From Candidatus Fermentithermobacillaceae bacterium (GTDB taxonomy: Bacteria; Bacillota; Sulfobacillia; Fermentithermobacillales; Fermentithermobacillaceae): a stretch of 64,000 nucleotides of DNA. The stretch is taken from the NCBI GenBank assembly GCA_012840345.1, contig DULO01000034.1:3013-67012 (forward strand), in the 5' to 3' direction. The notes below the pieces were generated by a model. That model was not told the origin of the DNA. It ran no database searches and saw only the letters and a program-made list of their open reading frames with translations. A program made the translations under genes and the position numbers. Below are positions 1 through 64,000 of this stretch, one piece after another. Within the stretch, counting starts at the first letter, position 1; every line of letters begins with the position of its first letter.

Positions 1-81
1 GCCGCGGACCCGCTTTGCGACACGGAGTACAACTTCTCTTGGCGGCAACTGCGCCAGACCCCGCCTGAGATCCATTCCGGC

Positions 82-1194
82 GTGATCATGCGTACTGTAC
101 TTCAGCACGCGGACGAACACTATCCCGGAATCGGCGCGGCTTTGAGAAAGCTGGCCGACGAGACCCCCGCGGGACAGGAAAACGCAAGGGTCATCCGTCT
201 GAAAGACTACTGTGCATATTATCCGCTGGACGTGTCCCTAAGTTTCCCCGGTACAAGGATGGCGTGGTCGGGCAGCGTTTCCATCGATATAAATGACCCG
301 GAGCCGGGCACCGATGCGTACGTGATCCTTCGTTTCCAGGAGTTTTTCAGGATTCCAGTAATAGAAGACGAGCTAGTCATGATAGCAGTCACCAAAGACG
401 CGGACGACCGCGTGAAGTCATACAGGCTGGGGAGCACCAACAGCGACTCATTTCGTATGCGGTCAGAGAGCATAGTTATTGACGGCGCCTGCTATTTCAC
501 GTTCAACACCCGCACCTCAGACGGTGATATAGTGGACACGAGCCTCATCCCCGGCGGGTACGGCATCTATTGTCTTCCGTGTTTCGATGGGAGGACAGAA
601 CATGGACGCATTAATGGGGCGAAGGTAGACGAACTCTCCATGGTTTACCCGCTGGACCCGGCGGTGGAGTTCTTGGATTTAGGCCTGAGTCTCGATAAGG
701 CAAGGCTCTTGCTGCATACCGTGGAAAACGGGAAGTATGTTCTCACGGTAATCGATATCGCCACGATGACGGCGCTTCAGAGGATAGAGGTCTTCGACTG
801 GCCCGAGCGCGATCAAGGCTGGTGGGTCTACGAGGGGGACGGATTCTTCACCGCGGTCCTTCCGGACCAACGGCTTGCCGTCCTTGCTCTAGACGACGAG
901 GGTCTCTACGAACTGAGGTTCACGGCGGAGGTTAGAAATGGGGAAGACCCATTGGGCGCTCTGCGTCCCGAGGCCGTAATGGATTACGACGGCCGTCGCC
1001 TCGCGGTAGCAGGTTTCTTGCAACGCAAGAGCGGACACCCTACGTGCGATTTCTACCTTGCCGTCTACGATGAGTCGGGACTAGCTTATTACGCCGAATA
1101 CTTAAGCAGCCTCAGTAGAGGCGATGAGCCGGGCTGGCACCGCGGCTTTTGCGAGCCTGTCGATTATCACCCTATTGGTGTAACCTGGGATTAG
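82..1194 (+). CDS. Hypothetical protein (370 aa), no recognisable catalytic motif. Weak internal duplication with two 'YPLD' segments.
   Basis: Long ORF in coding-type GC with an ATG start; followed 86 nt later by an SdpI-like gene. No family recognised by eye. Confidence 0.45.
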   Translation: MIMRTVLQHADEHYPGIGAALRKLADETPAGQENARVIRLKDYCAYYPLDVSLSFPGTRMAWSGSVSIDINDPEPGTDAYVILRFQEFFRIPVIEDELVMIAVTKDADDRVKSYRLGSTNSDSFRMRSESIVIDGACYFTFNTRTSDGDIVDTSLIPGGYGIYCLPCFDGRTEHGRINGAKVDELSMVYPLDPAVEFLDLGLSLDKARLLLHTVENGKYVLTVIDIATMTALQRIEVFDWPERDQGWWVYEGDGFFTAVLPDQRLAVLALDDEGLYELRFTAEVRNGEDPLGALRPEAVMDYDGRRLAVAGFLQRKSGHPTCDFYLAVYDESGLAYYAEYLSSLSRGDEPGWHRGFCEPVDYHPIGVTWD

Positions 1195-1280
1195 TAGGAG
1201 CTAGGATTAGAAGGAGCCGGTGTTAGTCAACGGGATCCGACTACTTGGAGTGCCGTCCGCTTACTTAGGAGGTCCGTATC

Positions 1281-1652
1281 ATGACCGTTTTCATGCTGAT
1301 CACGTTATCCCTTGTCCCGGCCACCATGGTAGTCATCGGCTTGGTGTGGAGAAAGCGCCCGCCGCGCAAAATCAACTGGATATACGGATACAGGACCACC
1401 TGGTCTATGAAGAGTCAAGAAACCTGGGACTTCGCTCACAGGCACTTCTCAAGGATCTGGCTTAACACCGGCGTTCCGTTGTGGCTGGCCTCTATCACCG
1501 CCGGGTTGATATGCACTAGATGTGGAGATGAGGTCCTGGAAAAGCTCACGGCAGGGGCCACGATCCTGCAGTGCGTTCTCCTCTTCTTGACTCTGTTTCC
1601 TACCGAGATTGCCTTACGACGGAATTTCGACGAGAGCGGCAAGCGGAAGTGA
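1281..1652 (+). CDS. Short SdpI/YhfL-family membrane protein (123 aa)
   Basis: N-terminal TM helix, then a 'KINWIYGYRTTWSMKSQETWDFAHR' segment resembling the SdpI/YhfL (DUF1648/SdpI) signature, then two further TM helices. RBS 'ggagg' sits 8 nt upstream. Confidence 0.5.
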   Translation: MTVFMLITLSLVPATMVVIGLVWRKRPPRKINWIYGYRTTWSMKSQETWDFAHRHFSRIWLNTGVPLWLASITAGLICTRCGDEVLEKLTAGATILQCVLLFLTLFPTEIALRRNFDESGKRK

Positions 1653-1960
1653 TCCGAACCGCCTGTCGCCACCTCCTGTGAATCAAGTCATGGAGATGCC
1701 CGCTCACTTGACTGGGTGCTCCCGAGTCCTTCTCTCCAAGCTCAGGTAGAGGACACTTTAAGAAGCTATCTTCACACTTTGTCTGACCCTCCGACAGGAT
1801 TACTTCCCGGTTATGTCTCACTAAAGAGGAGTTTCACTCTAGAAACGTGAATCCGATAGGGAAGGAGATTCCAAATGTCTCCTCATCTGATAATAGATTG
1901 ATCATCTATCTGATCATACGCGCGAGGCAAGGGAAAGCCCCCAGCATTAGGAGGCTCCCG

Positions 1961-2623
1961 GGATTGGATGCCATAGAAGAGGCGGTTGGGCGGGCGACTG
2001 AAATGGGAAGACCCGTCCATTTCAGTCCAGGGATTGTTGAGCTTACCCATGAAAGGGCACCTCAGACACTGGCCGGACTTTCGGTTCTTTCATACGTGGC
2101 GTCCTTGTGCGCCAAGTACGACACCGGTTTGGTGACCACGATAATGAAGCCGGACGTCTACGTGGTCGCGGAAGACATCGTCAAGAACGCTTTTCTCGTT
2201 GAAGGAAAAGGAGAGCGCTACAGACCTGACATGGTTCGTTTCATCGGCGCTGAGCAGTTTGCTTACGGCGCCGCGGCCGTGGGTATCATGCATCGCGAAA
2301 AGGTCGCGGCCAACATCATGATCGGAGCGTGGTACGCGGAGTCATTGATGGTTACCGAAGGCGGCGCTCAGACCGGAGGCATACAAATAACGGGTTCGGC
2401 AACGGTTGCGCAGCTACCCTTCTTAGTGATCGCTTCGGACTACTGCCTCATGGGAGAGGAAATCTACGCGGCGAGCGCCTACTTGTCGAAAGACCCCACA
2501 CAGCTGGCCGTGATACTGGGCCAAGACCTGGCGAAAGCCGCGACCATAGCCATCATGGTCGTAGGAGCCGTGCTCTTGGCGTTTGGCTCTGATGTTGTTG
2601 TTCGGCTGATTAACAGCCAGTGA
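1961..2623 (+). CDS. Conserved hypothetical protein, gene A of a four-gene membrane operon. C-terminal hydrophobic helix. ORF is open from 1847 but the 5' portion is AT-rich.
   Basis: TTG at 1961 is preceded by 'aggagg' at 1949-1954. ATG at 2003 is an alternative start. 1847-1960 has non-coding-like composition. The gene ends 8 nt before gene B. Confidence 0.45.
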   Translation, partial: GLDAIEEAVGRATEMGRPVHFSPGIVELTHERAPQTLAGLSVLSYVASLCAKYDTGLVTTIMKPDVYVVAEDIVKNAFLVEGKGERYRPDMVRFIGAEQFAYGAAAVGIMHREKVAANIMIGAWYAESLMVTEGGAQTGGIQITGSATVAQLPFLVIASDYCLMGEEIYAASAYLSKDPTQLAVILGQDLAKAATIAIMVVGAVLLAFGSDVVVRLINSQ

Positions 2624-2630
2624 TGAGGAG

Positions 2631-3260
2631 GTGGGTTTCTTGAAAAGCACCGTACCCGTGGTAATCACCGCCGTAATCGGCATCGTAATGATCCTCGACT
2701 TCTTCCTTCCGGTGCAGTCTGTCAACAACATGGCATCGCTACTCCAGTCATGGGGAATCGTGATATCAGCGTTCGCGATGGGGTTGGGCGCAGTCAACCT
2801 CCTCAGAAGACACACAGGGATCATCGCCAAGGGCGAGAAGAGCATGTTATATAGCCTCCTGTTGGTAGGTTCGATGATCCTAACCATCATCGTAGGACTG
2901 TTTTTTGGTACGGGTAGTAAACTCTACGATTTCTTGTTCACAAACATTCTGTCAGCGGCGTCGCGCACTCTCTACGCGTCGATTGCCTTCTACATCTTAA
3001 GCGCCGCGTATAGAGCTTTTGTCGCGAAGAACCTGGACGGTTGGATCCTCCTGTTGACCGGCGTGGTCATCATGCTCGGGACGGCCCCCATAGGAGCTGT
3101 GATCTCGAAATTCTTCCCAGCCGCTTCCCAGTGGATTCAAGACATACCGAATACGGCGGGCATGAGGGCCATTATGATGGGCGCGGCCCTCGGAGTAGTA
3201 TCCAGCGCCGTCAAGACCTTCCTGGGGTATGACAAGAGCTACCTCGGGCAAGGGGAATGA
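2631..3260 (+). CDS. Polytopic membrane protein of about 5-6 TM (209 aa), gene B of the operon
   Basis: Strongly hydrophobic segments throughout. Weak similarity to gene D ('ILSAAYRAF' vs 'MLYARYF'). Translationally coupled to gene C. Confidence 0.5.
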   Translation: MGFLKSTVPVVITAVIGIVMILDFFLPVQSVNNMASLLQSWGIVISAFAMGLGAVNLLRRHTGIIAKGEKSMLYSLLLVGSMILTIIVGLFFGTGSKLYDFLFTNILSAASRTLYASIAFYILSAAYRAFVAKNLDGWILLLTGVVIMLGTAPIGAVISKFFPAASQWIQDIPNTAGMRAIMMGAALGVVSSAVKTFLGYDKSYLGQGE

Positions 3261-3276
3261 GGAGGCGAGACGCGGA

Positions 3277-4128
3277 ATGATGAGAAGTCTCCAATCAATA
3301 CCGAGGTCTTGGTTGTACGTAATCCTAATCGTCCTGCTTGCATGGCCTTTGATCAAGCCGATTGGCATCAAACTTGATATCAGCGACGAGACCAGGCGCT
3401 GCTACGAGGCTATCGAATCTCTTGAACCCGGTTCGGTGGTCGTGTTTGGTTTCGACTACTCGGCCGGCAACAAGGCCGAGATGGAACCCCAAGCTCTTGC
3501 CGTTCTGAGGCACTTGCTTAGGCGCAATGTTAAGGTAATCGGGCTCGCATTTGTCGAGCAAGGCCCAATACTAGGCGAACAGGCCTTCCAGAAAACAGGG
3601 TGGACAGAAAAGCAGTACGGAGTCGACTATATTAACCTGGGGTACCGCGCGGGAGGCCAGGGAACGGTTGCCGCCTTCGCGAACGACATACCGGGTACCT
3701 TCAACACTGATATAAGCGGCAAGCCGAGTACGAGTTTTCCCATCATGGAAGGGATAAAGACAGCGGCGGACATAGACCTCATAGTTACCATAGCTCCAGG
3801 TACGCCAGGTCCTGAAGACTATGTCCGTCAGGTGTTCAGTTCGTACCAGACGCCTCTTGTGTGCGGCGTGCCCGCCGTGGCGATCACTCAGGTCGCGCCG
3901 TACGTTCAAGCCAAACAGATAAAGGGTATTCTAGGCGGCAGCCCCGCTGCGGCACAGTACGAGTTGCTCATAGAACAGCCGGGCGATGCCGTGGCGGCCA
4001 TGGATGCCCAGTCGCTCGCTCACCTATTGATCGTGGCTGTCATCATACTGCGTAACATCGGTTATCTCGCCGAGAAGAAGGCATCGAACAACACGGCGAA
4101 CCCGTCCGGAAGGGGGACTCACTCTTGA
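3277..4128 (+). CDS. Membrane-anchored extracytoplasmic protein, gene C. N-terminal signal-anchor and C-terminal TM helix.
   Basis: ATG 3277 (MMRSLQSIPRSWLYVILIVLLAWPL...) follows 'ggagg' at 3261-3265. The ORF is open from 3229, overlapping gene B. C-terminal 'LAHLLIVAVIILRNIGYL' is a TM helix. Confidence 0.5.
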   Translation: MMRSLQSIPRSWLYVILIVLLAWPLIKPIGIKLDISDETRRCYEAIESLEPGSVVVFGFDYSAGNKAEMEPQALAVLRHLLRRNVKVIGLAFVEQGPILGEQAFQKTGWTEKQYGVDYINLGYRAGGQGTVAAFANDIPGTFNTDISGKPSTSFPIMEGIKTAADIDLIVTIAPGTPGPEDYVRQVFSSYQTPLVCGVPAVAITQVAPYVQAKQIKGILGGSPAAAQYELLIEQPGDAVAAMDAQSLAHLLIVAVIILRNIGYLAEKKASNNTANPSGRGTHS

Positions 4129-4715
4129 GCAAGAGCCTAGGTGTTTGGGTGGCGGGGTTAATGACCATTGCAATAGTGAGCTTGGTCTGGAAAGAGAACC
4201 CCTATTATCGTGTAGCTGAGCACCTTTATGTTGGCGTAAGCGCCGGCCACGCCGTGGTAATGGCGTTCAACAACATACGTGACAGCGCTGTCAAGCCTCT
4301 CATGGCGGGCAACTACCTATGGATAGTCCCCATCGTCCTGGGAGTAATGCTGTATGCCAGGTACTTCAAACAGATAGCGTGGTATTCACGCTTTCCCGTC
4401 TCGGTGTTAGTCGGTATCGGAATGGGCGTCGCTACTCGCGGAGCAATCCACGGTGACTTCGTCCAGCAAATATCCGCTACCATCAGAGTAGGGAGCCTCA
4501 ATGACGTCCTGCTGCTCCTGTTCACTATAGCTTCTCTGAGTTACTTCTTCTTCTCGAGGGAAGCCAAAGGAGCCGCCGGCGCGATCCCCCGAGCAGGCCG
4601 CTGCGTCCTCATGATCGCTTTCGGAGCCGCCTTTGGCACCACGGTCATGGGCAGAATGGCGCTGCTCATCGGTCGTATCCAGTTTGTGCTGGGAGAATTT
4701 TTGGGCATCATGTGA
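4125..4715 (+). CDS. Polytopic membrane protein (196 aa), gene D of the operon
   Basis: TTG start overlaps the gene C stop by 4 nt. RBS 'aggggga' at 4111-4117. Several TM helices. Confidence 0.5.
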   Translation: MSKSLGVWVAGLMTIAIVSLVWKENPYYRVAEHLYVGVSAGHAVVMAFNNIRDSAVKPLMAGNYLWIVPIVLGVMLYARYFKQIAWYSRFPVSVLVGIGMGVATRGAIHGDFVQQISATIRVGSLNDVLLLLFTIASLSYFFFSREAKGAAGAIPRAGRCVLMIAFGAAFGTTVMGRMALLIGRIQFVLGEFLGIM

Positions 4716-4720
4716 GAATC

Positions 4721-4763
4721 GCCCCGGGGCGCCCTTTGGGGCGTCCCGGGTTTTCTTTTTTCA
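4721..4763 (+). terminator. Rho-independent terminator closing the four-gene operon
   Basis: GC hairpin 'ccccggggcgccc tttg gggcgtcccggg' followed by 'gttttcttttttc'. Confidence 0.75.
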
Positions 4764-4835
4764 TCTACAAATCCTACGGATTCCCCTTGACTAAGCTTGT
4801 CCCGTAGGCATAGGATCCTTGTCGAAAGCAAAACA

Positions 4836-4911
4836 CTCTTTAAGGCTGGTCCGGAGAGTCCAGCAAGGGTAGAATCACGCAACGACTCTTGCTGGTAGGC
4901 AAGAGTTTTTT
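4836..4911 (+). promoter_or_regulatory. PyrR-binding transcription attenuator upstream of the uracil permease gene
   Basis: 'UCCGGAGAGUCCAGCAAGGG' (4850-4869) matches the PyrR binding-loop consensus UCCAGAGAGGCU.GCAAGG. Terminator hairpin 'ctcttgc tggtag gcaagag' plus 6 T at 4886-4911. Confidence 0.7.
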
Positions 4912-4956
4912 GATGCCTACCATCCCGCGGACAGGCCGACCCAAGGAGGTCTTCAA

Positions 4957-6279
4957 TTGTCCAAAGAACCTCTCAACGCGGTCGGGTACCTTCCCGACGA
5001 CACACCGCCCTTCGGTAAGATGCTCGTCTTCGCGCTCCAGCAGGTAATCGTCATGTTCCCCGCCACAGTGCTGGTAGCCATCCTCACCGGGTTCGACGTG
5101 GGCGTCACCATCGTCGCAAGCGGTCTGGCAACGTTAGGGTTCCTCTTGATCACCGGCCGCCGCATCCCGCTCTACTACGGTTCCAGTTTCTCCTACATCG
5201 CGGCAGTCGGAGGAGTATCGGCAATAGTGGCCGCCGAAACCGGAAACCCGGTCGCCGGCATTCAAGCGGCTCAGACGGGTATCATCGCTTCGGGCTTGCT
5301 CAGCGTCGCGGCCGGCCTCTTGATAAAGAAGGGCGGACCGAACATAGTCAAGAAAGTCCTGCCCCCATCGGTTACGGGAGCCGTCGCAATCATCATAGGT
5401 CTCTCGCTCGCTTCGGCAGCCATGTCTGACGCCTCGAACAACTGGCCCATCGCCATTGTCACGCTCATCGCCACAATTCTGTTCTCCGTGTATCTTAGGG
5501 GCACCCTCGGCCAGCTCTCCGTACTCTTCGGAGTCGCGGCCGGATATCTCTTCGCGCTAGCCCTGGGACAAGTGGACTTCACACCTGTGGTGACAGCCAA
5601 GCTATTCGCCGTCCCCAGATTCACGCTCCCGGCTTTTAACAAGTACGGGCTCATGGCCATCGGCGCTATCGCCCCGGTCGCGATCGCTACCATCCCCGAG
5701 TCCACGGCTCACTTGCTCCAGATTGACTTGTACGTAAACAACCTGGCGAAGCGCCTCGGCCGGAAGAAAGAATATAAGATTGCCGGGCTTCTCGGTGATA
5801 ACCTGATCGGCGACGGAATCGGAGATATAATCGCGGGCGCCATCGGAGGCCCCGCCGGAACCAACTACGGCGAGAACAACTCGCTCATGGCGATCACCAG
5901 GAACTTCTCGGTGCCGGTGCTTATCACCGCGGCTCTCATCGCCATCGTGATGGGCTTTTTCGGACACGTCGCCGGGATCGTGAACACCATCCCGCGGGCG
6001 GTAATCGGAGGAGTCTCAATCTACCTCTTCGGCGTAATCGGAGCACAGGGAGCGGCCCTCATGATTTCCGAAAAACTGGACCTGTTCTCGGCCAAGAACC
6101 TTGCTGTCGTAGCCACCATCTTGATAATCGGGTTGGGCGGAGCCGCTATGCCTAACGGCATGATCGTAATAGGCAACCTGGAACTCCCGGCCATCGCCAC
6201 CGCGGCCATTTTCGGCATCGTGCTTAACCTGGTATTCGAATTGTTCCCCGCGAAGCAAGACACGTCCGGGAATGAGTAG
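4957..6279 (+). CDS. pyrP: Uracil permease (NCS2 nucleobase:cation symporter family)
   Basis: 12-14 TM NCS2-like protein. TTG start 7 nt after 'aaggagg'. Preceded by a PyrR attenuator, as for pyrP/uraA in Bacillus. Confidence 0.75.
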   Translation: MSKEPLNAVGYLPDDTPPFGKMLVFALQQVIVMFPATVLVAILTGFDVGVTIVASGLATLGFLLITGRRIPLYYGSSFSYIAAVGGVSAIVAAETGNPVAGIQAAQTGIIASGLLSVAAGLLIKKGGPNIVKKVLPPSVTGAVAIIIGLSLASAAMSDASNNWPIAIVTLIATILFSVYLRGTLGQLSVLFGVAAGYLFALALGQVDFTPVVTAKLFAVPRFTLPAFNKYGLMAIGAIAPVAIATIPESTAHLLQIDLYVNNLAKRLGRKKEYKIAGLLGDNLIGDGIGDIIAGAIGGPAGTNYGENNSLMAITRNFSVPVLITAALIAIVMGFFGHVAGIVNTIPRAVIGGVSIYLFGVIGAQGAALMISEKLDLFSAKNLAVVATILIIGLGGAAMPNGMIVIGNLELPAIATAAIFGIVLNLVFELFPAKQDTSGNE

Positions 6280-6414
6280 GGCGGAGTAGACCGTCCCGAA
6301 AACACCGCTCCGGAAACAAGGACAGTTGGAATAGGGGGCCGGAAACGGCCCCCTATATCATTAGTAGGTCTCCGCCATTTCTAGGTGCCCACCGCGGCTA
6401 ATTCCTCAAAGCCG

Positions 6415-8346
6415 CTAGATCCCCATCGCCAGCTGCCTCGCGTCGCGTATGGCTTGAAGCGCGTCGCGAGGGGCTTTGGCGTCGCCAATAACGTGGACCT
6501 CAGTCACCCCGTCGGGTACGTTGGCAGCCAGGTGGTCCTCAGGAACGTACCCGAGAGCCAATACTACGGTATCGTAGCCCCTTAGCACCAGCGCCTGCCC
6601 GTCTTTCTCGCATATCGCCCCGTCTTGGACCACTTCCATAATCCGCGTGTTGAGATGAATCTCGACGCCGCCCTCTTTGAGCCTGTTTAGCAGGAAGAAC
6701 CGTTGTGACGATTCGGCGTCTTTCGCCAGGTCGTCCAGCAACTCAACAATTGTGATCGTCTTCTGCAGCGTCAGGAGGTAGTCGGCAACTTCGCATCCCA
6801 CTAACCCTCCGCCCAGCACAAGGACGCGGTTGCCCGCGGATCGTTTCCCCGCGAGAATCATCGAGGCCGGCACAGCCCACGGACCGTCCGCTCCCGGGAT
6901 CCCCTGTGTCGAAGGTCGCGCTCCCGTCGCGACCACCAAGACATCGGGCTTCGCCTCGGCGATGGACTGGCGAGTGACCTCTTCGCCCAGTTTCATGGTG
7001 ACGCCCGCTTTGGCGGCCTTGTCAACTTGCCAACGTATCAGCTTAGCCAACGGCTGCTTCTCAGGAGGCAGCGCCGCTATCCGGAACTGTCCGCCGAACC
7101 TGTCATCCCTCTCCGCCAACACGACGCGGTGCCCTCGTTCCGCCAGGATCCTCGCGGCTTCCAGGCCCGCCGGACCGCTTCCTACTACCAGGCAGTTCTT
7201 CCGAACCGTCGCCGGCCTGTACCGGTACTCCCGTTCCTTGCCTACCGCCGGGTTCACCAAGCAAGACATCTCCTGTTCAGGGCCGAACAACCCTCCGACG
7301 CACCCCTGGTTGCACGTAATGCAAGGCCTGACGTCATCCAGGGCTCCCGCTGCCGACTTCTTAGGAAGTTCCGGATCGACAATCGACGCGCGGCCCATAG
7401 ACACCATATCCGCTTTCCCGCCTGCGATGATTGACTCGGCGGTCACGACCTCTGTGATCTTTCCGGCTACTATCACGGGCAAGCCCACATGCTCCCGAAC
7501 CATCCTGGCGTCCTCCACGTTGAGTCCGTCGGGCAGGTAATAGTTGGGGATGATGTAAGGCATGCTGCCGTAGACCCCCGTGCTTACGTGAAAGGCGTCC
7601 ACACCCGCCTCCTCCAGGACTTTGACTATGGGGAGGGTCTCCACCGGCGTGAGGCCTCCAGGAACCCGTTCCCGCACGGAAATCCGGTATATGATGGGAA
7701 AATCGGAGCCAGTCGCCCGCCTCACCTCCGAGATGATCTCGAGGGCGAAGCGCAGCCTGTTGTGTAGGGGCCCTCCGTAGGCATCCACTCTCCGGTTGGA
7801 GTAGGGGGAAGTAAACTGACCTATCAGATACCCGTGGGCACCGTGTATCTCAACGGCGTCGACCCCGGCCTCCTTGGCCCTTTGCGCGGCGCGGCCAAAG
7901 GCCTTCACGAGTTCAGCTATATCCTTGCGCGTAAGCTCCCGTGGGATCTCCGAGCACACGGGGCAAGGGACCGGCGATGCCGATACCGACTGCCCTCCCA
8001 AGACCGCGGAGTATGTCTGGCGCCCGGCGTGATAGAGCTGAACCGCCAACTTGGCGCCTTTCCCGTGGATAGCCGCGGCGAGCCGCGACAAGCCTTCCAT
8101 TTGCCTGTCGTCCCACAGCCCGACTCCTTTTGGGAAGCCGATCCCCGAAGGGTGTACAGCCGTGGCCTCCAGTATTATCAGCCCAAAGCCTCCTTTGGCC
8201 CGCTCTTCCAGATAGGCGATGTGGCGGTCGGTGACTTCACCCAGCTCGTTCCCGTAGTTGGTGACCATCGGCGGCACAACGAGCCTGTTCTTTATCTCCA
8301 GCTGGTTTATCTTGATTGGTGAGAAGACGCTTTTGAACAATGTCAT
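6415..8346 (-). CDS. NADH:flavin oxidoreductase. Old Yellow Enzyme TIM-barrel fused to a C-terminal FAD/NAD(P)-binding domain (2,4-dienoyl-CoA reductase / NADH oxidase type).
   Basis: OYE motif 'HGAHGYLIGQFTSPYSNRRVDAYGG', then 'CITCNQGC' Fe-S-type cysteines, then Rossmann 'LVVGSGPAGLEAA' and 'VLVLGGGLVGCEVA'. Confidence 0.8.
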   Translation of the reverse strand: MTLFKSVFSPIKINQLEIKNRLVVPPMVTNYGNELGEVTDRHIAYLEERAKGGFGLIILEATAVHPSGIGFPKGVGLWDDRQMEGLSRLAAAIHGKGAKLAVQLYHAGRQTYSAVLGGQSVSASPVPCPVCSEIPRELTRKDIAELVKAFGRAAQRAKEAGVDAVEIHGAHGYLIGQFTSPYSNRRVDAYGGPLHNRLRFALEIISEVRRATGSDFPIIYRISVRERVPGGLTPVETLPIVKVLEEAGVDAFHVSTGVYGSMPYIIPNYYLPDGLNVEDARMVREHVGLPVIVAGKITEVVTAESIIAGGKADMVSMGRASIVDPELPKKSAAGALDDVRPCITCNQGCVGGLFGPEQEMSCLVNPAVGKEREYRYRPATVRKNCLVVGSGPAGLEAARILAERGHRVVLAERDDRFGGQFRIAALPPEKQPLAKLIRWQVDKAAKAGVTMKLGEEVTRQSIAEAKPDVLVVATGARPSTQGIPGADGPWAVPASMILAGKRSAGNRVLVLGGGLVGCEVADYLLTLQKTITIVELLDDLAKDAESSQRFFLLNRLKEGGVEIHLNTRIMEVVQDGAICEKDGQALVLRGYDTVVLALGYVPEDHLAANVPDGVTEVHVIGDAKAPRDALQAIRDARQLAMGI

Positions 8347-8514
8347 TCCTCCGTCCTTGAGTTCTGCGGTATAGCTTTCTCAGCGGCCGTTGAGGTATAC
8401 CGCTTTGAGACAAGTTGTGAGCCGCAAGTGGATAAGCGTGACGGCCAGCCGAAAAGGTATAGCCGCGGGCGAAGAAGAACTCCTGTGTGACTAAGAACAG
8501 GGAGGAGACCGCCT

Positions 8515-9933
8515 GTGACCGTCAAAGCGCAAAAGGGGCTTCGGTACATTGATGAGAAGAGTGAGTTCCTGACCCGGCTTTCCGACGAGATTTGGGGATA
8601 CGCCGAGCTCGGTCTTCGCGAGTACAAGTCAGCCGAGTGCCTGGCTAAAGCCCTTGAGGAGGAAGGCTTCACCGTAAGGCGCGGTGTGGCCGGTATGCCA
8701 ACGGCGTTCGAGGCTACGTGGGGCGAAGGATCGCCTGTCATCGGGTTCTTGGCGGAGTACGATGCACTGCCGGGCGTTTCTCAGAAAGCCATTCCCGTAA
8801 GAGAAGAACTGGTTCCAGGCGGCCCGGGGCACGGATGCGGACACAACCTTCTGGGAGTGGGCAGCCTCGCGGCGGCCATTGGCCTCAAGCACGAAATGGA
8901 GTCCCGCAAGATTAAAGGCACCGTGAAGTACTTCGGATGCCCTGCCGAGGAGAACTTCAGTGGAAAAGCGTTTATGGCGCGGGAAGGACTGTTCTCCGCC
9001 TGCGATGCGTGCATTACCTGGCACGCCGGAGCGTTCAACAGGGTAAAGACAGGGTCGTCCTTGGCCAACAACGCGATGAACGTCACCTTTTACGGACGCA
9101 CGGCTCACGCCGCCGGAGACCCGTATAACGGCAGGAGCGCCCTGGACGCGCTTCAACTAATGAACCTGGGCGTGGAATTCTTAAGAGAGCACATGCCCCC
9201 GAGGGCGAGGATACACTACGTCATTACCGACGGCGGCATGCAGCCAAACGTGGTGCCGGCGAGGGCCAGCGCATGGTACTTAATCCGGTCTCCCGAGCGG
9301 GAGCAGGTTGACGAACTCTACAGGCGGGTACTGAACTGCGCGTACGGCGCGGCCCAGATGACCGACACCCGGTGCGAAATCGAGCTTATAAAGGCCATCT
9401 GGAACGTGCTGCCCAACGACTCCCTTGGCGACCTCCTTGAGGAATGCTTCGAGAGAGTGGGACCCCCCAAGTTCTCAGCCGAGGATCTGGCTTTCGCCGA
9501 GGAAATCTCCAAGACTTTCGCTCCCGGACAGCGCGAGGCGGTGTTGAAGAAAGCGGGAATCCCGACGGAGTTTTGGGGACAAATACTCAACGATACAGTG
9601 ATCCCGCGCCCTGAGACGCCCCTTGACAGCGACGGTTCCACCGATGTGGCTGATTGCAGCTGGTGTTGTCCGACCAACGAAATCAGCGCGGCTTGCCATG
9701 CCATCGGGACTCCGGGACACTCCTGGCAGTACACGGCCCAAGCCGGCATGTCGATAGGGCACAAGGGCATGCTCACCGCCGGAAAAGTCATGGCCGAGGC
9801 GGGATTCGTCCTGATGACCGAACCGGACGTCTTGAGAAGGTGCAAAGAAGAGTTCCTGCGGAGGACCGGAGGAAAGAAGTACGTTTGCGCCATACCCGAA
9901 GGCCAGGGACCGAAGTTCGACCAGTTCAAGTAA
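8515..9933 (+). CDS. M20D-family amidohydrolase (AbgB/aminoacylase-like metallopeptidase)
   Basis: 'GHGCGHNLLG' metal-binding motif. Roughly 470 aa, typical of AbgB/HipO-like enzymes. GTG start. Confidence 0.7.
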   Translation: MTVKAQKGLRYIDEKSEFLTRLSDEIWGYAELGLREYKSAECLAKALEEEGFTVRRGVAGMPTAFEATWGEGSPVIGFLAEYDALPGVSQKAIPVREELVPGGPGHGCGHNLLGVGSLAAAIGLKHEMESRKIKGTVKYFGCPAEENFSGKAFMAREGLFSACDACITWHAGAFNRVKTGSSLANNAMNVTFYGRTAHAAGDPYNGRSALDALQLMNLGVEFLREHMPPRARIHYVITDGGMQPNVVPARASAWYLIRSPEREQVDELYRRVLNCAYGAAQMTDTRCEIELIKAIWNVLPNDSLGDLLEECFERVGPPKFSAEDLAFAEEISKTFAPGQREAVLKKAGIPTEFWGQILNDTVIPRPETPLDSDGSTDVADCSWCCPTNEISAACHAIGTPGHSWQYTAQAGMSIGHKGMLTAGKVMAEAGFVLMTEPDVLRRCKEEFLRRTGGKKYVCAIPEGQGPKFDQFK

Positions 9934-9956
9934 GGCGAAGCATTGGACAACAACAG

Positions 9957-9993
9957 CCTGCCGCCGACACCTCAGTCGGCGGCAGGTTTGTGA
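9957..9993 (+). terminator. Rho-independent terminator after the M20 gene
   Basis: 'cctgccgccgac acctca gtcggcggcagg' 12-bp stem, then 'tttgtg'. Confidence 0.6.
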
Positions 9994-10049
9994 TCCTATG
10001 GTTCTGTCACCCTGTCAGAATGCCAATAGGAGGGTGGCCTGCAAAGCGC

Positions 10050-13000
10050 CTACTCCTCCAGCTTTCTCACTTTCAAGAGCGATCCGTGCCCGTTCAAATC
10101 CCAGGCGAAGAACCCATCCTTTTCTGTGCCCTCTTCATGGATCTTGAGTTCTTCATTAGGCAGGACGCTGACTCTAAGGTCGTCGCAGAGTGTATCGCCC
10201 TTGATGTCATCCTTATGGGCCCGAATGGCCGCGTCCACCGTGCCGTCGCACACGACTTCCAAAGCGATGTGGTCCGTAACGTTAAGGCCCTGGTTCTTTC
10301 TCATGGTCTGCACCTTGGAGACCACTTCTCGGGCAATGCCTTCCAAGAGCAGGTCTTCGTCGATTTCGGTGTCCAGTATGACGAAGGTGTTCCCCTCCAT
10401 CTCCACCGCGAAGCCTTCACGGGCTTTGATGCGGATGTCCACATCCTCACGGGAAAGCGTCACTGTTTCCCCATTTACCTGGATGGGGAGGGAGCCGTCC
10501 CGTTCCACGGCTTGAGCCGCCTCCGCGGGGTCTACCTGGGAGAGGGCAGCCATCACGCCGCGCAGGAGCTTGCCGTACTTGGGCCCCGCGATAGGCAGGT
10601 TTGGCCTTACTTCATACAAAACGTAGTCTTGGAGATTCTCAAGGTACACGATCTCCTTGACGTTTAATTCCTCTTTGACCAGGCTCTCCATCTGGGTCAG
10701 CGTCGGCTTGAGGCTGCCGTTCACGTACATCTTTCTAAGCGGCTGCCTCACTTTGATCTGGACCTTGTTCCTGACCGACCGGCCCAAGGAGACAAGGGTG
10801 ATCACAAGTCCCATGCGGGCCTCCAGGTCCGGATCCACGAGATCCTTGTCGCAAACCGGGAATTCCTCCAGGTGGACCGAATCCAAGGCGGTGCCGCCGG
10901 TAAGGTTCAGGTAGATGTCTTCAGGAACAAACGGCGCGAACGGGGCCATGACCTTGCATACGCCCAAGAGCACCTCGTAGAGGGTCCTGTAGGCCGAATT
11001 CTTATCCAGGTCAAACTCGGTGGACCAGAACCGCTCGCGGCTCCTCCTGACGTACCAGTTTGAGACCTCGTCCACCACGAAACTGCTTATAGCGCGCACC
11101 ACTTTGGTAAGCTCGTAGCTCTCCATCCATTCGCCGATTTGGGCGTACAAGGAGTTGAGCCTGGATATGATCCACCTGTCTATCTCAGGCCGATCTTTGA
11201 CCGGGATATCTATGGTCTTCGGGTCCAACCCATCGATGTTGGCGTATAGAGTGAAGAATGAGTAGACGTTCTGCAGCGTCCCGAAGAACCGCACCGCCAC
11301 CTCTTTCACGCCGTCGTGGTCAAAACGGGTAGGAACCCAAGGCGGCGATACCGCGATGAGGTACCACCTCAAGGCGTCGACGCCGAACCGGTCGATCACT
11401 TCCCACGGGTCTACCGTGTTGCCCTTTGACTTGGACATCTTCTGGCCGTCTTTGTCCAAGACCAAGTCGTTCACAAGTACCTGTTTGAAGCAGGACTCGC
11501 CGAACAAGAAGGTTGATATGGCCATAAGCGAGTAGAACCAACCGCGGGTCTGGTCAACACCTTCGCATATGAAGTCCGCGGGGAAGTACTCGTGGAAATC
11601 GTCCTTGTGCTCGAATGGGTAGTGCAACTGGCCGTAGGGCATTGAACCCGAGTCGAACCAGCAGTCGATGACTTCAGGAGTTCTGGTCATCAGGCCGCCG
11701 CACTCGCAACGGAAGTGGATGTCATCAACAAACGGCCGGTGCAAGTCTATGGTGTTCGGGTCTACCTTCTCGATGGCGTTTTCGGCAAGTTCCTTCCTGG
11801 AACCTATGGACTTGAGTTTCCCGCAGGTCCCACACCTCCAGATATTGAGCGGAGTGCCCCAATACCTGCTGCGGGACAAAGCCCAGTCCACGAGGTTCTC
11901 CAGCCAGTTTCCGAACCTCCCCGTGCCCACGTGCTCCGGGAACCACTTGACCTTCTTGTTGGCTTCGATCAAACGGTCCCGGTACTTGGTGGTGGCGATG
12001 TACCACGACTTCCTCGCTGTATAGAGGAGCGGGGTGTCGCACCTCCAGCAGTGGGGATACGAGTGGGTCATGCGCTCCCGCTTAAAAAGCTTCCCCTCGT
12101 GCTGAAGTTTCCTGGTTATCTGTGGGTCGGCGACCTTTACGGGGACTCCCGCCCAGTCGGTCACCTCGGGAACGAACTTGCCCTCTTCGTCAACCAGCTG
12201 GAGCATGGGAAGGCCGTATTTCATCCCAGTCCGGTAGTCGTCCTCGCCGAACGCCGGAGCGGTGTGCACCATTCCGGTACCGTCCTCGGTGGAGACGTAG
12301 TCAGCGCAAACAACGTAGAACGCCTTCTCTTTGGGCACGACAAAGGGGAAGAGCTGCTCGTACTCGAGATACTCAAGGTCCTTGCCCTTCATCTCGGACA
12401 GAATCTCAGCGTCCTTGCCCAGCACGTGGGCCACGCGCTCCTTCACGAGGTAGTAGATTTCATCCCCGAGACGGGCGCGGACGTAAGTGTTCTCCGGGTT
12501 GACTGCTACCGCCACGTTGGAGGGCAAAGTCCAGGGAGTGGTAGTCCAGATGAGGATGTACTCGTTTTCCTTGCCCCTAACCTTCAGCTTCACGTACACG
12601 GTATCCAAGGTTTCGTCCTTGTAACCGAGTGCGACCTCGTGGGACGCCAAGGCCGTCCCGCACCTCGGGCAATAGGGGAGGATCTTGTGGCCTTCGTAGA
12701 TGAGCCCTTCGTCGAAGTACCGCTTCAGGATCCACCAGACCGTCTCCACGTAGTCGTTGTTCAGGGTGACGTACGGGTGGTCCAAATCGATCCAGTATGC
12801 GATTCTCTCGGTAAGCCTCCGCCACTCCTTCTCGTAAGTAAAGACGGACTCCCTGCACATCTGGTTAAATGGCAGGATGCCATAGTTCTCGATATCCTTC
12901 TTCGAGGAAAGCCCGAGCTTCTTCTCGACCTCGATCTCGACCGGAAGCCCGTGGGTGTCCCACCCGGCCTTGCGGCGCACCAAGTATCCCTGCATCGTCT

Positions 13001-13220
13001 TGTAGCGGCAGACAATGTCCTTCAGAGTCCTCGCCAAGACGTGGTGGATTCCAGGAAGGCCGTTGGCTGTAGGCGGCCCCTCGTAGAAGATAAACTGCGG
13101 CCTGCCTTCCCGTTCGGTCATGCTTCTGGCCGGGATGTCTTTCTCGTCCCAGTACTGAAGTATCCTCTCCTCCCGGGCGTTGACCGGGGCCTTGGGATCT
13201 ACTTCTCTAAACACAGCCAT
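10050..13220 (-). CDS. ileS: Isoleucyl-tRNA synthetase, type 2 (about 1050 aa, archaeal/eukaryote-like form)
   Basis: Class I aaRS with 'PPTANGLPGIHH' HIGH region and 'KMSKSKGN' KMSKS motif. Editing and anticodon-binding regions present. Confidence 0.9.
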   Translation of the reverse strand: MAVFREVDPKAPVNAREERILQYWDEKDIPARSMTEREGRPQFIFYEGPPTANGLPGIHHVLARTLKDIVCRYKTMQGYLVRRKAGWDTHGLPVEIEVEKKLGLSSKKDIENYGILPFNQMCRESVFTYEKEWRRLTERIAYWIDLDHPYVTLNNDYVETVWWILKRYFDEGLIYEGHKILPYCPRCGTALASHEVALGYKDETLDTVYVKLKVRGKENEYILIWTTTPWTLPSNVAVAVNPENTYVRARLGDEIYYLVKERVAHVLGKDAEILSEMKGKDLEYLEYEQLFPFVVPKEKAFYVVCADYVSTEDGTGMVHTAPAFGEDDYRTGMKYGLPMLQLVDEEGKFVPEVTDWAGVPVKVADPQITRKLQHEGKLFKRERMTHSYPHCWRCDTPLLYTARKSWYIATTKYRDRLIEANKKVKWFPEHVGTGRFGNWLENLVDWALSRSRYWGTPLNIWRCGTCGKLKSIGSRKELAENAIEKVDPNTIDLHRPFVDDIHFRCECGGLMTRTPEVIDCWFDSGSMPYGQLHYPFEHKDDFHEYFPADFICEGVDQTRGWFYSLMAISTFLFGESCFKQVLVNDLVLDKDGQKMSKSKGNTVDPWEVIDRFGVDALRWYLIAVSPPWVPTRFDHDGVKEVAVRFFGTLQNVYSFFTLYANIDGLDPKTIDIPVKDRPEIDRWIISRLNSLYAQIGEWMESYELTKVVRAISSFVVDEVSNWYVRRSRERFWSTEFDLDKNSAYRTLYEVLLGVCKVMAPFAPFVPEDIYLNLTGGTALDSVHLEEFPVCDKDLVDPDLEARMGLVITLVSLGRSVRNKVQIKVRQPLRKMYVNGSLKPTLTQMESLVKEELNVKEIVYLENLQDYVLYEVRPNLPIAGPKYGKLLRGVMAALSQVDPAEAAQAVERDGSLPIQVNGETVTLSREDVDIRIKAREGFAVEMEGNTFVILDTEIDEDLLLEGIAREVVSKVQTMRKNQGLNVTDHIALEVVCDGTVDAAIRAHKDDIKGDTLCDDLRVSVLPNEELKIHEEGTEKDGFFAWDLNGHGSLLKVRKLEE

Positions 13221-13269
13221 GTTTCATACCCCCGATACCTGTCTATCTTTCCCGCATGTCCATCAGTCT

Positions 13270-13530
13270 GGTACTGCGCCGAAAATGAAAATCGCCCCGT
13301 GTTGGGGCGAAAGGATTCGCGGTACCACCCAGCTTAGTCCGGCGCGGGCACAGGAACTACCGTGCCTTCACACCGGATTAACTTTGCTGCCGTGTAACGC
13401 CGGCAAGACGGACGCGCCTACTCTAGATTCAGCCGCCGGCTCAGAGGTGATTTTCGATGGCTCGTGAACACCGGCATCTCACCGCCCGCCGGCTCTCTTG
13501 GTCCCGTGGCCAGCTACTCGTCCTCATCAA
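13270..13530 (-). promoter_or_regulatory. T-box riboswitch leader of ileS
   Basis: On the minus strand, 'GGGUGGUACCGCGAAUCC' is the T-box consensus (plus-strand 'cgcggtaccaccc' at 13317-13329). Immediately followed by terminator 'CGCCCCAACACGGGGCG' plus 'AUUUUCAUUUU' (plus 13283-13316). Stem I and specifier not resolved by eye. Confidence 0.7.
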
Positions 13531-13870
13531 GGCCGTTAGCGTATTTTTCCCTATGATACTAGTTTTGTACGGTCTCGTCGAGAGTTCGCGAAGGGTTTGA
13601 CTTGCCGCGCGACTGAGAACAGCCGCCTCAGGCCGGTTAGGATGCGGAGACGCCCCGTGCAAAAAAGTGGCCGGATACCTGAATCAGCAGCGTGCGGGCT
13701 GTATCCGCCCGCGGGCCGGTGATGATGGGGAAGGACTCTAGGCATGATAGGAGAAAGAACGCGTAGGCCTAGAGCCCGCGCCCAAACGTCAGTTGGCCAG
13801 GAGGCACACACGGGGGCGTTTCCACAAAGCGCGCATGCACGACAAACAACCATCACGGGAGGTTATCGCT

Positions 13871-14233
13871 ATGCAGATTTTCAGCCTCGACAAGCTTCCG
13901 AAAGAAGTCTCCAAGGGAGGACTGTTCGTAGGAGGAGAGGTACAACGCTCGACCCTGCTTACCCCTCCTGAAAGCAAGTTCTTCAATGTGGCGCACGTAA
14001 TGTTCTCCCCGGGAGCCCGTAACCAACTCCACACTCACACAACCGACCAGATCTTGTTCGTTACCGGCGGACGCGGCATTTGCGCGACCGAACACGAGGA
14101 GAGGGAAGTCACCGTGGGAGACGTCATCGTGTTCCCGGCGGGGGAAAAACACTGGCACGGGGCCACAAAGGACTCCTACTTCTCCCACGTGTACGTTACC
14201 GGCGTCGACAGCGTAACGGCCAAAGCCGAGTAA
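13871..14233 (+). CDS. Cupin-domain protein (120 aa)
   Basis: 'HTHTTDQILFVTGGRG' and 'VIVFPAGEKHWHG' resemble cupin motifs 1 and 2. RBS 'gggagg' 9 nt upstream of ATG 13871. ORF is open from 13793. Confidence 0.55.
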   Translation: MQIFSLDKLPKEVSKGGLFVGGEVQRSTLLTPPESKFFNVAHVMFSPGARNQLHTHTTDQILFVTGGRGICATEHEEREVTVGDVIVFPAGEKHWHGATKDSYFSHVYVTGVDSVTAKAE

Positions 14234-14400
14234 GCCCGGACGGCGCTGCCGGGACAAGCCGACCGGCCTAGACCCGGCACTCGCTAGAAGCAACAGAAGT
14301 GCTGAACGAAGCGGTGGGAGGGAGTCAAGCCGACCAAAACTTGACTTCTCTTCCACCGCTGGATTATCATCTCGGTGGACGACAACTTGTCCACGCCGTT

Positions 14401-15084
<684 letters not shown>

Positions 15085-15126
15085 GCGCGAGCGAGAGCAA
15101 TCCCGACGAGACTAGGAGGGTATGCT

Positions 15127-16059
15127 TTGACCTTACGAGGAAAAGACCTCTTGTCCTTGCGAGAGATGAGCCCGGAGGACATTGAGTCGGTCCTGTCCAC
15201 AGCCCGTTCCCTTAAGGAGATCTTGTCCAGGCCCCTAAAGAAGGTCCCGACGCTCCGGGGCAAAGTGGTTTGTACGCTGTTCTACGAAGCATCCACCAGG
15301 ACCAGGGCTTCATTTGAACTCGCCGCCAAGTACATGTCCGCGGATACCGTGTCATTGCAGCCCTCCGGCTCGTCGGTTCAAAAAGGCGAAACACTTTCGG
15401 ATACCGCCAGGAATCTGGAAGTCATGGGGACCGACGTGGTGGTAATGCGCCACCCGGTTTCGGGAGCTTGCCACTTCTTAAGCAAGGTACTAGACATCCC
15501 CGTCATAAACGCCGGCGACGGCATGCACGAGCATCCAACTCAAGGCCTCTTGGACATCTTCACCATCCTTGAGTACAAGTCTAGGATACGCGGCTTGAAA
15601 GTCGCCATACTGGGCGACATCCTCCATTCCCGCGTCGCCCGGTCGGACATCTTCGGGCTCACGAAGATGGGCGCCCATGTGACCGTGGCAGGTCCTCCGA
15701 CATTACTGCCGCCGGGCTTGGAGGACCTGGGAGTGAAGGTCTGCAGGCGGGTAGAGGAAGCCCTGGAAGGCGCGGACGTAGTCTACGTGTTGAGGCTGCA
15801 GCTCGAGCGCCAAACCAAGGGCCTGTTCCCTTCGAAAAGGGAGTATCACGACTTCTTTGGCCTAAACAGGGAGAGGCTCAAGTATGCCAAGGAAGACGCG
15901 CTGGTGATGCATCCCGGCCCAATGAACCGCGGCGTGGAGATCACTACGGACGTCGCGGATTCGCCCAGAGCGGCCATACTCGACCAGGTCGTAAGCGGGG
16001 TCGCCGTACGGATGGCCGTCCTGTATCTAATCCTGGGAGGCGAGACTAGTGACTTATAA
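15127..16059 (+). CDS. pyrB: Aspartate carbamoyltransferase catalytic subunit
   Basis: 'STRTR' carbamoyl-phosphate motif and 'HPTQ'. TTG start. Confidence 0.9.
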
Positions 16060-17353
16060 CCTTTTGATACGGAGAGGAAGAGTCATTGATCCCGCCTCGG
16101 GACGCGACGAAGAGCTCGACCTCCTTATCCAAGGCGACAAGATCTCGGGGATGGCCAAGTCCATCCCGGAACCCGAAGGAGCCGAGATCGTCGACGCCGC
16201 GGGAAAGATTGTGCTCCCCGGCTTGATAGACATGCATGTTCACCTGCGGGAACCGGGTTTCGGGCATAAAGAGGACATAGATTCGGGGACCAAGGCCGCG
16301 GCCGCGGGAGGTTTCACCGCGGTGGCCTGCATGCCCAATACCGAACCGGCAATGGACAACGATTCGGTAGTGTACAGCGTGTTGCGCAGGGCGTCCGAAA
16401 AGGGGCACGTCAGGGTATACCCGGTAGGTGCCGTGACCAAAGGGCGGGCCGGGAAAGAGCTGGCGGAGATGGGCGAGATGCTGAAGGCAGGAGCGGTGGC
16501 GTTTTCCGATGACGGTTCGGCGGTCTCCACGTCCCACCTCATGCGCTGCGCCCTGGAGTACCTCACCGCTTTTGGAGCCCCCGTAATAGAGCATCCCGAG
16601 GACAAGTCCCTGTCCGAAGGAGGACAGATGAACCTCGGGCTTAACTCGACCATCGCGGGCTTTCGGGGGATCCCAAGAGAGGCGGAGGAGATAATCGTCG
16701 CCAGGGACATCGCGCTGGCGGGCCTTACTGGCGGGAAACTGCACCTCACTCACGTTTCCACGGCAGGCTCTCTTGAACTGGTGCGGAGGGCCAAGGCCCG
16801 GGGACTGAGGGTGACCTGCGACGTGACCCCTCACCACCTGCTCCTCACCGATGACATGGTGTTGGAGTCCGGGTACGACACGAACACCAAGGTCAACCCG
16901 CCGCTTCGCTCCAAGGAAGACGTGGAAGCGATGAAACAGGGGCTCATCGACGGCACCATCGACGCAATCGCCACCGACCACGCGCCCCATCACGTAGACG
17001 ACAAGTGGGTCGAGTATGATTACGCCGAACCGGGCATAAGCGGCCTGGAGACGGCCGTGGGCCTGATATTGGATAAGCTGGTGAGGCCAGGACTGATATC
17101 CTGGAGCAGGATGGCCGAGGCCATGAGCCTCGCGCCCGCGAAGATACTGGGCGTACCGGGAGGAGTCCTGAACGAGGGAGCCGTCGCGGACATTACCATC
17201 GTTGACCCTGAGAGGGAGTTCTCCGTCAACACCAGGGATTTCAAATCCAAAGGCAAGAACACGCCTTTCCAGGGCTGGAGACTAACGGGTATGCCCTGGA
17301 TGACTATAGTAGGCGGAAAGATAATCATGAGAAACGGAACAATAGTGTCATGA
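16049..17353 (+). CDS. pyrC: Dihydroorotase
   Basis: '[10 protein letters not shown]' metal-binding motif and 'ATDHAPH'. Overlaps the pyrB stop. Confidence 0.9.
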
Positions 17354-18255
17354 GCTTACTGGTTAACTCGAACACGATAGGCGCCGGCGCCGAGGAGGCA
17401 AGAGGCCATTCCGGCGGAGGAGCCTTACGAGAAATCTACGATGTGAATGCGCAAGTAGTGTCGGTAGCTGTCGTCCCGGGCGAGGTTTACCGGGCGAAGC
17501 TGGTCGCTCCCGAGATCGCGCGATCGGCCAGGCCCCTTCAGTTCGTGAACGTAGAAGTGTCCCAAGGGCCGCACCCTTTCTTGAGGCGGCCTTTTAGCCT
17601 TTCCTGGTTCAGCGCGGCCGAGGGACTCATCGAGATCACCTGGGCAGTCGTGGGGGAAGGCTCCAAGATAATGACGCAGTGGGAAACCGGCACCGAGGTC
17701 CGGGTCCTCGGACCTCTGGGCAACGGGTTCAGCCTCAAAGATATCAAGGGAGAAGCCCTCCAGAACGCAGACCGGCCGCGTTTGTGGTTGGTGGGCGGAG
17801 GCACCGGGCTTCTGCCGATGTACCCGCTGGCGAAAGAAGCCGCCTCACAAGGATGGGAGGTTGCCCTGTTTTACGGCGCCAGGTCAATGGCCCAGGTCAT
17901 GGACACCTCGAGGTTCGTCAAAGCCGGATGCCGCGTGATAGTTGCCACCGAGGACGGGACTTACGGGTCTAGAGGCAGGGTCACCGACCTTCTGGAGCCG
18001 GTTATCCCAGAGTTGGGGCACGAAGACGTTATCGTGGCCTGCGGCCCTGTGCCCATGCTCCGGTCCGTCAAGAATCTTATGGCTCTTTCGGCCGCCCCGC
18101 TGTACGTCTCCCTGGAATCCCGAATGGCCTGCGGCACAGGCTTATGCAAAGGATGCGCGGTAAGAGCCGCCGGCGATGAAGAGAAGTATTACCACGTGTG
18201 CTCCGACGGCCCAGTATTCAGGGCGGACCAGGTTGAACTGGGGGGTGCGCCTTAA
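17350..18255 (+). CDS. pyrK: Dihydroorotate dehydrogenase electron-transfer subunit. True start probably internal, near 17442.
   Basis: FAD/NAD-binding ferredoxin-reductase fold. C-terminal 'CGTGLCKGC' 2Fe-2S cysteines. Overlaps the pyrC stop. Confidence 0.8.
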   Translation: MSLLVNSNTIGAGAEEARGHSGGGALREIYDVNAQVVSVAVVPGEVYRAKLVAPEIARSARPLQFVNVEVSQGPHPFLRRPFSLSWFSAAEGLIEITWAVVGEGSKIMTQWETGTEVRVLGPLGNGFSLKDIKGEALQNADRPRLWLVGGGTGLLPMYPLAKEAASQGWEVALFYGARSMAQVMDTSRFVKAGCRVIVATEDGTYGSRGRVTDLLEPVIPELGHEDVIVACGPVPMLRSVKNLMALSAAPLYVSLESRMACGTGLCKGCAVRAAGDEEKYYHVCSDGPVFRADQVELGGAP

Positions 18256-18257
18256 TA

Positions 18258-19175
18258 ATGGGCCATACGGACCTGTCTTTAGACTTCGCGGGCATTAAGA
18301 TGAAGAACCCGATAGCGGCCGCTTCGGGAGTGTTCGGGTACGGGGAAGAGTACTCGAGAATAGGCGACATCCGCGCCTTTGGCGCCGTATCTGTTAAGGG
18401 AACCACGTTGAAGCCCAGGGCGGGAAACCCGCCGCCCAGGGTTGCTGAGACTCCCGCGGGCATGCTGAACTCCATCGGCCTGGAAAACCCGGGCGCCAAG
18501 GTCGCCGCGGAAGAGAAGATCCCCTGGTTAAGGCAGTTCGGCGTCCCTATCATAGTCAACATCTCGGCCGATACATACGAGGAGTTCTCCGAGTTGGGGA
18601 CCATTTTCAAAGACGTCGAGGGAGTATCCGCGTTAGAGGTGAACGTCTCCTGCCCAAACGTAAGGGCAGGTGGGATGGCCTTCGGACTGGATCCACGTTC
18701 GTGCTACAGGGCCGCGAAAGCGGTCAAAGACGCCTTCGGGGGCACGGTGATCGTCAAACTGAGCCCCAACGCGGCCGATATAACGGCGGTCGCGAGGGCG
18801 GCGGTGGAAGGCGGGGCGGACGCCTTGTCCCTCATCAACACCCTTCTGGGAATGGCTATCGATATCCGGAGCCGCAAACCGCTCTTGGGAAATATCACCG
18901 GGGGACTGTCGGGTCCCGCCATCAAACCCGTGGCTTTGCGCTGCGTGTACCAGGTAGCTCAAGCCGTAACAGTCCCCATTATGGGGATGGGCGGGATCCG
19001 TTCGTGGGAAGACGTTGTAGAGTTCATGCTGGCGGGAGCGTCCGCCGTGGCAGTAGGCGCATCGCTCTTGGTCGACCCGCTGCTGCCCGAGAGGCTTACT
19101 CGCGAACTGGCCGGATACTGCGCGCGGGAAGGGATCGGAAACCCCGGCGAGCTGGTCGGCGCCGCTTGGCGGTGA
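18258..19175 (+). CDS. pyrD: Dihydroorotate dehydrogenase 1B catalytic subunit
   Basis: Class 1 DHODH motifs 'NSIGLENPG', 'ALEVNVSCPN' and 'GMGGI'. Confidence 0.9.
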   Translation: MGHTDLSLDFAGIKMKNPIAAASGVFGYGEEYSRIGDIRAFGAVSVKGTTLKPRAGNPPPRVAETPAGMLNSIGLENPGAKVAAEEKIPWLRQFGVPIIVNISADTYEEFSELGTIFKDVEGVSALEVNVSCPNVRAGGMAFGLDPRSCYRAAKAVKDAFGGTVIVKLSPNAADITAVARAAVEGGADALSLINTLLGMAIDIRSRKPLLGNITGGLSGPAIKPVALRCVYQVAQAVTVPIMGMGGIRSWEDVVEFMLAGASAVAVGASLLVDPLLPERLTRELAGYCAREGIGNPGELVGAAWR

Positions 19176-19178
19176 CAA

Positions 19179-20975
19179 TCACGCCAACGAGACCACAACC
19201 GTCTTCTGACCCGTATAGGTAACAAACCCTGGAGCCCCGCCACGGGGCTTCTTTACTCTCATAGCGTCCACGAGGTCAACCTCTACCTTAGTGGCGCCGG
19301 ATGCCTGCGACTTCTCGGCAGCTAGTCGGGCGGCCGCAAGCAGCATCTCGTCTGACGGTTCAGATCCTTCCGGGGGACGGAGCAGGACGTGAGCGCCCTT
19401 GGTCCCCTTGGCGTGGAGCCATACGTCTCCGGGCCTCCTTAACTTGGATACGAGGTAATCATTGGCTTTGGCGTTGCCGCCCACGTAGATGACGGACCCG
19501 CCGGGTCCGGACAGCTGTTGGATGCCCGCCGGCAATCTCGCACCCGCGCCTTCGACCGGCTCCGACCCGCTCGCGGGACGTCCACCGCTGCCGTAATCCG
19601 ATCCGGCGAACCCACTCCCCGTAAGCCTTGAGGTTCCGCTCCTCTTTCCCCTCACTCCCCGGACCTTTATCCCGGCTTCTGCCGCTGCCTTCTCGATGAT
19701 GCCGATGGCGCGATAGACTTCATCCAGCGATGTCATCTTCTCCGCGGCCTTAAGTCTCTCCAGCTGAGCCCGAAGCTTCCCGGTGGATTCTCGGAGGACC
19801 TTGGCCGCCCTGACCATCTTGGCGTACTTGGCGAAGTAGTTCCTGGCGTTGTCCCTTGACGAGTACCTGGGATCCAATGGGATGACTGTGGGAGCTGGAG
19901 GGTCTTTGTAGTAATCAAGTACCTCCACTTGGTCTAGCCCCGGACCTACGGAAAGACCGGACGAGTTCAAGAGCTCTCCCCAAAGCCTGTACTTGCCGGC
20001 GTCTTCCGCCGCCATGAGGTCTTCCCACTGGGCGCTCAGCCGGGCTTCCAGTTTCTTTTGCACTTTCCGGTACAGGGACGAAGCGTACGAACGCAAAGCT
20101 TCCTCCTCGTGTCTCCCCAAAGACAAGGAACGGCTGGCCTGCGCGGCCTCAAGCACGGTCTCAAAGGTCCGGACCGGCTGAAGATGGAAAAGGGGGAGGG
20201 CGTGGAAGAAAACGTCCCCCTTGGCGGTCTCGTATATAGCCGGGAAATATCTCCCCTGGACAACGCTGTCGGACAGGTCCTTAAGGCAAGCGACGACCGC
20301 CTCTCTCGCGTCGTCGGACAAGGGGGAGTCCGCCTGAGCTTTCGCTCGCGCGAGGACCGAGAGCGCCAAATCCCGTCCGAGTCCCTGGACCGTTCGCGTG
20401 AGGGCCCGCAGGGCGGGGCCTTTCTCTTCCCTCAACGCGCGGTCCAGTTCCTCACGTTCGAAAGAAGAGATGATGTCCAGGCGGTCTTTTTCAGGGGGCG
20501 TGTACGGCCCGTCGTTGTCAAAGCGGCTTCCGTCGGGAGGCATCGCCGCGGCGATCAACCTGTCGTCTTTGTAAAGGCCGATGTTGGCCCCTTTTCCGGC
20601 CATATCAAACACCAGCGTGAAAAGAGCGGTGTTCCCAAAATCGTCGTGGCCCCAAAAATCCAGATACACGACCCTGTCCAGGCCTTCTTGGCGAACCGCG
20701 GTCAAGGGGCCGCCTTCTAGGCGCTTACGCAAACCCAGGCAAAAGCCCGACGGGACCTTCGGGTTTTCCCGTCTCTCGTCTGAAAAGCCAAAGAAGGGGA
20801 GACCCCCCTCCAGGCTTAGGACCAGCTTCGCCCGGATCTCGGGGCTCCACACCGAAAAGGAAAGGACGGGCGTTACGGGCTGCTGGATCTTCTGCACTCT
20901 CAGAGGCAGGTATCCGGACAGTTCTTTCAGTATACAGTAGAGGGTGATGCCGTCCAAATGGCTCTCCTCCTTCAA
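19179..20975 (-). CDS. rqcH: RqcH/FbpA (NFACT-family ribosome quality control protein, YloA-like)
   Basis: N-terminal NFACT-N-like region, central coiled-coil, C-terminal NFACT-R-like basic region. About 600 aa. Convergent with pyrD with 3-nt spacing. Confidence 0.65.
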   Translation of the reverse strand: MKEESHLDGITLYCILKELSGYLPLRVQKIQQPVTPVLSFSVWSPEIRAKLVLSLEGGLPFFGFSDERRENPKVPSGFCLGLRKRLEGGPLTAVRQEGLDRVVYLDFWGHDDFGNTALFTLVFDMAGKGANIGLYKDDRLIAAAMPPDGSRFDNDGPYTPPEKDRLDIISSFEREELDRALREEKGPALRALTRTVQGLGRDLALSVLARAKAQADSPLSDDAREAVVACLKDLSDSVVQGRYFPAIYETAKGDVFFHALPLFHLQPVRTFETVLEAAQASRSLSLGRHEEEALRSYASSLYRKVQKKLEARLSAQWEDLMAAEDAGKYRLWGELLNSSGLSVGPGLDQVEVLDYYKDPPAPTVIPLDPRYSSRDNARNYFAKYAKMVRAAKVLRESTGKLRAQLERLKAAEKMTSLDEVYRAIGIIEKAAAEAGIKVRGVRGKRSGTSRLTGSGFAGSDYGSGGRPASGSEPVEGAGARLPAGIQQLSGPGGSVIYVGGNAKANDYLVSKLRRPGDVWLHAKGTKGAHVLLRPPEGSEPSDEMLLAAARLAAEKSQASGATKVEVDLVDAMRVKKPRGGAPGFVTYTGQKTVVVSLA

Positions 20976-21016
20976 CGTCCTGAGTATACCTTAAACCCGC
21001 GCCGGGGTGATGTCCT

Positions 21017-21379
21017 GTGCTAGACGACAAGAAGCTCTATTCGTTCCAAGAAGCCGGTTTTCAGGTTTTCCGGAAGGACGGCAAAACAAAACTAGTGAAG
21101 GGCAGGTGCGAAGTCCACCTTTCCGCGGTAGAGGGCAGCCTCATGATGGCCATACCGGTCGTGAGGATCCAGCGGCAAGGCCAATTGCCGGCAAGGGTTA
21201 CGGAGTACTTGACTGACAGGAACGCGGCCCACGGAGGGCCGGGCAGGTTTGAGATCGAGGGCGGTATGATCTGGTACCGGGCGTTCGCGCGGCCGGATGA
21301 CAGGCCGGAGGCGGTCGCGGAAGGCACGGTATCCGCGGTGGAAAAGATCGGGCCAAAGATCCTGAACCTTCTCAAATAA
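21017..21379 (+). CDS. Small YbjN-like (type III secretion chaperone-like fold) protein
   Basis: 120 aa. Weak resemblance to the YbjN/DUF family. Weakly supported. Confidence 0.3.
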   Translation: MLDDKKLYSFQEAGFQVFRKDGKTKLVKGRCEVHLSAVEGSLMMAIPVVRIQRQGQLPARVTEYLTDRNAAHGGPGRFEIEGGMIWYRAFARPDDRPEAVAEGTVSAVEKIGPKILNLLK

Positions 21380-21475
21380 GTCTGGGCAGAAGTTCGAGCG
21401 GAAGCTCACGCGGAAGGAGTCCTCCCGAAGGCAAAGAAATCCATAGTGCCAACCCAAAGAAAGTGAGGTCCAGCC

Positions 21476-23122
21476 ATGCCAGCTAAAGCTATTACGGCTC
21501 CCAGAGGGCAGACCCTGTCGTGCAAAGGGTGGCAACAGGAAGCGGCCCTCAGGATGCTAATGAACAACTTGGAGGTCGCGGAGAAACCGGACGACCTTAT
21601 CGTCTACGGCGGAACAGGAAAAGCGGCACGGAACTGGGAATGCTATGAGGCCATCGTGAGAACCCTCAAGGACTTGGAGAGCGACGAGACGCTCTTGGTC
21701 CAGTCGGGCAAGCCCGTGGCGGTGTTCCGGACCCATTCTCTTGCCCCTAGGGTACTCATCTCCAACGCCATGCTCGTGCCCAAGTGGGCGACGTGGTCCG
21801 ACTTCTGGGAACTGGAAGGAAAAGGCCTCACCATGTACGGCCAGATGACGGCCGGAAGCTGGATTTACATAGGAACCCAAGGGATACTCCAAGGAACCTT
21901 TGAGACCCTGGCTTCCCTGGCCAAGATCGAGTTTGGCGGGAGCCTCAAAGGAAAGCTGGTGCTCACCGCCGGACTGGGAGGAATGGGAGGGGCCCAACCC
22001 CTTGCCATCACCATGAACGACGGAGTCGGCATCATAGTCGAAGTCGACCCGGCAAGACTCGAGAGAAGGCTTCTGGGCAAGTTCGTGGACACACAGGCAA
22101 AGGACCTGGATGAGGCCATATCCATGGCCAAAGACGCCCTGTCCCGGGGCGAACCCCTGTCCATCGCCCTGCTCGGAAACGCTTCCGAGGTGTTCCCGGA
22201 AATGATAAGGCGCGGCGTGATCCCTGACGTGGTGACCGACCAGACCTCCGCGCACGACGCTCTAAACGGGTATGTCCCGGGAGGAATGCCTTTGGAGGAA
22301 GCCTACGCCCTCAGGAAGAGTAACCCCGACGAGTACGTGAAGCGCTCCATGGAGTCCATGAAAAGGCACTGTGAAGCCATTGTAGAGATGAAACGGCGGG
22401 GCGCGGTCGCTTTCGATTACGGAAACAACCTCAGGGGGCAGGCGTATGCCGCGGGATTCGAGGACGCTTTCGCCTATCCGGGATTTGTTCCGGCCTACAT
22501 CCGTCCCTTGTTCTGTGAAGGAAAGGGCCCCTTCCGCTGGGCCGCTCTTTCCGGCGACCCTCAAGACATCTTGGCCACAGACAGGGCGGTGCTCGAGTTG
22601 TTCCCGGACAACGCCATCTTGCGCCGCTGGATCGAAAAGGCCGAAAAACACGTGCCGTTCCAGGGATTGCCCTCCAGGGTGTGCTGGCTCGGCTACGGCG
22701 AGAGAAAGGCGTTCGGGCTCAGGATCAACGAGATGGTGAGGACCGGGGAACTCAAAGCGCCCATTGTCATCGGACGCGATCATCTGGACACCGGTTCGGT
22801 CGCTTCTCCTTACAGGGAGACCGAGGGCATGAAAGACGGCTCGGACGCTATAGCGGACTGGCCCATCCTAAACGCGCTGATAAACGCGGTCTCAGGGGCG
22901 AGCTGGGTGTCGGTGCACCACGGAGGAGGCGTCGGAATCGGTTTGTCCATCCACGCGGGCATGGTAGTGGTGGCAGACGGCTCCGATGAGGCCGGCTGGC
23001 GCCTCGAGAGAGTGCTGGATACCGACCCGGGCATAGGAGTCGTACGGCACGCCGACGCGGGGTATGACGAGGCCATCGATACCGCGCGAAGGCACAACCT
23101 TAAGATGCCGATGCTGAAATAG
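21476..23122 (+). CDS. hutU: Urocanate hydratase
   Basis: About 550 aa, conserved across urocanase: '[10 protein letters not shown]', '[18 protein letters not shown]', '[10 protein letters not shown]'. Confidence 0.9.
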
Positions 23123-23261
23123 GGGCCACTCTCTCACGAAAACTCGGACCGGATGAAGACAGGCGTCCTTTCTGGACGCCTGTTGCGCTTCCCGGCAGGA
23201 TATGGGCTTGTGACCTAGAAGGATTTCTACTGGATAGGCTCCGAAAAGGCGGGGAGAATTA

Positions 23262-24590
23262 GTGAAAATGGAAAAAGAAGACCTAAAGCAAAGAACCCTT
23301 TCCGTTATCGACGACAAGGCCCAGGAGATAATCGAAATCGGGCAGGACATCTTCGCCCATCCGGAACTAGGGTACAAAGAGTTCCGTACGTCCGAGATCG
23401 TCGCCGGGGCCTTGGAAAAGCTCGGACTTCCGGTAAGGAAGGGGCTTGCCATCACAGGGGTAGCCGCCCGCCTGGATGGACGGTCGGAAGGGCCGAACGT
23501 TTGCGTAATGGGCGAGCTGGACGCGGTGGTTTGTCCCGGGCACCCTTACGCCGACAAGGTTTCGGGCGCGGCTCACGCGTGCGGGCACAACGGTCAAGTG
23601 GCAGGGATGCTCGGCGCGGCCATGGGGCTGGTGCTGTCCGGAGCCGCGGAGCATCTTTCGGGCAGCGTGACGTTCCTCGGAGTGCCGGCGGAAGAATACG
23701 TTGAGCTCGAGTACAGGCAAAAACTCAGGGAAGAGGGCAAGATCCAGTTCTTCGGGGGCAAACAGGAACTCTTGGCCAAGGGCTTTTTCGACGACGTGGA
23801 TATGGCGATGATGGTTCACATGGGCTCCATGGGGGACAAGTGCAAGGTCTCCATGGGAGGTACCTCAAACGGGTTTATCGGTAAACTGATAAGGTACAAA
23901 GGGGTGGAAGCCCACGCGGGAGCGGCGCCTGATTTGGGCGTAAACGCCCTGAACGCCGCGCTCTTGGGACTCATGGCCATACACGTCCAGAGAGAGACGT
24001 TTAAGGACGAAGACCACATCAGGGTGCATCCCATCATCACCAAAGGTGGGGACTTGGTCAACGTAATCCCCGCGGACGTCCGTATGGAAACTTACGTGAG
24101 AGGCAAGACAATGGAAGCCATAAAAAGCGCGTCGGTCAAGGTCAACAGGGCGCTTCGCGCCGGGGCACTCGCCACGGGCGCCGAAGTCACTATTGAGGAG
24201 CTGCCAGGGTACCTGCCGAGGATCAATTGCGATGAGCTCACGGAGGTTTGCAGGGCCAATGCCGTATCCTTGGTCGGCGAAGGTATGGTGCAGGAAGGGA
24301 AACACGGGTCAGGTTCTTCGGACATTGGGGACCTCATGCACGTGATGCCCGCCATCCATCCAACGTGCGCGGGAGCTCAGGGCGCGGCCCACTCGGAAAG
24401 GTTCTCCATCGAAAACCCGGTGGACGCTTACATCCTGCCCGCCAAACTGATGGCATTGACAGTAGTTGACCTTTTGTGGGATAACGCGGCTCGCGCAAGA
24501 AGCGTCCTCAAGAATTTCAAGCCTGTTTTCAGCAAAGAACAGTATTTCGCTAACTGGAACGAGGTCTTGGCCTCGCCTGGCGAGCGGTAG
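23262..24590 (+). CDS. M20D-family amidohydrolase
   Basis: 'AHACGHNGQVAGMLGAA' motif. Second M20D paralog in the window. GTG 23262 or ATG 23268. Confidence 0.7.
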   Translation: MKMEKEDLKQRTLSVIDDKAQEIIEIGQDIFAHPELGYKEFRTSEIVAGALEKLGLPVRKGLAITGVAARLDGRSEGPNVCVMGELDAVVCPGHPYADKVSGAAHACGHNGQVAGMLGAAMGLVLSGAAEHLSGSVTFLGVPAEEYVELEYRQKLREEGKIQFFGGKQELLAKGFFDDVDMAMMVHMGSMGDKCKVSMGGTSNGFIGKLIRYKGVEAHAGAAPDLGVNALNAALLGLMAIHVQRETFKDEDHIRVHPIITKGGDLVNVIPADVRMETYVRGKTMEAIKSASVKVNRALRAGALATGAEVTIEELPGYLPRINCDELTEVCRANAVSLVGEGMVQEGKHGSGSSDIGDLMHVMPAIHPTCAGAQGAAHSERFSIENPVDAYILPAKLMALTVVDLLWDNAARARSVLKNFKPVFSKEQYFANWNEVLASPGER

Positions 24591-24623
24591 GACTCAAGGC
24601 AGTATTCACGGGAGGTTGGTTTC

Positions 24624-27365
24624 GTGCGTCAAACTCGGTGGCTCTACATCCTGATAGGCTTGGCGGCGCTTTTGGCTGTGGCGGGCACGGGGCTCGCGAC
24701 CTTCTATACCAATATCCTCTGGTTTCAGAAGGTAGGATACCTGTCCGTCTTTATGAAGATCCTGTCGGCTAGAGCCACCGTGGGACTACTCGGCGGGCTG
24801 TTCTTCTTCTTGGTCACGTACGTGAATTTGAGGATCGTCCTGTGGAACAGGACCCAACTTACCTTAGTCGGCGGGCTGGTAATGCCCGTTCCGCTGTCTG
24901 TGACAAGGCGAGTCGGGACCTTCATGCTCCTGGCTTCGGCGGTGGTGGGAGTTTTGGGAGGACTCGCTGCGTACACCCAGTGGCACGTGATCTTGGCCTT
25001 CTTTTACCAGACGCCCTTTGGGATCGCCGACCCCCTCTTCGGTAAGGACGCGGGTTTCTATATCTTCAGCCTGCCGTTCATAAGGCTCGTCCAGCAGCAT
25101 TTGTGGGTGGCCCTAGTGGCCGCGTCGGTGGTCTCGGCGGCGGCGTACTTTCTCTTTGGCGACCTAAGGTTCGCCCCCAGGCGGGTCATCCTCGATAGGA
25201 GGGCCCGCACCCACCTGTCTGTCTTGGCGGCATCCCTGTTCGCCCTGAAGGCTTGGGGGTACCAGATCAGCATTTGGGACCTTATGTATTCTCCGAGAGG
25301 CGCCGCTTTCGGGCCTTCCTACACCGACGTGAACGCCCAAGTGCCCGCCTACAAAATCCTTGTGGTGGTCGCCGCGTTGGGCGCGGTCCTGTCCCTTATG
25401 GGAATCGCGATACGAAGTTTCAAGTGGGTGGGATACTCCGCGGCGGCCCTAGTAGTCCTCGGCCTGCTCGCCGGATACGCTTACCCGTCCTTCATGCAAC
25501 AGTTTACGGTTTCCCCCAACGAACTGGCTTACGAGATCCCTTTCATAGAGCACAACATCAGGTTCACCCGCAGCGCCTTTGGGCTGGATAGAATTGAGTC
25601 GGTGTCTTTCCCGGCCACAGAAGACCTCACGATCGCCGATATACAGGCAACCCCAGACATTGTGCGGAACTTCAGGCTGTGGGACTACCGCGTCATGAAG
25701 GACACCTACACCCAGCTTCAGGAGATCCGCATGTACTACAAGTTCAACGATGTGGACATTGACAGGTACCGCATCGGAGGCCAGTACCGGCAAGTGCTCC
25801 TGTCCGCCAGGGAACTGGACATTGGATCGTTGCCTCAAGACGCCAGAACGTGGATAAACCTGCACCTGAAATACACACACGGGTATGGGATAGTCATGAG
25901 CCCGATTTCGGAAATGGAGGGCGCGGGGAGGCCCAGCTTCTATTTCTCCGACATACCGCCGGTGAGCGCCACAGATCTACAAGTCCTGCGCCCTGAGCTG
26001 TACTTTGGGGAGATGGCCAACCACTACATAATAGTCAACACAAAGGAACCCGAGTTTGACTATCCTCGAAGCGACACGGAAGCCAACGAGCCGACCTTCT
26101 ACAGCGGGACCGCGGGCGTGCCGCTTAAGAGCTTCCTGACCCGGCTCGCGTTCGCGCTTCGGTTCGCCGACTATCAAATCCTGGTCTCGGGCGCCATCAC
26201 GCCCGAGTCCCGGCTGGTGATGCGCAGGAACATATACGATCGGATACAGACTGTGGCGCCGTTTTTCATGTACGACAACGACCCGTACATTGTCTTGGCC
26301 GAGGGCAAGCTATACTGGATAGTCGACGGGTATACGGTGAGCGCCAACTACCCTTACAGCCAGCCCGACTCCGAAACCGGCATCAATTACATTAGGAATT
26401 CGGTAAAGGTCGTGATAGACGCCTACGACGGGACACTAACCTTCTACCAGGCGGATACCGACGACCCGATAATCAACACCTACGCGAAGATCTTCCCGGG
26501 CCTTTTGAAGCCCCTTGACTCAATGCCGTCTTACCTCAAGGAGCATATCAGGTATCCGGTAGAACTGTTCCGCATCCAGTCCAGGGTGCTCTTGACGTAC
26601 CATATGACCGACCCGAGAGTCTTCTACAACAAGGAAGACTACTGGGAAACGCCCAAGGAGATCTACGGCGGAAGCAGGATGGAACAGCCCGTCGAACCGT
26701 ACTACATCGTTACCATTCTTCCGGGGGAAACCGAACCCGAGTACCTCCTGATCACGCCGTTTACGCCCAGAGGGAAACCCAACATGACGGCGTGGCTGGG
26801 CGCCAGATGCGATCCGGACAAATACGGGCACATGGTGTTGTTCCTTCTGCCCAAGAGCAAGCTGGTCCCGGGGCCAATGCAAGTCGAATCGCTGTTCTCG
26901 CAGAACCCGGCCATTTCCCAGGCCACAACTTTGTGGGGGCAAGGCGGTTCTGAGGTGATCAGGGGGAATCTCATCTCTATCCCCATCAAGAACTCGCTCT
27001 TGTACGTCGAGCCCCTGTACATCCAGGCCGCCCAGGTTAAGATACCTGAACTGAAAAGGGTGCTCATGTACTACGGCGGCAGGGTGGTCATGGGCACGAC
27101 CATAGAAGACGCTTTGGGACAGCTCTTTGGCGATGGGCTTCCCGAGGGGCCGGACGGCCTTCCGGGACCGGGGCGCGATGTGGCCGGCCTGGCTGCCGAT
27201 GCCGCCAGGCTGTGGCGTGAGGCTCAAGACCTCATACAGGCGGGCGACTGGGCGGGTTACGGAAGGGCCATAGAGGAACTAGGCAGGGTATTGAGCGAAC
27301 TTGAGTCGTTGACAGGCGGAAGCGCGGCGGAGAGCCCTGTCATGCCAGAGTCTCCCATCCAATGA
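24624..27365 (+). CDS. UPF0182-family large membrane protein (913 aa)
   Basis: Seven N-terminal TM helices, then a large extracytoplasmic domain. Size and architecture typical of UPF0182. Confidence 0.55.
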
Positions 27366-27369
27366 AAAC

Positions 27370-27398
27370 TTGACAGGGATCGCCAAAAAAGGGTATAT
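27370..27398 (+). promoter_or_regulatory. Putative sigma-A promoter of asnS
   Basis: 'TTGACA' (27370-27375), 17-nt spacer, 'GTATATC'. Lies 5 nt after the UPF0182 stop, upstream of RBS 'ggagggg' (27421-27427). Confidence 0.45.
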
Positions 27399-27432
27399 CG
27401 AGATGACCCAAAGAAGCGCAGGAGGGGTTTTC

Positions 27433-28749
27433 GTGTCAGAAATGGACAAGGAGATATGGGACACGACGGTCTCAAAAGTCAGCCGGCACGTTGAGCAAGA
27501 AGTGAGGCTCAAAGGCTGGCTTTACAACAAGAGGTCTTCAGGGAAGATCTTGTTCCTTATCCTCAGGGACGGTACCGGCATCATCCAGTGCGTCGCCTCA
27601 AAAGCGGTCTTGGGCGACGAATTGTTTGCCAGGATGGACGGATTAAACCAGGAATCGTCCTTGATAATCCAGGGCCATGTGCGAAAGGACGACAGGGCTC
27701 CGGGCGGATACGAGGTTCAGGTTACTTCCTGTGAGATCGTCGCCGAAGCCCTTCCGGAGTATCCCATCACCTTGAAAGAACACGGCCCCGATTTCCTCTT
27801 GGATCACAGGCACTTGTGGATCCGGACCCCGACCCAAAGGTCCATACTTGCCATCCGCTCCGAAGTGATGCGGGCCTGCAGGGACTACCTGGATAGCCAG
27901 GGCTTCCTGGAAGTGTCCGCTCCGATACTTACTCCGTCCGCGTGCGAAGGGACAAGCACTCTATTTGAGACTCCGTACTTTGGGGAAAAGGCTTACCTGA
28001 GCCAAAGCGGGCAGCTCTACAACGAAGCGGCCATCATGGCCCTTGGAAAGGTCTACTGCTTCGGCCCCGCGTTCAGGGCGGAGAAATCAAAGACCCGTCG
28101 TCACCTCACCGAGTTCTGGATGGTCGAGCCTGAGGCGGCTTTCATGACTTTCGAGGAACTCTTGGTGCTGGAAGAGAACTTGATAACGTACATTATAGAC
28201 CGGGTGCTGGACAAGCGCTCTGAGGAGCTTAAGACGGTCGGACGCGACCCATCAGACCTGGAGGGAATAGCCCCGCCGTTCCCGAGAATGACCTACTCCC
28301 AAGCAGTGGAACTTCTGAAAAAGGAAAACGTCGAAATAGAGTGGGGAGACGATTTCGGGGCGCCTCATGAGACCATGCTTGCCTCGCTACACAGGAAGCC
28401 GTTATTTGTGACGCATTACCCGGCAAAGGCAAAAGCTTTCTACATGGAACCTGACCCGGAACGTCCGGAGACCGTGTTGGCCGCAGACCTCTTGGCGCCC
28501 GAAGGTTACGGCGAAATCATAGGCGGAAGCCAGAGAATATCTGACTACGCTCTTTTGAAGCAGAGGATTGAAGAACACCGCTTGCCTGTCGATGAGTATA
28601 ACTGGTACCTGGACCTCCGCAAGTACGGAGCGGTGCCTCACAGCGGTTTCGGCTTGGGCATTGAACGTATGGTGGCCTGGATTTGCCACCTGGATCACCT
28701 TAGGGAAGCTGTTCCGTTCCCGAGAACAATCACGCGCCTGCGCCCGTAG
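27433..28749 (+). CDS. asnS: Asparaginyl-tRNA synthetase. Start ambiguous: GTG 27433 or ATG 27442; ORF is open from 27370.
   Basis: Class IIb aaRS with N-terminal OB fold ('[25 protein letters not shown]') and class II motifs. About 440 aa. Confidence 0.85.
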
Positions 28750-28779
28750 AAAGCGCGTGGAGAAAGAGAGGTTTAGGGC

Positions 28780-29691
28780 GTGAGCCAAGAGATGGACCCC
28801 AAGACTCAAAAACTCAGAGAAATTGGCTCTGCCATCCGGGAACAGCGAGAACGCCTTGGGCTGTCCATCGAGGATGTCAGAGAAAAGACTTTGATCCGTC
28901 GCAAGTACCTCTTGGCAGTGGAGGAAGGTGATGACTCCGCCGCTCCAGGGCAAGTGTACTTCAAGGGATTTTTGAAGTCTTACGCTTCTTTCGTGGGTCT
29001 CGATGGACAGGCCCTGGCCAAGGAATATCAGGACTTGCTCGATCAAGCGCAGGCCGAGAAGGAGGCTCCGAAGGCCCAAAGAGCCCCTCGCGCCGCCACT
29101 CGTAGGCCCGCTCCCTCGGTGAGGAGGCAGACCGAAAGCCAGTCTCGTACCAGGCGCCCGGCCAAGCGACGGAGCAGCCCCGCTTTGCTCTTATTCACCT
29201 TGCTGTTTGTACTGGCTTTAGGAGCCTACTACTTGGCTTCCAGCGGCGTCTTGGCCGGCATTTGGCAGCCCAAAGAACCTGTGGAACAGGAACCGCCCGG
29301 CAACGAACCTGAAATACCCAACGTACCTGAAGATCCCGGCACGACAGAACCTCACGAACCGGCGGCGCCCGCCATCGCCAGGACGGATCCGAACTCTGAA
29401 ACCAGCGTGTGGGAATGCCAGAACGTAGAGCGGTTGGAGTTGACCGTGAAGGCGCTGACCGCGGAAGATTCCTACTGCTGGATCCGCGTAAAGTCTGACG
29501 GCAAAACGGTGTACGAGGGCACCATGGTGCCCGGAGAAAAACTGGAGTTCACGGGCTCGGAGGAGATAGTCGTCAGGGCAGGAAAGCCGTGGGCCATCAC
29601 CTTGAGCCTGAACGGGGAAGACCTGGGAGTAGGCGGAGAACTGGGACCGGTCAAAGACCTGGTTTTCAGGATTCCGGCGGGCACCCAGTAA
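28780..29691 (+). CDS. rodZ: RodZ-like protein (XRE-type HTH, TM segment, C-terminal DUF4115-like domain)
   Basis: N-terminal HTH 'IREQRERLGLSIEDVREKTLIRRKYLLAVEEG'. Basic/Pro-rich linker. TM 'ALLLFTLLFVLALGAYYL'. C-terminal beta domain. Confidence 0.6.
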   Translation: MSQEMDPKTQKLREIGSAIREQRERLGLSIEDVREKTLIRRKYLLAVEEGDDSAAPGQVYFKGFLKSYASFVGLDGQALAKEYQDLLDQAQAEKEAPKAQRAPRAATRRPAPSVRRQTESQSRTRRPAKRRSSPALLLFTLLFVLALGAYYLASSGVLAGIWQPKEPVEQEPPGNEPEIPNVPEDPGTTEPHEPAAPAIARTDPNSETSVWECQNVERLELTVKALTAEDSYCWIRVKSDGKTVYEGTMVPGEKLEFTGSEEIVVRAGKPWAITLSLNGEDLGVGGELGPVKDLVFRIPAGTQ

Positions 29692-29803
29692 GAGATCTGG
29701 CTCCCCAGGGCAACCTTTTTGCTGGCGGAGGGGCTTTTCTGGTTTCATAGGAGACAACTGTCGTCAATAGGATCTTGATAGCGCCTATTGAGGAAGTGTT
29801 GTC

Positions 29804-30985
29804 ATGCTGCCACGCGTCTTCCAAAAGCCAAAGCTCTTCTTACTGTTTATCTCTATTTTTCTGGCCGCGGCGCAGGTTTCCCCGACCGCCGCGGCGCCAG
29901 GCTCTCTCGAGCCCACGCCCCCGTCTTTGAGCTGCTCCGCGGCGTTGCTCATGGAGTGGCACACAGGCACCCTCATATACCAGCACAACGCGTTTAGGCG
30001 CATGCATCCCGCGAGCATAACCAAGATGATGACGGCGCTGTTGACCCTAGAGCAGGGATGCCTGGAAGACACGGTCAGGGTGTCGTGGGAGGCGGCTTCC
30101 CAACCGGGCTCAAGCATGTACCTCCGGGAAGGGGATGTGTTCACCGTCGAGGACCTCCTGTACGGCCTCATGCTGAACTCGGGAAACGACGCGGCTTGGG
30201 CACTGGCCGAGTACGTGGGGGGGACCGCGGAAGAGTTTTTCGACATGATGAACCAGCGCGCCCGCGAGATCGGCGCGGTCAACACCCGCTTCGCCAACCC
30301 TCACGGCCTGACGGACCCGAACCACTATACAACCGCTTTCGACCTCGCGCTAATCGCCAAGACGTGCCTGAAACACCCTTACTTCAGGCACCTGGTCGCC
30401 ACCAAGGAAAAGGATGTAATCGAGGCTGAAAACGGGGTTGTCACCCGCCTCGCCAACACGAACAGGCTGCTTTGGCTGTACTTGGGCGCGGACGGGGTGA
30501 AAACGGGCACTACCGATGCGGCGGGACAATGCCTTGTGGCTTCCGCGACTCGAGACGGCATGAAGCTTCTGGCGGTGGTGCTCGACAGTGCCGACCGCTG
30601 GGCCGACGCGGCGGATCTCTTGGAGTACGGCTTTGACAACTTCCGCCTGGCTCAAGTCGCCAGCGCGGGAGAGACTCTGTTGAGTCTGCCCACAACAGGA
30701 GCCATTGAAAAGACTGTCCCCGTGATCTGCGTCCGCGACCTTTTCGCGTGCGTACCCCGCTACCGGTCCGGGCTCCGGGTGGAAGTGGAACTCCCCAAAG
30801 CTGTCCCCGCCCCCACGGCCGCGGGAACCGTTGTGGGAAGGGCCATCGTCTACCTGGGCGACCAACCGTTGGGCTACACTCCGTTGGCCACAGGCGAGTG
30901 GGTAAACAAGAGGACCCCCCTGGGGATCTTCGCGCGGTTGGCTTCTTCAGTTCTAAAGAAGCTCCTCACGTCGGGGGTCCTCTGA
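29804..30985 (+). CDS. dacA: D-alanyl-D-alanine carboxypeptidase (PBP5/DacA/DacF family)
   Basis: Signal peptide, then 'SITKMMTA' (SxxK), 'LNSGND' (SxN), 'KTGTT' (KTG). Confidence 0.8.
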   Translation: MLPRVFQKPKLFLLFISIFLAAAQVSPTAAAPGSLEPTPPSLSCSAALLMEWHTGTLIYQHNAFRRMHPASITKMMTALLTLEQGCLEDTVRVSWEAASQPGSSMYLREGDVFTVEDLLYGLMLNSGNDAAWALAEYVGGTAEEFFDMMNQRAREIGAVNTRFANPHGLTDPNHYTTAFDLALIAKTCLKHPYFRHLVATKEKDVIEAENGVVTRLANTNRLLWLYLGADGVKTGTTDAAGQCLVASATRDGMKLLAVVLDSADRWADAADLLEYGFDNFRLAQVASAGETLLSLPTTGAIEKTVPVICVRDLFACVPRYRSGLRVEVELPKAVPAPTAAGTVVGRAIVYLGDQPLGYTPLATGEWVNKRTPLGIFARLASSVLKKLLTSGVL

Positions 30986-30989
30986 CCTT

Positions 30990-31721
30990 CTACTCGATGC
31001 TCCGCACCAGGTCTGACAGGGTCGCGGGAGATAGGCCCCTTTCGCTTAGGTAAGTCAGGAATCTCACGAAATACGCTTCCTTGGGCACCATGCCCTTGTT
31101 CTCAAGCCTGATGAGGACGATGTCCCCGCGCTCGACCTGCCCCGCCAGGTCTTTGGCGGCCTCCTCCTCTTTGCCTTTCATCTTTGTAGCGAGGATCCCC
31201 GGCTTTACCGCGTGGAAACCCTCCTGGAAAGCAGCCTGCACAAGAACGTCGCTGTACTTTTGGCCCGGAGGAAGCATGAACGGGGCGGGGTCCAAAGAGG
31301 ACTTTGACAAAGCCTGCCTGGATCTTGTGATCCTGTCCTTCGCCTCAACGGAAGAAAGCTTGTGCATGGGCTTTTCGTCTGTACCCTTTACGCCAAACTC
31401 ATGCCCCGCGGCGGCCATGTCCTTCACGATATCGGGCTGCGCCTCGACAAATGTCGCGTTTATGAACCAAGTGGCCTTGATCCCGAGTCCTTCAAGGAAA
31501 GCGGCGCACTGGGTTACTTGCTCAACTCCTGCTGTGATAACGTCCACCACGACTCCGAATAGGGGCTTTTGGGTGCTGACCTTTTCCAAAGGGTTTATCT
31601 TGGCATGAGTTTCCTGTTCTCCGGGAAGGGAAACGCCGACGCGCACTCCCAGGACCACCAGTATGAGGGCGGCAAATATGGCCATTCTCCGACGGGAACC
31701 CGGTCTTAAGTAGATGACCAA
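30990..31721 (-). CDS. Polysaccharide deacetylase (NodB)-like exported protein, possibly catalytically degenerate
   Basis: Signal peptide, 'GIKATWFINATF' and 'GHEFGVKG' NodB-like motifs, but no canonical TFDDG. TTG start. Confidence 0.45.
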   Translation of the reverse strand: MVIYLRPGSRRRMAIFAALILVVLGVRVGVSLPGEQETHAKINPLEKVSTQKPLFGVVVDVITAGVEQVTQCAAFLEGLGIKATWFINATFVEAQPDIVKDMAAAGHEFGVKGTDEKPMHKLSSVEAKDRITRSRQALSKSSLDPAPFMLPPGQKYSDVLVQAAFQEGFHAVKPGILATKMKGKEEEAAKDLAGQVERGDIVLIRLENKGMVPKEAYFVRFLTYLSERGLSPATLSDLVRSIE

Positions 31722-31833
31722 GGCAGTGTCAACCTCCTTTCAGAGATGGTTGGACGGTCGTAAATACTTATGAAGAAACCCGGAAGGCTATAACAGAGGG
31801 GTTTTGGGCAGAAGATCGGTTCTAAAGCAGGCG

Positions 31834-33024
31834 TCAGGCTCTTTTTCGGGACGCTGAAATCCTTCTTAAGAGGCGGGCCTTGCGTTTTTGGAGGGGTTCG
31901 GGGACAGGAGACCCGCTTCCGAAACGGGAAATTGCTTGTTCCACGATTTCCAGGCTCTTTTGGAGGTCGCCCATAACGAGTTCATGGTAACGGGCAAGCC
32001 AAAGATAGTCTTCCGCGGTGCCCAGGCCGGACCCGGTGAGTTCTTCCCATATCTTCTTGGCGCCTTCCCAGTCGCCTTGCCGCCTCATTACCTGGGCGAG
32101 CAGGGCCCGTTTATCAGGTTCGCACGGGCCTTCGGCCGAGGCTGTCTCCAAGCATTTTCGGGCAAGGCGCAGGTTGCCCTTCCTGTAGTGCATTTTCCCC
32201 GCGTGGGAGAGAGCCAGGTTGTCTTTGGGCCGGTTTTCGGCCGCCGTTACGACGGCTCCAAGGACCCTGGCCAAGCACGCCATGTCCAGGACGTCCAGCC
32301 TGTTGTGCTTTAGGACGGGGTCCAGCACTGAGGCGTCTTTCTCCCGCTCATAGATGAAATAGAGGGCGGGTATCAGGTTTCCGGCGACGTCCCCTTCTCT
32401 CGCTACCCCCGCGAACCGTCTCACAGAGTCTTTCAGGTTGTGTCCGTATTGGACCCGCTTGCCCATGTTCCTGGCCAGCGCGAGAAGGTCCAAATGGCAG
32501 TGGGGACCGGCGGGAGGCCTTATTCCGCTCAAGACGAACCTGCTGTTTATTACAGGGACATCGAAGGTCTTCCCGTTGAAGGTGACCAGGGTACGGTGGG
32601 AGTCCAGGGCATCCCTCACGGCTTGAAGCAAAGCTTCTTCGCCGGCCCTGTCTGTGAGGAGAAACTGGGTGACCACGAAACCCTCTTGGGTCCATTCGCC
32701 CAAGCCCACCAAGAAGGCAAAGGTAGCCGCGCCGCCCAGCCCCGTTGTCTCGATGTCCAAGTAGAGCCAGCCGTCTAAGCTTTCAAGGCAAGGCTCCAAC
32801 GACCGGAATCCATCTAGAGAATCGGGAAGGCAAGGTTCCAGCCAGGGTAGAGACCCGGTCTTGTACACGGCAGTAATCTCCCGGTACTCGGGATTGTCCC
32901 GCACTTGGATGGATGCTGGCTCCGGGTGGACCAACGCTTTGGCCCGGTAGGGAAGGGGCCCCTTTTCCGGCGCGGGGATTTCCGGGCGGGCTTCGGGGTT
33001 TCTCTCCTCGATCTCCCGTATCAT
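31834..33024 (-). CDS. mrfB: MrfB/YprB-like RNase H-fold 3'-5' exonuclease with C-terminal TPR region
   Basis: 'LYLDIETTGL' DEDD-type exonuclease motif I, 'TFNGKTFDVP' motif II, 'HLDLL' motif III. C-terminal TPR-like repeats. ORF is open to 33150, but ATG 33024 avoids overlap with the upstream helicase. Confidence 0.6.
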   Translation of the reverse strand: MIREIEERNPEARPEIPAPEKGPLPYRAKALVHPEPASIQVRDNPEYREITAVYKTGSLPWLEPCLPDSLDGFRSLEPCLESLDGWLYLDIETTGLGGAATFAFLVGLGEWTQEGFVVTQFLLTDRAGEEALLQAVRDALDSHRTLVTFNGKTFDVPVINSRFVLSGIRPPAGPHCHLDLLALARNMGKRVQYGHNLKDSVRRFAGVAREGDVAGNLIPALYFIYEREKDASVLDPVLKHNRLDVLDMACLARVLGAVVTAAENRPKDNLALSHAGKMHYRKGNLRLARKCLETASAEGPCEPDKRALLAQVMRRQGDWEGAKKIWEELTGSGLGTAEDYLWLARYHELVMGDLQKSLEIVEQAISRFGSGSPVPEPLQKRKARLLRRISASRKRA

Positions 33025-33052
33025 GGCCCTCAGCCGTTCGATGAGGCCCTTA

Positions 33053-35353
33053 TCAGCCACGGGAAGGCGCACCACCTGTAAACCCGGCTTTCCTGAGCAA
33101 GGAGAGGCACAAGTCTTTGGTGCCTTCCCCGGCTTCGCCGGCCGGACCAACGCATCCCGGACAGCCGTCCAGGCAAGGGCAAGAAGATATAAGTTCCGAC
33201 GCGGCGTTTAACAGGTCCGGAAGGAGGGCGTATAGCCGCTCGGCCAATCCTACGCCTCCCGGATAGGAGTCGTACATGTACACCGTGGGGCGCCCGTCCA
33301 GGGGGGACCTGACCTCCACGGACACTCCCAAGTCCCGCTTGTCGCTCATCAAGAATAATGGGGCTATGTTGAGCAGGACGTTGGCGATGCCCGACAGGAC
33401 ACCTCCCACGAGCCTGGGGTCTGTGTCTTCAATGAGGTCCCGCGGGAGGCTGAACCAGGTGCCCTGGGTGTGCATGTTCATCTCCGGAAGGGCGATTTCG
33501 CCGGCCCCTACGTTCTCGTTGGTGTACAGCTTGATCTTCTTGAATATGGTGGCCAAGGCGGTGACGGAAAGCTCGCCGAACCGCGGGTTCAGCGGGGATT
33601 CCTGATCGTCTCTGTCAACGCTCACCACTTTCACCCCAACCGCCAGGTTGGCGTCGGTGTAGTAGTCCACGTTCACTTTCTTCACATACGCCTTCTTTGC
33701 CGGGTAGTCCAGGTGGAGGACGTGATATTGCTGGCCTCCGTGGAGGTAGATGGCCTCATCGTGTATCAAGAGGGGAGCGGACGCCCAGTCTACCTCTCCT
33801 ATAACTTGTCTGCCGCCTCCGGTGGTATCGATGACCACAAAATTCTCCGCCGACGCGGACCTGAGGCTCACGCCCGCCGCGGGGAAAGAATCAGACGACC
33901 AGTTCCACCTGTTTTGAGACCTGTACAGTATGCCCTGGTCCTTTAAGAGTTCCATGATGGGCGTGACGTCTTTTCCGGCAAACGTGGTAACGCCCTCCGG
34001 ATCGTCTTTGAAAGGCAGTTCGTAGGCGGCGCACTTGACGTGCTCGCCCAAGATGTAAGGATTGTCGGGGTTCACCAGCCCGTATTCCGCGCCCTGCTCA
34101 AAGAAGTAATCGGGGTTGTTGACGATGAACTGGTCCAATGGCCCTGCCCCCGCCACAAGTATGGACACGGCCCCTCCGGAGCGCCTCCCGGCCCTGCCCG
34201 CCTGCTGCCAGGTGCTGGCGATGGTGCCCGGGTAACCGGCCAAGATGGCGCACTCCAGGTTTCCGATGTCGATGCCCAGTTCGAGCGCGTTGGTGGCCGC
34301 CACCCCCAAGATCTTGCCTTCCCTGAGCCCACGCTCAATTGCCCTCCGCTCGTTGGGGAGGTATCCGCCTCTGTACCCTTGGATCCTGTCCTTTTCCATC
34401 CTCTCTTTGTAGGAAGCCCTGAGGTACTGTACCAAGAGCTCCACCGACACCCTGGACCTGGCGAACACTATGGTCTGCACGCCCGAGTCGATGAACCGCG
34501 ACGCGATCTTGGCGGCGGTGTCTATGACCGAGGCCCTCACAGACCCGTCAGGGGTAAGGGCCGGCGGGTTGTAGAAGATTATGTCCTTTTCAGCGGTGGG
34601 AGCGCCGTTCTTGAGGACCACCGACACCTTGTCCTGGATGAGCGTAGACGCCAGCTCTTCCGGGTTGGCGATAGTGGCTGAAGCCAAGATGAACTGGGGA
34701 TTTGAGCCGTAAAACGAGGCTATACGCTTAAGCCTCCTTATGACGTTGGCGACGTGGCTCCCGAATACGCCCCTGTAACCGTGCATCTCGTCTATTACCA
34801 CGAACTTAAGACCGGAAAAGAGCTTCACCCAAGTGGGGTGATGGGGAAGGATAGCCTGGTGAAGCATATCGGGGTTGGTTATGATCACCTGCCCGACCTC
34901 TTTAGCCAGCCGCCTTTTTTGGGAAGGGGTGTCGCCGTCAAAGGTGTAGCTCCTGAGGGTGAAGTTCCCTTTCTGAGCCAGCTCGGACATCTCGGCCAGC
35001 TGGTCTTGAGCCAGGGCCTTGGTCGGGAATATGTAGAGCGCCCGGCTTTCAGGGTCTTTAAGGACCGCGTCCAGCACCGGCAGGTTGTAACAAAGAGTTT
35101 TTCCCGACGCCGTGGGCGTGACCACGCACACGTTGGCGCCCTCTAAGAGCAAGTCGTACGCTTCCCGCTGGTGGCTGTAAAGCCGCTTGATCCCCTTGGA
35201 TTCCAAGGCCGATACCAGGGAGGGGTGTATTCCCTCAGGTATGGGCCTAAAGTCGCCTTCAGACGCAGGAATATGATGCCAGGCCGTGACTCCCGAGAGA
35301 AACCTCGGGTCGGCCCTTAAGAGAGATGCCACTTCAATAGCGGTTTTTTTCAT
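33053..35353 (-). CDS. mrfA: MrfA/YprA-like DEAD/DEAH-box helicase with C-terminal DUF1998 4-Cys domain
   Basis: 'TPTASGKT' Walker A, 'DEMH' box, helicase C motifs. C-terminal 'SCPCLDGCPGC' cysteine cluster typical of DUF1998. Confidence 0.75.
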   Translation of the reverse strand: MKKTAIEVASLLRADPRFLSGVTAWHHIPASEGDFRPIPEGIHPSLVSALESKGIKRLYSHQREAYDLLLEGANVCVVTPTASGKTLCYNLPVLDAVLKDPESRALYIFPTKALAQDQLAEMSELAQKGNFTLRSYTFDGDTPSQKRRLAKEVGQVIITNPDMLHQAILPHHPTWVKLFSGLKFVVIDEMHGYRGVFGSHVANVIRRLKRIASFYGSNPQFILASATIANPEELASTLIQDKVSVVLKNGAPTAEKDIIFYNPPALTPDGSVRASVIDTAAKIASRFIDSGVQTIVFARSRVSVELLVQYLRASYKERMEKDRIQGYRGGYLPNERRAIERGLREGKILGVAATNALELGIDIGNLECAILAGYPGTIASTWQQAGRAGRRSGGAVSILVAGAGPLDQFIVNNPDYFFEQGAEYGLVNPDNPYILGEHVKCAAYELPFKDDPEGVTTFAGKDVTPIMELLKDQGILYRSQNRWNWSSDSFPAAGVSLRSASAENFVVIDTTGGGRQVIGEVDWASAPLLIHDEAIYLHGGQQYHVLHLDYPAKKAYVKKVNVDYYTDANLAVGVKVVSVDRDDQESPLNPRFGELSVTALATIFKKIKLYTNENVGAGEIALPEMNMHTQGTWFSLPRDLIEDTDPRLVGGVLSGIANVLLNIAPLFLMSDKRDLGVSVEVRSPLDGRPTVYMYDSYPGGVGLAERLYALLPDLLNAASELISSCPCLDGCPGCVGPAGEAGEGTKDLCLSLLRKAGFTGGAPSRG

Positions 35354-35559
35354 GTTAGCGGTAACTGTCCTCCTTCGGCCGGTTAGGAGATTCCTGGAAC
35401 CGGCCCGGAAAACTGAGAACGCCGGTCTGAGCGGGAGGCCGGTCCGCCCCAGGTTTACCTACGCGCTTCTAGAGCCCAGCATAGAGGGGTGATCCTTTCG
35501 CCCCACTCTAGTACATTAGCGGTACCACCTTATGTAAAGGAAGAAGGTGCGAACCAACA

Positions 35560-36465
35560 GTGATAGGTCCTTCCAAATCATGGACTAAGCTATCTAAATT
35601 GCTGTTTTGTGTCACCGTTCTTTTTTTGGCGCTAATCCTTCTACCTATTCGCTCCTACGCTGCTCCACTCCTCCGAATGGGAAGTAGAGGGGACGAGGTG
35701 GCAGCCCTACAGACAGCCCTGTTAAACGCCGGCTTCAACCCCGGTCCGGTGGACGGCATCTTTGGGGCGAAGACACTGTCCGCCCTTAAAGAATTCCAGG
35801 CAGCCGCGGGCATAGCGGTCGACGGGATATGCGGTCCCATTACCCAGGACGCCCTTAGCAGGTGGCAGGGTACCTCAAGGTCAACAGGACGCCTCCGGGG
35901 CAAGACCGTAGTCCTCGATCCGGGACACGGCGGACAAGAACCGGGCGCCTTATCTCCTTGGGGAGACAAAGAAAAGAACTTCACCTTGTCCATCGCCTCT
36001 AAAGTACGCTACTACCTGGAAACCCAAGGGGCCAACGTGATAATGACCAGGTACGGCGACTACAGTCCGGGTTCAGACTGGGGGTACTGGGTCGATGAAC
36101 TGGTGGCGCGGGCGTCTATAGCCAACTCCAACGCGGCCGATATCTTCGTAAGCGTACATATTAACGCTTACCCCCAAGACCCGACAGTATCCGGAGTGAT
36201 GGGGTTTTATAGAAGAGGATCGTGGAGTTCCCAATCGCTTGCTTCCACGATAGCGCAGTGTGTGGCGGGGACCACCGGGCTCAGGTATATCGACACACAG
36301 GTAGGGCCCTACTACGTGCTGAACCACACCTATATGCCTGCCGCGCTGGTTGAGGTAGGGTTCATGACCAACTGGAACGATGTGAACCTTCTCCGGCAAA
36401 ACTGGTTCCTGGATCAGGTGGCGATAGGGATTTCCCAGGGCATAGCGGACTATTTGACTCGCTAG
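35560..36465 (+). CDS. N-acetylmuramoyl-L-alanine amidase (Amidase_3) with N-terminal peptidoglycan-binding domain
   Basis: Signal peptide. PG_binding_1 repeats 'GSRGDEVAALQTALLNAGF...GIFGAKTLSALKEFQ'. Amidase_3 'VVLDPGHGG' and 'SVHINA'. Confidence 0.75.
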   Translation: MIGPSKSWTKLSKLLFCVTVLFLALILLPIRSYAAPLLRMGSRGDEVAALQTALLNAGFNPGPVDGIFGAKTLSALKEFQAAAGIAVDGICGPITQDALSRWQGTSRSTGRLRGKTVVLDPGHGGQEPGALSPWGDKEKNFTLSIASKVRYYLETQGANVIMTRYGDYSPGSDWGYWVDELVARASIANSNAADIFVSVHINAYPQDPTVSGVMGFYRRGSWSSQSLASTIAQCVAGTTGLRYIDTQVGPYYVLNHTYMPAALVEVGFMTNWNDVNLLRQNWFLDQVAIGISQGIADYLTR

Positions 36466-36516
36466 GCGCATACGGATCTTCCAGAACCATACCTTTTTCA
36501 GGGGCAGGTAGGACGT

Positions 36517-38232
36517 ATGTTAGTGGCCCTGGTCGGGCAGCCGAATTCGGGAAAGAGCGCGCTCTTGGGCTGCCTTACCGGGGCCAAGGTTTTTACCTCC
36601 AATTATCCGGGAACCACCGTCGAAGTGACTGAGGGGAGAGTCCCGGGCACCGGCATTACCGTCCTGGACACTCCGGGGATCTACTCGATGCGGGCGCTTA
36701 GCAAAGAACAGCAAGTCACGAGAAAGGTGATCCTGGAGCGTCGCCCCCGGGTCATCGTAAACGTGGTTGACGGTACCAGCTTGAGAAAGCAACTGCCTCT
36801 AACCCTGTCTTTGAAGAGCCTGGGAATCCCAATAGTCTTGGCGGTGAACCAGGCGGACCGCATGAAGGAACTGGGCATCCACATAGACCTTGATGTCCTG
36901 AGAAAGGAAACGGGCGCGGAGGCGGTACTCACTTCGGCCATAACGGGAGAAGGCGCCGAAACGCTGCTTCAGGCGATAGAAAAAGCCGCGGCTTCGGGTG
37001 CCGGGGAAGACGGGCCTTCGGCGCCGTTCTCGTCCCACGAGCCTTGTAGGTCTTTTGGACCTTACGACCTGCGCGACCTGCATGAAGCGGCCTCGGCCAT
37101 CGCGGATAGAACGGTCAGGCTGCGGGGAGCCTCAGGGCGCCGGTCGCCGGCGGAGTATCTGGACCGCCTCTTGGACCGTCCCGCGGCCTCATGGCTGGTA
37201 CTGGGAGGCTTGCTCTGGGCCGTGTGGAGGTTCTCTTCGTGGGCCTTGCCTTTTGCCGAAACCTCCGTACGGATGATACTGAACCCTTTGCGGGTTCATG
37301 CCGAAAGCCTCCTGAGAGCCGTCTTGCCCCGCGGGCCCTTAGCCGAAACGCTTTCCGAGGCCGTTCCCGAAGGCTTTATCCTGCCCATGGCAACCGTGTT
37401 GCCCGCCATGATCCTGGCGTACTCGCTCATGGCCGTCTTGGAGGACTCGGGGTTCTTGGGGAGAATGGCAGCCCTAAGCGATGTTTTCACGGCCGCCCTG
37501 AACCTTCCCGGCCAGTCAATGATCCCGCTAACCCTGGGTTTTGGCTGCAGGGTCCCCGCGCTCATGGCTGCCAGGATCCTGCCGGGAGAACGTTCGAGAC
37601 GTACGGCGAGTCTCATCATCGCCACATGCGTGCCTTGTACGGCGACCATATCCCTCTCCCTGGCGGCGCTTGCCAAGTTCCGCGCTTCCTTCGCGGTCCC
37701 GGGGGTCTTGACTGCCGTCTCGGCGCTGACAATAGGGTGGGCGGCGCGACTTATCCCCGGAGGACAAAAGGAACCCTTGGTGCTCGAGCTCCCTCCGCTG
37801 AGGATCCCTTCGTTAAGGAACATAGCCATGAAAACTCAAGCGAGGCTCAGAGGCTTTTTCTCCCACGCTTTGCCGCTCTTGGTCGTGGTGAACTCGGCGG
37901 TGAGGGTGTTCATGTCCCAAGGGCTTCCCGCGGGAGCCAACGTGTCCCGATTTTCCCGTGTCTACCTGGGCATACCTCCCGAGGCCCTCTGGAGCGTCCT
38001 CCTGACCATGTTTCAGCGATACCTGGCCCCTCTCTTCCTAATGCAGCAAAACCTCACGCCCAGGGAAGCCGTGATAGCCGTGTCCATGGTGGCGTTGGGG
38101 TTCCCGTGCTTGCCCTCGGCGGTCGTTCTGTGGAGGGAAAACGGGGCAAGGTTTGTCCTCCTTACGTTCCTTACCTCGCTCATCCTGTTCATCGGGTGGG
38201 GCATGGTCCTTAACCTGATCCTGCCAAGCTGA
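36517..38232 (+). CDS. feoB: Ferrous iron transporter B
   Basis: G-domain 'GQPNSGKS', 'DTPG', 'NQAD', followed by a polytopic membrane domain. Confidence 0.8.
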   Translation: MLVALVGQPNSGKSALLGCLTGAKVFTSNYPGTTVEVTEGRVPGTGITVLDTPGIYSMRALSKEQQVTRKVILERRPRVIVNVVDGTSLRKQLPLTLSLKSLGIPIVLAVNQADRMKELGIHIDLDVLRKETGAEAVLTSAITGEGAETLLQAIEKAAASGAGEDGPSAPFSSHEPCRSFGPYDLRDLHEAASAIADRTVRLRGASGRRSPAEYLDRLLDRPAASWLVLGGLLWAVWRFSSWALPFAETSVRMILNPLRVHAESLLRAVLPRGPLAETLSEAVPEGFILPMATVLPAMILAYSLMAVLEDSGFLGRMAALSDVFTAALNLPGQSMIPLTLGFGCRVPALMAARILPGERSRRTASLIIATCVPCTATISLSLAALAKFRASFAVPGVLTAVSALTIGWAARLIPGGQKEPLVLELPPLRIPSLRNIAMKTQARLRGFFSHALPLLVVVNSAVRVFMSQGLPAGANVSRFSRVYLGIPPEALWSVLLTMFQRYLAPLFLMQQNLTPREAVIAVSMVALGFPCLPSAVVLWRENGARFVLLTFLTSLILFIGWGMVLNLILPS

Positions 38233-38310
38233 GGAGGCACGGACGTGAGAGGGACGAACGTAAGGGGGACCAACGTGAGGGGCAAGCGCGCCGAGACCAC
38301 CATCGCGTCC

Positions 38311-38553
38311 ATGCCCCAAGGGCGCCGGTACATCGTCGAGTCCCTGCGAAGACCCGCCGGCGCCGGTCCCGCTTCGTGGGATACTACCGTTTCACGCCTT
38401 GAGGAACTGGGAGTCATGCCGGGTGAGACCGTGGAAAAGGTCGGGACTCTGAGCCCCGCCGGTCCCGTGGTCGTGCGGGTGTTAGGAAGCAAAGTGGCCC
38501 TCTCTAAGGACGTAGCTGACCTGGTCATTGTTCGGCCCGCCCCCAAATGCTAA
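38311..38553 (+). CDS. feoA: FeoA-like small protein
   Basis: About 80 aa SH3-like 'VESLRRPAG...LGVMPGETVEKV...VVVRVLGSKVALSKDVADLVIV'. ORF is open from 38245 through a 15-nt tandem repeat. Confidence 0.5.
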   Translation: MPQGRRYIVESLRRPAGAGPASWDTTVSRLEELGVMPGETVEKVGTLSPAGPVVVRVLGSKVALSKDVADLVIVRPAPKC

Positions 38554-38565
38554 TATAGTGGCGTT

Positions 38566-39894
38566 ATGGCCAAGGCTAAGTGCTCTATAATCGTGTACGG
38601 CTGCTCAAAGAACCAGCTTGACGCCGAGGAGATGGCGGTGAGGCTAAGGCAGGCCGGGTTTCAGGTGGTGCCCGACCCGTCGTCAGCCGACATTGTCATC
38701 GTCCATACCTGCGGGTTTATCCAAGACGCGAAGAAGGAATCCATAGAAGGCGTCCTTATGGCTTGCCGGATGGCCGAGGAAGGCTCCGGAGCGAGGGTCC
38801 TGGTCACGGGCTGTCTCTCACAGCGCTACCCGGACGAACTGGCCAAAGAGATCCCGGAAATAAGCGGTGTGGCCGGCACAGCCGCTCCCAAGGACATAGT
38901 GGAATTAGTGAACGCTGCCCTGTCGGGAGAACGGGTAGAGGCGGTGGGAGTTCCGGGACGGGGCGCTCCCGGCGGAGAAGGGCTGAGGCTCCAGGACGTA
39001 ACCGGTCCTTGGAGTTACCTGCGAGTGAGCGAAGGATGCCGCCACCGCTGCACTTACTGCGCTATCCCCGGAATACGCGGCCCCTTGGCGTCCCGCCCCA
39101 TGGAAGAAGTGGTAGCCGAAGCGCGCCTATTGTCGTCTTTAGGAGTAAGGGAACTGAACCTTATCGCCGAAGACCTAAGCGACTACGGCTATGACTGGGA
39201 TAGGGGACGGCACTTGCCCCGCCTTTTGGCCGAACTTGCCGAGATAGAGGAGATCATGTGGATCCGCCTCTTGTACGTACGGCCTGACGGGGTGACGCCT
39301 GAGCTCGCTGAAGCCATGGCCCATCCGAAGATAGTCCCGTACATCGATCTTCCCATCGAGCACGGCTCGGACAAGATCTTGCGCCTCATGGGAAGGCCGG
39401 GAGTTCAAGATATACGAAGAGCCGTGAGCCTACTCAGGCAAAACGTTCCGGGCCTCCACCTCCGCACCACGGTGATCGCGGGGTTCCCCGGAGAAACCGA
39501 AGAAGACCTAAAGGAGACCATAGACTTTCTCCGCGAGATCGGTGCCCACAGGGTCGGAGTCTTCGCGTATTCCCGTGAGGAAGGCACGCCCGCGTACTTG
39601 CTTCCCGACGTCGTCCCGGAAGAATTGGGGAAAGAAAGGGCCGAACGGGTGCGGCGCGCGGGATTGGCTCTCGCGAAGAAGCATAGCCGCGACATGATCG
39701 GCTCGACGATTCCTGTTCTCTTGACCGGGCCCTCGACAAGGAAAGGCTACTGGGTCGGCAGAGGACCTCATCAGGCTCCGGAAGTGGACGGAAAGACCTA
39801 CGTCAAGGTGGGGGACATGAATCCCGCGCCGGGGCAGATCGTGAACGCCAAGGTCACCGACGCGGCCGTGCTGGACCTGTTCGCCTCGGTCTGA
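38566..39894 (+). CDS. rimO: RimO-like radical-SAM methylthiotransferase (MiaB family, with TRAM domain)
   Basis: MTTase N-domain cysteines, radical SAM 'CRHRCTYCAIP', C-terminal TRAM. RimO vs MtaB assignment is tentative. Confidence 0.6.
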   Translation: MAKAKCSIIVYGCSKNQLDAEEMAVRLRQAGFQVVPDPSSADIVIVHTCGFIQDAKKESIEGVLMACRMAEEGSGARVLVTGCLSQRYPDELAKEIPEISGVAGTAAPKDIVELVNAALSGERVEAVGVPGRGAPGGEGLRLQDVTGPWSYLRVSEGCRHRCTYCAIPGIRGPLASRPMEEVVAEARLLSSLGVRELNLIAEDLSDYGYDWDRGRHLPRLLAELAEIEEIMWIRLLYVRPDGVTPELAEAMAHPKIVPYIDLPIEHGSDKILRLMGRPGVQDIRRAVSLLRQNVPGLHLRTTVIAGFPGETEEDLKETIDFLREIGAHRVGVFAYSREEGTPAYLLPDVVPEELGKERAERVRRAGLALAKKHSRDMIGSTIPVLLTGPSTRKGYWVGRGPHQAPEVDGKTYVKVGDMNPAPGQIVNAKVTDAAVLDLFASV

Positions 39895-40037
39895 GCGTCG
39901 AACGTCCGGCAATTTCCCTGCTAAAACCGCAATTGCCCGCCAACCCTGCCACTCATTACCTTAGAAGTTGCCCTCTCGCTCTTGTTATACTTATGTCAAC
40001 TTGCGGGATAAACCAAATACTTAGGAAGAGGATGCTC

Positions 40038-40571
40038 ATGGCCAAGAAGGGCTTCAGATGGGAATTCGTGGCTCTATCGGCGGTCTTGACCTTAGTCCTA
40101 TTGAGTCTGGGCTACACGCTGTACGACAAGGTAGGCGTGAAAGACCCTCTTGAAAGAACGCTCGTGTCCCAGGACGCGGTCCTAAACGTTACGTCGAGGC
40201 GAGATAAGGGTGTAACCGTCCTGGAAATCGAGTTCAATAGGGTGGAGGACTTCGCCTCGTCCTACGCTTCCCTGGAGAAAACCATCCGGGAACGCCTGGG
40301 TTCCAACTACCGGATCGAGGTAAAGGACGCTCGTGACGAGTCACTGGAAAAAGCATATCTCTCCATCCACTACTACCTTGAGGAAGCCTCGGTACGGGGC
40401 AATTTCGGGGACATGATCGAGTCATGCCAGGCCCGGCTGATGGAGACGGGGCTTGAGAACTTCAAGATAGTGCTGGATGAAAGCCATATTTACGTGCAAC
40501 TGGAAAGCGACCACGGCTATCTTTACAGAGTTCTGGACCGGACGGGTCCTAAGGCGGGAGGTGCGCCATGA
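40038..40571 (+). CDS. Single-pass membrane protein of unknown function, translationally coupled to the FtsH-like gene
   Basis: ATG 40038 after 'aggaagagg'. TM 'FVALSAVLTLVLLSL', then a soluble extracytoplasmic-type domain of about 150 aa. Stop overlaps the downstream start. Confidence 0.45.
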   Translation: MAKKGFRWEFVALSAVLTLVLLSLGYTLYDKVGVKDPLERTLVSQDAVLNVTSRRDKGVTVLEIEFNRVEDFASSYASLEKTIRERLGSNYRIEVKDARDESLEKAYLSIHYYLEEASVRGNFGDMIESCQARLMETGLENFKIVLDESHIYVQLESDHGYLYRVLDRTGPKAGGAP

Positions 40572-42109
40572 AACTGGAATACATCGTCGGTTTCGCGGTG
40601 GGAAGCCTGGTTTTTCTGTTTATCCGAGGCGTGAACACGCTTCCGGCGCTTCTCATGGGAGCCCTCTTGTACCTCTTGATGACCCAAAGCGGAGGTCTCC
40701 GGGACTTCGGCCGCAGGAAAGCGGGAGCGGTCGTGGGCGATCGTCCCGACGTTACCTTTCACGACGTAGGCGGACAAGCTGTCGCCAAGCGGGAACTCGT
40801 TGAGGCTTTGGAGTTCCTGAAAGACCTGGAACACGCCAAGGCGCTGGGGATCCGGCCCCTTAAGGGCATCTTGCTAAGCGGCCCTCCGGGGACAGGCAAG
40901 ACCCTCTTGGCCAAAGCCGCAGCCAACTATACGGACTCGGTGTTCCTGTCGGCTTCGGGCTCAGAGTTCATCGAGGTATACGCGGGTCTCGGAGCCCAGA
41001 GAGTCCGCGAGTTGTTTCAGCGGGCGCGCAAACTGGCCAGGGAAAAGAAGAAATCGGGCGCCATCATCTTCATTGACGAAATCGAGGTCCTGGCAGGCAA
41101 GCGCGGTTCCCAAGTGGGCCACCTGGAGTACGACCAGACTTTGAACCAGCTCTTGGTCGAGATGGACGGGCTCAGCTTAGATGACGACGTCAGGATCCTG
41201 GTGATAGGGGCCACCAACCGTCCCGACCTCCTGGACCCGGCCATCCAGCGTCCGGGAAGGTTCGACCGTATGGTCAGGGTAGACTTGCCCGATAAGGAAG
41301 GTCGCCTGGAGATCCTGAAAATGCACCTTCGCAACAAACCGCTGGACAAGTCGGTAGACTTGGAAGCGTTGGCTAAGGAGACATTCGGGCTTTCCGGAGC
41401 CCACCTGGAGAGCCTGTGCAACGAGGCGGCCATCTTGGCCCTTAGGAAACGGGCGAAAAAGGTAGGGGACGAAGAGCTCAGAGAGGCCCTGGACAAGGTG
41501 ATCATGGGAGAGAAACTGGACCGGAGGCCTTCGGAGACCGAATTGAGGCGGGTAGCGGTACACGAAGCGGGGCACGCTATCGTGGCAGAAAAAGTAAGGC
41601 CCGGTTCCGTGGCCCAAGTGACCGTGTCTCCCAGGGGCAACGCCCTCGGTTACGTGAGGCACTCTCCCCAGGATGACAGGTACATCTATCCGCGGGAGAC
41701 CCTTGAGGAGGAGATCGACATCCTCCTGGCGGGCGCCCTCGCGGAAGACGTGGTCCTGGGGTCGAGAAGCACGGGAGCTTCCAACGACTTTCAGAGGGCT
41801 TTGGACATGGCGAAACGCATCGTGTCCTACGGGATGTCGCCTCTGGGAGTGGTGGACCGAGACACCGCGGGTCCAGACCTTCTGGCCAAGGCTACCAGGG
41901 AAATCCTGAAAGCCGCGGAAGAAAGGACGCTTCCGCTCATAAGACGTTACGAGAATGTCCTCCGGCGAATAGCCGACGATCTGATGGTCAAGGAGACCAT
42001 CAGCGGAGACCAACTCAGGGAGCTCTTGGGGTCGGCCTCCAAAGTAGCCTGGAGGTGGCGTAAACTGCCCTCTAACAGAGGAAAAGTCAGGAGCCGGGTA
42101 GAAGCATAA
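40568..42109 (+). CDS. FtsH-family AAA+ zinc metalloprotease lacking the periplasmic domain (513 aa)
   Basis: Two N-terminal TM helices with no intervening domain. Walker A 'GPPGTGKT', Walker B 'IIFIDEIE', SRH 'TNRPDLLDPAIQRPGRFD', M41 'HEAGHAIV'. Confidence 0.7.
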   Translation: MKLEYIVGFAVGSLVFLFIRGVNTLPALLMGALLYLLMTQSGGLRDFGRRKAGAVVGDRPDVTFHDVGGQAVAKRELVEALEFLKDLEHAKALGIRPLKGILLSGPPGTGKTLLAKAAANYTDSVFLSASGSEFIEVYAGLGAQRVRELFQRARKLAREKKKSGAIIFIDEIEVLAGKRGSQVGHLEYDQTLNQLLVEMDGLSLDDDVRILVIGATNRPDLLDPAIQRPGRFDRMVRVDLPDKEGRLEILKMHLRNKPLDKSVDLEALAKETFGLSGAHLESLCNEAAILALRKRAKKVGDEELREALDKVIMGEKLDRRPSETELRRVAVHEAGHAIVAEKVRPGSVAQVTVSPRGNALGYVRHSPQDDRYIYPRETLEEEIDILLAGALAEDVVLGSRSTGASNDFQRALDMAKRIVSYGMSPLGVVDRDTAGPDLLAKATREILKAAEERTLPLIRRYENVLRRIADDLMVKETISGDQLRELLGSASKVAWRWRKLPSNRGKVRSRVEA

Positions 42110-42126
42110 CGCCCGGGGGTGTTAGG

Positions 42127-43389
42127 GTGCAGGCGGAAGTGTTATCGGTTGGCACCGAGTTGCTGCTGGGCGAGATTACTGATACCAACGCCCAGTACAT
42201 TTCAAGAAGACTAAGGGATGCCGGGGTGGACGTATACCGGCGGGTGACTATAGGAGATAATCCGGCGCGGCTCACAGCCTGTTTTAGAGAGGCTCTGGGG
42301 CGCGCCGACATTGTTATAGCCACCGGAGGTCTCGGCCCTACGGCCGACGATTTGACTGCCAAGTGCCTGGCCGAGGCCATGGGCAGGGAACTGGTGTTCA
42401 ACCAGGAAGCGTGGGAGATGACCGCTGACTGGTTCCGCAAGCGGGGACGCGAACCCCGCCAAACCGATCGCAAGCAGGCAATGATCATTGAGGGAGGACG
42501 GTTCCTGCCGAACTCAAACGGGACGGCTCCGGGACAGGCTATTTTCGCGGGCGGCAAACTGGCCGCCTTGCTGCCGGGACCGCCCCGGGAGATGGTGCCC
42601 ATGTTCGAGGATCACGTCGTGCCCCTGCTCAAAGAATCCTTTCCGGGGCTGGTACCGCTCACATGCAAGGATCTTCACGTAGTGGGCATAGGAGAGGGCC
42701 AAGTCCAGGAAATACTGGACGACCTCATGAAAAGCGCGAACCCAACTCTCGCTCCCTACGCGGGCTTAGCGGAAGTCAGGCTGCGAATAGCGGCCAGGGG
42801 ACACGACCCCGAGGAATCTCTGGCGATGGTGCGCTCCATGGAGCAAAAAGTGCGAGAGCGCATCGGCGACTACATCTACGGCACGACGGGGGATAGCCTT
42901 GAGGGAGTGTGCGCCGGTCTTCTGAAGAAGACGGGCCTAACTCTGGCGGTCGCCGAGTCGTGCACGGGCGGGCTCGTATGCAACCGGCTGACCGATGTTC
43001 CGGGAGTATCGGCCAGCCTTAGGATGGGGACGGTGGCCTACAGCCCCGCAGTGAAAGCTTCTGTGCTCGGGGTCCCCCAAGAAGCAGTGCGGCTGGATGA
43101 AGCCGTAAACCCCGATACGGCAAGAGCCATGGCCCAAAGCGTCCGCGCCCTCTCAGGCGCCAAGATCGGGCTGGCCACCACCGGTTTCGCGGGTCCCGGA
43201 GGCGGTACGGAAAACGCTCCGGTGGGCACGGTGTATATCGCTTTGGCTCACGCGGACGACGTCATTATAGAAAAGCACCAGCTGGCGGGAGCCAGGAAGA
43301 CAATAAAGGAGCGGGCTGCCCAAAACGCTTTGATCCTTCTCTGGAAGTTCCTAAAATCGCAAGCAGGTGGGCGTTCCCGTGGCAACTGA
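42127..43389 (+). CDS. cinA: Competence/damage-inducible protein CinA (NMN deamidase family)
   Basis: N-terminal MoCF-binding 'VLSVGTELLLGEITDTNAQYI'. C-terminal CinA domain. GTG start. Confidence 0.85.
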   Translation: MQAEVLSVGTELLLGEITDTNAQYISRRLRDAGVDVYRRVTIGDNPARLTACFREALGRADIVIATGGLGPTADDLTAKCLAEAMGRELVFNQEAWEMTADWFRKRGREPRQTDRKQAMIIEGGRFLPNSNGTAPGQAIFAGGKLAALLPGPPREMVPMFEDHVVPLLKESFPGLVPLTCKDLHVVGIGEGQVQEILDDLMKSANPTLAPYAGLAEVRLRIAARGHDPEESLAMVRSMEQKVRERIGDYIYGTTGDSLEGVCAGLLKKTGLTLAVAESCTGGLVCNRLTDVPGVSASLRMGTVAYSPAVKASVLGVPQEAVRLDEAVNPDTARAMAQSVRALSGAKIGLATTGFAGPGGGTENAPVGTVYIALAHADDVIIEKHQLAGARKTIKERAAQNALILLWKFLKSQAGGRSRGN

Positions 43390-43990
43390 AACCGGAAGCG
43401 GGCCTCTTAGGTGTTTTGTGGCGGTGGGGCTTCCCGCCGAGACAAAATCGTGGCTTTGGGGCATGACGTCAAAGATAAGGTCGGTTCATAGAGATCTCAA
43501 GTGGGTCGCCCCGGAAAACTACCACGTGACCCTCTTGTTCTTGGGCGATATTCAAAGGGAGGCTATTTCCGGCCTAAAGAAGCTGCTTAAACAGGCGGTC
43601 TCAGGGTTTGGCCCGTTCGAGGCGTCCATCGGGGCCCCCGGGTGCTTCCCCGCGAGAGGCGCCCCTAGAGTGCTTTACGCCGGTATAGACGCGGGGCGAA
43701 AGGAACTCGTCTCTTTGGCGGGAAGAGTCAGGGAGGCCTTGGCCGCGGCGGGTTTCTCCGATGACAAGCCCTTTCAGGCCCATGTGACTGTGGCAAGGTC
43801 CTCACGCCGGGCCGCCGCGTCTTCTCTTACGCCCTTCACCTGGACATCTTCTTTTGATGAGGAGTCCGGCGGCCGAAGAGATGCCGGCGACAGGCGGTTT
43901 GGAGTGGCCGAGGTCCTCTTGATGCGGAGCGTGCTTAGACCCGAAGGGCCGGTCTACTCGGTACTGGAACGCTTCACGCTGGGAGGCTAA
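43379..43990 (+). CDS. thpR: RNA 2',3'-cyclic phosphodiesterase (2H phosphoesterase, ThpR/LigT)
   Basis: Two H-x-T/S-x motifs, 'HVTLLFLG' and 'HVTVAR'. GTG 43379 follows 'aggtgg' and overlaps the cinA stop. Confidence 0.6.
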   Translation: MATETGSGPLRCFVAVGLPAETKSWLWGMTSKIRSVHRDLKWVAPENYHVTLLFLGDIQREAISGLKKLLKQAVSGFGPFEASIGAPGCFPARGAPRVLYAGIDAGRKELVSLAGRVREALAAAGFSDDKPFQAHVTVARSSRRAAASSLTPFTWTSSFDEESGGRRDAGDRRFGVAEVLLMRSVLRPEGPVYSVLERFTLGG

Positions 43991-43998
43991 CCCGTCGG

Positions 43999-44028
43999 TT
44001 GTGGCGTTTCTGGCTGAATGTTATACTC
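43999..44028 (+). promoter_or_regulatory. Putative sigma-A promoter upstream of recA
   Basis: 'TTGTGG', 18-nt spacer, 'TATACT'. About 55 nt upstream of recA ATG. No GAAC-N4-GTTC LexA box seen nearby. Confidence 0.3.
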
Positions 44029-44080
44029 TCACTAGGAAGGCGCTGCCAGGGTAGCGCGGCTATCTACGGAGGTAGAGCGA

Positions 44081-45118
44081 ATGCTGGAGAAAGAAAAAGC
44101 CCTCGAACTTGCCGTCGCTCAAATTGAGAAGCAGTTCGGGAAAGGCTCGATAATGCGTTGGGGAGAGGCCTCACAGAAGATGGCTGTAGAGGTAATCCCA
44201 ACCGGTGCCCTGGCACTGGACATCGCTTTGGGGGTAGGCGGACTGCCCCGCGGTAGGATCGTGGAGCTCTACGGGCCTGAGGGTTCGGGAAAGACCACCG
44301 TGGCCCTCCATATTATCGCGGAGGCTCAAAAACTGGGCGGAATCTCGGCTTATATCGATGCCGAGCACGCCCTGGATCCCACCTACGCCAGGAAAATCGG
44401 AGTGGATGTAGACAACCTCCTAATATCCCAGCCTGACACAGGAGAACAGGCGCTGGAGATAGTGGACGCCCTCATCAGAAGCGGCGCGGTTGACTGCATC
44501 GTGGTGGACTCGGTAGCGGCCTTGGCGCCTAGGGCCGAGATTGAAGGCGAAATGGGAGACTCCCACGTTGGTCTCCAGGCAAGGCTCATGTCTCAAGCCC
44601 TAAGGAAACTGACGGCGGTAATATCCAAGTCTAGGGCCACGGCCATTTTTATCAACCAGATCCGTGAGAAAATCGGGGTCATGTTCGGAAACCCCGAGAC
44701 TACTCCCGGTGGAAGGGCTCTTAAGTTCTACTCGTCGGTCCGGCTGGATGTCCGGAAGGTAGAGAACCTAAAGCAGGGGCAAGACACTATCGGGGCCCGG
44801 ACAAGGGTAAAGATAGTGAAAAACAAGCTCGCGCCCCCATTTAAGCAGGCGGAGTTTGACATCATCTACGGAGAGGGCATTTCCAAAGAAGCTTCTCTCC
44901 TGGATGTAGGCGTATCCCAGTCCATAGTCACCCGGACGGGCACTTGGTACTCGTTCGGAGATATCAGGTTGGGGCAGGGCAAGGAAGCGGCCCGGACGTT
45001 CCTGAAGGAGAACCCGCAGGTAGGCCGGGAAATTGAAGCCAAGATTAGGGCCTGTCTCGCGTCAGGAACCGTCAAAGCCGAAGGAGCGTCGGAACAAGTG
45101 GAGGGCGATGACGCCTAG
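44081..45118 (+). CDS. recA: Recombinase A
   Basis: 'GPEGSGKTT' Walker A. L1/L2 regions. Highly conserved RecA sequence throughout. Confidence 0.95.
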
Positions 45119-45606
45119 TGGATAAGGTCGGCAAGAAGCCGGCCCGCCCGATGGATGTCGCGCTAAGGGCCCTCGCGAGACGCAGGATGACCTCTGGTCA
45201 GATGAGAAACCTGCTCCTTAAGAGAGGCTGTGGCCAAGAAGAGAGCGAACAGTGCATAGAGCAACTCTCGTCTTGGGGCTATCTTGACGATAGAGGTTAC
45301 GCCAAGGATTTGTTACGATTTATGTTGTCCGATTGTCCCGTCGGGAAACAGCGGGCAATCTACGACCTTGTGAAACGAGGTTTCGATAGGGACCTCGCGG
45401 AAGAAGCGGCGGCGGAGGCCTACGGGGATGTCTCCGAGGCTTACTTGGCCCGCAGGGCCGCTTCCAAGTACCTAAACGGCCGCAAGGCCGGATCGTTGAA
45501 AGACCGGGATCGAGAGCGACTCTTTAGGTGGCTCTGGCGCCGTGGCTTTGAGGCAGACGCCATATACGCGGCGTTGAGGGACGAAGACGAGCAGGCTCTC
45601 ACTTAG
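45118..45606 (+). CDS. recX: RecA regulator RecX
   Basis: About 160 aa, helical repeat protein directly after recA (start overlaps the recA stop). RecX-like 'YLDDRGYA' repeats. Confidence 0.7.
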   Translation: MDKVGKKPARPMDVALRALARRRMTSGQMRNLLLKRGCGQEESEQCIEQLSSWGYLDDRGYAKDLLRFMLSDCPVGKQRAIYDLVKRGFDRDLAEEAAAEAYGDVSEAYLARRAASKYLNGRKAGSLKDRDRERLFRWLWRRGFEADAIYAALRDEDEQALT

Positions 45607-45799
45607 ACAGCAAACGCGCTATTCTGGAGTACTGAAGATGACGCAATCGTATGACTGATATACTCGAGCTTGTTAGGAGAATATTGGCTTCGGGTCCGGG
45701 GGACCCCCGGGCGCGCGAGTATTGGTCGGGGGCCTGAAGACTCTTCTACATTTCAACACAGTGTGTCTCGGGCCGCTAACAGTCACTTCTGCCAGCATA

Positions 45800-45829
45800 G
45801 CCGGGCGTTGTCCGGCTTTTTGTCGTTTT
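45800..45829 (+). terminator. Short GC hairpin plus T-run immediately upstream of the rny RBS (attenuator/terminator-like)
   Basis: 'gccgggc gttg tccggc' followed by 'tttttgtcgtttt', ending about 5 nt before 'gaaggagg'. Confidence 0.35.
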
Positions 45830-45848
45830 CGAGAAGGAGGTGACCTTC

Positions 45849-47378
45849 ATGCATTGGGGAATCGCGGTTTTAACGGGAATCATCGGCCTGGCCTTTGGAT
45901 ACTTCCTGAGGCGGGCGTTGGGCGAAGCCAAGATCGGTTCGGCGGAAGCCGAAGCCAAGAGGATCCACGACGAAGCCATTAAGGCTGTGGAGACCAAGAA
46001 GCGGGAGATCTTGATCGAGGCCAGGGACGAAGCCCAAAAGATAAGGGATGAACTTGAGAAAGAGGTGCGCGAGCGCCGGCAGGAAGTCCAGCGCATGGAA
46101 CGCAGGCTTCTCAATAAGGAGGAGTCTTTAGACAGACGGCAAGAGATACTGAGTCAAAAAGAGGAGAACATCTCCAAGCAGGAAAGGGCTCTGGTGGAAC
46201 GGACCAAGGCACTGGAAGCCCTTCGGGAAGAAGCCATGAAGGAACTGGAGAAGATATCCCAGTTGACCAGGGACGAGGCCAAAGAGCGGATCCTCAACGA
46301 AGTGCGGGAGGCTCTAAAGGATGAGACCGCCCGCATGGTGCGGGACGCGGAGGCGGCCGCCAGGGAAGAAGCCGAAGCCAGGGCGAGAAGCATCATCAGC
46401 CTCGCCATACAGAAGTGCGCGGCCGACCACGTTGCCGAAAACACGGTTTCGGTGGTCGAGCTTCCCAACGACGAGATGAAGGGCCGCATAATTGGCCGGG
46501 AAGGCCGCAACATCCGAGCGTTGGAGACTCTCACCGGCATAGACCTGATCATAGACGACACTCCCGAAGCGGTTATCCTGTCAGGATTTGACCCGATTCG
46601 CAGGGAAGTCGCGAGACTGGCTCTTGAGCGTCTCGTCTCGGACGGACGGATTCATCCCGCCCGGATCGAGGAAATGGTGGAGAAAGCCCAAAAGGACGTT
46701 GACAACCTCATCAAGCAAGAAGGCGAACAGGCGGCTCTTAACCTGGGCGTGCACGGGCTCCATCCGGAACTCATCAAACTCTTGGGCCGGCTTAAGTTCC
46801 GTACCAGCTATGGGCAGAACGTGCTGAAGCATTCCGTTGAGGTGGCCCACTTGGCGGCGAGCATGGCCAGCGAGCTGGGCTGCGATGTGGCGGTCGCCCG
46901 CAGGGCGGGCCTCTTGCATGACATCGGCAAAGCCGTTGACCACGAAATGGAAGGTTCTCACGTCAGCATAGGCGTGAGCCTTTTGAAGAGGTACAGAGAA
47001 TCAAACGACGTCATCCGTGGTATGGAAGCCCATCACCAAGATGTTGAGCCGCAGACCGTGGAAGCCTTCCTGGTCGCCGCGGCCGACGCGATCTCCGCGG
47101 CAAGACCCGGGGCCCGCCGCGAAACGCTGGAAATGTACCTCAAGAGGCTGGAGAAGCTTGAAGATATCGCCAACTCCTTCGAGGGAGTTGAGAAATCCTA
47201 CGCCATCCAGGCCGGCCGCGAGATCCGGATCATGGTGAAACCGGACAGGATTGACGACCTGGGCGCGGTCAGGCTCGCCAGAGATATCGTCAAGAAGATC
47301 GAGAAGGAAATCGAATACCCGGGCCAGGTCAAAGTCACGGTAATCAGGGAGACCAGGGCCGTCGGTTACGCCAAGTAA
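45849..47378 (+). CDS. rny: Ribonuclease Y
   Basis: N-terminal TM, long coiled-coil, KH domain '[15 protein letters not shown]', HD domain 'LLHDIGK'. ATG 45849 follows 'aaggagg'. Confidence 0.9.
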
Positions 47379-47393
47379 TTCCGGGAGGGACAG

Positions 47394-47921
47394 ATGACGA
47401 GGACCGCAGGTTCTAGAAAACACGCGTCCAGAAAAGACGTTGAAGTCTTGGCCACGCTGCTGGTGGCCTATCCCCAGGTATCCCGGGCGACCTATGACCC
47501 GGACAAGAAGACCTTGGGCATGGCCTTCTTGTGCAGGGGTCCTCTAGGGAGATCCAAGAGGGAGAGCCTGACAAGGCTATACCTGGATTCGGTCGACGTG
47601 TACGGCTCTTTGACCGGACAGACGAGGAGCTATGCCAAGGCTTCGTGGGAGAGAATGGACAAGTTTCACGTGTTCTTGGTGGAAAGGGACGTATCGTCCC
47701 TTACTCCGGGGGAACTGAGCCTCACGGTTGACCTGGTATCCGATAGGGTGAAACTGGTCTTGGCAAGCGACAACGAGGACGGGCTCGACGACAGGGAGGA
47801 GTACTCGTGGTCGGCGAGGCTCTTCCTTCAGGAGATGCTGGACCAAGTCAGGACCCTGCAAAGCAGCACGAAGCTGGTAGCCCTTCGCGAGGGCGAAAGG
47901 GTCTTAGTTTTCGACAAGTGA
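47394..47921 (+). CDS. Hypothetical protein (175 aa) inserted between rny and ymdB
   Basis: ATG 5 nt after 'gggaggg'. No recognisable motifs. Confidence 0.45.
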   Translation: MTRTAGSRKHASRKDVEVLATLLVAYPQVSRATYDPDKKTLGMAFLCRGPLGRSKRESLTRLYLDSVDVYGSLTGQTRSYAKASWERMDKFHVFLVERDVSSLTPGELSLTVDLVSDRVKLVLASDNEDGLDDREEYSWSARLFLQEMLDQVRTLQSSTKLVALREGERVLVFDK

Positions 47922-47946
47922 CAGGATAGAGGGCAGGGAAGCTGAA

Positions 47947-48726
47947 ATGAACCTGATTTTTATAGGTGATATCTTCGGGTCGCCCGGAAGGGAGTTTCTG
48001 GCTGCTCACCTGCCCTCTCTCATTAAGCGTTACGAAGCCGACTTGGTCATAGCCAACGGAGAAAACGCAGCCGGGGGCGCGGGGCTTACCCCCGAAGTCG
48101 CCGAGGAGTTGTTCTCCGCGGGGGTAGACGTAATAACCTCGGGGAACCACATATGGAACAAGAAAGAGATATTCCCAACGCTGGATTCGGAACGGCGGAT
48201 ACTTCGGCCGGCGAATTACCCTCCTGGTGTCCCTGGGAAAGGATCGGGCCTGTTCCAAGCCAGGGATGGGAAAACCGTGGGAGTCCTCAATGTGTGCGGG
48301 CGGGTTTTCTCCCCGCAAAACCTGGACTGCCCGTTCAGGGTCATGGACACCGAAATTCTGAAGCTCCGCCAGACCACCCCCATCATCGTGGTGGATTTCC
48401 ACGCCGAGGCGACCTCTGAGAAAGTGGCTGCGGGGTATTACGTTGACGGCAGGGTCAGTGCCTTCTTAGGAACGCACACACATGTTCAAACGGCGGACGA
48501 ACGGATCTTGCCAAACGGCACAGCGTACATAACCGACGCCGGCATGACCGGAAGTTACGAAGGTGTGATAGGCGTCGACAAGGACATCATACTGAAACGC
48601 TTCCTCACACAACTCCCGGGAAGACATGAGCCGGCAAAAGGAAAGCGCCAGCTATGCGGCGTGTTCTGTGAGATTGCCGGGTCCGGATCCGCCCGTTCGA
48701 TCCAACGGATCACAATTCGAGAGTAA
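47947..48726 (+). CDS. ymdB: YmdB-family metallophosphoesterase (2',3'-cNMP phosphodiesterase)
   Basis: 'IFIGDIFGSPGR' and 'ANGENAAGGAG' calcineurin-like motifs. TIGR00282-type organisation downstream of rny. Confidence 0.85.
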   Translation: MNLIFIGDIFGSPGREFLAAHLPSLIKRYEADLVIANGENAAGGAGLTPEVAEELFSAGVDVITSGNHIWNKKEIFPTLDSERRILRPANYPPGVPGKGSGLFQARDGKTVGVLNVCGRVFSPQNLDCPFRVMDTEILKLRQTTPIIVVDFHAEATSEKVAAGYYVDGRVSAFLGTHTHVQTADERILPNGTAYITDAGMTGSYEGVIGVDKDIILKRFLTQLPGRHEPAKGKRQLCGVFCEIAGSGSARSIQRITIRE

Positions 48727-48851
48727 ACTCAGGACAGTCTTCTTCCATCGTCAAAATCTTCTTGCCAAACACCTACCATCGAATTAGAATGATTGTTGCG
48801 GTTGGCAATTACTAGTGGCTTCTTCGCTTCTGTCATGATGCAATCGGAGGG

Positions 48852-49160
48852 ATGATGGTGGGAGTAAGCAATCTGGACCGCCGTGAGACCAGTTCGGTAG
48901 AAGTCCTAAAAGTATCTTCACGCTCAAATCCCAACGCGGTAGCCGGAGCGCTGGCAGGCGTGATTAGGGAAAGAGGCTACGCCGAGATTCAAGGTATAGG
49001 AGCCGGAGCTGTCAACCAGGCCATCAAAGCTGTTGCCATCGCAAGAGGGTTCGTTGCCCCCGCCGGAATCGATCTGGTTTGCGTGCCTGCTTTTACCGAC
49101 ATACTCATTGATGGACAGGAGCGAACCGCGATCAAACTGATTGTGGGGCCAAGGGGATAG
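48852..49160 (+). CDS. spoVS: Stage V sporulation protein S
   Basis: 'VEVLKVSSRSNPNAVAGALAGVIRERGYAEIQGIGAGAVNQAIKAVAIARGF' is near-identical in pattern to Bacillus SpoVS. True start may be GTG 48858. Confidence 0.85.
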   Translation: MMVGVSNLDRRETSSVEVLKVSSRSNPNAVAGALAGVIRERGYAEIQGIGAGAVNQAIKAVAIARGFVAPAGIDLVCVPAFTDILIDGQERTAIKLIVGPRG

Positions 49161-49170
49161 CGCGACAATA

Positions 49171-50091
49171 ATGACCGGGAAAAAAGAGTTACCTCAAGCG
49201 GCATGTCCTGGCGCCCGCCAGGACAGCCACATTTATGGGCGTCTGGCAGATCTTCACGTCCACTCGACGGCATCAGACGGCGTCTTGTCGCCTTCGGAGC
49301 TAATCGCTTTGGCTTCCGAGAAGAGACTCAAGGCCATCGCCATTGCTGATCACGATACCACCTCAGGGGTAAGGTCTCTGCTCCGAAACTCTTTCGGGCC
49401 CAGAAGTCAACTCGACACCATAACCCGCGGGGGAGTTGAAGTTGTGCCGGCGGTTGAGATCAACAGCGACTGGGAGGGCAGGGAACTGCACATCCTCGGC
49501 TATTTCATCCCGCTGGAGCAAAGCCCTTTCCAGGAACTCCTAAGCCGCCTGCAGCGGAGCAGGGAAGGGCGCGTCGACAAGATGATCGCGAGGCTCAGCC
49601 AACTGGGGATGCCCGTAGACCGCGATAGAGTCCTTGAGTTTGCCAAGGGCGATTCGGTGGGACGGCCCCATATCGCCATGGCCATGGTCGAGAAGGGATA
49701 CGTGGGCACAGTCAAGGAAGCTTTCGACAAGTACATCGGGATAGGGAAGGCGGGGTACGTCGAAAGGGAACACCTAACTCCCCTCGCTTCGGTGAAAGCC
49801 ATATACGATTCCGGAGGAGTGGCGGTTTGGGCTCATCCTGGCACCGCTCGCGCTGACCATCTCTTGCCCGAACTCATTGGCATCGGGTTAAGAGGCATAG
49901 AGGTCTACCATCCTGAACACACGGACGAGGACCGGGCGCGCTACCTGGAGCTTGCCAGACGCTATGCCCTGTGCGTAACGGGCGGCTCGGATTACCACGG
50001 CCAGCCCGGGGGCGAAGGAGCGGGACTGGGCGATTTCGCCGTAGACTTTGGGACTGTCGACCTCCTAAGAAACCTGTCGACTCTGTCTTAG
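49171..50091 (+). CDS. PHP-domain metal-dependent phosphoesterase
   Basis: 'LHVHSTASDG' PHP motif I and further His/Asp motifs. ORF is open from 49141, overlapping spoVS. Confidence 0.7.
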   Translation: MTGKKELPQAACPGARQDSHIYGRLADLHVHSTASDGVLSPSELIALASEKRLKAIAIADHDTTSGVRSLLRNSFGPRSQLDTITRGGVEVVPAVEINSDWEGRELHILGYFIPLEQSPFQELLSRLQRSREGRVDKMIARLSQLGMPVDRDRVLEFAKGDSVGRPHIAMAMVEKGYVGTVKEAFDKYIGIGKAGYVEREHLTPLASVKAIYDSGGVAVWAHPGTARADHLLPELIGIGLRGIEVYHPEHTDEDRARYLELARRYALCVTGGSDYHGQPGGEGAGLGDFAVDFGTVDLLRNLSTLS

Positions 50092-50309
50092 GGCTCTTGA
50101 TGCCCTCCGAACTCGGGATCACTCATGTCGTTCTCAGGATCGGGTATCTCGTCGTTGTACTGCTTGGGATCTACTCTCAAGGGAAGCGCGATGTCGCGGC
50201 CGGGCTTTTTGCGTCCAACGCTTCCTCCGCCGCGCTTCTTGCCCCGCGGAATCGAGATCCGGAGAATGCCTTGGATGACCTTTTCGGGAGTATCGTCGAT
50301 ATCGAACAT
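50088..50309 (-). CDS. Small 73-aa protein with acidic termini and a Lys/Arg/Gly-rich core
   Basis: ATG with RBS 'gagggggc' 7 nt upstream on the minus strand. 'PRGKKRGGGSVGRKKPGR' core. No family recognised. Confidence 0.3.
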   Translation of the reverse strand: MFDIDDTPEKVIQGILRISIPRGKKRGGGSVGRKKPGRDIALPLRVDPKQYNDEIPDPENDMSDPEFGGHQEP

Positions 50310-50337
50310 ACTAGAGCCCCCTCATGCGCGGGAGTCC

Positions 50338-50368
50338 GGGGTGGCCGCTTAACCCGCGCGGCCACCCC
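50338..50368. terminator. GC-rich inverted repeat between convergent PHP and acetyl-CoA synthetase genes (possible terminator)
   Basis: 'ggggtggccgc ttaaccc gcgcggccacccc'. Weak U-tract on either strand. Confidence 0.35.
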
Positions 50369-50381
50369 TGTTAAGTCCAAC

Positions 50382-52484
50382 TTAAGAGATCTTTATCTTC
50401 ACGTCGAGCGCGCTCAGACCCTTAGGATACGCAAACACCGGATTAATATCCAGTTCCGCTATCTCAGGGAAGTCCCTGCAGAGCTGCGCGAGGCGGCCGA
50501 TGGCTTCCTCGAGCGCGGGCACGTCGTCAGGCGGCGCGCCGCGGAAGCCCTTCAAGATCGTGTAGGCTTTGGTCTCTTTGATCATCGCTGAGACTTCCGC
50601 CTTGGAAAGCCCCTTGGCCAACCTGAAGGAAGCGTCCTGCAGGAGGTTCACAAGGACTCCGCCCGAACCGAACGCGATCATCGGCCCGAACGTCGGGTCT
50701 TTAGCCATACCTATGATCATCTCGTCGCCCTTGGGCATCATCTTCTGAACTTCAACGCCATAAATCTTGGCGTCCGGAACCGCCTTCTTCGAGTTCTCCA
50801 TGATGGAGTTGAAGGCCTCAATCACTTCTTCCTTGGTCTTCAGGCCCACCTTGACGCCGCCGACGTCGGTCTTGTGCATTATGTCAGGCGACGCGATCTT
50901 CATAACCACGGGGAACCCGATGGCTTCGGCAGCCTTCCAGGCTTCCTCTTCGGTAGTGGCCAGCTTTGAGGGGGCAGCGGGGATCTTGTACAGCTCCGCG
51001 ACCTCGGCGGCTTCGGGTCCCAACAAGAGGTCTCTTCCGTCCTTGCGCACCTTCTCAAATATGGCGCGGACGGCGTCTTTCTGTACGTCATCGAAATCCC
51101 ACTGCTGGCCGGCCTCGACTTCCCTGCGGAGCTCGCCGAAGCGGATCATGCCTCTGAGAGTCTCCACGGCGGGCTCGGGGAACGGATAGACGGGGATGCC
51201 GTTCTCGTTCAAGAGTTTCACGCCGGCCTCAAGCTTCTTGCCGCCGATGAAGGAAGCGACCACGGCCTTGTCAGGATTGGCCTTGGCAGCGTCGATGGTG
51301 TACTGGGCAGCCTCAACGATGTTGAGCGGAGCGGTCGGGCTCAAAAGCACTACCACAGCGTCGACCGCGGGGTCCTTCATTACGGCATCCAGCGCGACTT
51401 TGTACCTGTCGGACTTGGCGTCTCCAACCACGTCCACAGGGTTGTGGATGTTGGCCGCGGGAGGCAGCTTCTCCGCCAGTTCGCGCTCTATTTCAGGGCT
51501 CAGTTTGGCCATATTGAGGCCGCTGGTCTCTACGGCGTCTGAAGCGACGATGCCCGGACCGCCAGAGTTGGTTACGACGACCACGTTCTTGCCCTTGGGC
51601 ACGGGCTGGGTGGTGAACGCGATAGCCAAGTCAAAGAGCTCTGTCATTGTCCTGGCGCGGATGACGCCGGCGTGCCTCAAAGCGGCGTCGTACGCGGTGT
51701 TGGAACCGGCCAACGCGCCGGTGTGAGACGAAGCGGCCTTAGCGCCGGCAGCGGTGATGCCCGACTTGAAGACGATTACCGGGACCTTCTTGGTGGCCTT
51801 CCGGGCCGCTTCGATGAACCTATCGCCGTCGACCACGTCCTCAAGGTATAGGCAGATAACCTTGGTGTTGGGGTCTTCCGCGGCCGCCTCGATGAAATCG
51901 GCCTCGTTCAGGTCGGCCTTGTTGCCAATGCTGATGAACTGGCTGAAGCCGAGGCCTCTCTGCAAGCTCCAGTCCAGGATAGCCACGCACAAGGCTCCCG
52001 ACTGGGAAATGAAAGCTATGTCACCCTTAAGGGCCATATCTTTGGCGAAAGTGGCGTTGAACGGCGTGTGGGTATCCATGACTCCAAGGTTATTGGGGCC
52101 CGTTATGCGCATGCCGTATTTTTTGGCGATGCTGACCAGATCTTGTTCCAGTTTCTTGCCCTCACCGCCAATTTCTTTGAAGCCGGCAGTGATCACTATG
52201 AGATGCTTGACTCCCGCTTGGCCGCACTCTTCGGCAACCGCCAAAGACGCCGCCGCGGGTACGCAGAAAACGGCCACATCCACAGGCTTGCCGACGGCAA
52301 GGATTGATGGATAAGCCTTGTACCCGAGAATCTCACTCTCTTTCGGGTTGATTGGATATACTTCTCCGCGGTATCCGCTGGATTTTATGTTGTCGGTCAC
52401 CGCGTAACCGATCTTGCCCGGCGTGTTGGACGCTCCGATCACGGCGATCGACTGTGGGTGGAACAACGACGACAGGTCGCTCAT
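50382..52484 (-). CDS. ADP-forming acetyl-CoA synthetase / NDP-forming acyl-CoA synthetase (fused alpha-beta)
   Basis: N-terminal CoA-binding 'SIAVIGASNTPGKIGY', succinyl-CoA-synthetase-like ligase domain, C-terminal ATP-grasp. About 700 aa. Confidence 0.8.
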   Translation of the reverse strand: MSDLSSLFHPQSIAVIGASNTPGKIGYAVTDNIKSSGYRGEVYPINPKESEILGYKAYPSILAVGKPVDVAVFCVPAAASLAVAEECGQAGVKHLIVITAGFKEIGGEGKKLEQDLVSIAKKYGMRITGPNNLGVMDTHTPFNATFAKDMALKGDIAFISQSGALCVAILDWSLQRGLGFSQFISIGNKADLNEADFIEAAAEDPNTKVICLYLEDVVDGDRFIEAARKATKKVPVIVFKSGITAAGAKAASSHTGALAGSNTAYDAALRHAGVIRARTMTELFDLAIAFTTQPVPKGKNVVVVTNSGGPGIVASDAVETSGLNMAKLSPEIERELAEKLPPAANIHNPVDVVGDAKSDRYKVALDAVMKDPAVDAVVVLLSPTAPLNIVEAAQYTIDAAKANPDKAVVASFIGGKKLEAGVKLLNENGIPVYPFPEPAVETLRGMIRFGELRREVEAGQQWDFDDVQKDAVRAIFEKVRKDGRDLLLGPEAAEVAELYKIPAAPSKLATTEEEAWKAAEAIGFPVVMKIASPDIMHKTDVGGVKVGLKTKEEVIEAFNSIMENSKKAVPDAKIYGVEVQKMMPKGDEMIIGMAKDPTFGPMIAFGSGGVLVNLLQDASFRLAKGLSKAEVSAMIKETKAYTILKGFRGAPPDDVPALEEAIGRLAQLCRDFPEIAELDINPVFAYPKGLSALDVKIKIS

Positions 52485-52662
52485 GGGGTTTCCGCACCTT
52501 CCTCTACATATTTAGAAAGACTGGACAGGCCAATAACCAAGAGATAGTCTAACACAATTGGCAAATCGGTTGAACTCTGTACAAGAATACCTGAGAAATG
52601 AAGGAGTTGGATCCCTTTCCGTCGAAACTCCCAGTTACTGGAATATACGGGAGTGATTCCTA

Positions 52663-53382
52663 ATGACCTTTTCCACCGAAGGTTCCGGCGCAAAGGAACT
52701 CCTATGGGCGGACGTGGGGGAGAGACTCAACTTATCCGTGAAAGAGATGAGAAGCATTCGAACGGCTTTCGCCGACCTGCTCGGTTTCGGCATGTCGAAG
52801 ACAGTGTCAGAAGAGCTTTTGCCTGCCATACAATTTGTCGCGAACCGTCGAAAGGAAGGCGCCGATGATGACCAAATCCGGCAAGAACTCCGTTCTTTCA
52901 AGGATAACCGCGGTTGGCCTGAGGAAGTGCTCTCCCGCATGAAGGAGGCCGAAAGCGAAGCTGCCGCGACTAAGGTCCCCGCGGCCGCTCCCGGCTTGGA
53001 CCGGGAGGGAACGGAAGAACCACCCGAACAAGCTGTCACGCGCTCTAACGAAAGCCCTGAGACAGCTAGCCCAAGGCCTAAGCTCTATCTGGTCGGAGGA
53101 AAGCCAGCCGGTCACCCCCTTGCGCGGGCGCGTGAACAGGAAGAGCCGGACGCCGATTCCGAAGAGGACCCAAGCTATGCCGTAAGAGAGATCGCGGCCG
53201 ACTTAAGGCGCGACCTATACTCCCTGTTGGCTGCCCAAAGGGAGGACATCTTGCGGCTGGAGCAGTGCGTGAGAAAGCTGGCCCTGGAAGTCAGGGACAT
53301 GCGCTACGCCCTTATCCTGGGATTCACACGCAAGGATAGAAAGAAGGGGCACAAGGGGATCTCAAACCTCCTTCTTGGGTGA
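52663..53382 (+). CDS. Hypothetical acidic protein with low-complexity central region and C-terminal coiled coil
   Basis: ATG 7 nt after 'ggagtga'. No recognisable family. Confidence 0.4.
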   Translation: MTFSTEGSGAKELLWADVGERLNLSVKEMRSIRTAFADLLGFGMSKTVSEELLPAIQFVANRRKEGADDDQIRQELRSFKDNRGWPEEVLSRMKEAESEAAATKVPAAAPGLDREGTEEPPEQAVTRSNESPETASPRPKLYLVGGKPAGHPLARAREQEEPDADSEEDPSYAVREIAADLRRDLYSLLAAQREDILRLEQCVRKLALEVRDMRYALILGFTRKDRKKGHKGISNLLLG

Positions 53383-54102
53383 CCAGAGGTCACCTAAGGC
53401 TCCCCTCAGTTGGTTCCTGAACCCGGGGATCTCCCGGGCCAGTTCGGTAACCCGGTCTTTCATCGCCTGGCGAAGCGTGTGGCCGGCATAGGGGCACTTT
53501 GCCGTGAGGACGGGGATCTCCAAACGCTTTACGGCCTTTATGATCTCTTCCTCAGGCACGTACACCAGGGGCCGGATAACCGTTACCTCCCTGCGGGTAA
53601 GGTACGTCCTCGGATGAAAGCACCTAAGGCTTCCCTGGTAGAACATGTTGAGAAACAGAGTCTCTATGGCGTCGTCCAGATGATGGCCCAACGCCACTTT
53701 GTTGGCCCCCATTTCTTGAGCCGTTTTGTGCAGGGCTCCTCGCCTCAAATTGGCGCACAAGGAGCACGCCGTGTTCTTCTTGTTGGGGTAGGCCTCCACT
53801 ATCTTGGCAATCTCCGTCGGCACTATGTTGTAGGGCACTCCCAAAGACTCAAAGTAAGACTCAAGAGTCGCCCGCTCCTCCGGATCTAAGCCGAGTTCGC
53901 CGCCTGGATCGATGGTCAAGGCTCGCACCTGGAACTTTACTGGCGCCCTCCTATGTAACTCGGCCAGGATGCTCGCCAAGAGCATGCTGTCTTTGCCTCC
54001 GGAGACGGCCACCAAGACCACGTCGTTTTCAGCAATAAGGTTGAAATCTGAAATCGCCTTGCCGACCAGATGGTACAGCATGCGAGGAAATACCTTGGGC
54101 AC
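53362..54102 (-). CDS. ttcA: TtcA-like PP-loop ATPase (tRNA 2-thiocytidine synthase family)
   Basis: 'SGGKDS' PP-loop. CxxC cysteines ('CSLC', 'KCPY'). About 245 aa. Confidence 0.7.
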   Translation of the reverse strand: MPKVFPRMLYHLVGKAISDFNLIAENDVVLVAVSGGKDSMLLASILAELHRRAPVKFQVRALTIDPGGELGLDPEERATLESYFESLGVPYNIVPTEIAKIVEAYPNKKNTACSLCANLRRGALHKTAQEMGANKVALGHHLDDAIETLFLNMFYQGSLRCFHPRTYLTRREVTVIRPLVYVPEEEIIKAVKRLEIPVLTAKCPYAGHTLRQAMKDRVTELAREIPGFRNQLRGALGDLWSPKKEV

Positions 54103-54232
54103 GTGAAAGCACCTCTCCGCAAAGCGTGGTACGCTCTATTCTAAGGATTTGGGCTCCGCCCGTCACTGGATGACGGCGTGCCCGGTGCAGTAAAATACTA
54201 GCGCAAACCTACAACATGGGGGAACTAAGATA

Positions 54233-55411
54233 TTGGCCGCGCCTCACACAGCTAAAGAAATCATATACATGGACAATTCATCCACCACAAGACCCGCGCC
54301 GGAAGTCGTTAAGGCAGTAACTTCCGCGATGGAGGAGGGGTGGGGGAACCCTTCGTCCCTGCACAAGCTCGGGAGCAAGTCCCAGGCCATCGTAAGGGCC
54401 GCCAGGCAGGCCGTGGCAAGGGCGATTTCCGCAGACGAAAGCGAGGTTTACTTCACGTCCGGAGGGACGGAGGCCAACAACCTGGCCATCTTCGGAACCT
54501 TGAGGACACTGCCTGACAGAAAGAGGATCATTACCAGCACGGTCGAGCACCCGTCGGTGATGGCAGCTTACGAGTACCTCAAGGAAACAGGGTACGACGT
54601 CAGGTTCATTCGTGTGGATTCCTTGGGACGGGTTGACCCCGAAGAAGTCCTAAGAGAGGTCACTCCGGACACCGCGTTGGTATCGATCATGCTGGTTCAA
54701 AACGAGATCGGCACCTTGCAGCCGTGCAGGGAGATCGGACGAGGGCTCATGTCCATGGGCGGTAAACGCCCGAGATTCCACATAGACGCGGTCCAGGGGT
54801 TCGCCCGTCTAAGCATCGACGTCCGCGAGTGGGGAGTGGATCTCCTAAGCGTGAGCGCCCACAAAATACACGGACCCAAGGGCGTCGGGGCCTTGTACGT
54901 ACGCAAGGGGGTCTCCCTGACTCCGCTAGCCTTTGGTGGAGGACAGGAAAAAGGAGTCCGTTCGGGAACGGAGAACGTACCGGGTATAGCCGGCTTTGGA
55001 GCCGCCTGCGCGCTGTGGGAGACGGATAGGGAAGAGACCATGCGGCGCTTAACCGATCTCCGGGCCAAACTGGTGGACGGGATCCTCGGAGCGGTACCGG
55101 ACGCGGTCCTCCACGGGCCGCGCAGAGAAGGTGTCGCCCCATACATAGTCCACTTCTCTTTTCCGGGCTTAAGAGGCGAAACCATCCTTCACGCGCTGGA
55201 AGAGCGAGGAGTTTATGTGTCTACCGGCTCGGCGTGCTCTTCCCACAAAGATAAGCCCAGCCCGGTCGTCTTGGCTTTGGGCAGAAAAGAAGAAGAGGCG
55301 CTGGGCGCCATAAGGTTTTCCATGTCCAGGTATACGACTGAAGATGACGTCCGCATAACCATAGCGGCGCTTTTGGAGTCCCTCCAGTCCCTCAAGGCGT
55401 GGCGAAGATAG
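54233..55411 (+). CDS. nifS: Cysteine desulfurase (NifS/IscS class I)
   Basis: PLP lysine 'SAHKIHGPKGVGALYV'. Active-site 'GSACSS'. TTG start after 'ggggga'. ATG 54269 is an alternative. Confidence 0.85.
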   Translation: MAAPHTAKEIIYMDNSSTTRPAPEVVKAVTSAMEEGWGNPSSLHKLGSKSQAIVRAARQAVARAISADESEVYFTSGGTEANNLAIFGTLRTLPDRKRIITSTVEHPSVMAAYEYLKETGYDVRFIRVDSLGRVDPEEVLREVTPDTALVSIMLVQNEIGTLQPCREIGRGLMSMGGKRPRFHIDAVQGFARLSIDVREWGVDLLSVSAHKIHGPKGVGALYVRKGVSLTPLAFGGGQEKGVRSGTENVPGIAGFGAACALWETDREETMRRLTDLRAKLVDGILGAVPDAVLHGPRREGVAPYIVHFSFPGLRGETILHALEERGVYVSTGSACSSHKDKPSPVVLALGRKEEEALGAIRFSMSRYTTEDDVRITIAALLESLQSLKAWRR

Positions 55412-55447
55412 GGAGAAGAGAAAACGGAAAGCGGGAGATGGACACCG

Positions 55448-56620
55448 GTGAAGGAACTCTTACTGGTAAGATACGGCGAGCTCGGCCTAAAAGGAGACAA
55501 CCGGGCGGATTTCGAGAGAGCCCTGCTACGCCACGTTGAGTGGACCGTGAGGGACATGCCCGGCGCTTTTGTCTCCAGGTCTCACGGCCGCCTGTATGTG
55601 GAAGGGACTTTCGACAGGCGCCTCGTCTTGGAGCGGCTTAGAAAGACCCCCGGGATCGTCGCGATAAACCCGGCCCTAAGGGTCGACTCGGAAATCGACG
55701 CTGTGGTCGAAGCTTCAATAGCCGCCTCCAAAGAAGCCGTGGACAAACGAGGCTTTAAGACCTTCAAGGTGGAAGCCAGGAGAGGAGATAAGCGCTTCCC
55801 GCTCACGTCCCCCGAGATAAACAGAAAAGTGGGGGAGGCCGTCTTAGCAGCCAACCAAGGGCTCTCGGTAGACGTGCATTCTCCCGATTTCGTCCTCACC
55901 GTGGAAGTCAGGGATACCGGCACCTACGTCTATTGGGACGAAGTGAGAGGCCCAGGCGGCCTCCCTTCGGGCACGTCAGGGAGAGGGCTCTTGCTCCTCT
56001 CGGGAGGCATAGACAGCCCGGTCGCGGGATATCTCGCCCTCAGGCGAGGGGTCAAGATAGACGCCCTTCACTTCTGGAGTTACCCCATTGTCGGCGAGCG
56101 GTCCAAGGAGAAGGTCATCGACCTATGCAAGGCGCTAAGAGAATCAGGTCCTGACCTTAGGCTGTACATCGCGCACTTCACCGACGTCCAAAGCGAAATA
56201 CTGGAGAAGTGCCCGGAGCGGTTCCGGGTAATAGTAATGCGCCGCATGATGATGCGGATAGCCTGCGAATGGGCCTCCTCGGTGAGCGCGCAAGCGGTGT
56301 TCACCGGCGAGAACGTCGGGCAGGTGGCAAGCCAGACGCTGGAAAGCCTCAGAGCCATTGAGGATGTCGCCACTCTCCCCGTGTTGAGGCCCCTCATCTG
56401 TTTCGACAAGGTTGAGACGGTGGCTATCGCCAGGTCCATCGGGACTTACGATATTTCCTGCCTGCCGTACGAAGACTGCTGTACGGTGTTCGTGCCCCGC
56501 CATCCCGTGACCAAGCCTAAGCTCGAGGACGTAAGGGCGGCCGAAAGCCGCCTGGACGTACAGTCCCTGGTCGCGGCTTGTTTGAAAAGAATCGAGGAAG
56601 AGGATCTAACCGCTGTCTAG
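55448..56620 (+). CDS. thiI: tRNA 4-thiouridine(8) synthase
   Basis: THUMP domain, then PP-loop 'SGGIDSPVA'. Confidence 0.85.
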   Translation: MKELLLVRYGELGLKGDNRADFERALLRHVEWTVRDMPGAFVSRSHGRLYVEGTFDRRLVLERLRKTPGIVAINPALRVDSEIDAVVEASIAASKEAVDKRGFKTFKVEARRGDKRFPLTSPEINRKVGEAVLAANQGLSVDVHSPDFVLTVEVRDTGTYVYWDEVRGPGGLPSGTSGRGLLLLSGGIDSPVAGYLALRRGVKIDALHFWSYPIVGERSKEKVIDLCKALRESGPDLRLYIAHFTDVQSEILEKCPERFRVIVMRRMMMRIACEWASSVSAQAVFTGENVGQVASQTLESLRAIEDVATLPVLRPLICFDKVETVAIARSIGTYDISCLPYEDCCTVFVPRHPVTKPKLEDVRAAESRLDVQSLVAACLKRIEEEDLTAV

Positions 56621-56689
56621 TTGGGATACCGGTTCCCTGAAACCGCCTGTTGGGTCCCGAAGTCGTGAGACTCGGGACCTAATTGCCTA

Positions 56690-56725
56690 AGCCCCCTGTG
56701 AAATGGCTCCCGGACATCACGATAA
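56690..56725 (+). promoter_or_regulatory. Possible sigma-D (sigma-28)-type promoter for flagellin
   Basis: 'GAAA'-N15-'ACGATAAA' vs consensus TAAA-N15-GCCGATAT. About 125-nt leader. Confidence 0.3.
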
Positions 56726-56848
56726 ACAGGTGTGAAGGTTACATACCCGCCCGCCCGAGCAAAGAACGGAAGGCGCCCCGGCAAACCGGGCGGAAGGGCA
56801 AGTCCCGCAAAGGACGCGGGATGAACACTACAGGGAGGTAGAACCCAA

Positions 56849-57664
56849 GTGAGAATCAACACCAACATCAGTGCTCTTAACGCGTGGAAGAACCTAGCCG
56901 TCACCGACAACCTCATGGGCAAGTCTCTCGAAAAACTGTCCTCGGGCTACCGGATCAACAGGGCCGCCGACGACGCCGCCGGGTTGGCAATCTCGGAGAA
57001 AATGAAAGCGCAGATTAGCGGACTAAGGCAAGGCGCCCGCAACGCCCAGGACGGCATCTCGTTGATACAGACCGCGGAAGGCGCTCTGCACGAGGTACAC
57101 AGCATCCTCCAGAGGATGCGGGAACTTGCCGAACAGGCAGCGTCGGCCACCATGTCCGACAGCGACCGCACCCAGATTCAGGCCGAGGTTACCCAGCTAA
57201 TAAGCGAGTTGGACAGGATCGCGGCCTCCACTAAGTTCAACGGTCAGAACCTCTTGGACGGCAGTTTCACGGACAAAGAGTTCCTCATCGGCACCGACAC
57301 CGCCGTTGATACCTTCACGGTAAGCATCGGCAACATGGACGCCGCCACCTTGGGAGTGGATAGCGTCAGCATAGCGACTCAAGCCGACGCCAAGACAGCG
57401 GTGGCAGACATCGACACGGCCATAGAGACCGTATCTACCCAGCGGGCGACATTGGGCGCTTACCAGAACCGTCTGGAACACACCATCAACAACCTGAACA
57501 CGGCCGCTGAGAACCTGGCCGCCGCCGAGTCCCGTATACGCGACGTCGACATGGCGCTGGAGATGGCCACCTTCACGAGGCACCAGATCTTGCTCCAGGC
57601 CGGTACCGCGATGCTGGCCCAGGCGAACATGAAGCCTCAGTCAGTGCTGAAGCTGCTCGGCTAA
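56849..57664 (+). CDS. hag: Flagellin (short form, conserved D0/D1 only)
   Basis: N-terminal 'MRINTNISALNAWKNL...LSSGYRINRAADDAAGLAISEKM'. C-terminal 'LLQAGTAMLAQANMKPQSVLKLLG'. GTG start after 'agggagg'. Confidence 0.9.
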   Translation: MRINTNISALNAWKNLAVTDNLMGKSLEKLSSGYRINRAADDAAGLAISEKMKAQISGLRQGARNAQDGISLIQTAEGALHEVHSILQRMRELAEQAASATMSDSDRTQIQAEVTQLISELDRIAASTKFNGQNLLDGSFTDKEFLIGTDTAVDTFTVSIGNMDAATLGVDSVSIATQADAKTAVADIDTAIETVSTQRATLGAYQNRLEHTINNLNTAAENLAAAESRIRDVDMALEMATFTRHQILLQAGTAMLAQANMKPQSVLKLLG

Positions 57665-57688
57665 GGACGTTCATAGCGGATTAGGATA

Positions 57689-57722
57689 GGGGCCCGGGAA
57701 GCCGGGCCCCTTCTTCATTTCG
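57689..57722 (+). terminator. Rho-independent terminator after flagellin
   Basis: 'ggggcccgg gaa gccgggcccc' plus 'ttcttcattt'. Confidence 0.65.
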
Positions 57723-57765
57723 CGAAAAGGGCCGGATTTGTGCCTTCCTGCCTTTGCCTTTTATA

Positions 57766-59175
57766 ATGGGAGGTAACGAAAACGCTCGGGCGGTGAGGGT
57801 CACGTCACAAGATTTGAAGTTCTACATTGAGACCTACGGATGCCAGATGAACGAACGGGACACCGAGACCATCGCGGGCTTGCTCATAAAGGAAGGCATG
57901 TCCCAGGCCATGGATATCTCCGAGGCCGATGTGATTATCCTGAACACGTGCGCCGTGAGGGAATCCGCGGAAAGCAAGGTGTGGAGCCGTTTCGGAAAGA
58001 TCCGCTCGATGCGCCGGGGCGGAAAACCCCCGGTCCTGGTGCTGGCCGGCTGCATGGCGCAGCTCCCCGAAACCGCCGAGAGGGTGAAGTCCAAGGCTCC
58101 GTACATCTCGGTCCTTACGGGCCCGGGTTTCATACACGAGATACCCCAGTTGGTCCGCGAGGCGATGGCCAAGAAGCCTGAGGACGGAGGACATAAGATC
58201 CTCAAGGCGGTTACCCCGGCGAGGACGGCGGCCTCCAGAGACGAATCCACCCAGCTTCTCCCCGAGGGACTGCCGCGCAGGTCGATTCCCGGAGTAAACG
58301 CGTACGTGACCATCATGTACGGTTGCGACAACTTCTGTTCTTACTGCGTGGTTCCCTATGTGAGAGGGCCTCAGGTCTCCAGGAGCTTTCAAGCAATCTT
58401 GGAAGAGACCGCCCGCCTATGCGAGGAAGGATACAAGGAAATCACGCTGCTTGGCCAAAACGTAAACGCATACGGACTGGATGTGCCCGGAAGCCCGGAC
58501 TTCCCGGCGCTCCTTCGGGCTCTCGACAAGACTCCGGGGCTTTTGAGGCTCCGCTATTTCACGTCCCATCCGAGGGACTTTACTCAGGAAATGATTGAGG
58601 CGGTCCGGGACTGCCCGACCGTTTGCGAGCACTTCCACCTCCCGCTGCAATCGGGCTCGGATCGCATCTTAAAGGCCATGAACAGAGGCTACTCCAGGGA
58701 CGACTACTTGCGCCTGGTGGAACGCGTACGCGAGGCGATCCCCGAAGCTTCCATAACAACCGACATCATCGTCGGATTCCCCGGTGAAACCGAGGAAGAC
58801 TTCCAGGATACCCTTGATATGGTGCGGAAGTGCAGGTTTGACGGCGCGTTCACTTTCATCTTCTCGCCCCGAAAGGGAACCGCCGCGTACCGCATGAAGA
58901 ACCAAGTGGACAAGAAAACCAAATCCCTAAGGCTTCAGGAGCTGGTGGAGGTCCAAGGAGCCATAACAAGGGACATTAACGCCTCTTGCGTTGGGCGGGA
59001 CATGGAAATCCTCGTGGAATCCATGGCGGAAGAGGAGCCTGGAAGCGTGAAAGGCAGGACGCGCACGGGAAAGATGGTCATAGCCACAGGGTCGAAAGCG
59101 TCTCCGGGCGACCTCGTCAACGTGCGGATTGTGGAATACGGAACGTGGTACTTGAAAGGACCGGTAGCGCCGTGA
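57766..59175 (+). CDS. miaB: tRNA-2-methylthio-N6-dimethylallyladenosine synthase. Start ambiguous: TTG 57754, ATG 57766 or GTG 57797.
   Basis: 'YGCQMNE' MTTase N-domain. Radical SAM 'CDNFCSYCVVP'. C-terminal TRAM. Confidence 0.85.
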   Translation: MGGNENARAVRVTSQDLKFYIETYGCQMNERDTETIAGLLIKEGMSQAMDISEADVIILNTCAVRESAESKVWSRFGKIRSMRRGGKPPVLVLAGCMAQLPETAERVKSKAPYISVLTGPGFIHEIPQLVREAMAKKPEDGGHKILKAVTPARTAASRDESTQLLPEGLPRRSIPGVNAYVTIMYGCDNFCSYCVVPYVRGPQVSRSFQAILEETARLCEEGYKEITLLGQNVNAYGLDVPGSPDFPALLRALDKTPGLLRLRYFTSHPRDFTQEMIEAVRDCPTVCEHFHLPLQSGSDRILKAMNRGYSRDDYLRLVERVREAIPEASITTDIIVGFPGETEEDFQDTLDMVRKCRFDGAFTFIFSPRKGTAAYRMKNQVDKKTKSLRLQELVEVQGAITRDINASCVGRDMEILVESMAEEEPGSVKGRTRTGKMVIATGSKASPGDLVNVRIVEYGTWYLKGPVAP

Positions 59176-59189
59176 AATCTGAAACGCCA

Positions 59190-61847
59190 ATGATGGCGCA
59201 GTATAGGGAACTGAAAAGTAAGAACCCGGACGCGTTGCTCTTTTTCCGGCTTGGAGACTTCTACGAGATGTTCTACGAGGACGCGGAGATCGGGTCGAGG
59301 GAACTGGGCATAGCGCTCACGGGAAGAGACGCGGGTGGCAAGGAACGCGCTCCTATGTGCGGCGTTCCTTACCACTCGGTGGACGATTACATACGGATCC
59401 TGGTGGAGAAGGGTTACCGGGTGGCCATCTGCGAGCAACTGGAAGACCCGAGCTTGGCTAAGGGCCTAGTGAAGAGAGGCATCACTCGCGTAATCACGCC
59501 GGGCACTTACTGGGAAGGGACCGCGGCCCAAGACACGTGCTACATTGCGTCGGTCTACGCTTCGGGCAGAGACGCTTTGGGCCTCGCGGTCTGCGACCTG
59601 TCCACAGGCGACGTGATGATAGCCGGGGTTTCCCCGGACGACGACTTCAGGGGGGCGGGAAGGAGCGGTTCCTACGGGCGGCTCATTGAGGAGTTGTCCC
59701 GCTTCCTGCCGAAAGAATGCGTCTTGCCCGACTCCCCCGATCATGCCTTGGTGCGTCAAGCTATCACTAAGGCGCTGCCGGGCATCTTCATAACCGGACA
59801 CCCGAAAGACGCTTTTTGCTTGCCCTCTCCGGGGACAAGCCCTGACGGAGAGAAGAAGGCCCCGGCCGAAGCCCTCACCGCCCTTCAAGGGCTCTTGGAC
59901 TACATGAAAACCACTCAAATGGTTGACCTGAGGCACTTGAAGGAGCCGTCCCTGTACCTTCAGGAGGGTTTCCTAGAGATTGACCGGTCGACCCGTAGGA
60001 ACTTGGAGTTGCTCCAAAGGCTTCAGGGAGACACCTACGGTTCGCTATACTGGGTCCTCAACCAGACCCGCACCGCCATGGGGGCGAGGCTTCTCAGGCA
60101 ATGGATCGAACGGCCCCTCCGTGACGCCTCCCGGGTACTGGAGAGGCTCTCGGCGGTAGATGAGTTCTACGAGGATGCGGCCAAGAGACTCACGGCAAGA
60201 GATATCTTGGGCAACATAAAAGACCTGGAAAGGCTCGTGACCCGCCTTACCTACAAGTCGTGCAACGCCCGGGACCTCACGAACCTCGCCTCCTCGCTGG
60301 AAGCCGTCTCGCGCCTAAGAGAACTCTTGCGGACTTGCTCGTCGGAGCTCCTGAGGAAAAACGCTTCCGCCATGGACGACATACCCGAGGCTGTCTCCGC
60401 GATAAGGAACACTCTGGTTACGGAACCGCCGTTGTCGCTCACGGAGGGCGGCCTCATCAGGGAGGGCTTCAGCCCGGAAATTGATGAGCTCCGGCAGTTG
60501 GCCAGCGGCGGAAAACAATGGGTCTTGGACTTTGAGGCGAGGGAGAGGGAGCGCACCGGCATAAAGTCCCTGAGAGTGGGCTTTAACCGGGTATTCGGTT
60601 TTTACATAGAAGTGACAAGGTCCAACCTTCACATGGTGCCCGCCGACTACGTAAGGAAGCAGACCCTGGCGTCGGCGGAACGCTTCGTGACTCCAGAGCT
60701 CAGGGAAAAAGAGACGGCCATTTTGGGAGCGGAAGAGAAACTCCGAAAAGAGGAGTACCGGGTTTTCTGTGAACTCCGGGACTCCATAAGCGCGCACATT
60801 CGGCGCATCCAAAAGACAGCCAAGGCCGTGGCCGAAGTGGACGTGCTGGTTTCCTTCGCCGAAACCGCCCACAGTCAAGGCTACGTTCGTCCCCAAGTGA
60901 GCGATTCGGGGTCTATCAAGATAAAGGGCGGGAGGCACCCGGTACTGGAAAAGGTGCTGCCTCAAGGCACGTTCGTCCCAAACGACCTGGTCTTAGACTC
61001 CTCCCAGCGGATTATGGTCATCACCGGTCCAAACATGGGAGGCAAGTCCACCTACTGCCGGCAAGCCGCGCTTATCGTCATCATGGCGCAAATGGGCTGC
61101 TACGTGCCGTGCAAGGAAGCGGCCATACGCTGCGTGGACAAGGTATTTGCCCGGGTAGGCGCCTACGACGACCTGGTGTTGGGCCAGTCCACCTTCATGG
61201 TGGAGATGGCGGAAGTCTCCCGCATCCTGAAGGGCGCCACAAAAGACAGCCTTGTGATACTGGACGAGATTGGCCGCGGCACGAGCACCTTCGACGGGTT
61301 GTCGGTAGCCTGGGCGGTGCTTGAGCACCTGGCCGACGAAAAGACGTGCGGGGCGATGGCGCTGGTGGCGACCCACTACAGGGAACTGACCCTCCTGTCG
61401 GACCTCAAGCCCGGAATCGTAAACCATCACATGGCCGTAAAGAAGGCGGGCAATGACATAGTGTTTCTCCGCAAGTTGGAAAAGGGAGTGGCCGAAGGCA
61501 GCTTCGGTATAGACGTGGCCGCCATGGCCGGACTTCCTCCCGCCGTCGTCTCCCGGGCCAGGGAGATCCTTGTGGGCCTTGAATCTGAAGTGAGGAGCCG
61601 GTCCAGGTGGAAGACGGGCATACTCGGGCAAATAGCCTCAAGGTATGTTGGGATCGCGCCGGATGTGGTGCCCGGACAAGAGCCCCTCTTTACCATGGGG
61701 CAGGAAGAAGCGCCTCCGGAAGATCCTTTTCTCAAGGAAATCGTCAAGGAGATCACTGATCTTGAGCTGGACAGCCTCACTCCCCGGGAAGCACTGAACG
61801 TCCTGTATGACTTGAAGAACAAGATTCGGAGCCGGAAGGAGACCTAA
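59190..61847 (+). CDS. mutS: DNA mismatch repair protein MutS
   Basis: 'TPMMAQYRELK' N-terminus matches the MutS start region. Walker A 'GPNMGGKST'. ORF is open from 58986, overlapping miaB. GTG 59172 is an alternative start. Confidence 0.9.
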   Translation: MMAQYRELKSKNPDALLFFRLGDFYEMFYEDAEIGSRELGIALTGRDAGGKERAPMCGVPYHSVDDYIRILVEKGYRVAICEQLEDPSLAKGLVKRGITRVITPGTYWEGTAAQDTCYIASVYASGRDALGLAVCDLSTGDVMIAGVSPDDDFRGAGRSGSYGRLIEELSRFLPKECVLPDSPDHALVRQAITKALPGIFITGHPKDAFCLPSPGTSPDGEKKAPAEALTALQGLLDYMKTTQMVDLRHLKEPSLYLQEGFLEIDRSTRRNLELLQRLQGDTYGSLYWVLNQTRTAMGARLLRQWIERPLRDASRVLERLSAVDEFYEDAAKRLTARDILGNIKDLERLVTRLTYKSCNARDLTNLASSLEAVSRLRELLRTCSSELLRKNASAMDDIPEAVSAIRNTLVTEPPLSLTEGGLIREGFSPEIDELRQLASGGKQWVLDFEARERERTGIKSLRVGFNRVFGFYIEVTRSNLHMVPADYVRKQTLASAERFVTPELREKETAILGAEEKLRKEEYRVFCELRDSISAHIRRIQKTAKAVAEVDVLVSFAETAHSQGYVRPQVSDSGSIKIKGGRHPVLEKVLPQGTFVPNDLVLDSSQRIMVITGPNMGGKSTYCRQAALIVIMAQMGCYVPCKEAAIRCVDKVFARVGAYDDLVLGQSTFMVEMAEVSRILKGATKDSLVILDEIGRGTSTFDGLSVAWAVLEHLADEKTCGAMALVATHYRELTLLSDLKPGIVNHHMAVKKAGNDIVFLRKLEKGVAEGSFGIDVAAMAGLPPAVVSRAREILVGLESEVRSRSRWKTGILGQIASRYVGIAPDVVPGQEPLFTMGQEEAPPEDPFLKEIVKEITDLELDSLTPREALNVLYDLKNKIRSRKET

Positions 61848-61849
61848 AG

Positions 61850-63667
61850 ATGAAGATAGTCCGGCTGGACCCTGTGACGTCAAGCCAGATCGCGGCGGGG
61901 GAAGTGGTCGAGAGGCCTGCTTCGGTAGTAAAAGAGCTGGTGGAGAACGCCCTAGACGCCAATGCCCACAGGATCCTGGTAGAGTTTGAGGGTTCGGGTC
62001 TTGAGCTCATCAAGGTCATTGACGACGGTGAAGGTATGTCCAGGGAAGACGCTCAAATGGCCGTAGAGAGGTTCGCTACCTCCAAACTCTCGTCCATAGA
62101 GGACCTGGACGATCTCTCCACTCTCGGGTTCCGCGGAGAAGCCCTTCCGTCCATCGCGTCATGCTCCAGGCTCACTTTGGAGACAAGGGAAGCCTCGGCG
62201 TCTTACGGGACTGAGGTAATTGTTGAAGGCGGGCAAATCCTTTCGGTGAAAGACAAGGGACTCCCGGTCGGCACCACGGTTACCGTCAGAGACCTCTTTT
62301 TCAACACACCCGCGCGCCTCAAATTCGTGAAGTCTCGCGGACGGGAGCGGCAAGCAATAATCGATACAGTTGAGAGCCTCGCCCTGGCATGGCCCAACAG
62401 ATACTTTGAGGTGCGCTCGGGAGGAAAGACCGTCATGAGGACTTCCGGACAGGGGCTCAGGAACGTGATAGCCGACTTGTTTGGGCCTGAGACGGCCTCG
62501 TCTATGGTGCCGGTATCTTTTGCGTCGGGAGGGCAAGAACCGGTACGGGTCACTGGCATGGTTGGCCTGCCCGGCCTCTACAGGAGGTCTAGGGACAGGC
62601 AGGTCTTCTCGGTGAACGCTCGGGTTGTGCGGAATTCACTCTTGGCGTGGGCGTTGGATGACGCCTACCGTGGCCTTATACCTCCCAACAGCTATCCGGT
62701 CGCGTTCTTGTCCGTAGACACGGAGAAGCGCTTTGTGGACGTCAACGTCCACCCAACCAAAGCGGAAGTGCGGTTTAGAAACGATAGCGAAGTGAGGCAC
62801 GCCGTGTCCGCGGCCGTAAGCGCGGCCTTAAGCGCGGCAGGCTTTCAAGTGCTGAAAAGGGAAGCCACCGGCCCGCTGGACGTGCCAAAAAGCATCTATC
62901 AAGCGACCGTCACGGGGCAGAAGTTCGGATCCTCAAGATCCATAGCGGGAGACAGGCCACTGGTGGGAGACCGGCCCTTGGCTGGAGACAGGCCTGTCCG
63001 GCGGGATATGCCGCTCATAGACTATTTTCCGAGGGAACCCGTCCATAACTTAGGGCTGGAATCAGGAGAGGGATCAGGCTGGGAGTACTTAGGCTCTCTG
63101 CAAGACACCTATCTGATCGCCAAGACCCCCAATTCGGTGGTGCTGGTGGATAAGCACGCTCTGATGGAAAGCCTCGCGTACCGCGAGCTCCTGGCCAGGA
63201 GGAGCGGGAGCCAAGAGCTCCTTATGGCAGAGACGGTCCGGCTCGCTCCCAAAGAGGCCGCGGCCTACGAAGAATATGAGGCTTCGTTGGCGGAGTCGGG
63301 GTATGATTCCAGGTTAATCGGAGAGTCAACGCTGCTTGTCACCAAGGTACCCCTGATCATGGGAGAGCCGGTGGAACCGTCAAGCATCAGAAACGTACTC
63401 TCGGCCTTGGCGGAGGGCGCGGGGAATACGGCGCCTGCCGAAAGGCTGATGGAGACTGCCAGGATAGCGCTGGCGGCATGCCACGCTTCGGTGCGGGCCA
63501 GGGAACCGTTAAGCGCCCGTGAAGCCCAAGCTCTGCTAGAAAGCTTGTACAGGGAACCGGCGGCCGCTACTTGCCCTCACGGCAGGCCTACCGTCAAGGA
63601 GATCCCGATTACCGAAATAGATGATTTTTTTGGCAGAACTTCCCACAAGGGTGCGGGCAGGATATAA
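61850..63667 (+). CDS. mutL: DNA mismatch repair protein MutL
   Basis: GHKL ATPase 'ELVENALDA' and 'DDGEGM'. C-terminal dimerisation domain. Confidence 0.9.
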   Translation: MKIVRLDPVTSSQIAAGEVVERPASVVKELVENALDANAHRILVEFEGSGLELIKVIDDGEGMSREDAQMAVERFATSKLSSIEDLDDLSTLGFRGEALPSIASCSRLTLETREASASYGTEVIVEGGQILSVKDKGLPVGTTVTVRDLFFNTPARLKFVKSRGRERQAIIDTVESLALAWPNRYFEVRSGGKTVMRTSGQGLRNVIADLFGPETASSMVPVSFASGGQEPVRVTGMVGLPGLYRRSRDRQVFSVNARVVRNSLLAWALDDAYRGLIPPNSYPVAFLSVDTEKRFVDVNVHPTKAEVRFRNDSEVRHAVSAAVSAALSAAGFQVLKREATGPLDVPKSIYQATVTGQKFGSSRSIAGDRPLVGDRPLAGDRPVRRDMPLIDYFPREPVHNLGLESGEGSGWEYLGSLQDTYLIAKTPNSVVLVDKHALMESLAYRELLARRSGSQELLMAETVRLAPKEAAAYEEYEASLAESGYDSRLIGESTLLVTKVPLIMGEPVEPSSIRNVLSALAEGAGNTAPAERLMETARIALAACHASVRAREPLSAREAQALLESLYREPAAATCPHGRPTVKEIPITEIDDFFGRTSHKGAGRI

Positions 63668-63669
63668 TT

Positions 63670-64000
63670 ATGTGTGCCTTGTCCGTTGAGAAGGCCCCCT
63701 CAAGTCAAGAAAAGGTGGAAGTAACGGAGTTGCAGCGTCTCTTGGTTATCACCGGGCCCACGGCCTCGGGCAAGTCCAAACTGGCCATGGACATCGCCCA
63801 AGAGATACCCTTGGAGATAATCTCGGCCGACTCCATGCAGGTCTACCGCTACATGGATATTGGAACCGACAAGCCTTCCGCCGAAGACCGCTCCAAAGTG
63901 AGGCATCACCTAATAGACTTGAGGTATCCGGACGAACAGTGGACTGTGGAGGAGTTTCAACGGACAGCCGAAGCGGCAATCAAGGAAATCAGTTCTAGGG
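63670..64000 (+). CDS. miaA: tRNA dimethylallyltransferase (5' partial, runs off the window end)
   Basis: P-loop 'ITGPTASGKS'. 'DSMQVYRYMDIGTDKP' is typical of MiaA. Start is 2 nt after the mutL stop. Confidence 0.8.
   Translation, partial: MCALSVEKAPSSQEKVEVTELQRLLVITGPTASGKSKLAMDIAQEIPLEIISADSMQVYRYMDIGTDKPSAEDRSKVRHHLIDLRYPDEQWTVEEFQRTAEAAIKEISSR

Follow-up and report, generated by a model that had tools for sequence, protein, structure and literature searches.

The locus analysed here raises the question of what four closely packed genes, A to D, might do together. They lie in a 64,000-nt stretch of DNA (the window), in which we found no second copy of the module. The original prediction, made from the letters of this DNA, took them for an operon behind a long AT-rich leader.

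A four-gene unit conserved across phyla

The features on which the analysis rests are as follows.
1653..1902, plus strand: surviving upstream part of the intergenic region between the SdpI-like gene and A, identical to the intact allele in the alignment
1902..1903, no strand: deletion junction, 211 bp missing relative to five independent contigs
1847-2623, plus strand: ORF of gene A (DUF6754, 5'-truncated; ORF list, Pfam PF20539), with family sequence at 1903..2623
2640..3260, plus strand: gene B, six-helix membrane protein, alternative start GTG 2631 (ORF list, hydropathy)
3277..4128, plus strand: gene C, helix-domain-helix protein, alternative upstream ATG 3229 (ORF list, homologue N-termini)
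4125..4715, plus strand: gene D, six-helix membrane protein (ORF list)
4723..4760, plus strand: intrinsic terminator, with a 12-pair stem (11 G-C), a 4-nt loop and a T-run

The four-gene operon of the original prediction was recovered as co-directional ORFs at 1847-2623, 2631/2640-3260, 3229/3277-4128 and 4125-4715, and their single strand, short or overlapping junctions, single terminator and conserved order are, judged by sequence, those of an operon. The strong intrinsic terminator that had been proposed is also present, its hairpin (4723-4750, 12 pairs, 11 of them G-C) being followed directly by TTTTCTTTTT. The claim of 8-nt, short-overlap and 4-nt-overlap junctions stands in part: C and D share a 4-nt TTGA overlap in which the start of D lies over the stop of C, and the spacer between A and B measures 7 nt if B starts at GTG 2631 or 16 nt if it starts at TTG 2640, 6 nt past GAGGAGGTG. 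An overlap between B and C, however, would require ATG 3229 as the start of C; homologue N-termini align at ATG 3277, which leaves a 16-nt spacer carrying GAGGAGG.

At least 66 of 85 loci of other genomes (Bacillota, Zixibacteria, Eisenbacteria, Ignavibacteria, WOR-3, Cloacimonadota and Armatimonadota) have these four families in the succession A-B-C-D, as do archaeal loci, so that on comparative grounds A-D form a tightly linked four-gene unit far beyond chance. Gene set and order are conserved over at least ten phyla and archaea, and the original prediction, which depended on the cluster being conserved in related genomes, stands on this point. Whole modules are often doubled or tripled in tandem, or are arranged as inverted pairs, with several diverged copies per genome, and all four genes of such modules have diverged in parallel to 40-55% identity, as would be expected of co-evolving subunits and of paralogues with different specificities. 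Natural fusions between the A-D subunits were not found in the 85 loci. Among 68 distant loci, median identity to the window proteins is 48% for A, 37% for D, 35% for C and 34% for B.

Two neighbours are as originally described, an SdpI-like gene (Pfam E 1e-18) and a uracil/xanthine permease, there called pyrP. The description of the stretch as accessory-looking does not hold: the remaining window consists of housekeeping genes (ileS, recA, mutS, RNase Y), and a search of plasmids and phages for relatives of A, bearing on a mobile-element origin, found none.

An apparent natural deletion at the start of gene A

Alignment of the window with five otherwise near-identical contigs revealed 211 bp that are present in these contigs and absent here. 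About 150 bp of leader are lost, and with them the Shine-Dalgarno sequence (SD) GGGAGGTG, the ATG and the first 20 codons of A (MILQGKQFSFWTLVLLSATF), which encode membrane helix 1; it is because of this deletion that A in the window lacks its SD, start codon and N-terminal membrane helix. As read from the alignment, the window carries a natural allele of the first gene with its 5' end deleted. The long AT-rich leader is thereby lost as a feature: it is only mildly AT-rich (G+C 49%, against about 55% in the surroundings), its positions 1903-1960 are coding sequence of A, and the rest is, on the same alignment, a deletion scar and not a regulatory leader. One metagenome scan did not find the 1902/1903 junction, a weak negative given that the intact-junction control returned only one contig.

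A riboswitch or other structured leader was considered and rejected, since Rfam searches of the window leader and of the intact allele gave no match, the intact allele's leader has a fold z of -1.26, and the upstream regions of related loci have the SD as their sole common element. A promoter scan of 1653-1846 found none. Upstream, the reading frame of A remains open as far as GTG 1847, and AGGAGG precedes an internal TTG at 1963; the truncated gene may be silent, or it may yield an N-terminally altered protein from either of these starts.

Predicted architecture of the four proteins

Gene A, which had been placed in no known family, matches Pfam DUF6754 (PF20539) with 273.5 bits (E 1.8e-81), well above the gathering threshold of 27 bits, and all homologues of A that we found carry this domain. 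The match covers profile positions 23-253, with positions 1-22 absent, and the full-length family architecture of N-terminal helix, alpha/beta domain and C-terminal helix is incomplete in the window and present in the intact allele. Thus A is not a soluble protein with a C-terminal helix, as originally described: native A is predicted to be a helix, a cytoplasmic Rossmann-like domain and a second helix, of which the first is deleted here. In a model of an intact homologue (pLDDT 90.5) the domain has a Rossmann-like alpha/beta fold of a non-P-loop type. A fold search with A returned generic Rossmann matches only, and neither sequence relatives in the PDB nor literature on DUF6754/PF20539 were found. 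Many charged residues of A are invariant (E46, R50, E53, R151, E166, E172, D199, E205 and E206). The positive-inside rule places the A domain inside and the C domain outside. Secreted modules are fused to the N-terminus of A in some homologues, either a signal peptide with an FN3-like domain or a BamB/PQQ_2 propeller (E 2e-24), and these fusions support the predicted topology.

For B to D, hydropathy bears out the two polytopic proteins and one helix-domain-helix protein of the original prediction. B has six predicted helices with both termini inside (hydropathy, positive-inside rule). Its family is uncatalogued and numbers 2136 representatives after clustering at 50%; some homologues carry domain insertions in the outside loop between helices 3 and 4, which again supports the topology. 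In C, a predicted extracytoplasmic domain of about 210 aa is flanked by a membrane helix on each side, and the C-terminal one carries conserved polar residues (D, Q, H, N). D, also of an uncatalogued family, has six predicted membrane helices; its model is weak (pTM 0.43), with no fold or sequence match. Searches of B, C and D against Pfam, NCBIfam, PADLOC and PDB sequences gave no match, in agreement with the original failure to assign them; three of the four subunits are absent from Pfam, NCBIfam and the PDB.

A distant paralogy of B and D had also been proposed, and here the similarity is not significant by sequence or profile. BLASTP gave E 24, and hhalign gave a probability of 10% (E 0.003) that fell to 0.65% (E 0.087) with independent alignments. 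Half-protein comparisons scored 18-24. Of 30 column-shuffled controls, which are not stringent for membrane helices, 29 scored 8.5-15.1 and the thirtieth 134.4.

Neighbouring genes and the likely function of the complex

The conserved order over many phyla, the duplication of modules as wholes and the lack of a match to transporter, SpoVA, ABC or ECF families agree with the original view that A-D encode a dedicated membrane complex and not unrelated genes. We consider them to be four subunits of one conserved integral-membrane complex, most likely a multi-subunit solute uptake system, and give this reading a probability of roughly 40%. We infer a physical assembly in which the extracytoplasmic domain of C would receive the substrate. 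B and D, with six helices each, would form the translocation path jointly with the four helices that anchor A and C, and conserved Arg, Asp, Lys, His, Asn and Gln residues are carried by these helices. A, the most conserved subunit, would place its Rossmann-like domain on the cytoplasmic face and couple or regulate transport by ligand binding or other chemistry.

The gene neighbourhood suggests what such a system might carry. Among 141 genes within three positions of the module at 30 Bacillota-type loci there are 12 Amidohydro_1/3, 5 M20, 3 M81/MlrC, 2 GGT and 2 DUF885 genes, counts that are small and come from MAG genes called by a crude ORF picker, which weighs against resting the uptake reading on them; amide hydrolases make up only 2 of the 52 other genes in the window. 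Taken together, Bacillota and archaeal neighbours are enriched in amide hydrolases of the D-aminoacylase-like, M20, M81 and creatininase types. Archaeal loci carry MlrC, amidase and Amidohydro_3, and also M20 and creatininase genes that directly follow D. The cargo in Bacillota and archaea would then likely be a small nitrogen compound with an amide group (a peptide, an N-acyl amino acid or a cyclic amide, for example), to be passed on to the neighbouring amidohydrolases. Over about 80 loci no single conserved neighbour names a function, the largest neighbour cluster occurring in 9 of them; in Eisenbacteria a TonB-dependent receptor follows the module.

Several observations count against uptake. 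No subunit has an ATPase or transporter signature or a characterised relative in Pfam, NCBIfam or the PDB, and the structure models cover an A homologue and D, the latter poor and with no fold match. The beta-propeller, TPR and FN3-like decorations are commoner in envelope machines than in small-molecule transporters, and in Zixibacteria the module sits within a string of housekeeping genes. The main rival is an envelope or cell-surface machine that would move or assemble a lipid, glycan or protein at the membrane or across it. In such a machine A would bind a nucleotide sugar or nucleotide in the cytoplasm and serve in catalysis or coupling, and C and the outside decorations would contact wall or outer-membrane partners. 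Interaction modules on the outside are fused in many lineages (FN3-like domains and BamB-like propellers on A, a WD40 propeller and TPR in B). Besides its housekeeping setting, the Zixibacteria module shows translational coupling to a phosphoglucose/phosphomannose isomerase, and a sugar-phosphate nucleotidyltransferase gene comes after it; in a Myxococcales-labelled MAG an NTP_transferase and a CDP-alcohol phosphatidyltransferase lie upstream. Several diverged copies per genome and tandem triplets would, however, be unusual for a housekeeping machine, the Bacillota and archaeal context is one of catabolic amidohydrolases and not of envelope genes, and the Zixibacteria synteny is limited to one lineage and mixes unrelated genes (obg, dprA, metK). 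On balance we regard an envelope machine as unlikely, though it is a serious competitor.

A membrane-bound sensor or enzyme would involve no net transport: C would sense or bind an outside ligand, and A would run or control a signal or reaction in the cytoplasm. This reading accords with the conservation of A and its wealth of invariant charged residues, and sigma-54 activators and chemotaxis receptors are occasional neighbours. It is made improbable by the lack of an output domain (kinase, cyclase or DNA-binding) in the subunits or conserved neighbours, and the twelve polytopic helices of B and D seem excessive for relaying a signal.

If the module were a new type of PTS Enzyme II, A would be an EIIB-like phospho-carrier, and B and D would translocate the sugar as a pair; A has a conserved His59, and Ser/Cys61 follows strand 1. 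Loci of the Zixibacteria type have ptsH (HPr), ptsI (Enzyme I) and the isomerase immediately upstream, their stops and starts overlapping, and the homologue P0025 has Cys for Ser in the HFSPG loop of A. The association, however, comes from nine loci that all share one lineage's synteny, and PTS systems have no place for a binding subunit on the outside, which leaves this reading very improbable. The reading of A-D as unrelated genes, adjacent by chance or mis-called, has the lack of annotation alone in its favour and is already refuted by the hundreds to thousands of homologues of each ORF and their fixed order across phyla.

A bolder reading, less likely than not, is that ABCD represents an undescribed class of membrane transport machine of Bacteria and Archaea, built from two antiparallel halves. 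A, with its inside Rossmann-like domain between two helices, would mirror C, with its outside alpha/beta domain between two helices, and B, predicted N-in, would mirror D, predicted N-out; alignments of A with C and of B with D are colinear and not significant. The non-P-loop cytoplasmic domain would drive or gate transport, the class may have radiated into many amide-type nitrogen specificities, and Gram-negative lineages may have gained periplasmic propeller, TPR or FN3-like adaptors.

Thousands of genomes, spanning archaea and no fewer than ten phyla, carry the module, and several copies per genome are common. If it is a transporter, it would extend the short list of multi-subunit uptake systems by a new architecture and close unexplained transport gaps in anaerobes that degrade protein and necromass, in which it lies next to D-aminoacylase-like, M20, M81 and creatininase genes; as an envelope machine it would be a component that monoderm, diderm and archaeal envelopes have in common. 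Alkalicella caledoniensis (CP058559, HYG86_07050 region) and Anaerobranca gottschalkii are cultured carriers, so these readings can be tested now.

Comparison with known systems

The nearest catalogue entry, DUF6754 (PF20539), covers A alone and comes with no function, structure or literature, and we found no mention of the four-gene family in the searchable literature. Known transporter, sporulation and defence families were rejected for want of matches in profile searches. The original prediction had named SpoVA, ABC and ECF components as the matches that would overturn it, and none was found: A-D gave no match to SpoVAC, SpoVAD or SpoVAEb domains, the module also occurring in non-sporulating phyla and archaea, nor to EcfT, the S component or EcfA. 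PADLOC defence-system models gave a chance-level match only (E 0.08).

Transporters gated by KTN/RCK (Trk/Ktr) and the dIII of membrane transhydrogenase differ in that A scores no better against them than against unrelated Rossmann folds and, read from its sequence, lacks the GxGxxG motif and the acidic residue after strand 2. Mannose-family PTS Enzyme II (IIC, IID and IIAB) resembles the module in having two different membrane subunits and an alpha/beta cytoplasmic part, and HPr, Enzyme I and phosphomannose isomerase adjoin the module in Zixibacteria; the EIIB and EIIC Pfam domains have no match in the module proteins, and HPr and Enzyme I are adjacent in that one lineage only.

TRAP and tripartite tricarboxylate transporters would share with ABCD a multi-subunit, ATPase-free form of uptake based on a receptor outside the cell and two unequal membrane subunits. 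In contrast to these, ABCD has an additional cytoplasmic Rossmann-like subunit, B and D are similar in size, and B, C and D lack similarity to DctP, DctQ, DctM, TctA, TctB and TctC in Pfam and NCBIfam.

ABC importers differ from A-D in sequence, which has no P-loop, ABC signature, BPD_transp or SBP match, and in that A is itself anchored by two helices. ABC_tran (PF00005; Walker A/B, ABC signature) gave no match in A-D at E <= 1, the ABC permease families (BPD_transp, ABC2, FtsX and others) gave none to window B at E <= 1 or to D and 53 homologues, and the profiles of B and D have no sequence relatives in the PDB. The likeness lies in the overall plan. Both have a receptor subunit outside the cell, which is membrane-anchored here, as it is in the importers of Gram-positives and archaea. 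Both combine it with two polytopic subunits that differ from each other and have about six helices each, and with a cytoplasmic subunit of high conservation; in ABC systems it is the energising subunit that is the most conserved. Like ABC importers, the four subunits are encoded in one operon beside catabolic hydrolases and occur in many paralogous copies.

Operon layout

The window carries one ABCD module only, and the genes, junctions and terminator of the original prediction are real, as judged from the open reading frame calls and the hairpin listed here.

82-1194: 370-aa open reading frame upstream of the SdpI-family gene
1281-1652: SdpI-family gene (Pfam E 1e-18), upstream of A
1847-2623, + strand: gene A, open reading frame
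2631-3260, + strand: gene B, open reading frame; likelier start TTG 2640, six bases 3' of GAGGAGGTG
3229-4128, + strand: gene C, open reading frame; likely start ATG 3277
4125-4715, + strand: gene D, open reading frame; overlap with the C stop is TTGA
4723-4750: terminator, a 12-pair hairpin with 11 G-C pairs and then a T-run, ending the ABCD unit
4957-6279: uracil/xanthine permease gene, downstream of ABCD
8515-9933: M20 gene

The N-termini of 32 homologues of C align at ATG 3277, with GAGGAGG just 5' of it. The 370-aa frame is kept in near-identical contigs and has no match in Pfam, NCBIfam or PADLOC. Downstream of ABCD, a PyrR site (4833-4914; Rfam RF00515, 42 bits, below the gathering score of 54) is overlapped by a terminator-like hairpin (4884-4907) just 5' of the permease gene, the two together probably forming a pyrimidine attenuator.

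A conserved four-gene module

A is a member of DUF6754 (Pfam PF20539), of which we found no mention in the literature under either name. Pfam and NCBIfam searches as permissive as E <= 1 give no match for B, C or D, scans of 33 C and 54 D homologues gave no consistent weak match, ABCD has no PADLOC matches, and profiles of every subunit find no sequence relatives in the PDB. The distant paralogy proposed for B and D is not established: BLASTP pairs them at E 24, and hhalign at a probability of 10%, or 0.65% on independent alignments. The three-helix halves of B/D score 18-24 versus 8.5-15.1 in 29 of 30 column-shuffled controls, a control that is lenient for membrane helices; the thirtieth scored 134.4. 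Between A and C there is a colinear alignment of 183 columns, at a probability of only 0.7%.

Across a collection of species-representative genomes the A profile matches 589 loci, and gene order was surveyed in 80 kept loci and 5 others with B, C and D profiles built from phmmer hits. The order A-B-C-D stands as a single module in 66 of these 85 loci; in additional ones the modules are doubled or tripled in tandem or form inverted pairs, and the few exceptions to the order are contig ends or masked sequence. The hosts are Bacillota, among them Fermentithermobacillaceae (the nearest named relatives of the window); Symbiobacterium, Zixibacteria, Eisenbacteria, Ignavibacteria, WOR-3, Stahlbacteria, Cloacimonadota and Armatimonadota; one MAG labelled Myxococcales; and two archaeal MAGs. 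Two host species are cultured, Alkalicella caledoniensis and Anaerobranca gottschalkii. At 90% identity, the scored candidates for family A fall into more than 3600 clusters; B has 2136 representatives at 50% identity, and D 625 clusters.

In tandem arrays all four genes diverge between neighbouring modules, to 40-55% identity, and whole modules therefore duplicate and diverge together. One contig (L023, 8-8466) holds three tandem modules that are mutually 87-98% identical, a recent triplication that contrasts with the old triplets (40-55% identity) of Zixibacteria and Ignavibacteria. ABCD is a genuine, widespread and unstudied membrane module, and the core of the original prediction, a dedicated membrane complex, was right in that A-D form a single conserved unit whose order is kept across loci.

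A 5' deletion in the window allele of A

The match of A to its Pfam profile starts at profile position 23. The nearest homologue of A, P0001, shares 99% identity with the window protein but differs at the N-terminus, which reads MILQGKQFSFWTLVLLSATF and is a membrane helix. When the window is aligned with L001, the contig that encodes P0001, and with L086-L088, three JGI contigs that come from other samples, both flanks are identical and the window lacks 211 bp at 1902/1903; the intact left junction also occurs in a fifth contig. These five contigs are independent, metagenomic and otherwise near-identical to the window. The missing segment (L001 1144-1354) takes in roughly 150 bp 5' of gene A, its SD GGGAGGTG, its ATG and its first 20 codons. 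The window copy is thus a 5'-deleted allele, and the earlier description of A needs correction, since the intact protein starts with a membrane helix that is lost here.

The junction shows no microhomology, and one base there fits neither flank. Its sequence was not found in one metagenome scan, in a collection that, by our control, covers this organism poorly. The stop codon of A also differs by allele (window 2621-2623, ...INSQ*; L001 2070-2072, ...INS*).

Two in-frame starts are left to A, GTG 1847, 14 nt after AAGAGGAG, and TTG 1963, 9 nt after AGGAGG, the latter probably the start assumed originally. The lost helix crosses the membrane from outside to inside, so translation from either start would keep the domain cytoplasmic and retain the C-terminal anchor, and the allele may thus be impaired without being dead.

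What had been taken for a long AT-rich leader between the SdpI-family gene and A is actually the scar of this deletion. Its G+C content is 49% versus about 55% nearby, an Rfam search and a promoter scan gave no Rfam match and no promoter-like site, and the 402-nt leader of the intact allele shows no more stable a fold than shuffled sequence does (z = -1.26). A short intergenic frame (1875-1901; L001 1116-1148) follows the ribosome-site-like GGAAGGAG, its product being MSPHLIID* in the window and MSPHLIIDWS* in the intact allele.

Predicted topology and domain additions

Basic residues lie at either end of C, and its two helices flank a domain of about 210 residues, which therefore faces outward; its second helix holds conserved D, Q, H and N. 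B is predicted by the positive-inside rule to be N-in with six helices.

Lineage-specific additions to A and B confirm the predicted sidedness. In Gram-negative phyla, A is extended ahead of its first membrane helix by a signal peptide and a roughly 90-residue module, which is FN3-like by pattern (DxPNDxGxxIxLxW...YxIxR...YxYxV) and has no Pfam match. Examples are L024 54-1253, L027 68-1285, L049 3196-4467, L031, L061 and about 25 others. One A from Bacillota (L068 5270-7732) bears an N-terminal 550-residue BamB/PQQ_2 propeller (E 2e-24). Helices 3 and 4 of B bracket a hot spot for inserted domains: insertions of 60-415 residues lie exactly between them in 20 of the 150 best representatives, and include a WD40 propeller, TPR repeats and several segments with no Pfam match. 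The carriers are P0353, P0355, P0334, P0398 and 16 others; B also carries inserts at L093 6609-8114 and L084 2187-3710, the last after helix 1.

Gene neighbourhood

No universal neighbour of ABCD was found among the loci surveyed. In 30 Bacillota-type loci, the 141 genes that lie no more than three positions from the module include 12 for Amidohydro_1/3, D-aminoacylase-like proteins, 5 for M20, 3 for M81/MlrC, and 2 each for gamma-glutamyltranspeptidase and DUF885; the amide hydrolases are often adjacent and on the module's strand. The archaeal flanks show the same amide-hydrolase theme, with MlrC, an amidase, a PLP enzyme and Amidohydro_3 in L092 (2457-18116), and in L094 (7528-11299) M20 upstream and a creatininase directly 3' of D. 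The "accessory" setting proposed for the window needs correction: only two of its 52 other genes encode such hydrolases, the remainder are housekeeping, and no relatives of A were found on plasmids or phages.

A partner set recurs by the module, at varying positions, in Bacillota, Eisenbacteria and Alkalicella: a MutL-like ASKHA protein (PF13941), an RnfC_N-type barrel protein and two small membrane proteins. The first two may be accessory or energising partners of ABCD. This pair, of 610 aa and 370-440 aa, occurs in three phyla and is seen at L017 2903-6031 and 10184-13412, in L021, L026, L038, L045 and L060, and at L091 12003-14944, often accompanied by the small membrane proteins. An RnfC_N-type barrel-sandwich domain is present in the second protein of L017, whereas its positional counterpart in L091 has no Pfam match.

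In Zixibacteria the module lies inside a longer housekeeping string, folP-cdaA-obg-dprA-ptsH-ptsI-pgi/pmi-ABCD-(lipoprotein)-NTP_transferase-metK-ahcY, and its junctions with pgi/pmi overlap. The ptsH-ptsI-pgi/pmi-ABCD-NTP_transferase arrangement is found at L080 3790-10936 and in L039, L051, L070, L074 and L075. In Eisenbacteria, LplA and a TonB-dependent receptor follow the module.

A tentative model for function

We tentatively favor a new multi-subunit uptake transporter, with a probability of about 0.4. This reading draws on the fixed four-gene module and the parallel divergence of paralogous modules, on a most-conserved subunit that is cytoplasmic and an ectodomain subunit that is variable, on helices that contain conserved polar and charged residues, and on adjacency to catabolic amide hydrolases, the usual place of ABC or TRAP systems. 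C would receive the substrate, B and D would translocate it jointly with the A and C anchors, and A would couple or regulate translocation. In the Bacillota and archaeal clades the cargo may be peptide-like, N-acyl or cyclic-amide compounds.

The main rival, an envelope machine, seems to us rather unlikely: its multi-copy distribution in catabolic islands speaks against it, even though it would fit the propeller, TPR and FN3-like decorations, the likeness between A and one half of a GT-B enzyme, and the sugar-nucleotide genes beside the module in Zixibacteria. A sensor or enzyme complex is improbable, and a PTS-like Enzyme II very much so.

By every test applied, ABCD falls outside the ABC, TRAP/TTT, ECF, SpoVA and PTS systems. 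Its sole family membership, DUF6754, says nothing about function. As far as present evidence goes, ABCD fits no kind of membrane system described so far, with B, C and the assembled complex set apart from known transporter folds by sequence comparison rather than by structure, so that distant structural kinship to such a fold is possible. In layout, ABCD comes nearest to a binding-protein-dependent importer.
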